From Lysobacterales bacterium (lineage in GTDB: Bacteria; Pseudomonadota; Gammaproteobacteria; Xanthomonadales; SZUA-5): a stretch of DNA of 64,000 nt. Numbering within the stretch: the first letter of the stretch is position 1; every line of letters starts with the position of its first letter. This document shows, one piece after another, positions 1 to 64,000 of the stretch. A program made the position numbers and the translations under genes. The stretch lies in contig JALHMH010000013.1 in assembly GCA_022844165.1 (NCBI GenBank), positions 1-64,000 of the forward strand, in the 5' to 3' direction. Below the pieces are notes generated by a model that was not told where the DNA came from, ran no database searches, and worked only from the letters and a program-made list of their open reading frames with translations.

Positions 1-263
1 AACTGCAAGCCGTAAAGATCGAGCTTAACCGTGCTCCAGGAATGCGAGCCGATCAGCTCGGTGAAGTAGTCGCGCAACTGTGCCTCGTCGAGCGCTTCGA
101 TGCGATACCCGAAATACGCTCCCGCACGCCGCACCGCACGCGAATAGGCATCGATGGTTTTGGGCTGCAAACCCTTGAGTTTGAGGTGCTTCAGGTGGCA
201 CTGATACAGCGCATCAAAGCGCTCACGATCTTGCTCGCCGGACAAGCCTGTCATGGTAGTCAT
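1..263 (-). CDS. Tyrosine recombinase/integrase, N-terminal SAM-like domain (partial, runs off window), of the type paired with IS91-family transposases
   Basis: Not in the ORF track. Manual translation from ATG at 263 (GAGGA-like RBS upstream) gives MTTMTGLSGEQDRERFDALYQCHLKHLKLKGLQPKTIDAYSRAVRRAGAYFGYRIEALDEAQLRDYFTELIGSHSWSTVKLDLYGLQ. The 'L.LKG..PKTI.AY.RAVR' and 'S.STV....L' segments are typical integrase N-terminal helices. Confidence 0.8.
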   Translation of the reverse strand, partial: MTTMTGLSGEQDRERFDALYQCHLKHLKLKGLQPKTIDAYSRAVRRAGAYFGYRIEALDEAQLRDYFTELIGSHSWSTVKLDLYGLQ

Positions 264-376
264 TCCTCACGGTTGAAGGCACAATCACTCCCTCGGTCCG
301 CGAAGGAATGCCCGTGAAGGTTACGCCGCAATCCTCATCCCGAAGACCACTTCTCCGCGTAGCGGCTTCGTTCAAC
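1..376 (-). mobile_element. Recombinase-proximal end of an IS91-like (Y-recombinase + Y2 transposase) element, abutting an attC site
   Basis: Integrase 5' end followed by non-coding sequence that ends ...GCGGCTTCGTTCAAC, joined directly to the body of an attC site. Confidence 0.6.
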
Positions 377-425
377 AATTCATTCAAGCCGACGCCTTCG
401 GCGCGGCTTAACTTAAGCGTTAGGC
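370..425 (+). other. Integron attC site (59-base element)
   Basis: GTTCAAC-AATTC-ATTCAAGC-CGACGCCTTCGGCGCG-GCTTAAC-TTAAGC-GTTAGGC. It has R'' (RYYYAAC), L''/L' boxes that pair with one extra C, a central hairpin and R' GTTRRRY. It closely resembles short aadB/Xanthomonas-type attC sites (recalled, not searched). Confidence 0.85.
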
Positions 426-1114
426 TTCACATTCACACGCATGAAGCTCACCACCTCCAGAGAATCAGTCTCGCACGCGATGCGCGCCTATGCGGAGGGC
501 AAGCGAGCTTCTGGTGCCCGCGATGCCAAGACATGGTTTGTCCGCGGCCCAGATGCAAAGCTGCTGCCACTGAAGCACATTCTCAGTATTGCAACTGGCC
601 TCCCAACCAGAGACTTCAATACCTCGGACGCGATATCAACTGCGCAGTCGCTTGGATTTGAACCGGTCTTCGTTGGCGACCCGGTCCTTGCTGACATCGT
701 CCAGGTTCTGGAATCGAAGCGAACAGACGCAACCGAAGTGGAGCAACTCATCCTAGCCAGACTTGGCCAAGGTGCGTTCCGCAGGTCGTTGCTCAAAGAA
801 AGGAAGCAGTGCTTTGTCACCGGCTACCCCGATCCCCAGGTTCTTGTTGCCTCACACATCAAGCCTTGGGCTCGTTCGTCGGACACCGAGCGACTCAACC
901 CAAAGAACGGGCTTCTGCTGATTCCGACGCTTGATCGTGCTTTCGATCGAGGCCTCATCTCGTTCGAAGATGAGGGACAGATCTTGATCTCAGACCGTCT
1001 GATGAAACCGGAGAAGTTGGGAATCAATCGACGGCTCAGACTCTCGGCGTTCGTAGGCCGCGAGACCTTCCTTGAATACCATCGCCGAAAGGTGTTCAAG
1101 CGGTGACGCCTAAC
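419..1114 (+). mobile_element. Integron gene cassette carrying an HNH nuclease
   Basis: Core site GTTAGGC (419-425) lies 15 bp before the ATG. The exactly complementary inverse core GCCTAAC (1108-1114) lies 1 bp after the stop. The cassette holds a single ORF with no room for a promoter. Confidence 0.85.
441..1106 (+). CDS. HNH endonuclease (HNH_2-type), putative modification-dependent restriction enzyme
   Basis: C-terminal 'RLGQGAFR..L....CFVTG....LVASHIKPW....ERLNPKNGLLL.PTLDRAFDRGLISF...G.I..S' is the classic HNH_2 signature. There is an additional ~80 aa N-terminal domain. Confidence 0.88.
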   Translation: MKLTTSRESVSHAMRAYAEGKRASGARDAKTWFVRGPDAKLLPLKHILSIATGLPTRDFNTSDAISTAQSLGFEPVFVGDPVLADIVQVLESKRTDATEVEQLILARLGQGAFRRSLLKERKQCFVTGYPDPQVLVASHIKPWARSSDTERLNPKNGLLLIPTLDRAFDRGLISFEDEGQILISDRLMKPEKLGINRRLRLSAFVGRETFLEYHRRKVFKR

Positions 1115-1160
1115 GATTAGGGATAGATCGCGCGAAGCCGCGATCTATCCCGGGTTGAAC
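1115..1160. mobile_element. Hairpin terminus of a second IS91-like element copy, fused to the cassette R'' box
   Basis: Perfect 13-bp stem GGGATAGATCGCG (1120-1132) / CGCGATCTATCCC (1139-1151), then GTTGAAC (1154-1160). It sits directly after GCCTAAC and downstream of the transposase remnant. Confidence 0.6.
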
Positions 1161-1454
1161 AAGCCCGGTCTCGCAGGTTGGTGTCATCTTTATAGGGGAA
1201 AGATCTTCGCGCTTTGGCTGTTGTCTGGCGCGTTGCCGATTGGCTGTGGGCGCATCGATAAACGTTGGCCGAGTTTAGCCGTGCTCTGCGCTGAGCGGTG
1301 CGTTTGCGATGCGGTTGAATCGTCGAGTCGTTGCGTAATCTCCTTTGCAAAATGAGTGGCCGGCGCTGTGTTCGATGGTGTCGTGAAACAGTGCGCGGGG
1401 CTGCGGATCGGTGGGCTTGTTGGAGTTGCGAAAAGCCGATCCGCAATCGGTGGT

Positions 1455-1715
1455 TTATCCATCCGGCCGGCGCAGGATTTGTCCGATCAAACGCATCGGC
1501 ATCTTGCACTTCGGACAGCACAGCGGCGGCCGCGGTTTTTGTTCGCGCTGATTGAGGAGCACGCGCAGGATCAGTTGCACGAGCGTCAGTCGCGCTTTGG
1601 CTTTGCCGTGCAGGAACCCATAGTCGCGCACGCGACGCAAACCGGTGGGCAGGACGTGCTGCAACACATGTCAGAGGAACTGTGCGACGGGTAGCTCGCG
1701 ATACGCCGGCCGCCA
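1455..1715 (-). pseudogene. IS91-family (Y2) transposase C-terminal remnant
   Basis: Reads YRELPVAQFL*HVLQHVLPTGLRRVRDYGFL...CCPKCKMPM. LQHVLP.G.RRVR.YG.L and the terminal CPxC are IS91 transposase motifs. There is an in-frame TGA at 1671-1673 and the 5' part is missing. Confidence 0.85.
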
Positions 1716-1940
1716 CCTGCAGCAGGCGGAACTGATTGGATCCGCTGCGTGTGATCGTGCCATTGCGCAGGGCAATGGGGCTATTCACCCGCGGCAGTCC
1801 GCACTTCGCGCTCCGGCTGCCTTTCACCACGTTGCCCCCGATGTCCGATCGCGGGATGCGCAACTTGTTTTCCGCCAATCTATGCAACACACGTTTCGCA
1901 ACAGTTACAATTGGCTTCCCTTGGACTTTCGGAGGCACTG

Positions 1941-2360
1941 ATGGCGACGAACAGTTGCATTGTGATGAACTGGATCAACTTGACCAATACCCCCATGACG
2001 TTCTTTCAGCCGAGGCCACAAACACATGGGACGAATCCGACGGCGACCCCGGGGTTCATGGACGCCGGTCCGTCCGGGAACACATCATCGGTTCAGGCCG
2101 ATCCATCTGACCTCGTCTTCGGGCCCGGACCCGAAGGTATCTATCAATGGTTGATCGGGGAAACCATGCAGCTGATCCAAGTCATTTACAACCACCCTTT
2201 CGGCACCGGCAAGACAACCGTGACAATCACCTGTCCGGATGGTTACCTTGTTGCCGCCTGCGGCGAAGGCCCTGCCACGAGTCTCAACTTAGGGGCCACC
2301 TGCGTTTCGCTGCAAAGCCAGATCGCCACGGTGCAAATTCAAATTACTCAGAGCAGCTGA
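1941..2360 (+). CDS. Small beta-rich hypothetical protein, possibly aegerolysin/Cry34-ET79-like fold
   Basis: GGAGG RBS at 1931-1935 before the ATG at 1941. 139 aa. The segment 'GPEGIYQW...IQVIYNHPFGTGKT' resembles the G.EG...Y...W.NP..G.N pattern of aegerolysin-like proteins. No signal peptide. Confidence 0.5.
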   Translation: MATNSCIVMNWINLTNTPMTFFQPRPQTHGTNPTATPGFMDAGPSGNTSSVQADPSDLVFGPGPEGIYQWLIGETMQLIQVIYNHPFGTGKTTVTITCPDGYLVAACGEGPATSLNLGATCVSLQSQIATVQIQITQSS

Positions 2361-2480
2361 TGCCAGCTGGCGGGAACACAACAGCCGGTTTTCTGGTTTA
2401 GCAGGCCATATGCACAACGGGCCCGTTCGAAGCCAAGAAATTGGCATCATCGCGATGCTCAGGCCGCGGCGGCGTACACC

Positions 2481-4190
2481 ATGAAGACCGGTCGCAACGA
2501 CCCCTGCCCTTGCGGCAGCAGCAAGAAGTACAAGCATTGCCATCTGGCGATCGACACGACGGTTGCTCCCGATCGCTTGGCTTGGCGACGGCTGAGTCGG
2601 GTCATCGATGAATCTAAGCTGCTGCCGCAGATGTTCGAATTCGTCGCCGAGCACTACGGCATGGATGCCATCGACGAAGCGTGGGCTGAGTTTTTCGTCT
2701 GGCGCAATGTGCTCGACGACGTCGACGATGGCGATGTTGACTTTGACGATGACGATATCGACGGCGACGTTGACGATGACGCGTTGGAGAACGATACGTA
2801 CCTGGAGCACGAAGCGAACGAGCTGCAATCGGAAGAGACCGATGCCGACCAGGACACGTCCGAACTCATCGCGCGACTGAGCGGAAGTTCGAGCCAAAGC
2901 CCGGCGTCGCAACTGGACGCGCCCGTTGGCGACGCAAGGTCGCCTGTCGATCTCGTCGAACGCGAGGCGATGGCGACCCAAGACGCCGACGACGAGTTCG
3001 GCGAACCATACTACGACGATGACCAGTACACGAGCTTCGATCCTGATTCCCCTTTCGCAGAGGTTTTCGCGCATTGGTTGTTCGCGCTATGGGCCCCCAG
3101 CCCTCACCTCACTGTCGTGGCGAATCTGGAACTTCACGATGTTCCGCCGATTAAGCTGTACTTGCGACTGCGCGGCCATCGGCTCGATCCCTTGCTTCGG
3201 GAATACTTGACGTCGCTATCGACGACTGCGGTCAGCTTTTTTGAAATCGCGGCAACGCACGACGACGGTCGCCTTGAGGTTCGCGATGTGATGCTGCTGA
3301 GCGCGCACACCCTATTCGATGGCACGCTTTACAAGACCGTACGCCCTGGCGATGTGCTGATGGGGTTCATGGGCAGTGCTGGAGGCATCAGCATTTTCTC
3401 GGCCGTCTGGCCTTATCCGCTCCGCTCCGTCGACCTGCTTGCGATCATCGAGTTTCGCGAGCAGATCGCACAGAACGAAACACTAACGCGCGAAATCCTC
3501 CGCGCTTGCAACCTCGACTTCAGCGATCTGTATTTCGCCACCTTGGAACGACGCATGCGCCCGCCGCGTCTCACTACCACTGATGGCGAATTGCTGCAGC
3601 CGCAAGTTCTCAATTACGCGATCGACTCAGCCGACGACGCCTTCGAAGCGCTCCATAAACTCGACGTTACAGCTTCGCGCGAAACCCAATGGCAGAGCGT
3701 GTCGACGACGGACGACGGCCGGATCGCGCAAGCGACGATTCTTTGGACTCGCGTTGGCAATGCGCAGCATCCGGACTGGGAAAGCACGGTGCTGGGGCGC
3801 ATCCGGTTGAGCGCCGGTCGCATGCAAGTCGACGTGGCTTCTGGCGAACGTCGCGTGTGCATTCAAGCGCTGATCGATGCACGGCTGGGGCAGCGTGCGC
3901 GCCTGCTGTCGGTCGATTCGCCGCAATCGGCGCTGCAAGGGCGAATGGAAGGACCCGAGGTCGATGCGGCGATGGCGGAGTTCGTTCGACGCCACTACGA
4001 AACCTGGCCCGACCATCCATTGCCGGCACTCGATGGCCAAACGCCTCGCGAGGCGCTCGCAACCGCGATCGGCCGCGAGAAAGTGGCAGCGCTATTGCGC
4101 GATTTGGACGCCGTTGCAACACCTCCACCTGGACATCAAGAAGCGATCGGCCGATTACGTCAACAACTCGGCATTTCGGCGCTCACGTGA
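2481..4190 (+). CDS. SEC-C metal-binding motif protein with acidic insert and C-terminal Xre/MbcA/ParS-like domain
   Basis: N-terminal GRNDPCPCGSSKKYKHCH (SEC-C). C-terminal 'W.DHPLPALDGQTPREA'. Asp/Glu-rich tract in between. Confidence 0.85.
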   Translation: MKTGRNDPCPCGSSKKYKHCHLAIDTTVAPDRLAWRRLSRVIDESKLLPQMFEFVAEHYGMDAIDEAWAEFFVWRNVLDDVDDGDVDFDDDDIDGDVDDDALENDTYLEHEANELQSEETDADQDTSELIARLSGSSSQSPASQLDAPVGDARSPVDLVEREAMATQDADDEFGEPYYDDDQYTSFDPDSPFAEVFAHWLFALWAPSPHLTVVANLELHDVPPIKLYLRLRGHRLDPLLREYLTSLSTTAVSFFEIAATHDDGRLEVRDVMLLSAHTLFDGTLYKTVRPGDVLMGFMGSAGGISIFSAVWPYPLRSVDLLAIIEFREQIAQNETLTREILRACNLDFSDLYFATLERRMRPPRLTTTDGELLQPQVLNYAIDSADDAFEALHKLDVTASRETQWQSVSTTDDGRIAQATILWTRVGNAQHPDWESTVLGRIRLSAGRMQVDVASGERRVCIQALIDARLGQRARLLSVDSPQSALQGRMEGPEVDAAMAEFVRRHYETWPDHPLPALDGQTPREALATAIGREKVAALLRDLDAVATPPPGHQEAIGRLRQQLGISALT

Positions 4191-4331
4191 TTGGCATCTG
4201 GCGGCGAGCGCACGAAAACAAGCCTAAACGCATGCGCTAAAGTTAGCGTCACAGGCTTACCTTAAGGACCGCTAAACCATGCCAGCGACGTTGACGGAAA
4301 AAGGTCAGATCAGGCATCGAAGTCCGCGTGC

Positions 4332-6047
4332 TTAGTCCTGTCGCGCAGTCTGTGGCCGCCACAGCACAACCTGGTTGCGACCGCCGTTCTTGGCGCGATA
4401 GAGCGCCCGGTCGGCGCACTCGATCAACGCGTCGATGCGCTCGCCCGGCATCCACTCGCAGACCCCAAGACTGGCACTGATTTGCGTCGACTTCGCGCCG
4501 ACGCGGAACGGGACATTGGCCACATCAAGGCGCAGCCGCTCCGCCCAGGCCAATGCCTCGACGCCTGTCATTCCCGGCAGCACGACCACGAATTCTTCGC
4601 CGCCATAACGCGCCAGCGCGTCACCGACCCGGATCGATGCTCGAACGCGCCGAACCAGTTCGCCGAGGCACTGGTCACCCGCCGCATGTCCGTGGTCATC
4701 GTTGATTCGCTTGAAGTGGTCGATATCGATGAATGCCAGGCTCAGCGGGTGCCCGGTCGCCTGCGCCTGCGCCAGCAATGTCTCCAGGCGCTGTTGCAGG
4801 GCACGCCGGTTGAATACGCCAGTCAATGGATCGTGGCCGGCTTCGGCGGTCGCGGCATCCCGCTCCCGGCGCAGGCGCGCGGTGTCGTCCGCCAAACCGA
4901 ACAGGAGTACGCCGACCTGCAACGCCAGTCCGTAGAAGGCCAATCCCGCGATATCGAGCCACGTCGGCGGGAGCCAGCGCTGCAGCGCGAAAATCCAAAG
5001 GCCCAGGACCAGTAAGGCAGGGCTCCAGGCCATGAGCACATAGCGCCCGGCCTGCAGCCGGTCACGATGCGCGCGCCAGGCCTCGATCAGCACCAGCGGG
5101 ATCGATGCGAGGATCAGCATATTCGAGACCAGAGCACCCATCCGGTGAGGGCTTTGACCTTCGATCCAGCTGATCACGGCAATCGCGACCTGCATTGCCG
5201 CCAAGATCAGCAGCACTCGTCGCATGCGCGGACGTCGACGATCCAGTTCCAGGTAGCTGATGATGAAGAGGTGGCTCGATGCGACCGCCAACATTGCGAA
5301 CGTTCGTTGCAGAGGAGCTGACCAGACCAACAAGGTCGGGTTGTCGATCAGTTGATGTAACTCACCGGAGTTGGTGAGGATGTAGCCGGCCATCAGAAAA
5401 GCCGTCCATGCCAGATAGCCGTAAGCGACACCACCAAAGCTGCGGCGCAGGACGATCGCCAGCAACGCCAGGGTCAAGAGCGCTGTGGTGCTGGTCGCGA
5501 TCACCACCTTGCGCGTGGTCGCATGCGCGAGATAAGCATCGAGAGAACTCGACAGCACCAGCACCGGCAGACCACGGGCTTCTTTGACATGCAAATAGAA
5601 GCCCGAGCCCGCCGAAATCGCCGCTGGCACCAACACCGGTATCTCGCTACGCAGTCCCCAACCAGGCCCTGCGTCACCAAGGCGACTACGCTTGATGCGT
5701 TGATCGCTCTCCGGCCACAGCAGGGTCAGCTCCGCGCGCATCCCGGCCCGAAAATGCAGCACGTTTGGCGCATCAACAGACGCGCCTGACGACAGGTCGG
5801 CAGGCAACTCGCCCCACCACCAAGTGCCGCCGCCAAGATCGCGCACCGTGGTCGGTGCGGCACCCCCTGCCCTCGCACCCTCCAGTTGCCGCGGGTCATC
5901 GCTCGCCAAGCCTGCGCCCACGAGCCGGAGCTGCAGCACCTCGTTCGCAAAGGCGCCCGAAACGAAGCCGAGCAGCAGCATCGCGAGCAGCAACCTGACT
6001 AAATAGCTGGTGATGACGATAAAGCCTCTCGGCAGTTGAGCTGGCAC
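4332..6047 (-). CDS. Membrane diguanylate cyclase (7TM-DISM-like sensor + GGDEF); start uncertain
   Basis: HDPLTGVFNRR, DIDHFKRINDDHGHAAGD, RVGD I-site, RYGGEEF, ADRALYRAKNGGRN. Signal-like N-terminus, periplasmic region and about 7 hydrophobic helices. Confidence 0.9.
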   Translation of the reverse strand: MPAQLPRGFIVITSYLVRLLLAMLLLGFVSGAFANEVLQLRLVGAGLASDDPRQLEGARAGGAAPTTVRDLGGGTWWWGELPADLSSGASVDAPNVLHFRAGMRAELTLLWPESDQRIKRSRLGDAGPGWGLRSEIPVLVPAAISAGSGFYLHVKEARGLPVLVLSSSLDAYLAHATTRKVVIATSTTALLTLALLAIVLRRSFGGVAYGYLAWTAFLMAGYILTNSGELHQLIDNPTLLVWSAPLQRTFAMLAVASSHLFIISYLELDRRRPRMRRVLLILAAMQVAIAVISWIEGQSPHRMGALVSNMLILASIPLVLIEAWRAHRDRLQAGRYVLMAWSPALLVLGLWIFALQRWLPPTWLDIAGLAFYGLALQVGVLLFGLADDTARLRRERDAATAEAGHDPLTGVFNRRALQQRLETLLAQAQATGHPLSLAFIDIDHFKRINDDHGHAAGDQCLGELVRRVRASIRVGDALARYGGEEFVVVLPGMTGVEALAWAERLRLDVANVPFRVGAKSTQISASLGVCEWMPGERIDALIECADRALYRAKNGGRNQVVLWRPQTARQD

Positions 6048-6318
6048 CGTCCAAGCATACCGATACACGGCCGGCCAGCGTTCCCTGTGCCCGCACTGCG
6101 GTGCGGCACGTCCCAATGTCCATACTCGATTCTGGGTTTGGACCACAGCCGGACGCAACGCGTGGCGCATGCCGAGAACGACGCTGCGATGACGAAAATT
6201 GACACATGTCAACTATGCCAATCCACCGTGACAGCAGAATTGGTTTTACGGCGCACCACTGCTCCAAGTGAAGGAGGGTACAAGTGCTCTGCAAAGCCAA
6301 CGATTGCTTGAGGCACTT

Positions 6319-6876
6319 GTGAATACGTCACCGCATGCTTCGTCATCAGGACCGATTCGTGACTTGCAACCCACCCTGCATAGCCACGGTGCACCGCCGC
6401 TGCAGCCCAAAAGCCTGTCCAGTCAAACGACCGGAATCGGCGCGCTCCTGGCTGAGCAAGCTGGGCGCGGGCAATCCATTGAATGGTCGCCCATGCTCTC
6501 GATTGGCATTGCCAGCATCGACGCGCAGCACCGAGTGCTGGTGGCATACATCAATCAATTGACGCATGCGGTAGCACACGGTCAAACCGCCCGAATCCTG
6601 CAAGCAGTGCTTGCGGGATTGGACGGTTACACGCGAATTCACTTCCGCCACGAAGAACGGCTGTTCGCTTTGCACGGCTGGACGGAGCACGTCGATCATG
6701 CCGATGGCCATCGGGCATTTGAAAGGCAACTTGCCGAGTTCAGGCGGCGCTTTGAGGACGGTGACACGTCGATAGGGCTGGAAGTCTTGAAGTTCATGAT
6801 TTACTGGCTTGCGGAACACATTCTCTCCGACGACATGGCCTACAGCGCGTTTCTGCGCGAGCATGGCGTGCGCTGA
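6319..6876 (+). CDS. Bacteriohemerythrin; start uncertain (ORF open from 6268)
   Basis: W...LSIGIASIDAQHRVL, HFRHEE, H...H, WLAEHILSDD: full di-iron ligand pattern. Confidence 0.88.
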   Translation: MNTSPHASSSGPIRDLQPTLHSHGAPPLQPKSLSSQTTGIGALLAEQAGRGQSIEWSPMLSIGIASIDAQHRVLVAYINQLTHAVAHGQTARILQAVLAGLDGYTRIHFRHEERLFALHGWTEHVDHADGHRAFERQLAEFRRRFEDGDTSIGLEVLKFMIYWLAEHILSDDMAYSAFLREHGVR

Positions 6877-7187
6877 AAGTCCACTTCGCAGTCGTCTCCG
6901 GCGGCTTAGAAACCTCGCAGCGGTGGTCATCGTCGGATCGTCCTTGCCGAGGAAGTGATAGGTAAGGCGAAATGCGATAACGAATTCTCGTTCCGCTCGG
7001 GCACGTATGTCCGCAGCCCCATCTTCGGTGGTCTGCTGCATTTGGCGCGCAGTGCACGAGCTTCCTGTTTCACAAGATTTTGCATCAACGGCTCGCGAAG
7101 CGGATCCGCGCCTCATCAGTCCGAGGAACACAAGCCTGTGATGGCGACCATCCAGCTGCCGTGACTCGTTCGCCCACGAACTCGCGA

Positions 7188-7248
7188 TAGAGTCCTTGAC
7201 GGCGCGGGATCTGAAAAATTGAGTCAAGTTTTCTACAAAGCCGCTTTG
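7188..7248 (+). repeat. Partial (left-half) copy of dispersed repeat family A
   Basis: TAGAGTCCTTGACGG...TGAGTCAAGTTTTCTACAAAGCCGCTTTG aligns with 36817-36880. Confidence 0.7.
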
Positions 7249-7474
7249 CCGCCTGGGGCCTTTTCTGGCCCTGCCTTCTTGCCCGTTGATGACATTGAGG
7301 CGACGGGCTGTCCAAAATTTTCCACAGCCATGGGCGACTGCGCGTGACGCCGCCGTCAATGAATGCGCACGTGGACCCATCTGGCCAGATGTCGACCCGC
7401 TGATTGGCCAAGGCTGTCCGGCGACCCCATCAGAATTTGATTTCTTGCCGCCTTTGCCGATAAAGTTGTGAAAG

Positions 7475-9973
7475 ATGAAACCCCTATTCAATCTCCGCAC
7501 ACAACCCATCGAAGCCGTTGTCTTGCGGGTGACGATGTGGCTACTCGCGTTTTTCAGCCTTGTGGCGATCGCAGCCACATTGACTCTACACCCGCCGACA
7601 TCTGCTGCCGCGGCTGCCTCTCATATCGGAATTCCAGTCGCGATCTCGATTGCCTGTGGCGCGGCGATGTTACTGGCGCGAATCGGCCGACCGCGCATCG
7701 GTGCCTGCGTCGTGCTGGCGGTGACCTATCTGGCCGTAGTGCAGTACCTCATCGTGTCGGGATTGGGCTTGCGCAGTCACGCCACCGGGCTGTTTGCGTT
7801 GCTCATTATTGCTGTAGCGCTTTTGATTGGTTATCGCGCCAGCCTCTGGGCTGCCGCTGTCGCGATTGTCACGGTGATCGGTTTGTACGCGCTTGAGTCA
7901 AGTGGGTGGTCAATCGATCAGGAGGCGGTACAAGCGCTTCGCTCCGATAACATTCTGGTGGTCTATTGCATCCTGTTCGGCGGAACCGCCACGATGCTTT
8001 ACCTGTTTTCGAAGGCACTCCACGACTCACTTCGCGCGACCAGCGACCAGGAGCAGCGTTTCCGGCAGTTGATCGACCAGGCGCCTTACGGATATGTGAT
8101 GCACCGGGACGGCCACGTCTTGATGGTCAACCGCGTTGCTGCCGCAGCAACAGGCTTGGACACACCAGAGCACGCCATCGGCAGGAGCATTTTTGAGCTG
8201 TTGCCGGCTGAACAGCGGCAATTCGCCGGCGCACGGGTCGCTGCGGCTGATGTTGCGGCGCCTGGCAGCGACACGCCGGCCGAGTATCGGCTGACCGACC
8301 AGCGCGGACGCGAACGGCGAATAGAGGCGCTGACGATGCGACTGATGCTCTCCGACGGGCCGACGCTGCTGACAGTGCTACGCGACGTGACCCGCGAGCG
8401 CGAGACCTCCGCCGCACTTCAGATTGCCAAACAGGAGGCAGAATCGGCCAGCGCGGCGAAGTCGCAGTTTTTGGCAAATATGAGCCACGAGATACGGACG
8501 CCACTCAATGGTGTCCTGGGAATGGCGGATTTGCTGCAGGGTACCGCGCTGGGCGCCGAACAGCGACGCTATTGCAACGCCATCAGGGCATCGGGACGTG
8601 CGCTGCACGACCTGCTCGGCGATATTCTGGATCTGGCCAAGATCGAAGCCGGCAAAATCGAACTGGAGCAGGAGGACTTTGAGCCTTCGCGCCTGATTGA
8701 TGAGCTGGTGACTGCTTACCGGGAACTGTCGACGGCGCGCGGCAACAACTTTCGCACGACCATCCAGCTGCCTGCGGGCCTGAGGTTAACGGGAGATTCG
8801 TTACGGCTAAGGCAGGTCTTGACCAACCTGCTTGGCAATGCCATCAAGTTCACGGAAAACGGCTGGATTGAACTTGGCGTGCAAGCGCAGCCACCGCGAG
8901 CGAGCGACCACCGTCGGTGGGTGTGCTTCACGGTGCGCGACAGCGGCATCGGCATGAGCAGCGAGACCGTGCGCAAGCTGTTCCAACCCTTCTGTCAGGC
9001 TGACAGTTCGACGACAAGGCAGTACGGCGGCACTGGACTGGGACTGACGATCGTGAAGCATCTTGTCGATCTCATGGGTGGATCGATCGACGTCGACAGC
9101 AATCCGGGCAGCGGCTCGGAATTCCGTGTCGAGCTACCGTTTGCGCCGGCACACGCCGCGCTTGCTGCGCCAGCGGTGGAGACGCCGACCACCGCCGAAA
9201 CGGCAGGTGTATCGCTGACCGTGCTGCTGGTCGAGGACAACGACATCAATCAGGATGTGGCCTGCACCATGCTGGGCAAAGCCGGGCATCGCGTGGAAGT
9301 CGCTGGCGACGGTGCCCAGGCGCTATACAAATTTGTCCATGGGAAATTCGACCTCATACTTATGGATTGCCAGATGCCGGTGATGGACGGCTTCGAGGCC
9401 GCACGTGGCATTCGCGCACGCGAAGCCAAGACCGGTACGAATCGCACGCGGATCGTCGCGCTGACCGCCAACGCCATGGCTGGGGACCGCGAGCGCTGTC
9501 TGGCAGCCGGCATGGATGACGTTCTGTCCAAGCCCTTTGATGCGATGTCTTTGCTCGCAGCGGTGGCGCGCACCTCCACGTGTGCGTCACCCGAGGCACG
9601 TCGCGACGAAAAGCCGGTTTCGTTCGATCCGGTCGTATTCGAAGAATTGGTCAAGCTGGATCGCGACACGCCCGGTCTTCTGGCCAAATTCACCGGCCGA
9701 TTTATCGATGGCACGCCGGCACTCATAGACTGCGTGGCCGGGATCACTCGCGAAACGTCCGTCGCTGCCGAGAGAGCCGCGCATTCGCTCAGGTCGACCA
9801 GTGCGTACTTTGGCGCTATGGCATTGGCAGGGCTTGCCGCCGAAGCCGAAGCCGCCGCGAAGGCGGGCCGGATTGACGAGGCGCGTATCCTGGGCGCGGC
9901 GATGCGAGTGGAGTTCGACCGGGCCATCGACCGCATGCCACAACAGGGTGCGAACATGTGCACGATGGGATAA
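7475..9973 (+). CDS. Hybrid sensor histidine kinase/response regulator (TM-PAS-HisKA-HATPase-REC-HPt)
   Basis: [16 protein letters not shown]-box, [25 protein letters not shown] '[11 protein letters not shown]...KPF', HPt 'AHSLRSTS'. Confidence 0.95.
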
Positions 9974-10109
9974 CTTTCGGTCGAAACGCGACCTGCTCGA
10001 ATTTGCTGGCAAATACCGCGTTGGGAAAGGACCGGATGAATCGCGCCTGCGATGCGCTGACGGTCACGACGACTCGCGACCCTTGTCAGCGCAACCAGAT
10101 TTTCCGAGC

Positions 10110-11147
10110 ATGGACGCCCACCCAGACCATCGCCGAAGCATGCAAGTTGCCATTGATGCGCTGATTCGCTGCGAAACGCTGGACCTTTTTGAAGCGCCCT
10201 GCAAGGTCATGCCGGTTACGCTGCACGAAGCCCATCATGACGAAAAGGCAACCCTTTGCGCTGGGCTTCTGGAGATCGAAGAACAGCAACTCGACTTGTT
10301 TCGACACTCAACGGGCGAACTTGCCTCTTACGCTGCGCGCCGCGCGCTGTTGGAACTCGATCCGCCCACCAGCAGAGTGCATCTCGCGACATTGCGAGGG
10401 ATGACGGGATACCAGCGATTTCTCGCCGACTGCGAGATGTGTATCGAACTGATCGAGCGCCGCGACCTTCGCTGGCTTGACCCGTCGCTCGCGGTAACCT
10501 GGATCCAAGCCGAATTATGGCCGGCGGCCGAACGCTGCCTGCAACTAGATGCGATGCGACTGATTCGCCCCGCTCTGCTCGCCCTGGTCGAAAACTGTCG
10601 CCCGGCGCCACTAGATCCGTCCTGTCGGCAAGCGCATGCCAGCTATCTATGGCAGATGATGGGCCAGCCCATGTTGGCCGTATTGGCGATCGAAAAGGAC
10701 CCTCATTGGCAGCGTCAGATAGAGGGACTGCTGTGGCATGCTGAGCTTAGCGAGCAGGCGCAGATGCACGAACGGACGAATGCCGACGTCCTGGAACTTT
10801 GCCTTGCTTGGCCAGACGCAGCGGAATCCTGGCTCTGTGCCAGCCCCGGCTGGGCCACACGCTGGGGTGCGTGGTGCGAGCTTGACGAGGAGTTGCCGAT
10901 CGGCGCGTTTCCAGCGTGGTGCCGGCTGATGCGCGCCGTCGAGTTTCCACTGCCCGGAGCAGCCGATGAACGACCGGGGGCCCAGTTGCTGCGAACGGCC
11001 GACCTGCTCATCCGCCATCCAGACGATTTGCAACAGCGAAAACGCCTTCAAGCACAGTCGCCAACGCTGCTGGCGGCCTGGCTTGGTACGCGCCGATCAG
11101 CAGCCCACGCCGTCATATCCTCCCGTAGCGCCAGACAACCCCCGTAA
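10110..11147 (+). CDS. Hypothetical helical protein; start uncertain
   Basis: Long ORF with Leu/Ala/Trp-rich, protein-like composition filling the gap between neighbouring genes. No recognised motif. Confidence 0.6.
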   Translation: MDAHPDHRRSMQVAIDALIRCETLDLFEAPCKVMPVTLHEAHHDEKATLCAGLLEIEEQQLDLFRHSTGELASYAARRALLELDPPTSRVHLATLRGMTGYQRFLADCEMCIELIERRDLRWLDPSLAVTWIQAELWPAAERCLQLDAMRLIRPALLALVENCRPAPLDPSCRQAHASYLWQMMGQPMLAVLAIEKDPHWQRQIEGLLWHAELSEQAQMHERTNADVLELCLAWPDAAESWLCASPGWATRWGAWCELDEELPIGAFPAWCRLMRAVEFPLPGAADERPGAQLLRTADLLIRHPDDLQQRKRLQAQSPTLLAAWLGTRRSAAHAVISSRSARQPP

Positions 11148-11214
11148 CACCGAGAGCTGTACATCAGCCCCTTTTGTCCGGCCATTGAAATCAACCTGAG
11201 CTTGCAAAGTGAGG

Positions 11215-12474
11215 TTAATTGCCTTCAAACCCATTGGCAAAGACCGAGTCCAGCCCGATGCGCAGTAACGACTCGATTGTGCTGCCGTTCTGGTCGTAAC
11301 TCGCGTGCAAATAAAGGAATCCATCGTCGGCGAGATTGACAGCGGACACCGAGGTGAAGGTACCGAGGATATCGACCAGGGTGGCATCGCTGACGCCATC
11401 GCCATTGAGGTCGAGTGGACTGCCAGTGCGGGCGATCAGACGCGATAAATCGAGACGGCTGCCGTCGACCGCAAAAAATACTTTACGCACGTTATTGGCG
11501 TTCCACACATGCACCACTTCTCCCCGATTGTTGATGCTTACCGCACGCACGGCGGCGGGCGTGTCGAGGCTCTCGCCGTCATAGCTGCTGCCTTCGCGAA
11601 CCTGCAGGACGCCGTTGCTGGCCAGGAACGCATCGCTGGCGGTGGCACCGCTGGTATCGCCTGCGAGAATCGTCCTGCCAGCATTATTGATCGCGACACC
11701 GGCAAAGCCCTGCCAGTTCTCGCCCGGCGCGGACGCGATTGGATCGCCCTCGCGCGCGACGATGGTTCCGTTGATGCTCACAACGTTGTCGTTGGCAGTA
11801 CTGCCGGTTTCCAGAATCAGCAGTGCGGCAATTCGACTGCCGTTTTGGCTCGTGGCTACGCCAAAGCCGATGCCAACACTGTTGACGGCGAAACCGCCCA
11901 CCAGGTCGCCGCTGCGAAGCAGCGTTTCGAACACAGTTGGCCCTTGCGTGCCGGCCCGCAGCAATATGCGTCCCTCTGTCGCGCCGCCAGACGCAGAGCT
12001 GTATCCGCCAACCCAGAAAGCGCGCCCATCCGGCAGCATGCGAGGGCGACTATTGAACGACGAAAACAGTCCGGCCGTGCCAGGGATGGCCTGCGTTTCC
12101 GCCAGAAGCACGCCATTTTGCGTGTAGATGGCGTCGTTGCCAGCGGCCGAAGGGCTGTACGCGAATCGACCTCCGTTGCCTAAACCCAAAGACGCTTCGC
12201 CACCAACAAGAACCGGGTTAGTGACGCTGCTGCTGTTGAACAATACGGCGCCATCCGACCATACCACTCTCGCGCCGCTCGCTAACACCACCAGCGATCC
12301 AGGCCGGCCCGTGCCATCGGTGAACACCGGATTGAGCGCCATCACCGTGGAACCCTCCAGAGCATCGCCCACCGACAATACCGGCGTGGCGCGAACCAGA
12401 GCCTGAGCCCATGCGGCGGAGCTGCCCAGTGCCAATGCAATAAACAGCAAACAGCGATAATGCGTGATCGACAT
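11215..12474 (-). CDS. Secreted beta-propeller-like protein with C-terminal DSVFANGFE tail
   Basis: Signal peptide MSITHYRCLLFIALALGSSAAWA. Repeated 'AREGD', 'INNAG', 'INNRG' blades. The ORF-track extension to 12750 derives from a repeat. Confidence 0.8.
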   Translation of the reverse strand: MSITHYRCLLFIALALGSSAAWAQALVRATPVLSVGDALEGSTVMALNPVFTDGTGRPGSLVVLASGARVVWSDGAVLFNSSSVTNPVLVGGEASLGLGNGGRFAYSPSAAGNDAIYTQNGVLLAETQAIPGTAGLFSSFNSRPRMLPDGRAFWVGGYSSASGGATEGRILLRAGTQGPTVFETLLRSGDLVGGFAVNSVGIGFGVATSQNGSRIAALLILETGSTANDNVVSINGTIVAREGDPIASAPGENWQGFAGVAINNAGRTILAGDTSGATASDAFLASNGVLQVREGSSYDGESLDTPAAVRAVSINNRGEVVHVWNANNVRKVFFAVDGSRLDLSRLIARTGSPLDLNGDGVSDATLVDILGTFTSVSAVNLADDGFLYLHASYDQNGSTIESLLRIGLDSVFANGFEGN

Positions 12475-12646
12475 CTCAGGTACTCCACGGGTTGGAAGGC
12501 TGCTGTCCCAGACCGGCTTCCGGGACGCCCCTAAGATACGTCTATCCAGGGCACGGTGAACCATCGTCATGTGCCAACACACTTGTGCCCTCGCCTGGCA
12601 CGGGGCGCCCAAACCCCGTACGGCCGCGAATTCGATCGAAAACGAA

Positions 12647-12762
12647 CTAGCGAGGCTTCGCCTCAGACTGCCGAGCATTGTTGGCTTCGCCAGACACCGT
12701 ACTTGCCACACCCCCATTGAGCGCTGCGCGCCTTTCCGGCCCGGCGGCACAGCCGCCGGTCG
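12647..12762 (-). repeat. Right-part copy of dispersed repeat family A
   Basis: Reverse complement aligns over about 110 bp with 37113-37221 (CGAAGCCAACAATGCTCGGCRGTCTGAGGCGRAGCCTCGYTAG). Confidence 0.8.
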
Positions 12763-12863
12763 AGCATTGCTGCCTTCGCTCGACAGCGAAACTGCGGGAG
12801 AATGCTCGCCACGAAGTGAATCTCGTCGCCCTTACGCACCATGGATCGAACGGACCACCCACA

Positions 12864-13511
12864 GTGATCGATAAAGTCGCGGATGTACCCGCAACAACCC
12901 CGCGCGTCGATAAGCCCTGTGCGCCAGCGACCGAACGCAATCGTGAGCCAATTGAACGGGTTCTGCGCACGTTCTTTGCTGACCGCCGGCATGTACTCGA
13001 AATCGGCAGCGGCACCGGACAACATGCTGTGCATTTCGCCAGCGTGTTCCCTCATCTGGTCTGGCAGACCTCCGACCGTGCCGAGAATCTCGCCGGCATC
13101 GGCGCTTGGTTGGCGGACGCGCGACTGCCAAACGCACCCGCTCCGCTGCGGCTGGATGTCGGCGGCATCTGGCCCACGGCTCGCTTTGACGCTGGCTTCA
13201 GTGCCAACACATTGCACATCATGAGTTGGGACGAGGTCGAACGGATGTTTTGCGGGCTGGATCAGGTCTTGAGCGACGACGCGGTTGTGGTCATCTACGG
13301 ACCGTTCAACGTCAACGGCGAGTTCACCAGCGACAGCAACCGAGACTTCGATCTGGCCTTGAAGGCCGACGCTCCGCACCGGGGGATTCGTGACCTGGCA
13401 GACGTTGATGCCCTCGCCAGCACCATCGGCCTTCAGCTGATTGCCGATGTGGCAATGCCCGCCAATAACCGTTGCCTCGTCTGGCAGCGGACCAGGAACG
13501 ATGTGATCTGA
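12864..13511 (+). CDS. DUF938 family SAM-dependent methyltransferase
   Basis: 'APATERNREPI', VLEIGSGTGQHA, WQTSD, ANTLHIM, YGPF, SN..FD..L, MPANN motifs. Confidence 0.92.
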   Translation: MIDKVADVPATTPRVDKPCAPATERNREPIERVLRTFFADRRHVLEIGSGTGQHAVHFASVFPHLVWQTSDRAENLAGIGAWLADARLPNAPAPLRLDVGGIWPTARFDAGFSANTLHIMSWDEVERMFCGLDQVLSDDAVVVIYGPFNVNGEFTSDSNRDFDLALKADAPHRGIRDLADVDALASTIGLQLIADVAMPANNRCLVWQRTRNDVI

Positions 13512-13826
13512 CTGAATCGCGGCGGCATGATGATCTGGAATGCGGCCCTTTCGCCGGTGCGGGCTTCACGTCTCCGCAACATCGGAGCCGGAACGCGTTA
13601 AGAGTGTCGAATCTGGATGTTGCTTCCCGCCCGTTGTTCGGAACCGAGTCTAACCAGCAACAGTCAGGCGACACCCGGCGGCCGCCGCACACGGTCAACA
13701 ATCGGCCGCTGCCGGCACGAACTGCACTGCACACTCAACCACAACAGCACCGGCGACCTCGACGGATGTTCGCTTTCGATGCGCTCAGACATTCAAGGCT
13801 GAAACAACACGGTTGGAGGCTTGGCC

Positions 13827-16259
13827 ATGCGTTCCCTGATTGCCTTCGCGCTGCTGGTTGCGACCCAGTCCGCAGCCGCACAACAAATCCGCTGCGTCAG
13901 CACAGTCGACCAGCTCAATGCGGCGGCGCAGGTTGCCGCCGACGAGGAGGTCGAAATCCGAATCGTGACTGGCACTTACGATGTCACCCAGACCTGCCTG
14001 GACTCCGACTCGCTGCTCGCCTGCGAGACGCCTGACAACAACATCCGCTTCCGTGGTGGCTACAACAGCAACTGCAGCTCACGCAGCACCGATCCAGCGC
14101 TGACGGTGATCACGGCACCTGGCCGTAACCTGCAGCTGACCCGTCTGCTCAACATCGTGGACATCGGCGTCGATCGCTTGACCTTTCGCAACATCCGCTT
14201 CCTTCGCGTCGTCGAGGAGGGCGGCCTCGACAGCAATGTCCAAGCCGACGTCGAACGCGTGTGGTTCGATCAAGTAGGGCTCGCCGAAGTCACCGCCGAC
14301 ACGGTGAATTTCCGCAATAACCTGGTCACGCGCTCAGGCAATAGCATCGCCAATGCCTCCATTTTCTTCGACTCAACCATCGATAATCTGCGACTGGACG
14401 GCAATACCTTCGCCGACAACCTGCATGGGATCGTGTGTCGCGACTGCGTGGGCACCGCTCGCAATAACATTTTCTGGAACAATGGTTTCGATCTGCGCGT
14501 CGAGGGCGACAACAGCGGAGTTAGTCTCGTTCTGTCCAACAACGTGATTAGCTCGATCGTATCTGAGGCACCGCTGACGGTGGCTCCGGTCGGCAGTAGT
14601 ACGGCCAATCCGCTTTTCGTCAATGCCGCTGCGCAAAATTACCGCCTGCAAAACACCTCGCCGGTCATCAACACCGGCACGCCCATCGGCCTCGCGCAAA
14701 CCGGCAGCGATCACGTTGGCAATGTGCGCTGGTTCGGCACGCTGCCGGACCGCGGCGCCTTCGAATCCTCGGTGGGCACCACCGCAACCACCATCACCGT
14801 CACCAATACCAACGACAGCGGCGCGGGATCGTTGCGCCAGGCGATCCTGGACGCCAACGTTTCGTCCAACTTGAACCGCATCCACTTCGATATCGGCAGC
14901 ACCTGCGGCCCGCGCATCATCAACCTCGCCACGCCGCTGCCGACGATCACCGGCCCGGTGGTGATCGATGGCTACACCCAGCCTGGCTCGGCGCGCAACA
15001 CCGCGCCCACAGCCAGCAATGCGGTGCGCTGCATCGGGATCAACGGCCAGGGTAGCGTGTTCAACGGAATCTCCACCGACACCGATGACACGGTGGCGGT
15101 CACCATCGACGGCATCGGCTTCGGCGGCTTCAGCTTCATCGCACTCAATCTGACCGGCGGCAATGGCCATCGCCTCGTTGGTTCGCAGTTCGGCGGCCAA
15201 ATCGGGCCAGCCTCGAACCTGATCACGCTGCTGCCCAGTGTCAATGGCGTGCAAGTGGGCTCACTGCTCGGCAGCGCAGCGGCGGGTGTCGACATCGGCG
15301 GGCCCGATCCAGCTGAGCGCAACGTATTCTCCGACAGCACCGACGCGGCGGTCCGCATCGGCGGCGGCGCGCGCAATACCAACATCGTCAACAACTACAT
15401 CGGCGTCGGCCCCGGCGGCAGCACGAGCACCGAAGCCAACCGCGATGGCATCGTTATCGCCGGCCGCTTCACCACGGTCACCGGCAACACGATTAGCAAC
15501 AACACCCGCCACGGCATCCTTGTCACCGGAAGCAACGCGCGCGGGACCGAGATCAACAACAATCGCATCGGCATCAGCGCACTCTGTCCGCCGCTGGGCT
15601 GCGGCAGCACCTTCGGCAATGCCGAGGACGGTATCCGCTTCGACAACGCCGCGGCCGATGCGGTCGTCGACGAAAACCAGATTCGCTTCAATGGCGACGA
15701 TGGCGTGGTGATCACCGGCGACGCGGTGCGCATCGCCGTGCTGCGCAACACCATCACCGACAACGGTGAGCAGCCGATCGACTTGTCCGACGACGGCGCC
15801 AGCCAGAACACCAACAACTCAGCACCGGTGCCGGCTGGCTCTGGCAACTTCCGCCAGAACCGCCCGTTGCTGACCAGCGCGATCGGTCAGGGCGCCTCAA
15901 GTCTGGCAGCGGGTGTGGTCAACGGCAGCCTGAACTCCAGCAATGGCACCTACCGCATCGACTTCTATGCGGCAATCGACTGCCCGCTGCCGATCATCTT
16001 CGGCAGCGGCTCGCCGCAAACCTGGCTCGGCGCCACCTTCACCACGATCAGCAACGGCAGCGGAAGCTTCGACGGCAGTGCGAACTACAGCGGCATCATC
16101 GCCGCGGCCGGCGATCCCGACTTCTTCGCCACGCCACGCCTGATCGCCGCCACCGCGACACGCATGACCAGCAATGCCGACAGTCAGCCGCGCAGCACCT
16201 CTGAGGTATCGAGCTGCATCTCGTTCGACGCGCGGCTGCTGGCAGATGGGTTCGAGTAA
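13827..16259 (+). CDS. Secreted right-handed beta-helix protein (choice-of-anchor Q / CSLREA-like) with C-terminal DARLLADGFE tail
   Basis: Signal peptide. 'NPLFV...NYRLQ..SPVINTG...D..G..R.....DRGAFE', 'TVTNTNDSGAGSLRQAI', and many Asn-ladder repeats. Confidence 0.85.
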   Translation: MRSLIAFALLVATQSAAAQQIRCVSTVDQLNAAAQVAADEEVEIRIVTGTYDVTQTCLDSDSLLACETPDNNIRFRGGYNSNCSSRSTDPALTVITAPGRNLQLTRLLNIVDIGVDRLTFRNIRFLRVVEEGGLDSNVQADVERVWFDQVGLAEVTADTVNFRNNLVTRSGNSIANASIFFDSTIDNLRLDGNTFADNLHGIVCRDCVGTARNNIFWNNGFDLRVEGDNSGVSLVLSNNVISSIVSEAPLTVAPVGSSTANPLFVNAAAQNYRLQNTSPVINTGTPIGLAQTGSDHVGNVRWFGTLPDRGAFESSVGTTATTITVTNTNDSGAGSLRQAILDANVSSNLNRIHFDIGSTCGPRIINLATPLPTITGPVVIDGYTQPGSARNTAPTASNAVRCIGINGQGSVFNGISTDTDDTVAVTIDGIGFGGFSFIALNLTGGNGHRLVGSQFGGQIGPASNLITLLPSVNGVQVGSLLGSAAAGVDIGGPDPAERNVFSDSTDAAVRIGGGARNTNIVNNYIGVGPGGSTSTEANRDGIVIAGRFTTVTGNTISNNTRHGILVTGSNARGTEINNNRIGISALCPPLGCGSTFGNAEDGIRFDNAAADAVVDENQIRFNGDDGVVITGDAVRIAVLRNTITDNGEQPIDLSDDGASQNTNNSAPVPAGSGNFRQNRPLLTSAIGQGASSLAAGVVNGSLNSSNGTYRIDFYAAIDCPLPIIFGSGSPQTWLGATFTTISNGSGSFDGSANYSGIIAAAGDPDFFATPRLIAATATRMTSNADSQPRSTSEVSSCISFDARLLADGFE

Positions 16260-16621
16260 GCCGGTGCTCGCCAATGGCGGGCAAGGTGTTTGCGCAGAGC
16301 GGCACCTCCTCGACGATCCCGACCGTGAACGACTTGCATCGTCCTGAGGATTCGGGCCGCGTATAGTGCGACCAGGACGATCGCGAGCATAACGCGTGAT
16401 CATCATGGCGATTCGCTACTCGCCTTGTTCTCTGGCGCGCTTTCAGCCATTGCCCTGACCATCGGGCGCTGTTCGTCACCTTCTGCAATTGACACGCTGC
16501 AGGCTTCGCTGGTTGAGAAGTGTCCGCGCGCCACGACGTTGGCAGACCTGCGATCTGATCCGCTGCTATCTTCGAATCCCGCTAGTCACATTGCTCCCCG
16601 ACTCCGATTGGAACCCGACGC

Positions 16622-17215
16622 ATGCCACTGGTTGCCCCGCTATCCCCCGATGCCAATTCCGAAGTTGCCGAAATGGCAAAGTTCTTCAACGAGACCTTGG
16701 GCTTCTGCCCTAACAGTGTACTGACGATGCAGCGGCGGCCCAACATCGCCAAAGCCTTTATCCAGCTCAACATGGCGGTGATGCAGAACCAGGGGCGCGT
16801 GACCAGTGCGCTAAAGCGCCTGATCGGCTACATCTCGTCCACTGCGGCCGGCTGCAACTATTGTCAGGCGCACACGATTCGGGCTGCCGAGCGCTACGGC
16901 GCCGAGGCGGAAAAACTGGCCAATGCCTGGGATTACCTGACGCACCCGGCATTCAGTGAGGCCGAGCGCGCGGCGCTGGATTTTGCCCGTGCCGCCAGCG
17001 TGGTTCCCAATGCCACCGACCCAGCCATCGCCGAGGCGCTTCACGCCCATTGGGACGAGGGCGAGATCGTGGAGATTCTCGGCGTCATTGCCCTATTCGG
17101 CTATCTCAACCGATGGAACGACTCGATGGGGACAGCACTTGAGGGGCCGGCGATCCAATCTGGCCAGCAATGGCTGAGCAATACGCGTTGGCAGGTGGGC
17201 AAACATCAGGGGTAA
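16622..17215 (+). CDS. Carboxymuconolactone decarboxylase/AhpD-like peroxidase-related protein
   Basis: GCNYCQAH CxxC motif, 'FSEAERAALDFA', 'EIVEI..VIALFGYLNRWND'. Confidence 0.9.
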   Translation: MPLVAPLSPDANSEVAEMAKFFNETLGFCPNSVLTMQRRPNIAKAFIQLNMAVMQNQGRVTSALKRLIGYISSTAAGCNYCQAHTIRAAERYGAEAEKLANAWDYLTHPAFSEAERAALDFARAASVVPNATDPAIAEALHAHWDEGEIVEILGVIALFGYLNRWNDSMGTALEGPAIQSGQQWLSNTRWQVGKHQG

Positions 17216-17244
17216 TGAGGCTTCGTCTCAGACCGACAAGCATT
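17213..17244 (-). repeat. Terminal fragment of repeat family A between convergent genes
   Basis: TAATGAGGCTTCGTCTCAGACCGACAAGCATT matches the family A end and overlaps the TAA stop of the upstream gene. Confidence 0.65.
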
Positions 17245-17247
17245 CCC

Positions 17248-19620
17248 TCATGCCGCTTTTCGGCGCGCCAATCGCATCCAGGTCTCAACGACGGTGTCGG
17301 GGTTGAGCGAGACACTCTCGATGCCCTCGTCGACCAGCCATTCGGCGAGATCGGGATGATCGCTCGGGCCCTGGCCGCAGATGCCGATGTACTTGCCGCG
17401 CGCGCGCGCGGCTTTGATGGCCATCGATAACAACGCTTTGACGGCATCATTGCGCTCATCGAACAAACTGGCCACAATGGCCGAATCGCGATCCAGGCCC
17501 AGAGTGAGCTGCGTCAGATCGTTCGAGCCGATCGAGAAACCGTCGAAATGCTCGAGGAAAGCGTCGGCCAAAAGTGCGTTTGACGGCAGCTCGCACATCA
17601 TGATCACCTTGAGATCGTTTTCGCCGCGCTTGAGCCCAAACTTAGCGAGCGTTGCGATCACCCGCTGCCCTTCGTCGACGGTTCGCACGAACGGAATCAT
17701 CGCCCAGGCATTGTCCAGGCCCATGATCTCGCGCACTTTTTTGAGCGCGCGGCATTCGAGCTCAAAGCACGGTTCGAAACTCGGATCCACGTAGCGCGAA
17801 GCGCCGCGGAAGCCGATCATCGGATTCTCCTCTTCGGGTTCGTACGCGCGCCCGCCCAGCAGGTTCGCGTATTCGTTCGACTTGAAATCCGACAAGCGCA
17901 CGATCACCGGGTGCGGCGCAAACGCCGCGGTGATGGTCGCAATGCCCTCGGCCAGGCGATCCACATAAAAGTCCACGGGGCTGGCATAGCCTGCGATCCG
18001 CTGATCGATCTTTGCGCGAATATCGGCAGGCTGTTGCTCGTATTCGAGCAGCGCCTTGGGGTGAATGCCGATATGCGCGGCGATGATCATCTCCAGTCGC
18101 GCCAGACCAACGCCGGCGTGCGGCAACATCGCAAAATCAAAAGCGCGTTCCGGGTTGGCGACGTTCATCATGATTTTGATCGGTGGCGTCGGCATCGCAC
18201 CCAAATGCGCTTCGACGCGATCGAAGCGCATCGTTCCTTCGTAGATGAATCCGGTGTCGCCTTCGGCGCACGACACGGTCACCACCGTACCGCTGGCGAC
18301 GGTTTTTGTGGCATCGCCGCAACCAACGACCGCTGGAATGCCCAGTTCGCGCGCAATGATCGCCGCGTGACACGTGCGGCCACCGCGATTGGTGACGATC
18401 GCGCTGGCGCGTTTCATCACCGGTTCCCAATCCGGATCGGTCATATCGGTGACCAGCACATCGCCGGGCTGCACACGGTCCATATCGTCGATCGAACGCA
18501 CCACCTTGGCGGCGCCGATGCCGATTTTTTGGCCAATCGCGCGGCCTTCGGAGAGCACCACACCGCGCTGCATCAGCTTGTACTTCTCTTGCACCTGGGC
18601 ATGCCCGCGGCTCTTCACCGTTTCCGGGCGCGCCTGTACAATGTAGAGCTTGCCGGTCAACCCATCTTTGGCCCATTCGATATCCATCGGCCGGCCATAG
18701 TGTTTTTCGATGGTGACCGCCTGGCGTGCCAGTTCATGCAAGTCCTCATCGCTAAGGGCAAAGCGGCGCTGCTCGGATGATTCGGTGGCGAGCGTGCGCA
18801 CCCGCTCCCCGGGCGCGTCGCTGTAGATCATCTTGATCTCTTTGGAGCCGATGGTCTTGCGCAGTACGGCGTGCTGGGCGCGAGCCAGCGAGGGTTTGTA
18901 GACATAGTACTCATCGGGGTTGACAGCGCCCTGCACCACCAGTTCGCCGAGCCCATAACTGGCGGTGATAAAAACCACGTCCGGAAAACCGCTTTCGGTG
19001 TCGAGCGTGAACATCACGCCGGAAGAACCGACATCGGAGCGCACCATTTGCTGTACCCCAGCCGAGAGATACACATCCTCGTGCTTGAAGCCGTGGTGCA
19101 CACGGTAGGCAATTGCGCGGTCGTTGTACAACGATGCGAAGACCTTCTTGATTTTTGCCAACACCAGATCCGATCCGCTGACGTTCAAGTACGTCTCTTG
19201 TTGACCGGCGAACGAAGCGTCTGGCAGGTCTTCCGCCGTGGCCGAAGAACGCACGGCAACGGCCGCGTTTTCCACGCCGATGCGCGTGCACAATTGCGCA
19301 TATGCCGCGCGCACTTCGCGCTCGAATGCATCCGGAAACACACCATTTTCGACCCATCCGCGGATCTCTTTGCCGGCACGCGCCAGCTCTACGACGTCTT
19401 CGATATCCAGCGCTTGCAGGCGAGCGAAAATTCGCTCGCTTAGCTGATTCGCTGCAATGAACTCGGCGAAGGCCGCAGCGGTCGTCGCGAAACCACCGGG
19501 GACGCTGACGCCAACATGCGCGAGGCTGCCGATCATCTCGCCCAAGGATGCGTTCTTGCCGCCAACGCGATGCAAATCGCCCATGCCCAGCTGGTCCAAC
19601 CACAATACTCGTTCGCTCAC
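17248..19620 (-). CDS. ppsA: Phosphoenolpyruvate synthase
   Basis: [46 protein letters not shown] (phospho-His), [12 protein letters not shown]. 790 aa. Confidence 0.98.
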
Positions 19621-29545: not shown

Positions 29546-29598
29546 CAGCGGCAACGCGTTGCCGATACTGATCTCCAAGGGATGATCCTGGAGGGAAA

Positions 29599-30492
29599 AT
29601 GACCAATCGAGTGTTCGCCGCACTACGCGCCGTCAGCAAGCGTTACGGCGCCATTTCAGCGCTTGATGGCATGAATCTGGAGATTCGCGAAGGTGAGCTG
29701 CTGTCGCTGCTGGGCGTTAACGGTGCCGGCAAGACCACTGCGCTGTCACTCATCACCGGACAACTGCAAGCCGACGCCGGATCCGTCGAGTTGTTTGGCG
29801 GCGACCCAACTGAACCTCAGCAACGCGCGCACCTTGGCGTGATGCTTCAGGAAGCGGAATTGCCCGAGAAGCTCAAGGTACGCGAACTGATTCACCAGCA
29901 GAGTCAGTATTTCGCCTCGGCCCTCGGCATCAACGAGACGCTTGAGCTGTCTGGATTGGCGGATCTGGCGGCGCGCCGATATGAGCAACTCTCCGGCGGG
30001 CAGAAGCGCCGGGTGCAATTTGCACTGGCACTGGCAGGTAATCCTCGGCTATTGCTCATTGATGAGCCCACAACAGGTTTGGACGTCGGCGCCCGGCGAC
30101 AGTTTTGGCAGGTTGTGCGCGAACTCAAAGCACGCGGCGTGAGCATCGTACTGACCACGCACTATCTTGAAGAGGCCGATGCACTGGCCGACCGTATCGT
30201 CGTCATGGGTCAGGGCCGGGTCCTTGCCGACGGCTCGCCGACGGCCATCAAATCTCGGGCGCAGGGCCGACGCGTCAGTGCGCGCACCGCGCTATCGTTG
30301 GAAACGGTTCAATCATTCGCTCACGTTTCGCAAGCCAGCGCATCCGAAGGCCGAATTGCGTTGCGCAGCCCGCGCGTCGAGGACGTTCTTCGGCAATGGT
30401 TGGCGGCCGACCCCACATTGGCCGAGCTTACGGTGGAGGCCTTGAGCCTTGAAGATGCATTCCTCACTCTGACACAGGAGTCGGTGCAATGA
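29599..30492 (+). CDS. ABC-2 type transporter ATP-binding protein
   Basis: Walker A GVNGAGKT, signature LSGGQ, Walker B LLLIDEPT, H-loop TTHY. Confidence 0.96.
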   Translation: MTNRVFAALRAVSKRYGAISALDGMNLEIREGELLSLLGVNGAGKTTALSLITGQLQADAGSVELFGGDPTEPQQRAHLGVMLQEAELPEKLKVRELIHQQSQYFASALGINETLELSGLADLAARRYEQLSGGQKRRVQFALALAGNPRLLLIDEPTTGLDVGARRQFWQVVRELKARGVSIVLTTHYLEEADALADRIVVMGQGRVLADGSPTAIKSRAQGRRVSARTALSLETVQSFAHVSQASASEGRIALRSPRVEDVLRQWLAADPTLAELTVEALSLEDAFLTLTQESVQ

Positions 30493-31223
30493 GCTTGCGC
30501 GTCTATGCCTGGGAGTCTTACTACGAACTGCTGAAGACACTTCGGCAACCCGCATTCGTGATTCCGAGTCTCGCTTTTCCAGTGGTCTTCTATGCACTGT
30601 TCGCCATTGTGCTCCCGGGCAACTGGGGCGGTTATCAGAAGGCCACGTACCTGCTCGCGACGTATGGCGTGTTTGGTGTCATCGGCCCGGCCTTGTTCGG
30701 CTTCGGCGTCGGTTTGGCGATGGAGCAACAGCAGGGCCTGCTGCGTTTGAAGCGCGTTTCGCCGATGCCGATTTCGGCCTATTTCTTCGCAAAGATCGTC
30801 ATGAGCCTGGTTTTTGCCTCGATCATTTACGGCCTGTTGTCGCTGGTTGGAATTGTGTTCGGCGACGTCGCAATTGGCGCTTTTGAATGGCTACGTCTCG
30901 GCGGCGTGTTGCTGATCGGCGTCTTACCTTTTTGCGCGCTGGGTCTTTGGATCGGATCGATGGTCGGCGGCCAGGCAGCGGTGGCGATTGTCAATCTTGT
31001 CTACCTGCCCATGGCCGTGTTGTCTGGATTATGGATGCCGTTGTTCGTATTCCCGCAGTTCATTCAGGACTTGGCAGTCGTGTGGCCCGCATGGCACCTC
31101 GCACAAATGGCCCTTGGCGTCGTCGGGCAAGTCAAAGGCGTTCCGATGGTAATGCATGCTCTCGTTCTGCTCATGATGGCCGCTCTATTCCTTGTGTTGG
31201 CAGCGATTAATCTGCGGCGCTGA
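30489..31223 (+). CDS. ABC-2 type transporter permease
   Basis: Six hydrophobic segments, ATGA overlap with the ATPase gene, 'LSGLWMP...P' pattern. Confidence 0.93.
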   Translation: MSLRVYAWESYYELLKTLRQPAFVIPSLAFPVVFYALFAIVLPGNWGGYQKATYLLATYGVFGVIGPALFGFGVGLAMEQQQGLLRLKRVSPMPISAYFFAKIVMSLVFASIIYGLLSLVGIVFGDVAIGAFEWLRLGGVLLIGVLPFCALGLWIGSMVGGQAAVAIVNLVYLPMAVLSGLWMPLFVFPQFIQDLAVVWPAWHLAQMALGVVGQVKGVPMVMHALVLLMMAALFLVLAAINLRR

Positions 31224-31338
31224 GGTAACTCGGAGGAACGAAACCAGGCCATTTCCTTGCGCCGTCGAGATGTCCGGGGCAAACCCAACGCGCACCACGC
31301 AATCCAACCACCTCAATGCCCCGCCGAACAACCTTAGG

Positions 31339-32406
31339 ATGTCACTCGTGAACCGTACCTCATTGAAGCTTCTGGCGCTGGCGCTGGCATTACTCCTGGC
31401 CTGGTTGCTGGCGACTTTCGAACGTGCCGCGATGCCGCGGCCAGGCCGCACCACATCGAGCGAAGAACCAGCAAGAGAAACTGGCGGCCCGTCGCACGAT
31501 CGAGTTTCACCAGCGAAGGAGATGCCGCACAAGGGCGTTGACGTCCGCGAAGACGGCCTGGTCGCAACATGGTTTGCACCGCCATCGTCCCCGGCGCCGG
31601 CCCTGTTGGTTCTCGGCGGCAGCGAAGGCGGCAAGGAGATGTCAACGCGAATGGCATCAGGCCTTCACGCGCAAGGCTACGGTACGCTGGCGCTCGCGTA
31701 CTTCGATGCAGAAGGACTGCCTAAGCAACTGAAGGAAGTCCCGCTGGAGTACTTTTCGCGCGCGATCGACTGGTTGGTACGTCAACCTGGCATCGACGCC
31801 GCAAGAATCGGCGTGGTCGGCGGATCGAAAGGGGCCGAGGCAGCTCTTCTGCTTGCCAGTCGGGATCGCAGAGTGCGCGCAGTTGTCGCGTTCACGCCTT
31901 CCGACTACGCATGGCAAAGCGTCGATTGGGAGGGCTGGTCGGACACGCCGTCATGGACCGAAGACGGTTCGCCGATCGAGTACCTTCGCTATGCACCATT
32001 CGACCCAGCAGCAGGACTGCGTGCCATGTACGACCGCAGCGTCGCGGACTCTTCGACCGAGGCGCGCGAAGCGGCACGGATCCCATTGGAACGATCCGAA
32101 GCCGCGATATTGCTGATCGCTGGAGAAGCCGATGCACTGTGGGGCGCCGTTGAGGCCAGCGATCGGATTGCCCGATCGCTTGCAGAGCGGGGCTACCGCC
32201 ATGAGGTTCAAGTCTTACGTTATCCGGACGCCGGGCACGTGGTTTTCATGGGTCGCACACTTTCCATCAACGACGCTCTGATGGAGCGCATTCTGCCCAT
32301 GGGCGGCACGCCAGAAGGCATCGTCGCTGCGGTGAATGACGCTTGGCCGAAATCCGTGAACTTCTTGGCCAGGCACCTTTCCGAACCGTCCGACGCTCAG
32401 GAGTAA
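31339..32406 (+). CDS. BAAT/acyl-CoA thioesterase family alpha/beta hydrolase
   Basis: LGGSEGG, 'EVPLEYF..AI.WL', GGSKG nucleophile, 'GEADALW', YPDAGH. N-terminal hydrophobic anchor. Confidence 0.9.
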   Translation: MSLVNRTSLKLLALALALLLAWLLATFERAAMPRPGRTTSSEEPARETGGPSHDRVSPAKEMPHKGVDVREDGLVATWFAPPSSPAPALLVLGGSEGGKEMSTRMASGLHAQGYGTLALAYFDAEGLPKQLKEVPLEYFSRAIDWLVRQPGIDAARIGVVGGSKGAEAALLLASRDRRVRAVVAFTPSDYAWQSVDWEGWSDTPSWTEDGSPIEYLRYAPFDPAAGLRAMYDRSVADSSTEAREAARIPLERSEAAILLIAGEADALWGAVEASDRIARSLAERGYRHEVQVLRYPDAGHVVFMGRTLSINDALMERILPMGGTPEGIVAAVNDAWPKSVNFLARHLSEPSDAQE

Positions 32407-32563
32407 AGCAAATCTTCGCCAGGTCTTCTCTGGGAACTGTCGACGACACGGTGCTTGAGAGGTCTACATTTCGGCCAGCTCAGGTGTATCGCCACGAGGC
32501 TGATTCGGATCGGTCTTCCAAGATCGTAGACTCTGGAGCGCCTCCTCCACTGAGCATTCGGTG

Positions 32564-33463
32564 ATGGTCAAAAAATCGCGGATCTGCAACGCATTCGCCG
32601 CTGCATTGCGACTCGCAACGTTCACGACGGCGACGTTCGCCTCGCCGATCTGCGCGCAAGACGCTGCGACGCCGCGAACCGTCAATGTGGGCGGCCAGGA
32701 GCGAAAATTCAATCTTTTCGCGCCGTCAGGACTTAAACAAGCGCCATTGATCATCACACTGCATGGCCACGGCCAGTCTGCAAAACAGATCGAGACCTTA
32801 TCTGGCTGGAACGCTGTCGCTGCGGCAAACGGGGCCGTGGTGGTCTATCCGCTCGCGCGGGGTGCACGTTGGCGGATTTTCGGGGACACGAGCCCGGATG
32901 TGGAGTTTCTCCTGGCGCTGATCGACCACTTGTCCTCCGAAGACCTGGTGAATCCAGCACTGGTATTTGTCAATGGTTATTCGGGCGGCGCTCAGATGAG
33001 CTGGCGGTTTGCCTGCGAGGTACCCAACCGAGTCGTGGCGGCAGGATTCGTGGCCGGTGCAGCACCCAATGGGTGCGGCCTCGGTCGAAAGCCGCCCGTC
33101 ATCATGTTCCACGGCGAAAAGGACCTTTCCTTGCCTTATAAAAACGAGCGCCGCACGTTGCCCATTCCGGAACTCGGCCGTGCATGGGCAGCGCGGGCGG
33201 GCTGCGACCCTCAGGAAAGCGTCGAACGACTCAGCGATGCGCCACGTCTTGCCGAAGGCGTACGATTGCACCGCTGGGTTTGCGACCCCGATGCACCGGT
33301 TGAACTTTTCAGTTTCAAACGCGGAGGTCACGATTGGCCCGGCGATGAACACAACACAGGCAGCCGTTCCGTGGATGCAACGGCCTTCATGTGGGACTTC
33401 TTTCGTGCACACGCCCGATCCGTCGAAAAACGTCGAAACGTCCCGGCCGGATTGACCAACTGA
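32564..33463 (+). CDS. PHB depolymerase/LpqC family esterase
   Basis: LHGHG, 'VVYP', 'DVEFL..LI', GYSGG nucleophile, HGEKD, GGHDWPG. Signal-like N-terminus. Confidence 0.88.
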   Translation: MVKKSRICNAFAAALRLATFTTATFASPICAQDAATPRTVNVGGQERKFNLFAPSGLKQAPLIITLHGHGQSAKQIETLSGWNAVAAANGAVVVYPLARGARWRIFGDTSPDVEFLLALIDHLSSEDLVNPALVFVNGYSGGAQMSWRFACEVPNRVVAAGFVAGAAPNGCGLGRKPPVIMFHGEKDLSLPYKNERRTLPIPELGRAWAARAGCDPQESVERLSDAPRLAEGVRLHRWVCDPDAPVELFSFKRGGHDWPGDEHNTGSRSVDATAFMWDFFRAHARSVEKRRNVPAGLTN

Positions 33464-33610
33464 CGAGCAACGCTTCGCCCCGGAGCGTCGCGCATCTTGT
33501 CGCTCCTGCGTTGAGACCCGTCTGGTCAAGAACGCAAGCGCCGACACTTTTCTTCACGCAGATTCGCCGTCGCGTTGGTAGCCTAGCGGGAGTTCCTGGG
33601 AGTAGCAGTC

Positions 33611-36088
33611 ATGAAGATTTCTAAAGGTGTCTTGAGCCTGGGTTTGATCGGCGCCGCGGCAATCGGCTACGCAGCCTGGGAGGACTGGAATCGCGAGCCA
33701 GATCTGCCAGGGCCACTAATCCGCGGCGGCATTGTCGACAAAGAGACATTCATGCTCAGGCGCGCCGAACAGACAGCACTAAAGCGCGGCATTGACCCGG
33801 AGAAGGCGATTTTGTACTCGCCCAAGTGGCGCCAGGATGCGATCGCGGCGTTGGATGCGCGTGTTGCACGTGCGCCGCTCGCCGGTGGTTCATGGCGGGA
33901 ACTTGGCCCAGCCCCGACGCCGAATGGACAAACGGTAGGCACCGTAACGCCTGTCTCCGGCCGGGTGATTTCGATCGCCGTCCATCCCACCAATGCCGAT
34001 ATCGTCTACGTAGGCACAGCAAGCGGCGGACTCTACCGATCCGTCAATGGCGGCACCACGTGGGTGCCTTTGATGGACACCGCACTGTCGTTGTCAATTG
34101 GTGCTGTGGCAATCGCACCCTCAAGTCCTGATACGGTGTACGTTGGCACCGGCGAGCCAAATTTTTCACTCGACAGCTTTTTTGGCGTCGGCGTGTATCG
34201 CATCGACAACGCCTCGGGCGCTAACCCCACGCTGGTGGGACCACTGAACCAAAACGGTTCAGGCAACGATGTGTTCAGCGGTCGATCAGTCAGCGAAATT
34301 CAGGTTCATCCTACGCAACCAGGCACCATCTTTGTATCGACAACGTCTGGCGTGGGCGGCTTCGGCGTCGCATTGCCCGGCGCCCAGCTACCCCAGCGCG
34401 GCGTATTCAGATCGACCAACGCCAACAGCGCATCGCCAACTTTTTCGCGCTTGGGCAATCTCGCCGGCGGTGGCGACTTCAGTGTCCGCGACATCGTCAT
34501 CAGCCCGCAGAACCCCAACTTCCTGGTGGCCGCCATTGCGGTACCGAACAACGCCCTCGCCGGTTTGCATGTGAGCACGGACGCGCTGGCAGCAACGCCG
34601 ACATTCACCCAGCGTGTGAGCTACACCGGCGTATCGACCAGCGAGAGCAACGCCGAGCTCGCTATTCAACACGCGGTCGGAGCGGCCAACCCAACCGTAT
34701 ACGCTGGCACGGGCAATCTCGGTGGTCGGGTGTTGATCAACACCGACGGAGGTACCACCTGGACACAGCAGATCGATAACAACTTCTGCACGCCACAGTG
34801 TTTTTATGACATCGCCATCGAAGTCGCGCCGAACGATCCTACGCGCGTCTACCTGGGCGGAGCGCCGGCCGTGCCTTTCGCCTTCAGCACCAACAGCGGT
34901 ACCTCGTTTACGCTGTCGCAAAATGGCCTGCACGTCGACACCCATGCCATCGCCGTCGCGCCCGGCACACCAACCACGCTTTATCTGGGAACAGATGGCG
35001 GCATCTACAAATCCACCAACAGCGGCGGCACCTGGACTGTACTCAACAACAGCACCTTCAGCGCCACGCAGTTTCAAAGCATGGATACGCACCCGCTGGA
35101 TCGGCAGTTCTTGATTGGTGGAACGCAGGACAATGGCACGAAGATGCTACGCCCCGATACCAGTTGGTTTCGCATTGACTTTGGCGACGGCGGTTTTGCG
35201 CTGATCGATCAGAACGCAACCAATACCACCGATGTGCGTATGTACCACACATACTTCAACCAAACGAACGCGATGGGCTACGCGCGTGTGACCAACGTCG
35301 CGAATGCCGTCGATAACGGTTGGACGTTTTTTGGCTGCGGGTTCGGCGGTTCAACGCCGAACGGCATGACGTGCTCGGCAAGCTCGATCTTGTTCTATGC
35401 GCCGATGGCGCGGGGCCCGGGCAGCCCGAATAACACCATCTATTTCGGCTCGGATGTCTTGTACCGATCGAGCGACGGCGGCACCACGATGAGTAAAGTC
35501 AGCCAGGAGCCGATTACCTCGGGTCAGCCCATTACCGCGATCGCTATTGCGCCGAGCGACGACAACGTACGCATTGTGGGTCTGCGCAACGGCGGGTTAT
35601 TCCGCACCACGAATGGCACTTCGCCATTGGTATCCGTCGATCCGGTTGGCGCGGGCAGCGTCATCCCGGATTGGTTCATCGGCCGCATTGCGATTGATCC
35701 CACCAACAGCAACGTCGCCTATGTGGCGCTCTCGGGTTTCCCCGGCGCCGGCCAGGTGATTTATAAGACCAGTAACTTGCTCGCAGCCACACCCACATGG
35801 ACGGCGTCGGCGAGCGGCCTGCCGAATGTGCCTGCAACCGCAATGGCGATTGATCCGGCGAACAATAATCACGTTTATGTTGGCACCGACATCGGCGTGT
35901 TCGCATCCTTCGATGCCGGCTCGACCTGGGAGCCCTACGGCACAGGCTTACCGCGCGTTCCGGTCTTCGGGATGGGCTTTCAGGCGCCGCTGGCGCCAGG
36001 TGGCAGGCAAGCCCTGCGCATTGCCACGCACGGCCGCGGCATCTGGGAGATCACCTTTGATAACTTGTTTGCGAATGGGTTCGAATGA
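33611..36088 (+). CDS. Secreted BNR/Asp-box repeat (sialidase/VPS10-like) beta-propeller protein with C-terminal DNLFANGFE tail
   Basis: Many SxxGGxTW Asp boxes, 'GGTQDNG', 'GDGG', terminal 'ATHGRGIW'. Confidence 0.9.
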   Translation: MKISKGVLSLGLIGAAAIGYAAWEDWNREPDLPGPLIRGGIVDKETFMLRRAEQTALKRGIDPEKAILYSPKWRQDAIAALDARVARAPLAGGSWRELGPAPTPNGQTVGTVTPVSGRVISIAVHPTNADIVYVGTASGGLYRSVNGGTTWVPLMDTALSLSIGAVAIAPSSPDTVYVGTGEPNFSLDSFFGVGVYRIDNASGANPTLVGPLNQNGSGNDVFSGRSVSEIQVHPTQPGTIFVSTTSGVGGFGVALPGAQLPQRGVFRSTNANSASPTFSRLGNLAGGGDFSVRDIVISPQNPNFLVAAIAVPNNALAGLHVSTDALAATPTFTQRVSYTGVSTSESNAELAIQHAVGAANPTVYAGTGNLGGRVLINTDGGTTWTQQIDNNFCTPQCFYDIAIEVAPNDPTRVYLGGAPAVPFAFSTNSGTSFTLSQNGLHVDTHAIAVAPGTPTTLYLGTDGGIYKSTNSGGTWTVLNNSTFSATQFQSMDTHPLDRQFLIGGTQDNGTKMLRPDTSWFRIDFGDGGFALIDQNATNTTDVRMYHTYFNQTNAMGYARVTNVANAVDNGWTFFGCGFGGSTPNGMTCSASSILFYAPMARGPGSPNNTIYFGSDVLYRSSDGGTTMSKVSQEPITSGQPITAIAIAPSDDNVRIVGLRNGGLFRTTNGTSPLVSVDPVGAGSVIPDWFIGRIAIDPTNSNVAYVALSGFPGAGQVIYKTSNLLAATPTWTASASGLPNVPATAMAIDPANNNHVYVGTDIGVFASFDAGSTWEPYGTGLPRVPVFGMGFQAPLAPGGRQALRIATHGRGIWEITFDNLFANGFE

Positions 36089-36251
36089 AGCACTTCGCGT
36101 AACGGCAAGCGCAGACCAACCTGCGTGAGTACGCCAGCTCTCGATACGAAGCGCTGGCGCGGCTCGGAATGTATGGTGAATGATCGCTCCGATCGGAGCC
36201 TCATTCGCCCCGAGCCGGGACACATGCCGGGTTGCGAAGCGACAATCGATC

Positions 36252-36761
36252 TTACCTGAACAATTTCCCAGGCAAACCCAATCTCCCAGCCACCTCGCGC
36301 TGATGAGCGTGAGTGATCGCAACGGCCAGCGCATCGGCTGCGTCGGCTCTCATGGTTGACTTGATGTTCAGCAAGATGCCGATCATGTATTGCACTTGCG
36401 CTTTATCGGCGCCGCCCGAACCAACGACCGCGTTCTTGATGTGGCGCGGCGCGTATTCGCTGACGGGCAACAAGGCATTGACGCACGCACAAATCGCTGC
36501 TCCGCGTGCCTGGCCGAGCTTTAGAGCGGACTGCGGATTCTTCGACAAAAAGACCGTCTCAACGGCCACCTCATCGGGTCGGAAGTCGGCTATGGCGCGA
36601 CTGACGCCGTCGAAAATGTCCTTGAGCCGAGTGGGAAAATTCTCATCATAGGTTTCCACAACCAGATGCTCGACGTGCTTCAAAGATCCGCGTTCGACGC
36701 TGATGATACCCAGGCCGGTGCGCCGCGAGCCTGGGTCAATGCCGAGTATGCGCGTTACCAC
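36252..36761 (-). CDS. ruvC: Crossover junction endodeoxyribonuclease RuvC
   Basis: ILGIDPGSRRTG, VAVE, LKLGQARG, K.AVVG.G.ADK.QV, DAADALAVAITH. Confidence 0.98.
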   Translation of the reverse strand: MVTRILGIDPGSRRTGLGIISVERGSLKHVEHLVVETYDENFPTRLKDIFDGVSRAIADFRPDEVAVETVFLSKNPQSALKLGQARGAAICACVNALLPVSEYAPRHIKNAVVGSGGADKAQVQYMIGILLNIKSTMRADAADALAVAITHAHQREVAGRLGLPGKLFR

Positions 36762-36815
36762 GCGATCTGACGCCCAGACGCAACCCTGTCAACACACATG
36801 CCAACCGGCGCTGCG

Positions 36816-37218
36816 CTAGAGTCCCTGACGGAGACTGATCTCGACAAATGAGTCAAATTTTCTACGAAGCGGCTTTGGCTTTTGAAGCCCCCTTGAGTCA
36901 AGGGGGCGCGCGGAGCGCGGGGTTGTGGCGAGTACGCTGTCGGACGAAGCCAGCAATGCTCGTCGGTCTGAGGCGAAGCCTCGTTAGAGTCCTCAATGAA
37001 GCTGGATCTTGTCATTTGAGTCGGTTTCTTAGAAGCGGCTTTGGCTTTTGCAGCCCCATAACTTAAGGCGGTGAGACTCGGCACACGCCGCAGGCGTGTG
37101 CCGAGTCGAACGCCCGGCGGCTGCGCCGCTGGGCCGGAAATGCGAAGCGCGGGTTGTGGGAAATACGGTGTCTTGCGAAGCCAACAATGCTCGGCGGTCT
37201 GAGGCGGAGCCTCGTTAG
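36816..37218 (+). repeat. Two tandem full copies of repeat family A (MITE-like), 36816-36987 and 36984-37218
   Basis: Both units begin YTAGAGTCC and end GTCTGAGGCGRAGCCTCGTTAG, and they share the TTAG at 36984-36987. The internal hairpins differ. Confidence 0.8.
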
Positions 37219-37331
37219 TTCTGCATTGCAATTGAAACATCCAGCGCATCGTCGGGACTCGGCGAACTCAAACTTTGAGCGTGATCCAGATCGCAGGAAC
37301 CGTCAAGAACAAAGAAACCGGGGTACGACGA

Positions 37332-37751
37332 TCAATCGCCCACGGAGCAACGATGCATACGATCGAGCTTACGCTGCAACCACCACGCGAGTAGATGGTG
37401 CAGCCCTAAGGCACTGACCAGCCAGCGATGGCGCGCCATATGCGCATACAGAACGCCTAGCGGGCGCTCGAACCGACCGAGTGCATTTGCCATGGCTAGA
37501 AAACCGATTCGCCGATACACAGCCGCGAATGCGGGTACGCCAATATGCATCGTCTCGCCTTCTACGACATGCAACCTACCCATCAGTTCGGCCCGGGCAA
37601 ACGTGCGCTCTCCAAAACGGACCTCCACGTCCCTGCCACTGATATCGATCAATCGCACGGCATCCATCCGAGCGACGGCCATGGTTTCCATTTCGGCCCG
37701 GCAAACGGGGCAGCTTGCATCGTAATAGACGGTCAATGGTGGCTCAGTCAT
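37332..37751 (-). CDS. DUF393/DCC1-like thiol-disulfide oxidoreductase family protein
   Basis: MTEPPLTVYYDASCPVC (DxxCxxC), 'G..AF..VY', 'LY..MARHR'. Confidence 0.88.
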   Translation of the reverse strand: MTEPPLTVYYDASCPVCRAEMETMAVARMDAVRLIDISGRDVEVRFGERTFARAELMGRLHVVEGETMHIGVPAFAAVYRRIGFLAMANALGRFERPLGVLYAHMARHRWLVSALGLHHLLAWWLQRKLDRMHRCSVGD

Positions 37752-37790
37752 GCGGTTATGATCCAACGAATTCGGTGAAGGAGCCGCAAC

Positions 37791-38687
37791 ATCGCACGCG
37801 TACTCATTCTTGGTGGTTCCGGTTTCATTGGTCGCCATGCCGTTGCCGCCGCCCTGGCCAGTGGCCTGAACGTCACCATCGCCAGCCGCTTTCCCGAACG
37901 CATCGCGCATAAACTGCCGCAATCCGCACGTCACTGCCCACGCATCGCAGTGCACATGGAGCAACTGGCGACGCCATCGCGCTGGCTTCCCATTCTCGGC
38001 GAGCATGACGCTGTGATCAACTGTGTGGGAATTCTGCGACAACGCCGCGGCGAAACCTATGAGGCCCTGCACCATTTTGCGGTCGCAGCGCTGGCCAGCG
38101 CCTGTGGTGACCGACGCCTGGTGCATGTCTCGGCGCTTGGCCTGGAAGCACCCGCAAGAAGTCGATTCCTGACAAGCAAACGACGCGGGGAAAGGGCGTT
38201 GATGCAATCGCCCGCCGACTGGTTCTTGGTGCGCCCTTCGTTGCTCGATGGCCAAGGGGGTTTCGGCGCGAGCTGGCTCCGCAGCGTGGCGCAGTGGCCC
38301 GTGCATCCGCTTCCCAGCGCGGCACGCGGGCGCGTCGCTGCATTGGACGTTGCCGAACTGGGCGAATGCCTGGCGGCAATTGTCTGCGCCCCGTCTGCCG
38401 CTCGCCCCGTCGAAGAACGCATTGTCGAACTTGGCGGCCCACAACAACTCACGTTAGTCGAGTACTTGCGCGCCTTGCGCCGACCGAAACCGGACGCGGC
38501 CGTGCTACCTGTTCCCAATTGGCTGGCAAGAATCACGAGCCACATCTGCGATGTGCTGCACGTCACGCCATTTTCATACGGCCACTGGGAACTTCTGCAA
38601 CGGGACAACCTGCCGTCCAACAATCGAACGGCAGAGTGGCTGGGGCGTAAACCAAGGCCAATCGGCCCGCACGCAGGATCGCATTAG
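37791..38687 (+). CDS. NAD(P)-binding epimerase/dehydratase (atypical SDR); apparent ATC start
   Basis: In frame and upstream of the listed ORF lies RVLILGGSGFIGRH (Rossmann motif). Also AVINCVGIL, HVSALG, SKRRGE, RPS. AAGGAG RBS 7 nt before ATC 37791. Confidence 0.8.
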   Translation: MARVLILGGSGFIGRHAVAAALASGLNVTIASRFPERIAHKLPQSARHCPRIAVHMEQLATPSRWLPILGEHDAVINCVGILRQRRGETYEALHHFAVAALASACGDRRLVHVSALGLEAPARSRFLTSKRRGERALMQSPADWFLVRPSLLDGQGGFGASWLRSVAQWPVHPLPSAARGRVAALDVAELGECLAAIVCAPSAARPVEERIVELGGPQQLTLVEYLRALRRPKPDAAVLPVPNWLARITSHICDVLHVTPFSYGHWELLQRDNLPSNNRTAEWLGRKPRPIGPHAGSH

Positions 38688-38705
38688 CGGAGCCATCCCG
38701 CTGGC

Positions 38706-41700
38706 TCATTGCGGCTCAACCACGACGATGCGTCGAACAACGGGCGTGCCGATTGCACGATTCTGTGGCCGATACATATCTTCGGCGACGGACGCTGGAA
38801 CGCTATAGGTGCCTGGCGAAACCGCACGCACCAAATAGTAGAGGTCGGTACTCGAACCGGCACTCAGCGACAGCGCAGCGACATAGCGATCTTCCCGGTA
38901 TTCCTGATAGCGAAGATTCGAACCATAGCTGCGCCACTCGTCCAGATTCGTACCATCGATTGTCAGTTCCGCGAGCTGCTTGCTATCCATCAGATTCAGA
39001 TTTTCGATCTCCAATCCGCCAGCGAGCGCGTCGGTCACCAACAGGTCCGACAACTGTTCCTCAGCGTCGATACGCAAATGCACAACCAACCCCTCACCTT
39101 CGGTCAGCGAGTCCCCGACAAACGCAGCGCCACCGTGCCGGAACCAACGGGTTGTGATGCGCACTCCGTTGCTGACCGGCGCCGGCGCTGCCAATGGTAT
39201 GCCTACGGTGTCTTGTGCAAGGAAAAACGTGCCAGTGCTGCTGACATTTAAGCTGGCACCTGCACGCAGGTCTTCGATGACGAGATCGCGCGTAAACCAG
39301 CCATCCACCTTGAACCCCTCACGTTGGGATCCAACCACCAGCTCGCCAGCCAATGGGGCCGGATTGGCAGCCAGTGCCTTTGCCAGCTTGATCAACGCAA
39401 GTTTGTCGTGCGTATTCAAAAAGAGCGACCCGCGAGCTTCGCGACTCACTTCGATCACCCGACCAGTCTCGGACTGGGGCAACAGATCGTGCTCGATGGC
39501 GACCGCCAGCGCGGCAGCACGGTCGCCAACGGCAGAAAAATAATCGCCGTAATACTCAGGGCCACGAGCGTATCGGTCGTTCAGCGCCTTTTGCGCAGCC
39601 TGCTGCGCCCGCGGAAGGTCTCCGGCCAGTTTCAGCGCCGCTGCCAGACGCATCAATGGCAACGGCCCGCGTGCACCGTCAGTCGACGAATCGAAGACGT
39701 TCCGCAACGTGCCCAATGGCGCCTGGTTCACGCGCGCCAGCACGTATCCTGCATGCGCATTGAACGCCAATTTGATGTGCTCGCCTACTTCACCCCAGCC
39801 ACGTTCCCATGACTGTGTGCCGCCGGCCAGAAGATCTTCGCGCAGACGTTCAAGGGAGCGTTGCAGCAGCCGTGCCGGTACCGCATATCCAGCGCTTTGC
39901 GCATCCTGCAGAAACTCCACGACGTAGGGCGTAATTTGCGGATCTGAGTAATCGCTTCCCGGCCAGAACCCAAAATGACCATTGTCCAATTGCATCGAAC
40001 TGATTCGATCGATGGCATAGGCGACGTTCGCTTCACGCTTCTCAGTATCAAACGCAACGCCAAGTTTGCCTGCGCTCGCCTCGCCGACGAGCACATACGG
40101 GTATCCCTTGCTCGTCGTCTGTTCGATGCATCCATAGGGGTATTCCGCAAGATCAGCAATCAGCTGATTCACCGCCAGCGGCGCGCGCGTCGATGCGCTG
40201 ACGCGCGATCTCAGGCTGCTGGGGGCCAGTCCGTCGACAGATTGCGAGAGATCGACCTCGGTTGCGCCCGTTAGTTGTTCGAGCCGTGCGACTCGTTCCG
40301 GCGCGTGCGTAGAACGAACTGCGATTTCGAACTGTCGATTCAGTTCGACATCTCCGCCACGTGCGCTTAGGGCAAACTTGCCAATGCCGACGTCGCTCAG
40401 TGCGCGCAAGGCGAAAGACAGCGTGGTTCGCTGATCGACAGCCATCCGAAGACGGCGCGCAGCGTCGTCGATCGCGATCGGTCCGCTCGCTGCAAATCCC
40501 AGTGTCAAGTCCAGTGGTTTGCCCGACAGATTGTGCAGATCCAGAGTCAACCTGGCCGTATCGTCCGGCGCCATGACTCGAGGCGTGCTGACTTCCGCCA
40601 GCAAAGGCGCACGCACCAGAGTTTCGACACTGGCGGAGCCGAACCGATCAGCGGAGAACGCCACCGCCGAGACGCGAAGCGCGCCGTTGAAGTCGGGCAC
40701 ATTCAAGGTCACTTCCGCATGACCCGCGGCATCAAGCGAAACTGCGCCGGAGAACAGGTCTACCGTCAGGACCTTCGCCGTGGGCCGGCGCGCTTGTGGC
40801 AATCCCGGCACAGCCAGATCGCCGCCGAATTTCAAGCGCGCACGTTCTCCAGCAAGCGCTTCGATGATCCGACCGTACACGTCGTAAGCATCAATCGCAT
40901 AACGACGTTTGCCAAAAAACTCTTTGATCGGATCAGGCACTTCGAATTGCGTGATGTTGAGAATTCCCTGATCGACAGCTGACACCGTGACCTGCGCGAC
41001 CTGATCGGCCAGGCCCGGCGCATTCACCGAGACTTTCAGCGGCTGGTTGGGTCGAATGGCGGCCGGTGCATTCAGCGCGAGTTCGACATTACGATCGGAC
41101 CGATCCCAGGGCACATGCGCAATCCCCACGGCACGGGAAGGTGTGATCTTGTCCTTGGACGTGCCTGGACGGAACACGAGCGCCGTTACGTATAGATCGT
41201 GACGTTGCCAATCCGAATCCAGTGTCACATCGACAGCGACCCCGGGCCGCGCGTCGAATTCGATGCTGCGCAAAACCCGATCGGTCTCGACCAACAGCAA
41301 GCCTGGGCCCGAATGGGGTGGCGTGATGGTTGCGGTCAGGGTATCGCCCACTTTGTATGTGGTCTTATCGAGCGCAACTTTAACCTTCTCCGGCCGAGCG
41401 TCGACACCGCGGTTGTCGTCATCGAAAGACCAGCCGACGTTAAACGCAAAGCGCGTCGTCAAACCCGTTTCTGGGTCGGTGATTTCGATGCGATGTGGGC
41501 CCCAGGATGCGTTGAAGACCAGGCTGCCCGGGTTGTCTCCAGGTATCTCCAGCGTCTGCGACTCGACCTCGACGAAACTCTGTGTGAAATCGACCTTCCA
41601 GCCGAGGTTCTCGTCATAGTTCCAGGTGTAGTCGCGGTCCTCACGAATCAGCCTGGCGACCAGTCCTCGCGCCGCAACACGCGTGCCGTCGGCCTTGACC

Positions 41701-43550
41701 TTGAGCACCTCAAAGCGCGCTGCGCCCTCACCGGAGAGATCGCCTTCGAATAATGGTCTTACGCCGACCAACGCTCCGGCGGGCCAAAGGGTACGCTTCA
41801 AGATTCGCGACACCGGGCGGCCACCGGTTTCGAACAGACTTCCGATCACTGTCACAGCCACCGGCCCGGCAACCTGACCCGGTTCGATGGCGATCTCCTG
41901 CCGCAAGCTGCCGCTGTCGTCGAGAGGCGCATCGATGACGTCGACTGGCTCTTTGTCAGGTGGATTGACTGGATCGCCGAAATGGTAACCTTTCAGTTCA
42001 CCAACGGGCGCGTGATCGACCGCGTACATGACTTTGGCCGTGAAGCGGTTGCCCGACGCAGGCGCGCCATACAGGTACGCTCCCTCCACGTTCAATTCCA
42101 ATGCCTGACCGGTCGCCAGCGTTTTCTGTACGCTATCGACATTGAGCTTCATGCGCTCCGGCAAGAACTCTTCGATACGAAACAAATAGCTGTGTACGGC
42201 GCCGTGCCCGCTCGGGTCGGTCGAGAGTTCCAGCCGCCAGCGACCGGTCGCCACATCCGGCGGCATCGCGCGCTCGTAAAGGTAATAGCCGGCGTTGTTC
42301 GCCTTGAGTTGCGCACTCGCGTAGACGCGTCCGTCAGGTTGCTTGAGGAATCCAAACAGCGGCGGATTGCCTGCCGTTCGACCATCAGAATCGCGTAATA
42401 GTGCGCTAATTCGCAGTGGCTCGCCAGGCCGGTATAGATCGCGCCCGGACCAAATAAAGAGGCTCGTTTCGCCACCGGTTCTTCCGGCGATATCAAAATC
42501 GCTCAGGTCGAGCGCAGGCTGGTGAAAAGGCAGCAAACTGAGCTCATCGCCCCTGGCTGCCAACAACACGTTCGCAGTGGCGAAAGGCGCATCGAGCACA
42601 GCCAAACCATCGCTGTCAGTCGCCAGTGACTGCAGCGTGACGCCGTTGCCATCGATCAGAGTCAGGTCGACGCCGCCTAGCGCCTTTCCGCTCGCCAGCG
42701 AGCGTGCCGCCACCCAGGTTTTGTGAGCATGACGACGCACATGAACGCCAATATCGCTACGCACGAAGTAGTTGGTTTGGAAGTCGGTACTGACTTGCCC
42801 GGCAGGCTTCATCAAAACGAAGTACAGGCCCGGCGGGGTCAGTTCATCGATTTGATGAACCGGAACATGCGTGGTTCGCCTTTCGTTGGCGCCACCGCCC
42901 GTCACAAAGCGGTTGAGATACACCGAGTCTGCAATGCGCTTCAATACGTTGAGATCCCAGTATCCGCGTCGACCTCCGCTTTGGAACTCCCGCAAAAACC
43001 GTGGCACGCTTTGGGAACGGACCCGATAAAACTCAATATCGACTTCCGGTACGTTGATGGTCAGGATTGGCAACCCATCGGTACCTTGTGCTGGTAGCAC
43101 GCTGCCTTGGCTGGCAAACAGGGCGGCTGGCGGCAGATCGACACTGGACACTTCGCTGATCTGGCCGCTGGCAAGCGAATCGCCACCGGCACTGACGATG
43201 CCAGGGGCAATTTCGATCTTGAACTTCTCCTGCGCTTTGACGTTTGGGAATGTGATCAGTCGACTTTCGTCCTGCATCACCCACGAGCCATCCACCGTCT
43301 TCCCGTCGCTCCCGGTCACCTTAATGTACTGATTGAGATCCTGCGCCTGGGCCAACGGCTCAGAGAAGCGAATCGTAAGCGCCGGCCGGCCCTCGTCGGC
43401 CTCGCCGGTGATCGACAGGATCGAAAACTCGCTCGCTGCCGATGCATCCGTCGTAACCGCGATTTCCTGAGCCGGTACCGCAGGCGTATCTTGGCGACAC
43501 GCCACCAGAGCGAACAGCAAGAGCGTTACAACCGCAAACCGTCTGGCCAT
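38706..43550 (-). CDS. Bacterial alpha-2-macroglobulin family lipoprotein (YfhM-like)
   Basis: Lipobox LVAC, 'RDLYRPGE', 'EEFLPER', thioester YPYGCIEQ, C-terminal 'RAVSPG.Y..P...EDMYRP'. Confidence 0.95.
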   Translation of the reverse strand: MARRFAVVTLLLFALVACRQDTPAVPAQEIAVTTDASAASEFSILSITGEADEGRPALTIRFSEPLAQAQDLNQYIKVTGSDGKTVDGSWVMQDESRLITFPNVKAQEKFKIEIAPGIVSAGGDSLASGQISEVSSVDLPPAALFASQGSVLPAQGTDGLPILTINVPEVDIEFYRVRSQSVPRFLREFQSGGRRGYWDLNVLKRIADSVYLNRFVTGGGANERRTTHVPVHQIDELTPPGLYFVLMKPAGQVSTDFQTNYFVRSDIGVHVRRHAHKTWVAARSLASGKALGGVDLTLIDGNGVTLQSLATDSDGLAVLDAPFATANVLLAARGDELSLLPFHQPALDLSDFDIAGRTGGETSLFIWSGRDLYRPGEPLRISALLRDSDGRTAGNPPLFGFLKQPDGRVYASAQLKANNAGYYLYERAMPPDVATGRWRLELSTDPSGHGAVHSYLFRIEEFLPERMKLNVDSVQKTLATGQALELNVEGAYLYGAPASGNRFTAKVMYAVDHAPVGELKGYHFGDPVNPPDKEPVDVIDAPLDDSGSLRQEIAIEPGQVAGPVAVTVIGSLFETGGRPVSRILKRTLWPAGALVGVRPLFEGDLSGEGAARFEVLKVKADGTRVAARGLVARLIREDRDYTWNYDENLGWKVDFTQSFVEVESQTLEIPGDNPGSLVFNASWGPHRIEITDPETGLTTRFAFNVGWSFDDDNRGVDARPEKVKVALDKTTYKVGDTLTATITPPHSGPGLLLVETDRVLRSIEFDARPGVAVDVTLDSDWQRHDLYVTALVFRPGTSKDKITPSRAVGIAHVPWDRSDRNVELALNAPAAIRPNQPLKVSVNAPGLADQVAQVTVSAVDQGILNITQFEVPDPIKEFFGKRRYAIDAYDVYGRIIEALAGERARLKFGGDLAVPGLPQARRPTAKVLTVDLFSGAVSLDAAGHAEVTLNVPDFNGALRVSAVAFSADRFGSASVETLVRAPLLAEVSTPRVMAPDDTARLTLDLHNLSGKPLDLTLGFAASGPIAIDDAARRLRMAVDQRTTLSFALRALSDVGIGKFALSARGGDVELNRQFEIAVRSTHAPERVARLEQLTGATEVDLSQSVDGLAPSSLRSRVSASTRAPLAVNQLIADLAEYPYGCIEQTTSKGYPYVLVGEASAGKLGVAFDTEKREANVAYAIDRISSMQLDNGHFGFWPGSDYSDPQITPYVVEFLQDAQSAGYAVPARLLQRSLERLREDLLAGGTQSWERGWGEVGEHIKLAFNAHAGYVLARVNQAPLGTLRNVFDSSTDGARGPLPLMRLAAALKLAGDLPRAQQAAQKALNDRYARGPEYYGDYFSAVGDRAAALAVAIEHDLLPQSETGRVIEVSREARGSLFLNTHDKLALIKLAKALAANPAPLAGELVVGSQREGFKVDGWFTRDLVIEDLRAGASLNVSSTGTFFLAQDTVGIPLAAPAPVSNGVRITTRWFRHGGAAFVGDSLTEGEGLVVHLRIDAEEQLSDLLVTDALAGGLEIENLNLMDSKQLAELTIDGTNLDEWRSYGSNLRYQEYREDRYVAALSLSAGSSTDLYYLVRAVSPGTYSVPASVAEDMYRPQNRAIGTPVVRRIVVVEPQ

Positions 43551-43637
43551 GCGAAACTCCGGATCAATGTTTGCCGGCATTCTATGCCTGCCGCTGCAAA
43601 CCATGTTCGATTTGGCCCGCGTGCCCGCACCCGGTCG

Positions 43638-43797
43638 TTAGCAGGCTGTTGAGAAACAGCCTGCGGGCGCGAACCATGGATCGTTCGCACATGGGTCGAG
43701 CACGTAAGTGCGTGATCCGTGGAGAGCGAGTCCGGACATGTGCCGGACTCGCGACTTGAGAAACGCACAGGAAGAGCGTTTCTCAACAACGTGTTAG
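43638..43797 (+). mobile_element. MITE-like repeat family B, copy 1
   Basis: TTAG-CAGGCTGTTGAGAAAC ... GTTTCTCAACAACGTG-TTAG: terminal inverted repeats, TTAG at both ends, internal hairpin GCGAGTCCGG..CCGGACTCGC. Confidence 0.75.
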
Positions 43798-43894
43798 TCA
43801 TCTCCAATTGGTCATCACTACACAAATACTTGCGATGTCCGTGATTTAAGCGTGGAATTCGCAACATAAGCCGAGTCACAGGGGAAATTTTGGC

Positions 43895-46800
43895 ATGTCA
43901 CCACATTGGCTTCGACAAGCGCTGGCTTCGCTCACGCTGCTTTTAGTCACTGCTCAGGCGCTGGCGCAAGCCGATCTGGCGGTGACGGTGAGCGACAATC
44001 CAGATCCCGTGGCGGTCAACGCCAATGTCGATTACACCGTCAATGTAAGCAATGCTGCGGCTTCGCCGTCAGCCGACGGCGTGAACGCCAACATTTTCTA
44101 CGCATCGGCGTTAACGCCAGTACCGCAACCGACGCCGGGTTGGACGTGTACCGGCGTAAACCCGATCAACTGCGCATTGAGTGGCGGATCGCTGGCCGGC
44201 GGCAGCAGTGCGACGCCGTTAGTGCTGCGTTTTCAAGCGCCGGCGGCGCCGCAAACGGTACAGATTTCCGTCACCTCGTTGTTCACAGGATCGGATATCA
44301 ATCCAGCCAACAATACCAACATCACGCAATCGACCCAGGTCATCGTCGCCCAGGCCAATCTGAATGCCGCGATTGTTGCCAGCACCCCGACCGCGAACGT
44401 TGGCACGCCGCTTAGCTTCACGACACAAATCAGTAACTTAGGCCCTGGAAATGCGCCGAATACGGTGGTCAATGGCATATTGAGCGGGCCAATCCAATTC
44501 AGCGGATTTTCCACATCGCCAGCCTGGAATTGCACATTCAATGCCAATGGTGGTGTCGTGCAGTGCACTTACATCGCTGGCAGTCCCACGGGCACGCTGG
44601 CCAATGGCGTCACCGCGTCGAACATTGTCATCAATGGCGTTGCAGGCCCGGGAACGGGCAACGCCCAACTGACCATGACACCCTCCTCAAGCGCGCCAGA
44701 CCCGAGCCCGGGCGGTGCAACCGCCTCGATTGCAGTCAGCAATCCGCCGCCACCGGCGGTCGATCTTTCGCTGATCCAATCCGTCGTCGGCATACAGCCC
44801 ATCGGTAGAGGCCAGCCCTTCACGTTCCGCTTGCAGGTGTCCAACAGTACTGCCAGCAACCAGCAGGCGAGCGGCGTCTCGATCAATGATCCGCTGCCCG
44901 CCGGTATCAGCTTGCAGTCGTTCAGCGGCAGCAACTGGTCATGCACCGGCAGTGTCGTTTGCAGCTTCGGCGGCACCCTGGCGATTGGTCAGGCGGCACC
45001 CCCGCTGGATTTAGTCGTGGTGTACAACCTGCCCGTGCCAACCAATGGATCGAGCGTCACCAATGTTGCGACCGTGACCGGCGCAGAAGCGGACCCGAAC
45101 GTCAACAATAACACCGCCAGTGCGATCGCCAATCTGCGCGGCACTGCGGACGTCAGTGTTGCGCTCACCGGACCGGCAAGTGTGATTGCCGGAAGCCCGT
45201 TCACGACCACACTCACAGCAAGCAACAGCGGCCCCGATGATGCGGCGAATGTCTCAACCAGCGTAACCTTCAGCCCAGTGTTCACAGTCGACACTGTTTC
45301 TGGCGGCGCAGGGTGGTCATGCATTGCGGCTGGCCAGAACGTCAGCTGCACCAGATCGACTTTTGCGGTTGGCAGCAGCGTTGCCGCAACGATCGGGCTT
45401 CTGGCGTCGAGCGCCGGCACCGGCAATAGCACCGCGACAATCGACACGAGCAGTTTCGACCCGAACACAGCCAACAATGCGTCCGCGCTGTCGACCGTCG
45501 TGGCGGCGCAGAACAGTTCATTGGCACTATCGATGACGGATAGCGCCGATCCCGTCGCGACCGGCGACGAGTTCGACTATGTGATCACGGTGACCAACAC
45601 TGGCAACATCCCGCAGAACAATTTTACGCTGGTCGATACGCTGCCCACACAAGTCAGCTTCAGGAGTTTCACGGGGACAGGCTGGACGTGTACCGGCACG
45701 GCTATCGTCAACTGCAGCCTGCCGGCTACGCTGGCCCCAAATGCGAGCAGCAATCTTCGTTTGCGGGTTCGCGCCGAATCTGCCGGCACCGCGTCCAATC
45801 AGGCGCAGGTCAGCTCGGCCCAATCGGCGACATCAACGTCCGCCAGCGAGTCGACGCTGATCACCGCCAATCTGGCGCTGCAATTCACGAACATCGCAAC
45901 ACCCAGCAGCGTCCCGGTGGGCGGCGATATCAGTTTTGCGCTGACTGTCCGCAACGCCTCGCCAACCGCCGATGCCAACGGCCTCGTATTGATCAACACT
46001 CTGCCACCCGGCGTTCAGTTCCGGAACGTTGACGCGCCCGATTGGGTGTGCGCTTCGCAAGGCCAATTGGTGGACTGCCGCCGCAACACGCTCGCACGCA
46101 ATGCAGAGTCGTTGTTGACGATCGTGGCTACGGTAACAAGCCCAGGCTCTCTGGTTAACCGAGCCCAATTGAACGCCAACAATCTTCCGACGGCCCTGGT
46201 TGCGAATGCGCCGTTCACGGTGGTACCGGCTCCATCAGGCGTCGACCTGGTCCTTGAGCTAAGCGACACGCCAGATCCGGTCACGGTGGGCGAAGTCTTC
46301 GAATTGACTTCGCGTATCGTCAACTTTGGCCCGCAATCTGCGACGGGCCTGACCTTGACCATTCCACTGGCCGCAGGCGTCGAGGGCGTCGGATTCAGCG
46401 GTGCCGGCTGGTCCTGCACTTTTGGAACGCAAGCGGTATGCACGCTGTCATCGTTGGCCGTTGACGGGCAAGCGTCGGTATCGGTCCGGGTTCGGAGCGC
46501 ACAGGCTGGCACCGTGACACATAGCGCGTCGGTCACGTCCCAGCAAATCGAAGCAACCCCCAGTAACAACACGGATACAGAAACAACGACCGTCCAGAAC
46601 ATCGTTGTGCCTCCGCAATCAGCCGACCTGCAATTGAGCGCCAGTGCACCAGCGAGTGCTGCAGCTGGCACTACGGTTGAGATATCGGCGAGCTTGAGGA
46701 ACCGCGGCCCAGGCGCTGCCTCGATGGTTGTACTTCGCACCACACCAGGCGGCCCGTTGACCCTCTCGGCCGGCTCCGGCACAGGTTTCACCTGCGGTGC

Positions 46801-48631
46801 AGAAGGCTCTGCCCTGGTTTGCCGCGGTGCCGGGCTGCCCGCGAACCAAACTGCGGAATTGCGCCTGACGGGCCAGATCAATGCCAACGGCACAGGCTCG
46901 GCGACAGCGACGCTCGCTTTGTCTTCCGCAACGCCTGACCCGGTTCCAGCCGACAATTCGGCCAGTGTCTCGATCACCGTAACGCCACCGCAGCCGCAAA
47001 CGGCTGACTTGTCGATCGTCAAGACCGATAGCGTTGATCCCGTTTTGTTTGCTGCACCCTTCAGCTATACATTGACCGTGCGCAATCTCGGGCCTACAGC
47101 GGCAGCCGGTGTTGTGATTCGCGACACACTGCCCTCTGGCGTGATTTTGGTTTCGGCCACTGGTCCTGGGCTCACCTGCACTGGCACCACAGCGATCGAA
47201 TGTCGCGCGAACGCGCCGTTACCGGCCAGTCAGATACTGACCGCTACCTTGCAGGTGACCGCGCCGACAACAGCTGGAACCGTGACCAACGAAGCGACCG
47301 TCAGCGCGACTACCGCCGATCCGCAGCCGAGCAACAATCGCGCAACGCAGGAAACCACGGTACGCGCCCCGGCCGACGACGATGCAGAAGAGGAAATCGA
47401 AGAAAACGTCAATCCGCTCGACCCGATTGCCAACGAAGCCGCGCGTCCCGTCGTGCAATTGTGCTCCGGAGCCAGCGGACAAGTTGCTGCATTCTGCAAT
47501 GCGCTATTGGGGCAAGCAGCAACCGGCAACGATGTCACCGATGCGGTGCGCGCTGTGTACCCTGAGGAAGTGCTCTCGCAATTCACATCGCTCAACCAAT
47601 TGTCGACCACGCAGTTCTTCAATGTCGATGCGCGAATGGCCGAGTTGCGGGGCGGCGGCGGTGGCTTCAGCCTTTCCGGGCTGACTGTCATCAATGGCAG
47701 CCAGGCAATTCCACTGAGCCTGTTCAGCGGATTGATCGATGATGAGCCTGAAATCGGCGGCGCCGGCGACTTGATCAGCCCGTGGGGGTTCTTTGCCAAC
47801 GGTACGGTCAGCAGGGGCGATCAGTCGATCCGGCCTGGCGAACGTGAGGTGGTGCAGGATTTCGATTCCGTCGGTGTAACCGCTGGCGTCGACTATCGAT
47901 ACAGCGCCCGTTTTGTGCTTGGCGCTGCGATCGGGTACAACCAATTCAGTTCGGGGCTGACCGATTCGGGCGCTCTGGACACCGATGGATTTACTCTGAC
48001 CGGGTATGGCTCGTATTACGTCAGCGACAAAGTCTATGTCGACTCGCGCGTCAGCTACGGCCGCGTGTCGTTAGACCAGACGCGGCGCATTCGCGCAACG
48101 TTGGGTAACTTCTCGGTCGACGACACCGCGAGCGGGCAGACCGATGCGACGCAACTCAGTTTCGCCACCAGTATCGGCTACCACATCAACCGGGCTGGAT
48201 GGACAATCACGCCGAATGCGTTCTTGCGGTATGTGCAAAGCGATGTCGATGCCTTTTCCGAACAGGGCAGCGCGTTTGCGGCACGCTTCAGCAGCCAGGA
48301 TGTGGACTCGCTTGTCTACGGCGTCGGCTTGCAGGTGAATCGCGCATTTAGCTTGGACAACGGGGTGTTGTTGCCCAGCTTCGATTTGACCTGGAATCAA
48401 GAAGCCAAAGCCGACGACACCGAGATCGGCGCCGCCTTCATCAACGGCGATGCGGGCGAAGCGTTTGTCCTCAGACCGGATACACCCGACCGTAGCTACG
48501 GTTCGGTTGGATTTGGGTTGGTTTACATCCTCGCGAACGGACGACAAGCTTACCTGCAATTCCGAGAGTCCATCGGCCAGGAAGGTCTGGACCGATCAAC
48601 GCTGAACTTTGGGGCACGCTTTGAGTTCTAA
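43895..48631 (+). CDS. Autotransporter with nine DUF11 (Ig-like) passenger repeats
   Basis: Signal peptide. Nine 'DL.(V/I)...D..DPV..G....T..V.N.GP..A' repeats, each with a Cys pair. C-terminal beta-barrel ending GARFEF. Confidence 0.92.
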   Translation: MSPHWLRQALASLTLLLVTAQALAQADLAVTVSDNPDPVAVNANVDYTVNVSNAAASPSADGVNANIFYASALTPVPQPTPGWTCTGVNPINCALSGGSLAGGSSATPLVLRFQAPAAPQTVQISVTSLFTGSDINPANNTNITQSTQVIVAQANLNAAIVASTPTANVGTPLSFTTQISNLGPGNAPNTVVNGILSGPIQFSGFSTSPAWNCTFNANGGVVQCTYIAGSPTGTLANGVTASNIVINGVAGPGTGNAQLTMTPSSSAPDPSPGGATASIAVSNPPPPAVDLSLIQSVVGIQPIGRGQPFTFRLQVSNSTASNQQASGVSINDPLPAGISLQSFSGSNWSCTGSVVCSFGGTLAIGQAAPPLDLVVVYNLPVPTNGSSVTNVATVTGAEADPNVNNNTASAIANLRGTADVSVALTGPASVIAGSPFTTTLTASNSGPDDAANVSTSVTFSPVFTVDTVSGGAGWSCIAAGQNVSCTRSTFAVGSSVAATIGLLASSAGTGNSTATIDTSSFDPNTANNASALSTVVAAQNSSLALSMTDSADPVATGDEFDYVITVTNTGNIPQNNFTLVDTLPTQVSFRSFTGTGWTCTGTAIVNCSLPATLAPNASSNLRLRVRAESAGTASNQAQVSSAQSATSTSASESTLITANLALQFTNIATPSSVPVGGDISFALTVRNASPTADANGLVLINTLPPGVQFRNVDAPDWVCASQGQLVDCRRNTLARNAESLLTIVATVTSPGSLVNRAQLNANNLPTALVANAPFTVVPAPSGVDLVLELSDTPDPVTVGEVFELTSRIVNFGPQSATGLTLTIPLAAGVEGVGFSGAGWSCTFGTQAVCTLSSLAVDGQASVSVRVRSAQAGTVTHSASVTSQQIEATPSNNTDTETTTVQNIVVPPQSADLQLSASAPASAAAGTTVEISASLRNRGPGAASMVVLRTTPGGPLTLSAGSGTGFTCGAEGSALVCRGAGLPANQTAELRLTGQINANGTGSATATLALSSATPDPVPADNSASVSITVTPPQPQTADLSIVKTDSVDPVLFAAPFSYTLTVRNLGPTAAAGVVIRDTLPSGVILVSATGPGLTCTGTTAIECRANAPLPASQILTATLQVTAPTTAGTVTNEATVSATTADPQPSNNRATQETTVRAPADDDAEEEIEENVNPLDPIANEAARPVVQLCSGASGQVAAFCNALLGQAATGNDVTDAVRAVYPEEVLSQFTSLNQLSTTQFFNVDARMAELRGGGGGFSLSGLTVINGSQAIPLSLFSGLIDDEPEIGGAGDLISPWGFFANGTVSRGDQSIRPGEREVVQDFDSVGVTAGVDYRYSARFVLGAAIGYNQFSSGLTDSGALDTDGFTLTGYGSYYVSDKVYVDSRVSYGRVSLDQTRRIRATLGNFSVDDTASGQTDATQLSFATSIGYHINRAGWTITPNAFLRYVQSDVDAFSEQGSAFAARFSSQDVDSLVYGVGLQVNRAFSLDNGVLLPSFDLTWNQEAKADDTEIGAAFINGDAGEAFVLRPDTPDRSYGSVGFGLVYILANGRQAYLQFRESIGQEGLDRSTLNFGARFEF

Positions 48632-48769
48632 CACGTTGCTCAGAAGCGCACTTCTTGTGCGTTTCTCATGTCGCGAGTCCGGCACATGTGCGGACTCGCT
48701 CTCAATGGATCAAGCACTTACGTGTTCGACCCATGGTTCGCGCCCGAAGGCTGTTTCTCAACAGCCTGC
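48628..48769 (-). mobile_element. MITE-like repeat family B, copy 2 (inverted relative to copy 1)
   Basis: Reverse complement aligns along its length with 43641-43797. Its CTAA end overlaps the autotransporter stop codon. Confidence 0.75.
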
Positions 48770-48889
48770 CATAGCGCGAACGCACTTTCCTTCGCGCTTA
48801 CAAGTTGCCGTGGGATTGGTTTTGTCTAATGTGTCCTGCTCAATCGCGATATCACGTTGTCACGCAATAACCATAGTGGAGCCTGGGCC

Positions 48890-50878
48890 ATGTCCAAACT
48901 AACGTCGCACATCCGAACCACCGTGTTTGCGGCGATCGGCGTCGTTGCACTGGGGGCAGCGCCGCTGTACGCCAAACGCGTGGATCTGCCGCAAGGGGCT
49001 GTCACTGTCGATGAGCTGTACATCGTCGACTGTCTGTTGCCGGGGCAGGTGCGGCAACTCGGCGGCAACTTCACGTATTTGTCTGCGCGTCGTCCGCTCC
49101 GAACAACGGCGAAGGATTGCGCGATCCGTGGTGGCGAATATGTCGCCTTCGACCGTGCCAACTATGCGACCGCGCTCAAAGTTTGGCTGCCCGCCGCCAA
49201 GGAGGGCGACGTCGATGCCATGAACTACGTGGGCGAAATCTACGAACAGGGCCTGGGCGTCGAGCCCGATTATGCGATGGCAGCTCAGTGGTATCGGCGC
49301 GCAGCAGAAAAAGGCAGCTCTACCGCGATGATCAATCTTGGGAGTTTGTACGAAGGTGGAAAGGGCGTCGCCCAAGACATGACGCTTGCGATGAACTGGT
49401 ACCGTAAGGCCTCCGGTCTGGAAGGCGCCACCCTGGAAGTCGTCACGGACGAGCAACGCTCGCAGCGCGAGGCAGACGCCGTCGAACTGGATCGTCTGCG
49501 CAGCGAAGTCGACAACTTGCGTCAACAACTTGGCAAAGCCAGGGCGTCGCTGTCGGCACGCGAGCAAGAACTGAATCACTCGAAGTCCGCGCTTGATCAG
49601 GCGCGGGCGTCCCTGGCCGCTGCCGCGGCAGATCGCCAGAGGGCCAGCAAGGCGCAGGCGCAGATTGCAGAACTCGAACGCAAAATTGCCGATCAACAGC
49701 GCGATGTTGAGAGCTCCCGAAGCGAAACCGAAGACTTGCTCGCAAAAATGGGCGTAGCGGCAAGCGACCGAGGCCCGGCGCCCCCGGGTACATCGCCGAA
49801 GATTCAGGTTCTTGCACCGAAACTTGTCGCCACCAGAAGCGGCGTTCTTGCCGCGCCACTATTGGCGGCGGTACCAACGTACCAAATCGTCGGCCGCGTC
49901 TACCCGGCCGAATCGATCAAAGCCCTGAAAATCAATGATCGCGACATGCGTGCAAGTATCGATGCCGACGGCTTGTTTCAGGTCGATATCGATATCGTCG
50001 GCAATGATGTTCCGGTTGAGATTCAGGCGATCACCAACGACGGATTGAGTGCGGTACAGAGCTTCTTGATCACACGGGAACGTGGCCCTTCGTCCGTCGC
50101 GCAGAAGCGCATCACGAGCAAGCTGTTTCAGCGTCGGATGCGCAACGATCTTGGCAACTACTACGCGCTTGTCGTAGGCAATGATCAATACGGCGCTTTT
50201 CCTGCGCTCAGTACGGCCGTGGCCGATGCGAACGCTGTTTCTGCTCAGCTGCGGGATCGCTACGGGTACAAGGTCTCCACGCTGACCAATGCTGGGCGCG
50301 AGGTCATCATCGCCAAGCTGGCCGAGTTAACAATGGCGATGACCAAGAATGACAACCTGCTGATTTATTTTGCCGGCCACGGCCAGATTGATGGCAGTCA
50401 GCGTGGCTATTGGATTCCCGTGGATGGTCGCAGCGACGACCCGTCCAGCTGGATCGGCAACGATCAGATCAGCGATTACATTGGCGCTTCAGCGGCCAAA
50501 CACGTCTTGGTCGTGGCCGATTCCTGCTATTCGGGAACTTTGAGCGGAAATTCGATCCGCCCAATCCCGATTGATGCAAAAGAAGAAGACCTGTTGTTCA
50601 TTTCGCGCGTCAAGGCACGCACCGTCATTACTTCAGGCGGGCTGCAGCCCGTACTGGACGACGGCGGTAGCGGACACTCGATTTTCGCCCATGCATTTCT
50701 GACAGCGCTTAAGCAGACCGAAGGATTATCCGAAGGTTATCGCCTCTTCGAGAACCTGAGCGAATTGGTCGGTCAGCGCTCTGCAGTCGCGAGGTTGCCA
50801 CAGCGTCCGCAGTACTCAGCTCTGCGTCACGCCGGTCACGAGGGTAGCGAGTTCTTTTTCCTGCCGAAGGACGCCTGA
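48890..50878 (+). CDS. Exported caspase-family (peptidase C14) protein with Sel1 repeats and coiled coil
   Basis: Signal-like N-terminus, Sel1 repeats (GEIYEQGLGV..DY..A..WY..AA), heptad coiled coil, C-terminal YFAGHG and VADSCYSG His/Cys dyad, 'HS.F...F...L'. Confidence 0.92.
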   Translation: MSKLTSHIRTTVFAAIGVVALGAAPLYAKRVDLPQGAVTVDELYIVDCLLPGQVRQLGGNFTYLSARRPLRTTAKDCAIRGGEYVAFDRANYATALKVWLPAAKEGDVDAMNYVGEIYEQGLGVEPDYAMAAQWYRRAAEKGSSTAMINLGSLYEGGKGVAQDMTLAMNWYRKASGLEGATLEVVTDEQRSQREADAVELDRLRSEVDNLRQQLGKARASLSAREQELNHSKSALDQARASLAAAAADRQRASKAQAQIAELERKIADQQRDVESSRSETEDLLAKMGVAASDRGPAPPGTSPKIQVLAPKLVATRSGVLAAPLLAAVPTYQIVGRVYPAESIKALKINDRDMRASIDADGLFQVDIDIVGNDVPVEIQAITNDGLSAVQSFLITRERGPSSVAQKRITSKLFQRRMRNDLGNYYALVVGNDQYGAFPALSTAVADANAVSAQLRDRYGYKVSTLTNAGREVIIAKLAELTMAMTKNDNLLIYFAGHGQIDGSQRGYWIPVDGRSDDPSSWIGNDQISDYIGASAAKHVLVVADSCYSGTLSGNSIRPIPIDAKEEDLLFISRVKARTVITSGGLQPVLDDGGSGHSIFAHAFLTALKQTEGLSEGYRLFENLSELVGQRSAVARLPQRPQYSALRHAGHEGSEFFFLPKDA

Positions 50879-51054
50879 ATCACAGGACACGCAGCACGAA
50901 CGCGTGCTGTACCGGAAAATCCAAGGTCGCGCATCTGGAATGAGCACATCCCAACGAGCAGGCGCTCATCGGGTGTGAATACTGCGAGTCTGTCGACACG
51001 ACGATGTGCGTGCGAGCCTAAAACGCGAATACAGTCTTGGCAGTCGAGATGCGA

Positions 51055-51411
51055 CTACTTGACGTTCTTTGGATCCAGATCGCCAACTTTGGATTTCTGC
51101 GCTGCGAAGTAGGCTGAGAGGTCCTTGATGTCTTGATCGCTCAGGGCTTGCGCGAATCCGAGCATGATCGCGTTCTCGCGCTCGCCCGAGCGGTAGGCTC
51201 TCATCGCATGCTCAAGATAGTCTGCATACTGCCCAGCGATGATTGGATATTGCGGATCTCCAACGCCGTTGCCGTCAACACCGTGACAAGCCTGGCAAGT
51301 CTTGGACAACTCTAAGCCGCGGCCGGCATTGCCTGAGGCAAGCGCATGGCCGGACAACAGCACGCCAAGCACAAGAATGACCGCGTGGGATTTCATAGTG
51401 GTAGCACTCAT
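51055..51411 (-). CDS. Cytochrome c553/c4-like monoheme protein
   Basis: Signal peptide, CQACH, 'P.IAGQ..DY', distal Met. Confidence 0.93.
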   Translation of the reverse strand: MSATTMKSHAVILVLGVLLSGHALASGNAGRGLELSKTCQACHGVDGNGVGDPQYPIIAGQYADYLEHAMRAYRSGERENAIMLGFAQALSDQDIKDLSAYFAAQKSKVGDLDPKNVK

Positions 51412-51728
51412 GGGTTGGGCGTGTTGGCGAGGTAGGCTGCAATGTCGGCAATGTCTTGCTCGCTCAAGCTTTGCGCTTGCGCCACCATAGTAGGGTGTTT
51501 ACGCGTTTCGGCCTGATAAGCTTTGAGTGCGGTCACCAAATATTCGTAATTTTGACCAGCTATCCGCGGAACGTGATAGTGGGGGTAAACGTTGCGATAA
51601 CCTGTAATGCCATGGCAACCGGTGCAGGTGTAAGCCTTCGTTTTTCCGGCCACCGGATCGCCCTTAGACTGCGCCACGACAGGCGTTCCAGCCATCAGAG
51701 CCAACATCACGATACTGACTAACCTCAT
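51408..51728 (-). CDS. Cytochrome c553/c4-like monoheme protein
   Basis: Signal peptide MRLVSIVMLAL, CTGCH, 'P.IAGQ..EY', 'HPTM'. Overlaps the next gene by 4 nt. Confidence 0.93.
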   Translation of the reverse strand: MRLVSIVMLALMAGTPVVAQSKGDPVAGKTKAYTCTGCHGITGYRNVYPHYHVPRIAGQNYEYLVTALKAYQAETRKHPTMVAQAQSLSEQDIADIAAYLANTPNP

Positions 51729-52013
51729 TGAGTATCCCCACATTCTCGAAAGCGTAACGACGGCCGGACGACAGCCGATCAATCGCACAAGTATGCCGTG
51801 GCTCGTTGGCCCGGTCCATGCCTCACATCCACTTGATGTAAGGAGATCAATATTGGCGACGACCTCCAATCTTGAATGAACGGCAGCGTAGGCGATGACC
51901 TTTGGCCCGCGTTGTTCCGGTTTCAACAGCCAATAGTACTTGCATGACTTTCGGGCCTGAGACTTCGTGCATTGGTGTCTTAGTCTACCAACACACTTAT
52001 TAGACCAATCAAA

Positions 52014-53102
52014 ATGAAACAACTTCGTACATTGGCGATCGCCGCAACCACGGTGCTGGCGCTATCCCTGGCGGCGTGCAAGAGGCCGGATTCTAAAGAC
52101 GACAGTGAAAGCAAAGAGAACATCAAGGTCCCCGTCGAGGTGGCGACAGCCGTTCGCTCGCCGGTGACCGCCGCGTTCCAGGGCACCTCTAATCTGGTTG
52201 CAGAGGCGGAATCGGAGGTCGCCGCCAAGACCAGCGGCGTCGTCATGGAGATTTTCGTCGAAGAGGGCGACTTGGTTCGTGCCGGCCAGGTGCTCGCGAG
52301 ACTCGATTCCGATCGCCAGCGTCTGTCGCTGAAGCAATCGGAGGCTAACCTTCGAAAATTGGAGAACGACTACCAGCGGCAACAGGAGATGTTCAACCGC
52401 AAGCTCATTTCTCAGGACGTGTTCGATCGGTCGCGATTCGATCTTGATACGCAACGGGCCGCATTCGACATGAGCAAGCTGGAATTGTCCTACGCCGAGA
52501 TACGCGCTCCTATTGAGGGTGTCGTCAGCCGGCGCGATGTGAAGGTGGGCAATCTGATCCAGATCAACCAGACGCTGTTTAAGATCGACGACTTCGACCC
52601 CCTTGAAGCCGTCATCAACGTTCCCGAACGCGAGATGCGCCTGATCGCCGCCGATCAACCTGTGCAGATGTTGGTCGATGCCCTGCCCGGCCAGGTGTTT
52701 GTTGGCGGCGTCGCACGGGTCTCGCCAGTGGTCGATGCCACGACAGGCACGTTCCGCGTCATCGCTCAGTTTCGCGATGAGTCCAAGACCTTGCGTTCAG
52801 GCATGTTCGGACGTGTTCGGATCGTTTACGACCAGCGCAACGACGCGCTTGTCGTGCCGCGCGCCGCGCTCATAGGCGACGACCAGGATGCGGCGCTTTT
52901 CGTCGTCGATGGCGACACCGCCAAGCGGCGCAAAGTCACATTGGGGTATTCCGATAACGGCAAGGTGGAAGTGATCGATGGTGTATCGGAGGGCGAGATG
53001 GTCGTCACCCTGGGCCAGGCGGCGCTTCGCGACGGTGTTAAGGTCGAAGTGATCAATGCCCCGGCTTCGGCCGTCGCCACATCGACCACGCCGGGTACCT
53101 GA
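52014..53102 (+). CDS. RND efflux periplasmic adaptor (MFP) lipoprotein
   Basis: Lipobox LAAC, 'VEEGDLV.AGQVLA', 'IRAPIEGVV', 'LRSGMF'. Confidence 0.95.
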   Translation: MKQLRTLAIAATTVLALSLAACKRPDSKDDSESKENIKVPVEVATAVRSPVTAAFQGTSNLVAEAESEVAAKTSGVVMEIFVEEGDLVRAGQVLARLDSDRQRLSLKQSEANLRKLENDYQRQQEMFNRKLISQDVFDRSRFDLDTQRAAFDMSKLELSYAEIRAPIEGVVSRRDVKVGNLIQINQTLFKIDDFDPLEAVINVPEREMRLIAADQPVQMLVDALPGQVFVGGVARVSPVVDATTGTFRVIAQFRDESKTLRSGMFGRVRIVYDQRNDALVVPRAALIGDDQDAALFVVDGDTAKRRKVTLGYSDNGKVEVIDGVSEGEMVVTLGQAALRDGVKVEVINAPASAVATSTTPGT

Positions 53103-53238
53103 CGCGGCTAAGCGCACCTCCGGCGTTGGGCACATTCGCCTTGCGCCATTTGTGTCTGGCAATCGCCGTGCCGTTGGCGAGTGCTGAATTCGTTGCGTCC
53201 CGCCAGAGCGGGAATGATCTGAACCAGAAGGTAAGCCC

Positions 53239-56200
53239 ATGAACGTCGTCCAGTTCGCCGTCAATCGCCGTGTCACGATCGCGATGTTCACTATCATGCT
53301 TGTGCTCTTCGGCTTGATCGGCTTATCGCGGTTAAACGTCAATTTGTTGCCGGATCTATCGTATCCGACGCTCACCGTGCGTACCGAATATCAGGGCGCC
53401 GCACCGGCAGAAATCGAGAATCTGATCAGCGAACCGCTGGAAGAGCAGCTGGGCGTGGTCAAGAATCTCAAACGCATCCGCTCGGTTTCGCGAACCGGCC
53501 AGTCGGACGTGATCCTGGAGTTCTCCTGGGGCACGGACATGGATTCGGCCAGCCTTGATGTCCGGGAAAAACTCGAACTGATCCAGTTACCCCTGGAAGC
53601 CAATCAACCCTTGTTGTTGCGCTTCGATCCATCGACGGAACCGGTTCTGCGATATTCGCTTGCTGCAAAAGCGCAAGACAGCGCATCCCTTTTTGAACTG
53701 CGCCGTTACGCCGAAGAGGACTTAAAGAAGCGCCTGGAACCGGTGGAGGGTGTGGCGGCGGTCAAGGTCTCCGGCGGATTGGAAGACGAAATCCAGGTTG
53801 AGATCGATCAAAATCGGCTCAAGCAGCTGAATCTTGACGTCAGCGTCGTCATCGAACGGCTTCGCGCAGAGAACATCAACATTTCCAGCGGGCGCCTGGA
53901 TGAGGCCAATCAGCGCTTCCTCGTTCGCACCATCAACCAGTTTGAAACGCTAGAGCGCATGGGCGAGATGCTTGTCAGCACACAGGGTGTGCCGGTGAAA
54001 CTCAAAGACATCGCCAACGTTCGTCAAGGTAGTAAGGAGCGCCAAGCCATCATTCGCAGCGATGGCAAAGAAGCCGTCGAAATAGCACTCTACAAGGAAG
54101 GAGATGCGAACACGGTGACGGTGGCGGACGGCGTAGAGCGGGCGCTGGAACGGCTCAAGGATCAGATCCCCGCAGGTGCCACGCTGGTCAAGATCGACGA
54201 CCAGTCTTTGTTCATTCGCAGTTCGATCAAAGAGGTGGTTGAAGCCGCATTGATCGGCGGGCTGCTGTCGATTCTGCTGATTTATCTGTTCCTGGGACAG
54301 GCGTGGGCAACCTTCGTGATCGCGTTGTCGCTGCCAGTTTCGATCATTACGACTTTCTTCTTCATGCTGCAGTTCGATATCAATTTGAACGTGATGTCGC
54401 TGGGTGGCATCGCGCTGGCCACCGGCATGGTTGTCGACAACGCCATTGTCGTGCTCGAGAACATTCGCCGGTTACGCGAAGAGGGATTGAGCGCGCTGGA
54501 CGCCACGGTGCAAGGCACCAGTCAAGTCGGCATGGCCATCAGCGCCTCGACGTTCACGCATATTGCCGTGTTCTTACCCTTGGTCTTCGTGGAAGGCATC
54601 GCTGGCCAGTTGTTTGGCGACCAGGCTTTGACCATCACCTTTGCGATGCTGATCTCGCTGATGGTCGCGATCACACTCATTCCGATGTTGTCTTCGCTCG
54701 GCGAACCCGGCGAGCGCGCTGTAAAAATCGAAGAGCCAGCGGCGACGACAGCACACACGCCACATTGGTTGCTGGCAAACACGCCAGTTGTGAACGATAT
54801 GCGGCTGCTTTTGTTCCCGCTGTGGCTGCTGCTGTTCGTCCTACGTTTGATCTTCATGATCGTACGTCGAGTCGCGTTTGCGGTTGCGAAGTTCGCGCAC
54901 GTACTCTGGCGGCTATTGGCAGCGGTCGCAACTCGTGTGCTGCAGCCGCTGGCCAAAATCACCATGACCGGGTTCGAACGTATCACTCGCGGCTACAACT
55001 GGCTGTTACCCTGGTCACTCCGAAATCCGGCAACCGTTCTGGGCATCGCGTTGCTCAGTGGCGCTCTGAGCGTAGCGATCGTGCCGCGCCTTGGGCTTGA
55101 GCTGATTCCGGAATTTGCGCAGGGCCAGTTGCAGGTCGATATCAAATTGCCAGTCGGTACGCCGCTCGCTCGTACCGACCAGGTCATCACCGATTTACAA
55201 ACTCAGGCGCTGACCGTTTCAGGTGTGAAGCAGATCTTCGCAACGGCCGGCACCGGTGCGCGACTGGACGCTAACCCAACCGAATCGGGCGAAAACATCG
55301 GCAAACTCCTGGTTTCGCTGAACCCAGGCACACCGCGCTCGGCAGAACCCGGAATTATCGAAGGCTTACGCGCGTTCACTGACCGTCTGCCCGGTTCCGA
55401 GACCAAATTCAGCCGCCCGCAGTTGTTTGCTTTCGACACGCCGCTCGAAGTTGAGATCGTCGGCTACGACTTGGCACAACTGAAAATTGCAAGCGAGCGC
55501 ATCGCTTCCAAAATGCGCCAAGACCCCATTTTCGCAGACGTCAAGAACTCGCAAGAACAAGGTGCGCCAGAGCTGCGCGTGTACTTCGATCAAGACAAAA
55601 TCGCAGCGCTCGGCCTGACCACCCGGCAGGTGGCCGACCAGGTTGTGCGCAAAGTGCGTGGCGAAGTTGCGACGCGCTTTTCGCTGCGAGATCGGAAAAT
55701 CGATGTCCTGGTGCGCGCAACCGAAACCGACCGCGATTCTGTCGAAGCTGTCCGGCGTCTGATCGTTAATCCAACCAGTACCAATCCAGTACCTCTCGAT
55801 GCCGTTGCGCGCATCGACATTACCCAAGGCCCGGCTGAAATCCGACGCAGCGACCAGGAGCGCGTTGCGGTGATTTCTGCAAGTTTGCGTGGCGATTTGG
55901 GCAGCGCGGCGCGCGCCGCGCAGGCGATTGTCGATGCCGAAAACCTGCCGCCGGGCACTGCGGCCAAAGTTGCTGGCCAAAGTGAAGATCTCGACACTTC
56001 CTTTCGTTCTTTGTTGTTGGCCCTGGCACTGGCGGTGTTCATGGTGTACCTCGTGATGGCCTCACAATTCGAGTCGCTGCTGCATCCGTTCATCATCTTG
56101 TTTTCAGTGCCTTTGGCGCTGGTTGGCGCCATTTTGAGCCTTTGGGTCACGGGCACCGCGCTGTCGATCATCGTCTTCATTGGCCTGATCATGCTGGTCG

Positions 56201-56577
56201 GCATCGTGGTCAGCAATGCGATCGTACTGATCGACCGAGTAAACCAACTGCGAGCGAGCGGGCGCAGCAAACACCAAGCGCTGCTGGAAGGCGGCCGCAC
56301 GCGATTAAGACCCATCGTGATGACCACACTGACGACCTTAATCGGGTTCATGCCAATGGCTCTGGGTCTGGGCGATGGCGCGGAGCTGCGGCAGCCGCTG
56401 GCGATCACCGTGATCGGCGGGCTGGCATTTTCGACGCTGCTGACTCTGGTCGTCATTCCGGTGCTATACGACCAAATCGATCGGCGCGAACACTATCGCC
56501 AACCGGCGGCAGTGGCAGGCGCTGTCGAGAATCATCAGAAGTCGGCTTCGACCGCCGTGAAGCTGCAGGAGTCTTAG
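53239..56577 (+). CDS. RND efflux permease subunit 1 (AcrB/AcrD/AcrF family)
   Basis: 'GMVVDNAIVVLENI', 'QFES..HP', 'RLRPIVMTTLTT'. 12-TM RND layout. Confidence 0.96.
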   Translation: MNVVQFAVNRRVTIAMFTIMLVLFGLIGLSRLNVNLLPDLSYPTLTVRTEYQGAAPAEIENLISEPLEEQLGVVKNLKRIRSVSRTGQSDVILEFSWGTDMDSASLDVREKLELIQLPLEANQPLLLRFDPSTEPVLRYSLAAKAQDSASLFELRRYAEEDLKKRLEPVEGVAAVKVSGGLEDEIQVEIDQNRLKQLNLDVSVVIERLRAENINISSGRLDEANQRFLVRTINQFETLERMGEMLVSTQGVPVKLKDIANVRQGSKERQAIIRSDGKEAVEIALYKEGDANTVTVADGVERALERLKDQIPAGATLVKIDDQSLFIRSSIKEVVEAALIGGLLSILLIYLFLGQAWATFVIALSLPVSIITTFFFMLQFDINLNVMSLGGIALATGMVVDNAIVVLENIRRLREEGLSALDATVQGTSQVGMAISASTFTHIAVFLPLVFVEGIAGQLFGDQALTITFAMLISLMVAITLIPMLSSLGEPGERAVKIEEPAATTAHTPHWLLANTPVVNDMRLLLFPLWLLLFVLRLIFMIVRRVAFAVAKFAHVLWRLLAAVATRVLQPLAKITMTGFERITRGYNWLLPWSLRNPATVLGIALLSGALSVAIVPRLGLELIPEFAQGQLQVDIKLPVGTPLARTDQVITDLQTQALTVSGVKQIFATAGTGARLDANPTESGENIGKLLVSLNPGTPRSAEPGIIEGLRAFTDRLPGSETKFSRPQLFAFDTPLEVEIVGYDLAQLKIASERIASKMRQDPIFADVKNSQEQGAPELRVYFDQDKIAALGLTTRQVADQVVRKVRGEVATRFSLRDRKIDVLVRATETDRDSVEAVRRLIVNPTSTNPVPLDAVARIDITQGPAEIRRSDQERVAVISASLRGDLGSAARAAQAIVDAENLPPGTAAKVAGQSEDLDTSFRSLLLALALAVFMVYLVMASQFESLLHPFIILFSVPLALVGAILSLWVTGTALSIIVFIGLIMLVGIVVSNAIVLIDRVNQLRASGRSKHQALLEGGRTRLRPIVMTTLTTLIGFMPMALGLGDGAELRQPLAITVIGGLAFSTLLTLVVIPVLYDQIDRREHYRQPAAVAGAVENHQKSASTAVKLQES

Positions 56578-56579
56578 CC

Positions 56580-59500
56580 ATGACACTCGCCGAGATTGCG
56601 CTCAAGCGTCCTGTGACGACGATCATGCTGTTCCTGAGTTGTGTTGTGTTCGGGATGCTCAGCGCGCGGCTGCTCAAATTGGAGTTTTTCCCTGAGCTGG
56701 ACGCGCCGTTTATCCTGGTCAGCGTGCCCTACCCCGGCGCAACACCGAAGGAGGTGGAGCGCGAAATCGTCCGGCCGCTGGAGGAGTCGCTGGCGACGAT
56801 TTCTGGCATCGACCGCATGTTTGCCAATGCCGATGAGAATGGCGCGACCTTTTTCATGATTTTCGACTGGGGCAGAAACCTCAAGGTCAAGTTGAGTGAA
56901 GTCCGAGAACGCGTCGACGCCGCACGCAGCGAACTTCCGGACGACATCCAACGCATCCAGGTGCTGAAATTCTCGACGAACGATCAGCCGGTTTTGCAAA
57001 TCCGACTATCCAGCACCACGGGCAATTTGCTGGACGCCTACGATTTGTTGGAACGTCGCATCAAAAGGCCGCTGGAGCGGATCCCTGGCGTCGCCTCGGT
57101 GGACCTGTCTGGCGTGCAACCTAACGAGGTCCGAATCGATTTGCTTCCCGAACGCATCGCTTCGCACAGCGTCGACCTCAACAACGTCGCGCAGCGATTG
57201 CAGGCCGCTAACTTCTCGACGTCGGCGGGCCTGATCCACGATGGCGAGTTTCGCTACCGGGTGCAGCCCGTGGGCGAAATTCGCTCACTCGAAGAGTATG
57301 GCGCGCTGTTGATCAACGACAACGGCTTGCGTCTGCGCGATGTCGCCGAGGTGCGTTTCATGCAGCGAGAGGTCGAGTTCAAGCGCATTCTGAACGGCAA
57401 CTATGCGGTAGGTGTCGATATCCGCCGCGAACGCGGCGCCAATCTGGTCGACGTTTGCCAGCGCGTCATGGAGGAAGTGCGCAAGATCGAAGCCAGTGGC
57501 GCCCTGGCTGGCATCGAGATCTATCTGATTGGAAACCAGGGCGAAGGCGTGCAGACCTCGCTGCTCGAACTGGTGAACGCTGGTTGGTTGGGCATGCTCT
57601 TTTCGCTAGTGGTTCTGTACTTTTTCCTACGCCATTGGCCCAGTACCTTGATGGTTTCGCTGTCGGTTCCGATCTGCATCGCGATCAGCCTCGGTGCGAT
57701 CAATTTCGTGGGACTGACGCTCAACGTACTCACCATGATGGGCCTGTTGCTCGGTGTTGGCATGCTGGTCGACAACGCAGTCGTGGTCACCGAAAGCATT
57801 TTTCAGCAGCGCGAGAAGAATCCCCGGGACCGTGTTGGCACGGCTATCGAAGGTACGCGCATGGTGCAACTTGCGGTCAGTGCGGGCACGTTGACCAGCA
57901 TTATTGTGTTCTTGCCCAATGTCTTCGGCAGCACAACCCAAGTCGGGCTATTTTTGTATTTCGTTGCGGTGCCCTTCTCTATTGCGCTGCTGGCATCCTG
58001 GTTCGTTGCCGTCACGATTATCCCCATGCTCGCCGCGCGCATCGACCCACCGCGCGGTCTGGAGCGCGTTGCGATCGTCGAACGTTGGAAAGATCGGTAT
58101 GAACAGATTTTGCATTGGACGCTGGCGCATCGCGGCATCACGCTGTCGCTCATCGTCTTGTTGTTTGCGAGCATCGCGTTGCCGTTGAACCAGGTGAAAA
58201 CCGACTTTTTCGGCGGCGACGAGGATCGCGACTTTGAGATCGGCTATGAATTGAATGGCCGTTATAGCCTGGACCAGCTGGAAACCGCAGCGCGCGAAGT
58301 GGAAGCCTACCTGTTAGCGAACAAAGAGAAGTTCGAAATCGAATCGGTATACAGCTGGATTTCGCGCGACCAGGGTATGCAAACCCGATTGCAGATTGTT
58401 GCGGGCGACGAAGCAAAACGCTCTGCCAAAGAGCTTCAAGACATGGTGCGCGAGGGTATGCCGAAGCTCGCCATCGGCGAAGCCATCGTCGGGCTGGACA
58501 ACGATGGTCCACCTGGGGCGGGCAGCGGCGGCGGTGGCGGTGAGGCGTTGACGATCAATGTCACCGGGGACTCCACTGAAGTCTTGATTGAACTGGCGAA
58601 CGAGATTCAGCGCCTGCTGGACAAACGCGACGAGTTCGTCGAAGTGCGCGTCGACAATGCCCAGGAACAGCAGGAGATCCAGGTACGCGTCGACCGCGAG
58701 CGCGCCGCCAGCCTTGGATTCGAGCCTTCGCAAATCGCACGGCTGATTCAGGTCGCGATGCGCGGCACACCGTTGCGCGAGTTCCGCCAGGGCGACACGG
58801 AAGTTCCGGTGTGGCTGCGGTTCAAGGACGCTCAGAAGCTGTCTCTGGACGATCTGAAAGAGATACGCCTGACGCGTCCGGACGGCGCCAGCATCCCATT
58901 ATCGGCGGTGGTGGACATCGATATGGCGCCAGAAGCGACTTTGATCAGCCGGCAGGATCGCAGCACCAATCGTTCGATTCGGCTGGAACTGGAAAAAGAC
59001 GGCGATATGGAAAAGGCCCGGCAAGCCATCGAGTCGACCTTGAAGGATTTTCCGTTTCCCGCCGGGTATGGCTACAACCTTGGTGCGCGATTCGAGGATG
59101 AACAAAAGGCGGCGCAGGAGATGGTGTTCCTGTTGGTTCTATCGATTGTGCTGATTTATATGCTGATGGCCGCATTGTTCGAATCGCTCCTGTACCCGCT
59201 GGCTGTCATGGTGTCTATCCCCATGGCCGTGGTGGGTGTGTATTGGACGTTTCTGATCTGGCCGACCACGTTTTCGGTGATGGCCTTTATCGGCATCATG
59301 ATCTTGGTGGGCGTGGTGGTGAACAACGGCATTGTGCTGGTCGAGCACGTCAACACGCTTCGCCGCCAGGGATTCGACAGGACCACCGCGCTGACGCTGG
59401 GCGGCAAAGAGCGTCTGCGCCCGATTTTGATCACCACGGGAACAACGGTGTTGGGATTGCTGCCGCTTTGTATCAGCGATGTAGGCATTGGCAGCAACGG

Positions 59501-59681
59501 CCCACCCTACTATCCGATGGCACGCGCGATTGCGGGCGGCCTGGTTTTTTCGACTTTCATCACGCTCCTGGTGCTGCCGACGGTGTATGCAACACTTGAG
59601 GATGTTTCGAATAACCTTGGAAAACACTGGCGTGCCGCAGGGCGTCAAACAAAGACTCTCACCAAAGTCGCTACTTCTTGA
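56580..59681 (+). CDS. RND efflux permease subunit 2
   Basis: Start MTLAEIALKRP. 'GMLVDNAVVVTE', 'LFES..YP', 'RLRPILITTGTT'. Confidence 0.96.
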   Translation: MTLAEIALKRPVTTIMLFLSCVVFGMLSARLLKLEFFPELDAPFILVSVPYPGATPKEVEREIVRPLEESLATISGIDRMFANADENGATFFMIFDWGRNLKVKLSEVRERVDAARSELPDDIQRIQVLKFSTNDQPVLQIRLSSTTGNLLDAYDLLERRIKRPLERIPGVASVDLSGVQPNEVRIDLLPERIASHSVDLNNVAQRLQAANFSTSAGLIHDGEFRYRVQPVGEIRSLEEYGALLINDNGLRLRDVAEVRFMQREVEFKRILNGNYAVGVDIRRERGANLVDVCQRVMEEVRKIEASGALAGIEIYLIGNQGEGVQTSLLELVNAGWLGMLFSLVVLYFFLRHWPSTLMVSLSVPICIAISLGAINFVGLTLNVLTMMGLLLGVGMLVDNAVVVTESIFQQREKNPRDRVGTAIEGTRMVQLAVSAGTLTSIIVFLPNVFGSTTQVGLFLYFVAVPFSIALLASWFVAVTIIPMLAARIDPPRGLERVAIVERWKDRYEQILHWTLAHRGITLSLIVLLFASIALPLNQVKTDFFGGDEDRDFEIGYELNGRYSLDQLETAAREVEAYLLANKEKFEIESVYSWISRDQGMQTRLQIVAGDEAKRSAKELQDMVREGMPKLAIGEAIVGLDNDGPPGAGSGGGGGEALTINVTGDSTEVLIELANEIQRLLDKRDEFVEVRVDNAQEQQEIQVRVDRERAASLGFEPSQIARLIQVAMRGTPLREFRQGDTEVPVWLRFKDAQKLSLDDLKEIRLTRPDGASIPLSAVVDIDMAPEATLISRQDRSTNRSIRLELEKDGDMEKARQAIESTLKDFPFPAGYGYNLGARFEDEQKAAQEMVFLLVLSIVLIYMLMAALFESLLYPLAVMVSIPMAVVGVYWTFLIWPTTFSVMAFIGIMILVGVVVNNGIVLVEHVNTLRRQGFDRTTALTLGGKERLRPILITTGTTVLGLLPLCISDVGIGSNGPPYYPMARAIAGGLVFSTFITLLVLPTVYATLEDVSNNLGKHWRAAGRQTKTLTKVATS

Positions 59682-64000: not shown

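Follow-up and report, generated by a model that had tools for sequence, protein, structure and literature searches.

To our knowledge, only two kinds of mobile elements homing to the attC sites of integrons are known—the IS1111-attC elements of the IS110 family and the group IIC-attC introns—both of which share with the element described below the homing in one orientation and insert at points within attC that differ from the one it occupies. According to an excerpt of PMC9229058, the introns are oriented against the cassettes, and an excerpt of PMC12444791 cites IS1111 as targeting attC. Concerning the integron integrase, IntI1 binds the bottom strand of attC and not the top one, recombination at the R'' box being the mark of a top-strand reaction (PMC2727003, in the part available). 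Of IS91, in turn, only the bottom-strand single-stranded circle is inserted, without duplication and beside a tetranucleotide, the target being 5'-GTTC or 5'-CTTG next to oriIS (PMC13181058, in the part available). Recombinases borne by IS91-type elements have been placed beside IntI, as the nearest of its homologues in which the IntI insertion is absent (preprint 10.1101/542381, in the part available). The ISfinder entry ISShvi3, an integrase-carrying member of the IS91 family with the same gene pair as the present element, was reported from a Shewanella integron, where it stands "adjacent to an attC site"; the excerpt concerned states that no IS interrupting attC was detected, interprets what was seen as "a new gene cassette structure" and gives neither a rule for the target nor the structure of the ends nor a survey of the family (PMC9229058). 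No description of attC targeting by IS91-type elements was found in open-access PMC and bioRxiv, which points to a class of integron parasites without a found prior description, ISShvi3 being the nearest to it.

The window analysed here is a stretch of 64,000 nucleotides (positions 1 to 64,000 of contig JALHMH010000013.1, forward strand) from a Lysobacterales bacterium (assembly GCA_022844165.1). Its positions 1–1713 (Table 1) very probably represent the distal end of a cassette array belonging to a chromosomal integron, in which two successive attC sites have each received an insertion at the AAC of R''. The explanation that we hold, with high confidence, to cover the observations as a whole is an IS91-family element of ~2.5 kb, carrying a recombinase of the Xer/IntI type and inserted at the AAC of the attC R'' box (5'-RYYYAAC). 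The initial annotation had read the first site as an attC joined at its AAC to the recombinase-proximal end of an element, and the second as an R'' box followed by a 13-bp perfect hairpin, GTTGAAC and the 3' end of an IS91-type transposase; both readings were upheld when the sequence was reread, each also by a domain match, and the copies elsewhere in the genome, together with the rereading, bear out its view of the two pieces as complementary ends of one element type, both antisense to the cassettes and meeting them at the same AAC.

Table 1. Features at the beginning of the window, the boxes and hairpins being listed below the feature they belong to
Feature	Position	Strand	Basis or remark
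Tyrosine recombinase gene, 5' part	3–263	−	87 codons, ATG 261–263; Phage_int_SAM_4, E 2.8e-9
Recombinase-proximal ("left", terIS-like) end	264–376	−	Six identical genomic copies
Mini-hairpin CCGC-GTA-GCGG, followed by CTTC	355–365		Loop differs among relatives
Terminal box GTTCAAC	370–376		Hybrid R'' of the adjoining attC
AAC	374–376		Common to the left end and attC
attC of upstream cassette, R'' replaced	370–425	+	Sequence read, fold, metagenome contigs
L''/L' stem	386–412		5' arm with a single bulged base (fold)
R' box GTTAGGC	419–425		
HNH endonuclease gene cassette	426–1114	+	ORF 441–1106; PF13391 HNH_2, E 3.2e-13
R'' box GCCTAAC	1108–1114		All that is left of the cassette's own attC
Transposase-distal ("right", oriIS-like) end	1115–1160	−	Eight genomic copies and loci elsewhere
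GATTA	1115–1119		
13-bp perfect hairpin, followed by GG	1120–1151		Arm GGGATAGATCGCG 1120–1132, loop 1133–1138, arm CGCGATCTATCCC 1139–1151
Subterminal box GTTGAAC	1154–1160		Complementary to the terminal box GTTCAAC
Remnant of element 3' region	1161–1713	−	Remaining element deleted
Untranslated part of remnant	1161–1454		
Last ~85 codons of IS91-family transposase	1455 to ~1713	−	ORF 1455–1667

The left copy and its recombinase gene are cut by the assembly, since position 1 of the window is the end of the contig; the N-terminus that remains shares 59% identity with the Int N-terminus of locus L046. The attC body next to it is found, in an identical form and with an intact GTCTAAC or GCCTAAC box, in metagenome contigs. 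The right copy, on the other side of the HNH cassette, is 98.5% identical to contig C8 of the same genome over 1108–1443 and 91% identical over 1429–1713, without any likeness beyond, and is therefore regarded as truly truncated, the likeness to the other genomic copy ending at ~1713. The transposase remnant in it matches Y2_Tnp (PF04986) with 21.5 bits against a cut-off of 20.9, over 22 residues only, and shares 48% identity with the C-terminus of the transposase of locus L044.

The source genome offers a comparison of its own. A 22-base word from the left end occurs six times in it, the reversed control word being absent, and is present in 14 of 399 genomes of the order. All six left ends diverge immediately 3' of GTTCAAC and all eight right ends immediately before AAC|GA, each of the latter starting directly after RYYYAAC as the boundary word; because the genome holds these six left and eight right ends with unrelated flanks, the junction pattern is not due to chance. 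The genome also possesses a true intI (465.3 bits with TIGR02249, cut-off 265), and the first cassette after it has its R'' occupied by a right end of the element; no intact int or tnp of the element was found on the assembled contigs.

A scan of species-representative genomes with the hairpin word yielded at least 123 loci. Among the matches listed, the 97 right ends bearing the subterminal box have flanks (positions −7 to −1) with the consensus GCCTAAC (G68 C68 C66 T69 A91 A89 C92), 85 of them with AAC, 55 with the full RYYYAAC and 12 without AAC. An open frame on the same strand ends within 45 nt of 39 of 54 such box-bearing right junctions, as compared with 684 of 3000 control RYYYAAC sites. 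Genes of the element, tnp and/or int, occupy the expected antisense position at 19 of the 36 assessable box-bearing right ends, the remaining 17 having neither within 2.6 kb and being remnants like that in the window. No two copies share the sequence in front of AAC; the box, followed by AAGCCCGG and ~70–90 further conserved bases, accompanies the hairpin across orders. The possibility that the hairpin is part of the target attC was therefore excluded, the sequence preceding AAC being variable while the hairpin and all that is downstream of it stay constant.

Concerning the opposite end, 16 of the 36 distinct left-end flanks passed a test for an inverted repeat plus GTTRRRY, as against 30 of 1498 controls (2%); the attC test retained is a shuffle-normalised arm score with a threshold of z 3.12, narrowly missed by the window's own attC (z 3.0). 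Judged by eye, attC bodies are present in about 21 of the 36 flanks, six others not being attC-like. In these 21 bodies the arm adjoining the element (L'') is the one with more bulged bases in 17, the far arm in one and both arms equally in three. The genes of the element run antisense to the cassettes in 17 of 21 readable cases. It should be noted that other measures behaved differently: a strict attC regular expression matched, among the left-end flanks, the window's site only; a fold-based attC rule accepted 12 of 36 flanks and 106 of 1500 controls and was dropped; and neither a constrained-energy score nor a raw arm-alignment score separated the flanks from controls in this GC-rich genome. 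One full copy interrupts, at GCCCAAC, a gene for the binding protein of an ABC transporter. The family thus inserts preferentially, not absolutely, into attC sites of both chromosomal and mobile integrons of gamma- and betaproteobacteria, and it does so in a single orientation, its own genes being antisense relative to the cassettes.

An exact empty site is available for a relative located between aadA1 and qacEdelta1 in the class 1 integron of an E. coli IncC plasmid (NZ_LT985243.1). Alignment with R100, in which the site is empty, places the insertion exactly at GTCTAAC|AATTCG in the aadA1 attC; the occupied and the empty attC differ solely by the insert, AAC (AACAA) being common to both and not duplicated. 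Insertion without target duplication is thereby shown for the family.

The full copies with both ends present are 2.4–2.6 kb long, the recombinase gene being positioned upstream of the transposase gene and overlapping or abutting it; short derivatives of 0.7–0.95 kb also keep both ends. Where the terminal and subterminal boxes could be linked, seven pairs are GTCCAAC/GTTGGAC, five GTTCAAC/GTTGAAC, two contain a T·G wobble and one is degenerate, by which an apparent co-variation of the terminal GTYCAAC and subterminal GTTGRAC boxes is supported, with the two box types possibly stemming from a single ancestral change. For the ends with the box GTTGCAC (L058, L071, L094 and others), a candidate third co-varying type, no linked left end was found. 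In the hairpin alignment 97.9% of the cells are paired and seven of 12 pairs have changed on both sides, a result equalled by none of 500 shuffles, the search pattern itself having fixed eight of the 12 pairs in 57 of 60 rows. As far as the sequence goes, the ends when joined are thus shown to be capable of forming an attC-like site, consisting of GTYCAAC, a spacer, a 12–13-bp hairpin usually with one bulge, a further spacer and GTTGRAC. Contigs assembled from four metagenome runs contained only pieces of the element and attC, no joint across the element being seen, an absence that carries no evidential weight, and none of the public runs held half of the sampled words.

Taken with the initial annotation, which had proposed a further class of attC parasite equipped with a Y-recombinase and an IS91 transposase, these data are favourable: the proposal is supported by many independent junctions and by the occupied and empty aadA1 sites, and in the tabulated flanks of homologous ends the attC R'' context predominates, though with the six exceptions among left flanks given above. 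Its additional idea that the element mimics a cassette gains support from the co-varying boxes and the compensatory changes in the hairpin. The junction form that it had predicted, left end-AAC-right end, is present in two head-to-tail contigs (L037 and L072), in which the strand is not revealed and for which tandem copies could also account.

The transposases of L081 and L044 score 337.4 and 326.8 bits, respectively, with the NCBIfam IS91 model NF033538 (cut-off 125), and both also match PF04986 (Y2_Tnp) and PF14319 (Zn_Tnp_IS91); among the transposase families of Pfam and NCBIfam, the element proteins match the IS91 family alone. The translation of the L081 transposase contains HTHNRQLGFHPHVHV and RYLGRYLYRGV, which we take to be the HUH motif and the paired tyrosines, in a region that is deleted from the window copy. 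The recombinase of the relatives matches Phage_integrase and keeps the catalytic HxxR...H...Y. Its best NCBIfam match is the integron integrase model TIGR02249, with 157.9 bits in two stretches against a cut-off of 265 and ~2 bits above the Xer models, and it lies outside IntI as delimited by that cut-off and the IntI-specific insertion. In BLAST, the full-length recombinase of L044 finds the IntI of the source genome with 91 bits and the Xer paralogues with 90 and 87 bits. In one lineage the catalytic half would be reached solely via a −1 shift at an A7–A9 run, and most of the recombinase product would therefore be a DNA-binding fragment. The same gene pair and end architecture are found in alphaproteobacterial relatives, whose flanks are without AAC or attC.

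With the IS91 family (IS91, IS801, IS1294 and the ISCR relatives), the element shares the transposase with a Zn-finger and Y2/HUH domain, the lack of inverted terminal repeats and of target duplication, palindromes at both ends, an oriIS-like end that is downstream of tnpA and beside a short word with T at position 2, and an upstream ORF overlapping tnpA. It differs from IS91, however, in that this upstream ORF encodes a tyrosine recombinase instead of orf121, that its joined ends make up a site of 7-bp box, hairpin and box, and that its target is 5'-GTTR within a 7-base RYYYAAC/attC context rather than GTTC or CTTG; the sense-strand word at the right end is GTTA in 69, GTTG in 17, GTTT in eight and GTTC in three of the 97 right ends among the matches listed, at variance with the IS91 rule. 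The IS1111-attC elements and the group IIC-attC introns employ unrelated enzymes, an IS110-type transposase and a reverse transcriptase-ribozyme, respectively; the transposase found here is of the IS91 family, and the two ORFs of the element encode a recombinase and that transposase, which leaves it outside both groups. Nor does it belong to the gene cassettes, delimited by G|TT of R', an own 3' attC and the orientation of the array, since its bounds are at R'' and its genes are antisense. The likeness to the IntI/attC system consists in a structured single-strand site, in which two R boxes enclose a spacer and a bulged stem, the putative AA|C cut in the 5' RYYYAAC box, the presumed fixing of the insertion by replication and a simple recombinase of the Xer/IntI type; the crossover, however, is at R'' (top strand) in the element and at R' (bottom strand) with IntI, and the element has neither attI nor Pc and is linked to a rolling-circle transposase.

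As a mechanism we propose that the element would exit as a bottom-strand single-stranded circle, as does IS91 itself, and that its joined ends would fold. The circle would then be opened after AAC and joined 3' of AAC on the single-stranded or folded top strand of attC—a top-strand reaction that would mirror what the integron integrase does on the bottom strand—and the insertion would be fixed by replication. The insertion makes two attC-like sites out of one attC, and the element therefore looks like a cassette afterwards. An IS91-style insertion of a bottom-strand circle 3' of AAC and a top-strand reaction by the recombinase fit the junctions equally. The initial annotation had suggested a division of labour in which the HUH transposase may make ssDNA circles and the recombinase may integrate them; an insertion by the transposase alone, in the manner of IS91, accounts for the junctions just as well. 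As to the acting enzyme, the recombinase is tentatively placed first, short of being probable in its own right; the transposase acting alone is a serious candidate of somewhat lower standing, and what remains falls to both together or to the host IntI.

If the recombinase integrates, it would recombine the folded joined-end site, similar to an attC bottom strand, with the folded attC top strand at AA|C of R'', the transposase merely supplying the single-stranded circle or providing a second, less specific mode of mobility. The joined ends do mimic attC, their R boxes co-varying and their 3' arm being bulged, the target is an R box, and a crossover identity of 3–5 bases (AAC, AACAA) is typical of site-specific recombination. 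The best match to the integron integrase model, below the cut-off and in two stretches as it is, and the preprint's placing of IS91-borne recombinases nearest to IntI point in the same direction; the margin over the Xer models, however, is only ~2 bits, and BLAST does not prefer IntI. Insertions at non-hairpin sites exist as well, and the alphaproteobacterial relatives with the same gene pair lack attC flanks, so that possession of the recombinase does not by itself impose attC as the target. The integrating recombinase is also the starting point for the more speculative, and in our opinion rather unlikely, picture of a "counter-integron", in which this enzyme joins an attC mimic of bottom-strand type, borne on an IS91-type single-stranded circle, to R'' of the folded attC top strand, the strand ignored by IntI, after which IntI shuttles the element as a cassette, the whole being a living relative of the precursor of IntI and attC.

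If the transposase acts alone, its HUH/Y2 domain would cut both the joined ends and the single-stranded target after YAAC (complement 5'-GTTR) and join them, and the recombinase, found at the place of orf121 in IS91, would serve in regulation, in targeting or as a resolvase; attC would be chosen because its top strands frequently occur in single-stranded form, as lagging-strand template or by extrusion, and because it abounds in RYYYAAC. The junctions are indeed of the IS91 type, without duplication and with the oriIS-like end adjoining a 4-base word that has T at position 2; a subterminal mini-palindrome stands beside the left-end cut, as in terIS, YAAC is kept at the non-attC insertions, IS91 inserts its bottom single-stranded circle only, and the putative −1 shift in one lineage would suit a recombinase not needed for integration. 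On the other hand, the known IS91 members need only four bases and, in the part of the literature available, are not reported at attC, whereas the flank consensus here comprises seven bases, i.e. the R box bound by IntI; so strict a preference for the R''/L'' end (17:1) calls for a cue from strand or structure; the complementary 7-bp boxes around the hairpin resemble the core site of a recombinase; and the catalytic residues of the recombinase are kept.

It is improbable that the element is an unusual cassette, with the hairpin as its attC, that is inserted and excised by the host IntI. An inserted element is flanked by two attC-like sites, the Shewanella IS91-like element beside attC has been read as a cassette structure in the study cited above, and transposases and integrases are among the commonest "cassettes" in an excerpt of the Xanthomonas survey (PMC12444791); IntI, however, exchanges the bottom strands, at R' (G|TT), and leaves the top strand unbound, whereas the crossover is here at R'' with genes mostly antisense, and copies occur outside arrays too. 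That 1108–1160 is an ordinary attC, the transposase remnant next to it being coincidental or an assembly artefact, is extremely improbable and largely refuted by the eight diverging right ends, the conservation of the box-downstream sequence with the hairpin across orders behind an ever-different sequence before AAC, the counts of antisense genes at box-bearing ends and the exact empty site, even though 13 of 49 assessable hairpins have no subterminal box, 11 of these 13 no element genes nearby, and two (L047 and L125) are flanked by RYYYAAC and GTTRRRY in the style of a plain attC.

A third attC-homing kind, combining a rolling-circle transposase with an IntI-like recombinase and using the R''/top-strand side, would show the attC hairpins to be a landing place open to single-strand mobile DNA in general. 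The element is widespread, as the number of loci in species-representative genomes indicates. It would account for many of the "integrase/transposase cassettes" in chromosomal arrays, as well as for many of the points at which contigs break off within arrays. The choice of the attC strand in the absence of the IntI-specific domain could be studied on it as a natural system, and the link between the IS91-borne recombinase and IntI bears on the origin of integrons. On a conjugative E. coli plasmid the element has already entered a class 1 integron, where it splits the aadA1 attC, which should alter how the aadA1 cassette can be excised; over a stretch of 254 bases, this copy shares 95% identity with a Shewanella plasmid.

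Two pieces of the element, an IS91-family insertion of about 2.5 kb encoding a tyrosine recombinase (int) and a Y2/HUH transposase (tnp), lie at the beginning of the window, which is the initial 64 kb of contig C13 in a genome of 59 contigs, its position 1 being an assembly break. The sequence details given for both pieces in the initial annotation were all confirmed in the window by direct reading, ORFs and domain matches. As judged by BLAST, the likeness of the right-end (transposase-distal) copy to the other copy of this genome ends at about 1713, and it is therefore a remnant. Just past it, there is an ORF without a family match (1911-2360), and at 2481-4190 a 569-residue protein exhibits an N-terminal SEC-C motif and a weak match to the Xre/MbcA/ParS C-terminal antitoxin domain. 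No attC sites were found beyond the remnant at 1911-4190, so that the array ends at the truncated element.

Features of the window, of the integrase contig C27 and of the plasmid-borne integron
Feature	Location	Strand or remark	Basis
Tyrosine recombinase, first 87 residues	3-263	-	ORF and domain match
Untranslated leader, ending ...CCGCGTAGCGGCTTCGTTCAAC	terminal stretch 355-376		read in sequence
attC body, typical	starts 377	closes with GTTAGGC at 419-425	read in sequence
HNH-endonuclease cassette	ORF 441-1106	inverse core GCCTAAC 1108-1114	ORF and family match
Right end: GATTA, perfect 13-bp hairpin, GG, GTTGAAC	hairpin 1120-1151; GTTGAAC 1154-1160		read in sequence
About 300 untranslated bases, then last ~85 codons of IS91-type transposase		-	ORF and family match
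Integron integrase gene	C27:827-1771 (L153 = G000:C27:1-1771)	attI (GTTAGGC) ~120 bases upstream	
Class 1 integron with element (L159)	NZ_LT985243.1 7293-18120	conjugative E. coli IncC plasmid	

BLAST of both pieces with inspection of the flanks gave six left (recombinase-proximal) and eight right ends in this genome. The left ends are all identical through the terminal box GTTCAAC and then diverge, distinct attC bodies adjoining five of them. Four of the right ends are of the window type (one diverged, at 78% identity), the other four form a second type (type B), and all eight are directly preceded by differing RYYYAAC heptamers (GCCTAAC, GTCTAAC, GCTCAAC, GCTTAAC, GCCCAAC). Within this genome, the flanks thus agree with the initial proposal of an attC parasite joined at GTT/AAC. 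A true integron integrase (465 bits against a cut-off of 265) is present on contig C27, where a type-B right end, lying at the contig start, has taken the inverse core (R'') of the first cassette; the array is thus spread over C27, C8, C13, C42, C55 and C3. Contig ends coincide with three left ends and one right end, and the breaks in the array are probably due to the element; none of the assembled contigs carries int or tnp intact. Copies carrying secondary insertions occur on C8 (locus L001, 7240-9480 and 11380-11545), one with an IS66-family insertion within its 3' region and another with a ~165-base palindromic MITE-like insert in int as well as an internal deletion fusing int to a type-B transposase C-terminus. 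At L001 4150-4185 and in locus L139, the left end is followed by GTTCAAC-N6/7-GTTRRRY (e.g. GTTCAAC TTTGCGT GTTAGAG) with no full attC body, perhaps an attC that has suffered a deletion, perhaps a double-strand core-type site. An opposite-orientation array on C8 begins at such a short site, suggesting an inversion between element copies.

Outside this genome, the hairpin word matches at least 123 stretches in a scan of contigs representing one genome per species, covering many gamma- and betaproteobacterial groups. Among the matches listed, there are 122 distinct junctions, own genome included, a GTTGRAC-like subterminal box being present in 97. At these 97 listed junctions, the flank from -7 to -1 (G68 C68 C66 T69 A91 A89 C92) equals GCCTAAC, the consensus of attC inverse cores, with variable positions beyond it; AAC is found at 85 and RYYYAAC at 55 of them, AAC being absent in 12. 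Of the 54 junctions with enough flank, 39 have the end of an open frame (60 codons or longer, same strand) no more than 45 nt away; among control RYYYAAC sites taken from this genome, 684 of 3000 do. Such a close frame end is the look of a cassette 3' end. Of the 399 genomes sampled from the order, 14 (this one counted) contain the left-end word, as do 11 of 99 genera. The case is weakened by the absence of element genes within 2.6 kb at 17 of 36 assessable box-bearing right ends, so that many sites are dead, and by the missing subterminal box in 13 of 49 assessable hairpins. The gene-less ends retain a conserved 3' region of ~70-90 bases and look like remnants. The box-less loci L047 and L125 present solo, perfectly palindromic hairpins between RYYYAAC and GTTRRRY, possibly plain attC sites or footprints, and in three other loci (L040, L052, L072) a different conserved sequence (GTTGTGCGCCCAGCATGGGCGCGAT...) follows the hairpin in place of the usual box.

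Concerning the left ends, 36 distinct flanks were classified by eye: 21 are attC bodies, three are doubtful, two are the element's own right end (head-to-tail), two are the inverted hairpin of another copy, two are short R''-N6/7-GTTRRRY sites and six are without attC likeness, one of the latter flanking a full copy within an ABC-transporter binding-protein gene, at GCCCAAC. Three automatic attC tests proved crude or non-discriminating; a fourth, conservative one, combining shuffle-normalised arm complementarity with a GTTRRRY box, was passed by 16 of the 36 flanks versus 30 of 1498 control sites, the window's own attC scoring 3.0 against the threshold of 3.12. Of the 21 attC flanks, 17 show the greater number of bulged bases in the element-adjoining arm and one in the far arm, three being equal; two single bulges, six pairs apart, form a recurrent pattern. 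Since the extra bases of an attC stem lie in L'', its position is the R''/L'' end, taken in a single orientation, in agreement with the cassette ORF direction in the window, on C8 and beside intI. In loci L057 and L147, where a copy is inserted in the inverted hairpin end of another, the reverse strand reads RYYYAAC-hairpin-GTTRRRY; L022 has a degenerate head-to-tail junction at 4390-4420.

A comparison with an exact empty site is made possible by the E. coli IncC plasmid NZ_LT985243.1, found by a protein search of plasmids with a full-length recombinase. Its integron reads aac(6')-Ib3, aadA2, cmlA1, aadA1, element, qacEdelta1, sul1, the element being annotated on the opposite strand as a site-specific integrase and an IS91 family transposase. 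Alignment of both junctions with the uninterrupted aadA1 attC of R100 places the 2.3-kb element exactly between GTCTAAC and AATTCGTTCAAGCC, with zero duplication and with AAC (AACAA) common to both junctions. At megablast level, no other record of the 72,556 plasmids bears the element; 254 bases of it share 95% identity with a plasmid of Shewanella sp. ANA-3. Relatives from Vibrionaceae (Photobacterium, Salinivibrio) share the architecture, have hairpin stems of different sequence and sit between opposite-strand small ORFs or adjoin attC bodies. No description of an IS91-type element targeting attC was found in the open-access literature; ISfinder notes, subscription papers and supplements may contain one. 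The nearest mention in that literature is of ISShvi3 beside an attC site, in a Shewanella survey (PMC9229058), and a Xanthomonas survey counts the transposases, and the integrases as well, as cassettes of the most recurrent kind, with IS1111-attC as the sole element cited for attC targeting (PMC12444791).

Full copies measure 2.4-2.6 kb and follow the order left end, int, tnp, ~300 bases, box, hairpin, end. The left terminal and right subterminal boxes are complementary and change in step (seven linked pairs GTCCAAC/GTTGGAC, five GTTCAAC/GTTGAAC, two wobble, one degenerate), a covariation that may go back to a single change long ago. The 12-pair hairpin, compared across 60 right ends, is 97.9% paired, the inner eight pairs being fixed by the search pattern in 57 of the 60 rows, with both-side changes at seven pairs and none of 500 shuffles equal; in most members the 3' arm bulges at a single base. 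The alphaproteobacterial IS91-plus-recombinase elements of Sinorhizobium plasmids (L163-L166) have the same end architecture, their 9-base terminal box GGATTGAAC being complementary to the subterminal GTTCAATCC, with the hairpin between. Their flanks bear GAATC..GATTC-like palindromic words and neither AAC nor attC, suggesting another kind of hairpin as the target.

The junctions themselves are compatible equally well with two models. In the IS91-style one, the transposase would insert a bottom-strand single-stranded circle beside a short word, the bottom strand here being the window's plus strand and the word YAAC. IS91 is described as inserting such a circle beside a tetranucleotide without duplication (PMC13181058), with a terIS palindrome adjacent to the cut and with tnpA overlapped by an ORF upstream of it; in the present element, a conserved CCGC-NNN-GCGG mini-hairpin marks the left end and the recombinase gene occupies the position of orf121. 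The transposase as catalyst is favoured by the non-attC insertions and by the alphaproteobacterial relatives. In the recombinase-mediated one, the joined ends, which resemble an attC bottom strand, would recombine with the attC top strand, the crossover falling between AA and C of the 5' RYYYAAC box; the top strand is not bound by IntI1 (PMC2727003). Left end, AAC and right end are joined in two contigs, L037 (2366 bases) reading as one element in circularly permuted order, which makes it a circle or else a tandem pair. Excision evidence sought in public runs and reads was not found, the contigs covering only element pieces and attC, which weakens the case. A part for the recombinase, at least in choosing the site, is favoured by the target length of seven bases, by the covariation of the boxes and by the strictness of the orientation. 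The host IntI is unlikely as the catalyst, since both the box and the strand of the crossover are wrong for it.

With regard to the proteins, the transposase is, from its sequence, clearly of the IS91 family, and the recombinase reads as an enzyme of the simple Xer/IntI type, in which HxxR, H and Y are all present. Its top NCBIfam match is the integron integrase model (158 bits, far under the cut-off of 265 and barely over the Xer models), and by BLAST it is equally distant from this genome's IntI and Xer proteins; in a preprint, the recombinases borne by IS91 elements are placed beside IntI (10.1101/542381). Both ends persist in the short derivatives L039, L063 and L064 (0.7-0.95 kb). In all five GTCCAAC-type elements (L023, L046, L068, L081, L042), the int frame breaks at an A7-A9 run just ahead of the ...HSLRHSYATHL catalytic region and resumes in the -1 frame, a pattern suggestive of programmed frameshifting or of slippage in transcription; the int genes of L044 and of the plasmid type are in a single frame.
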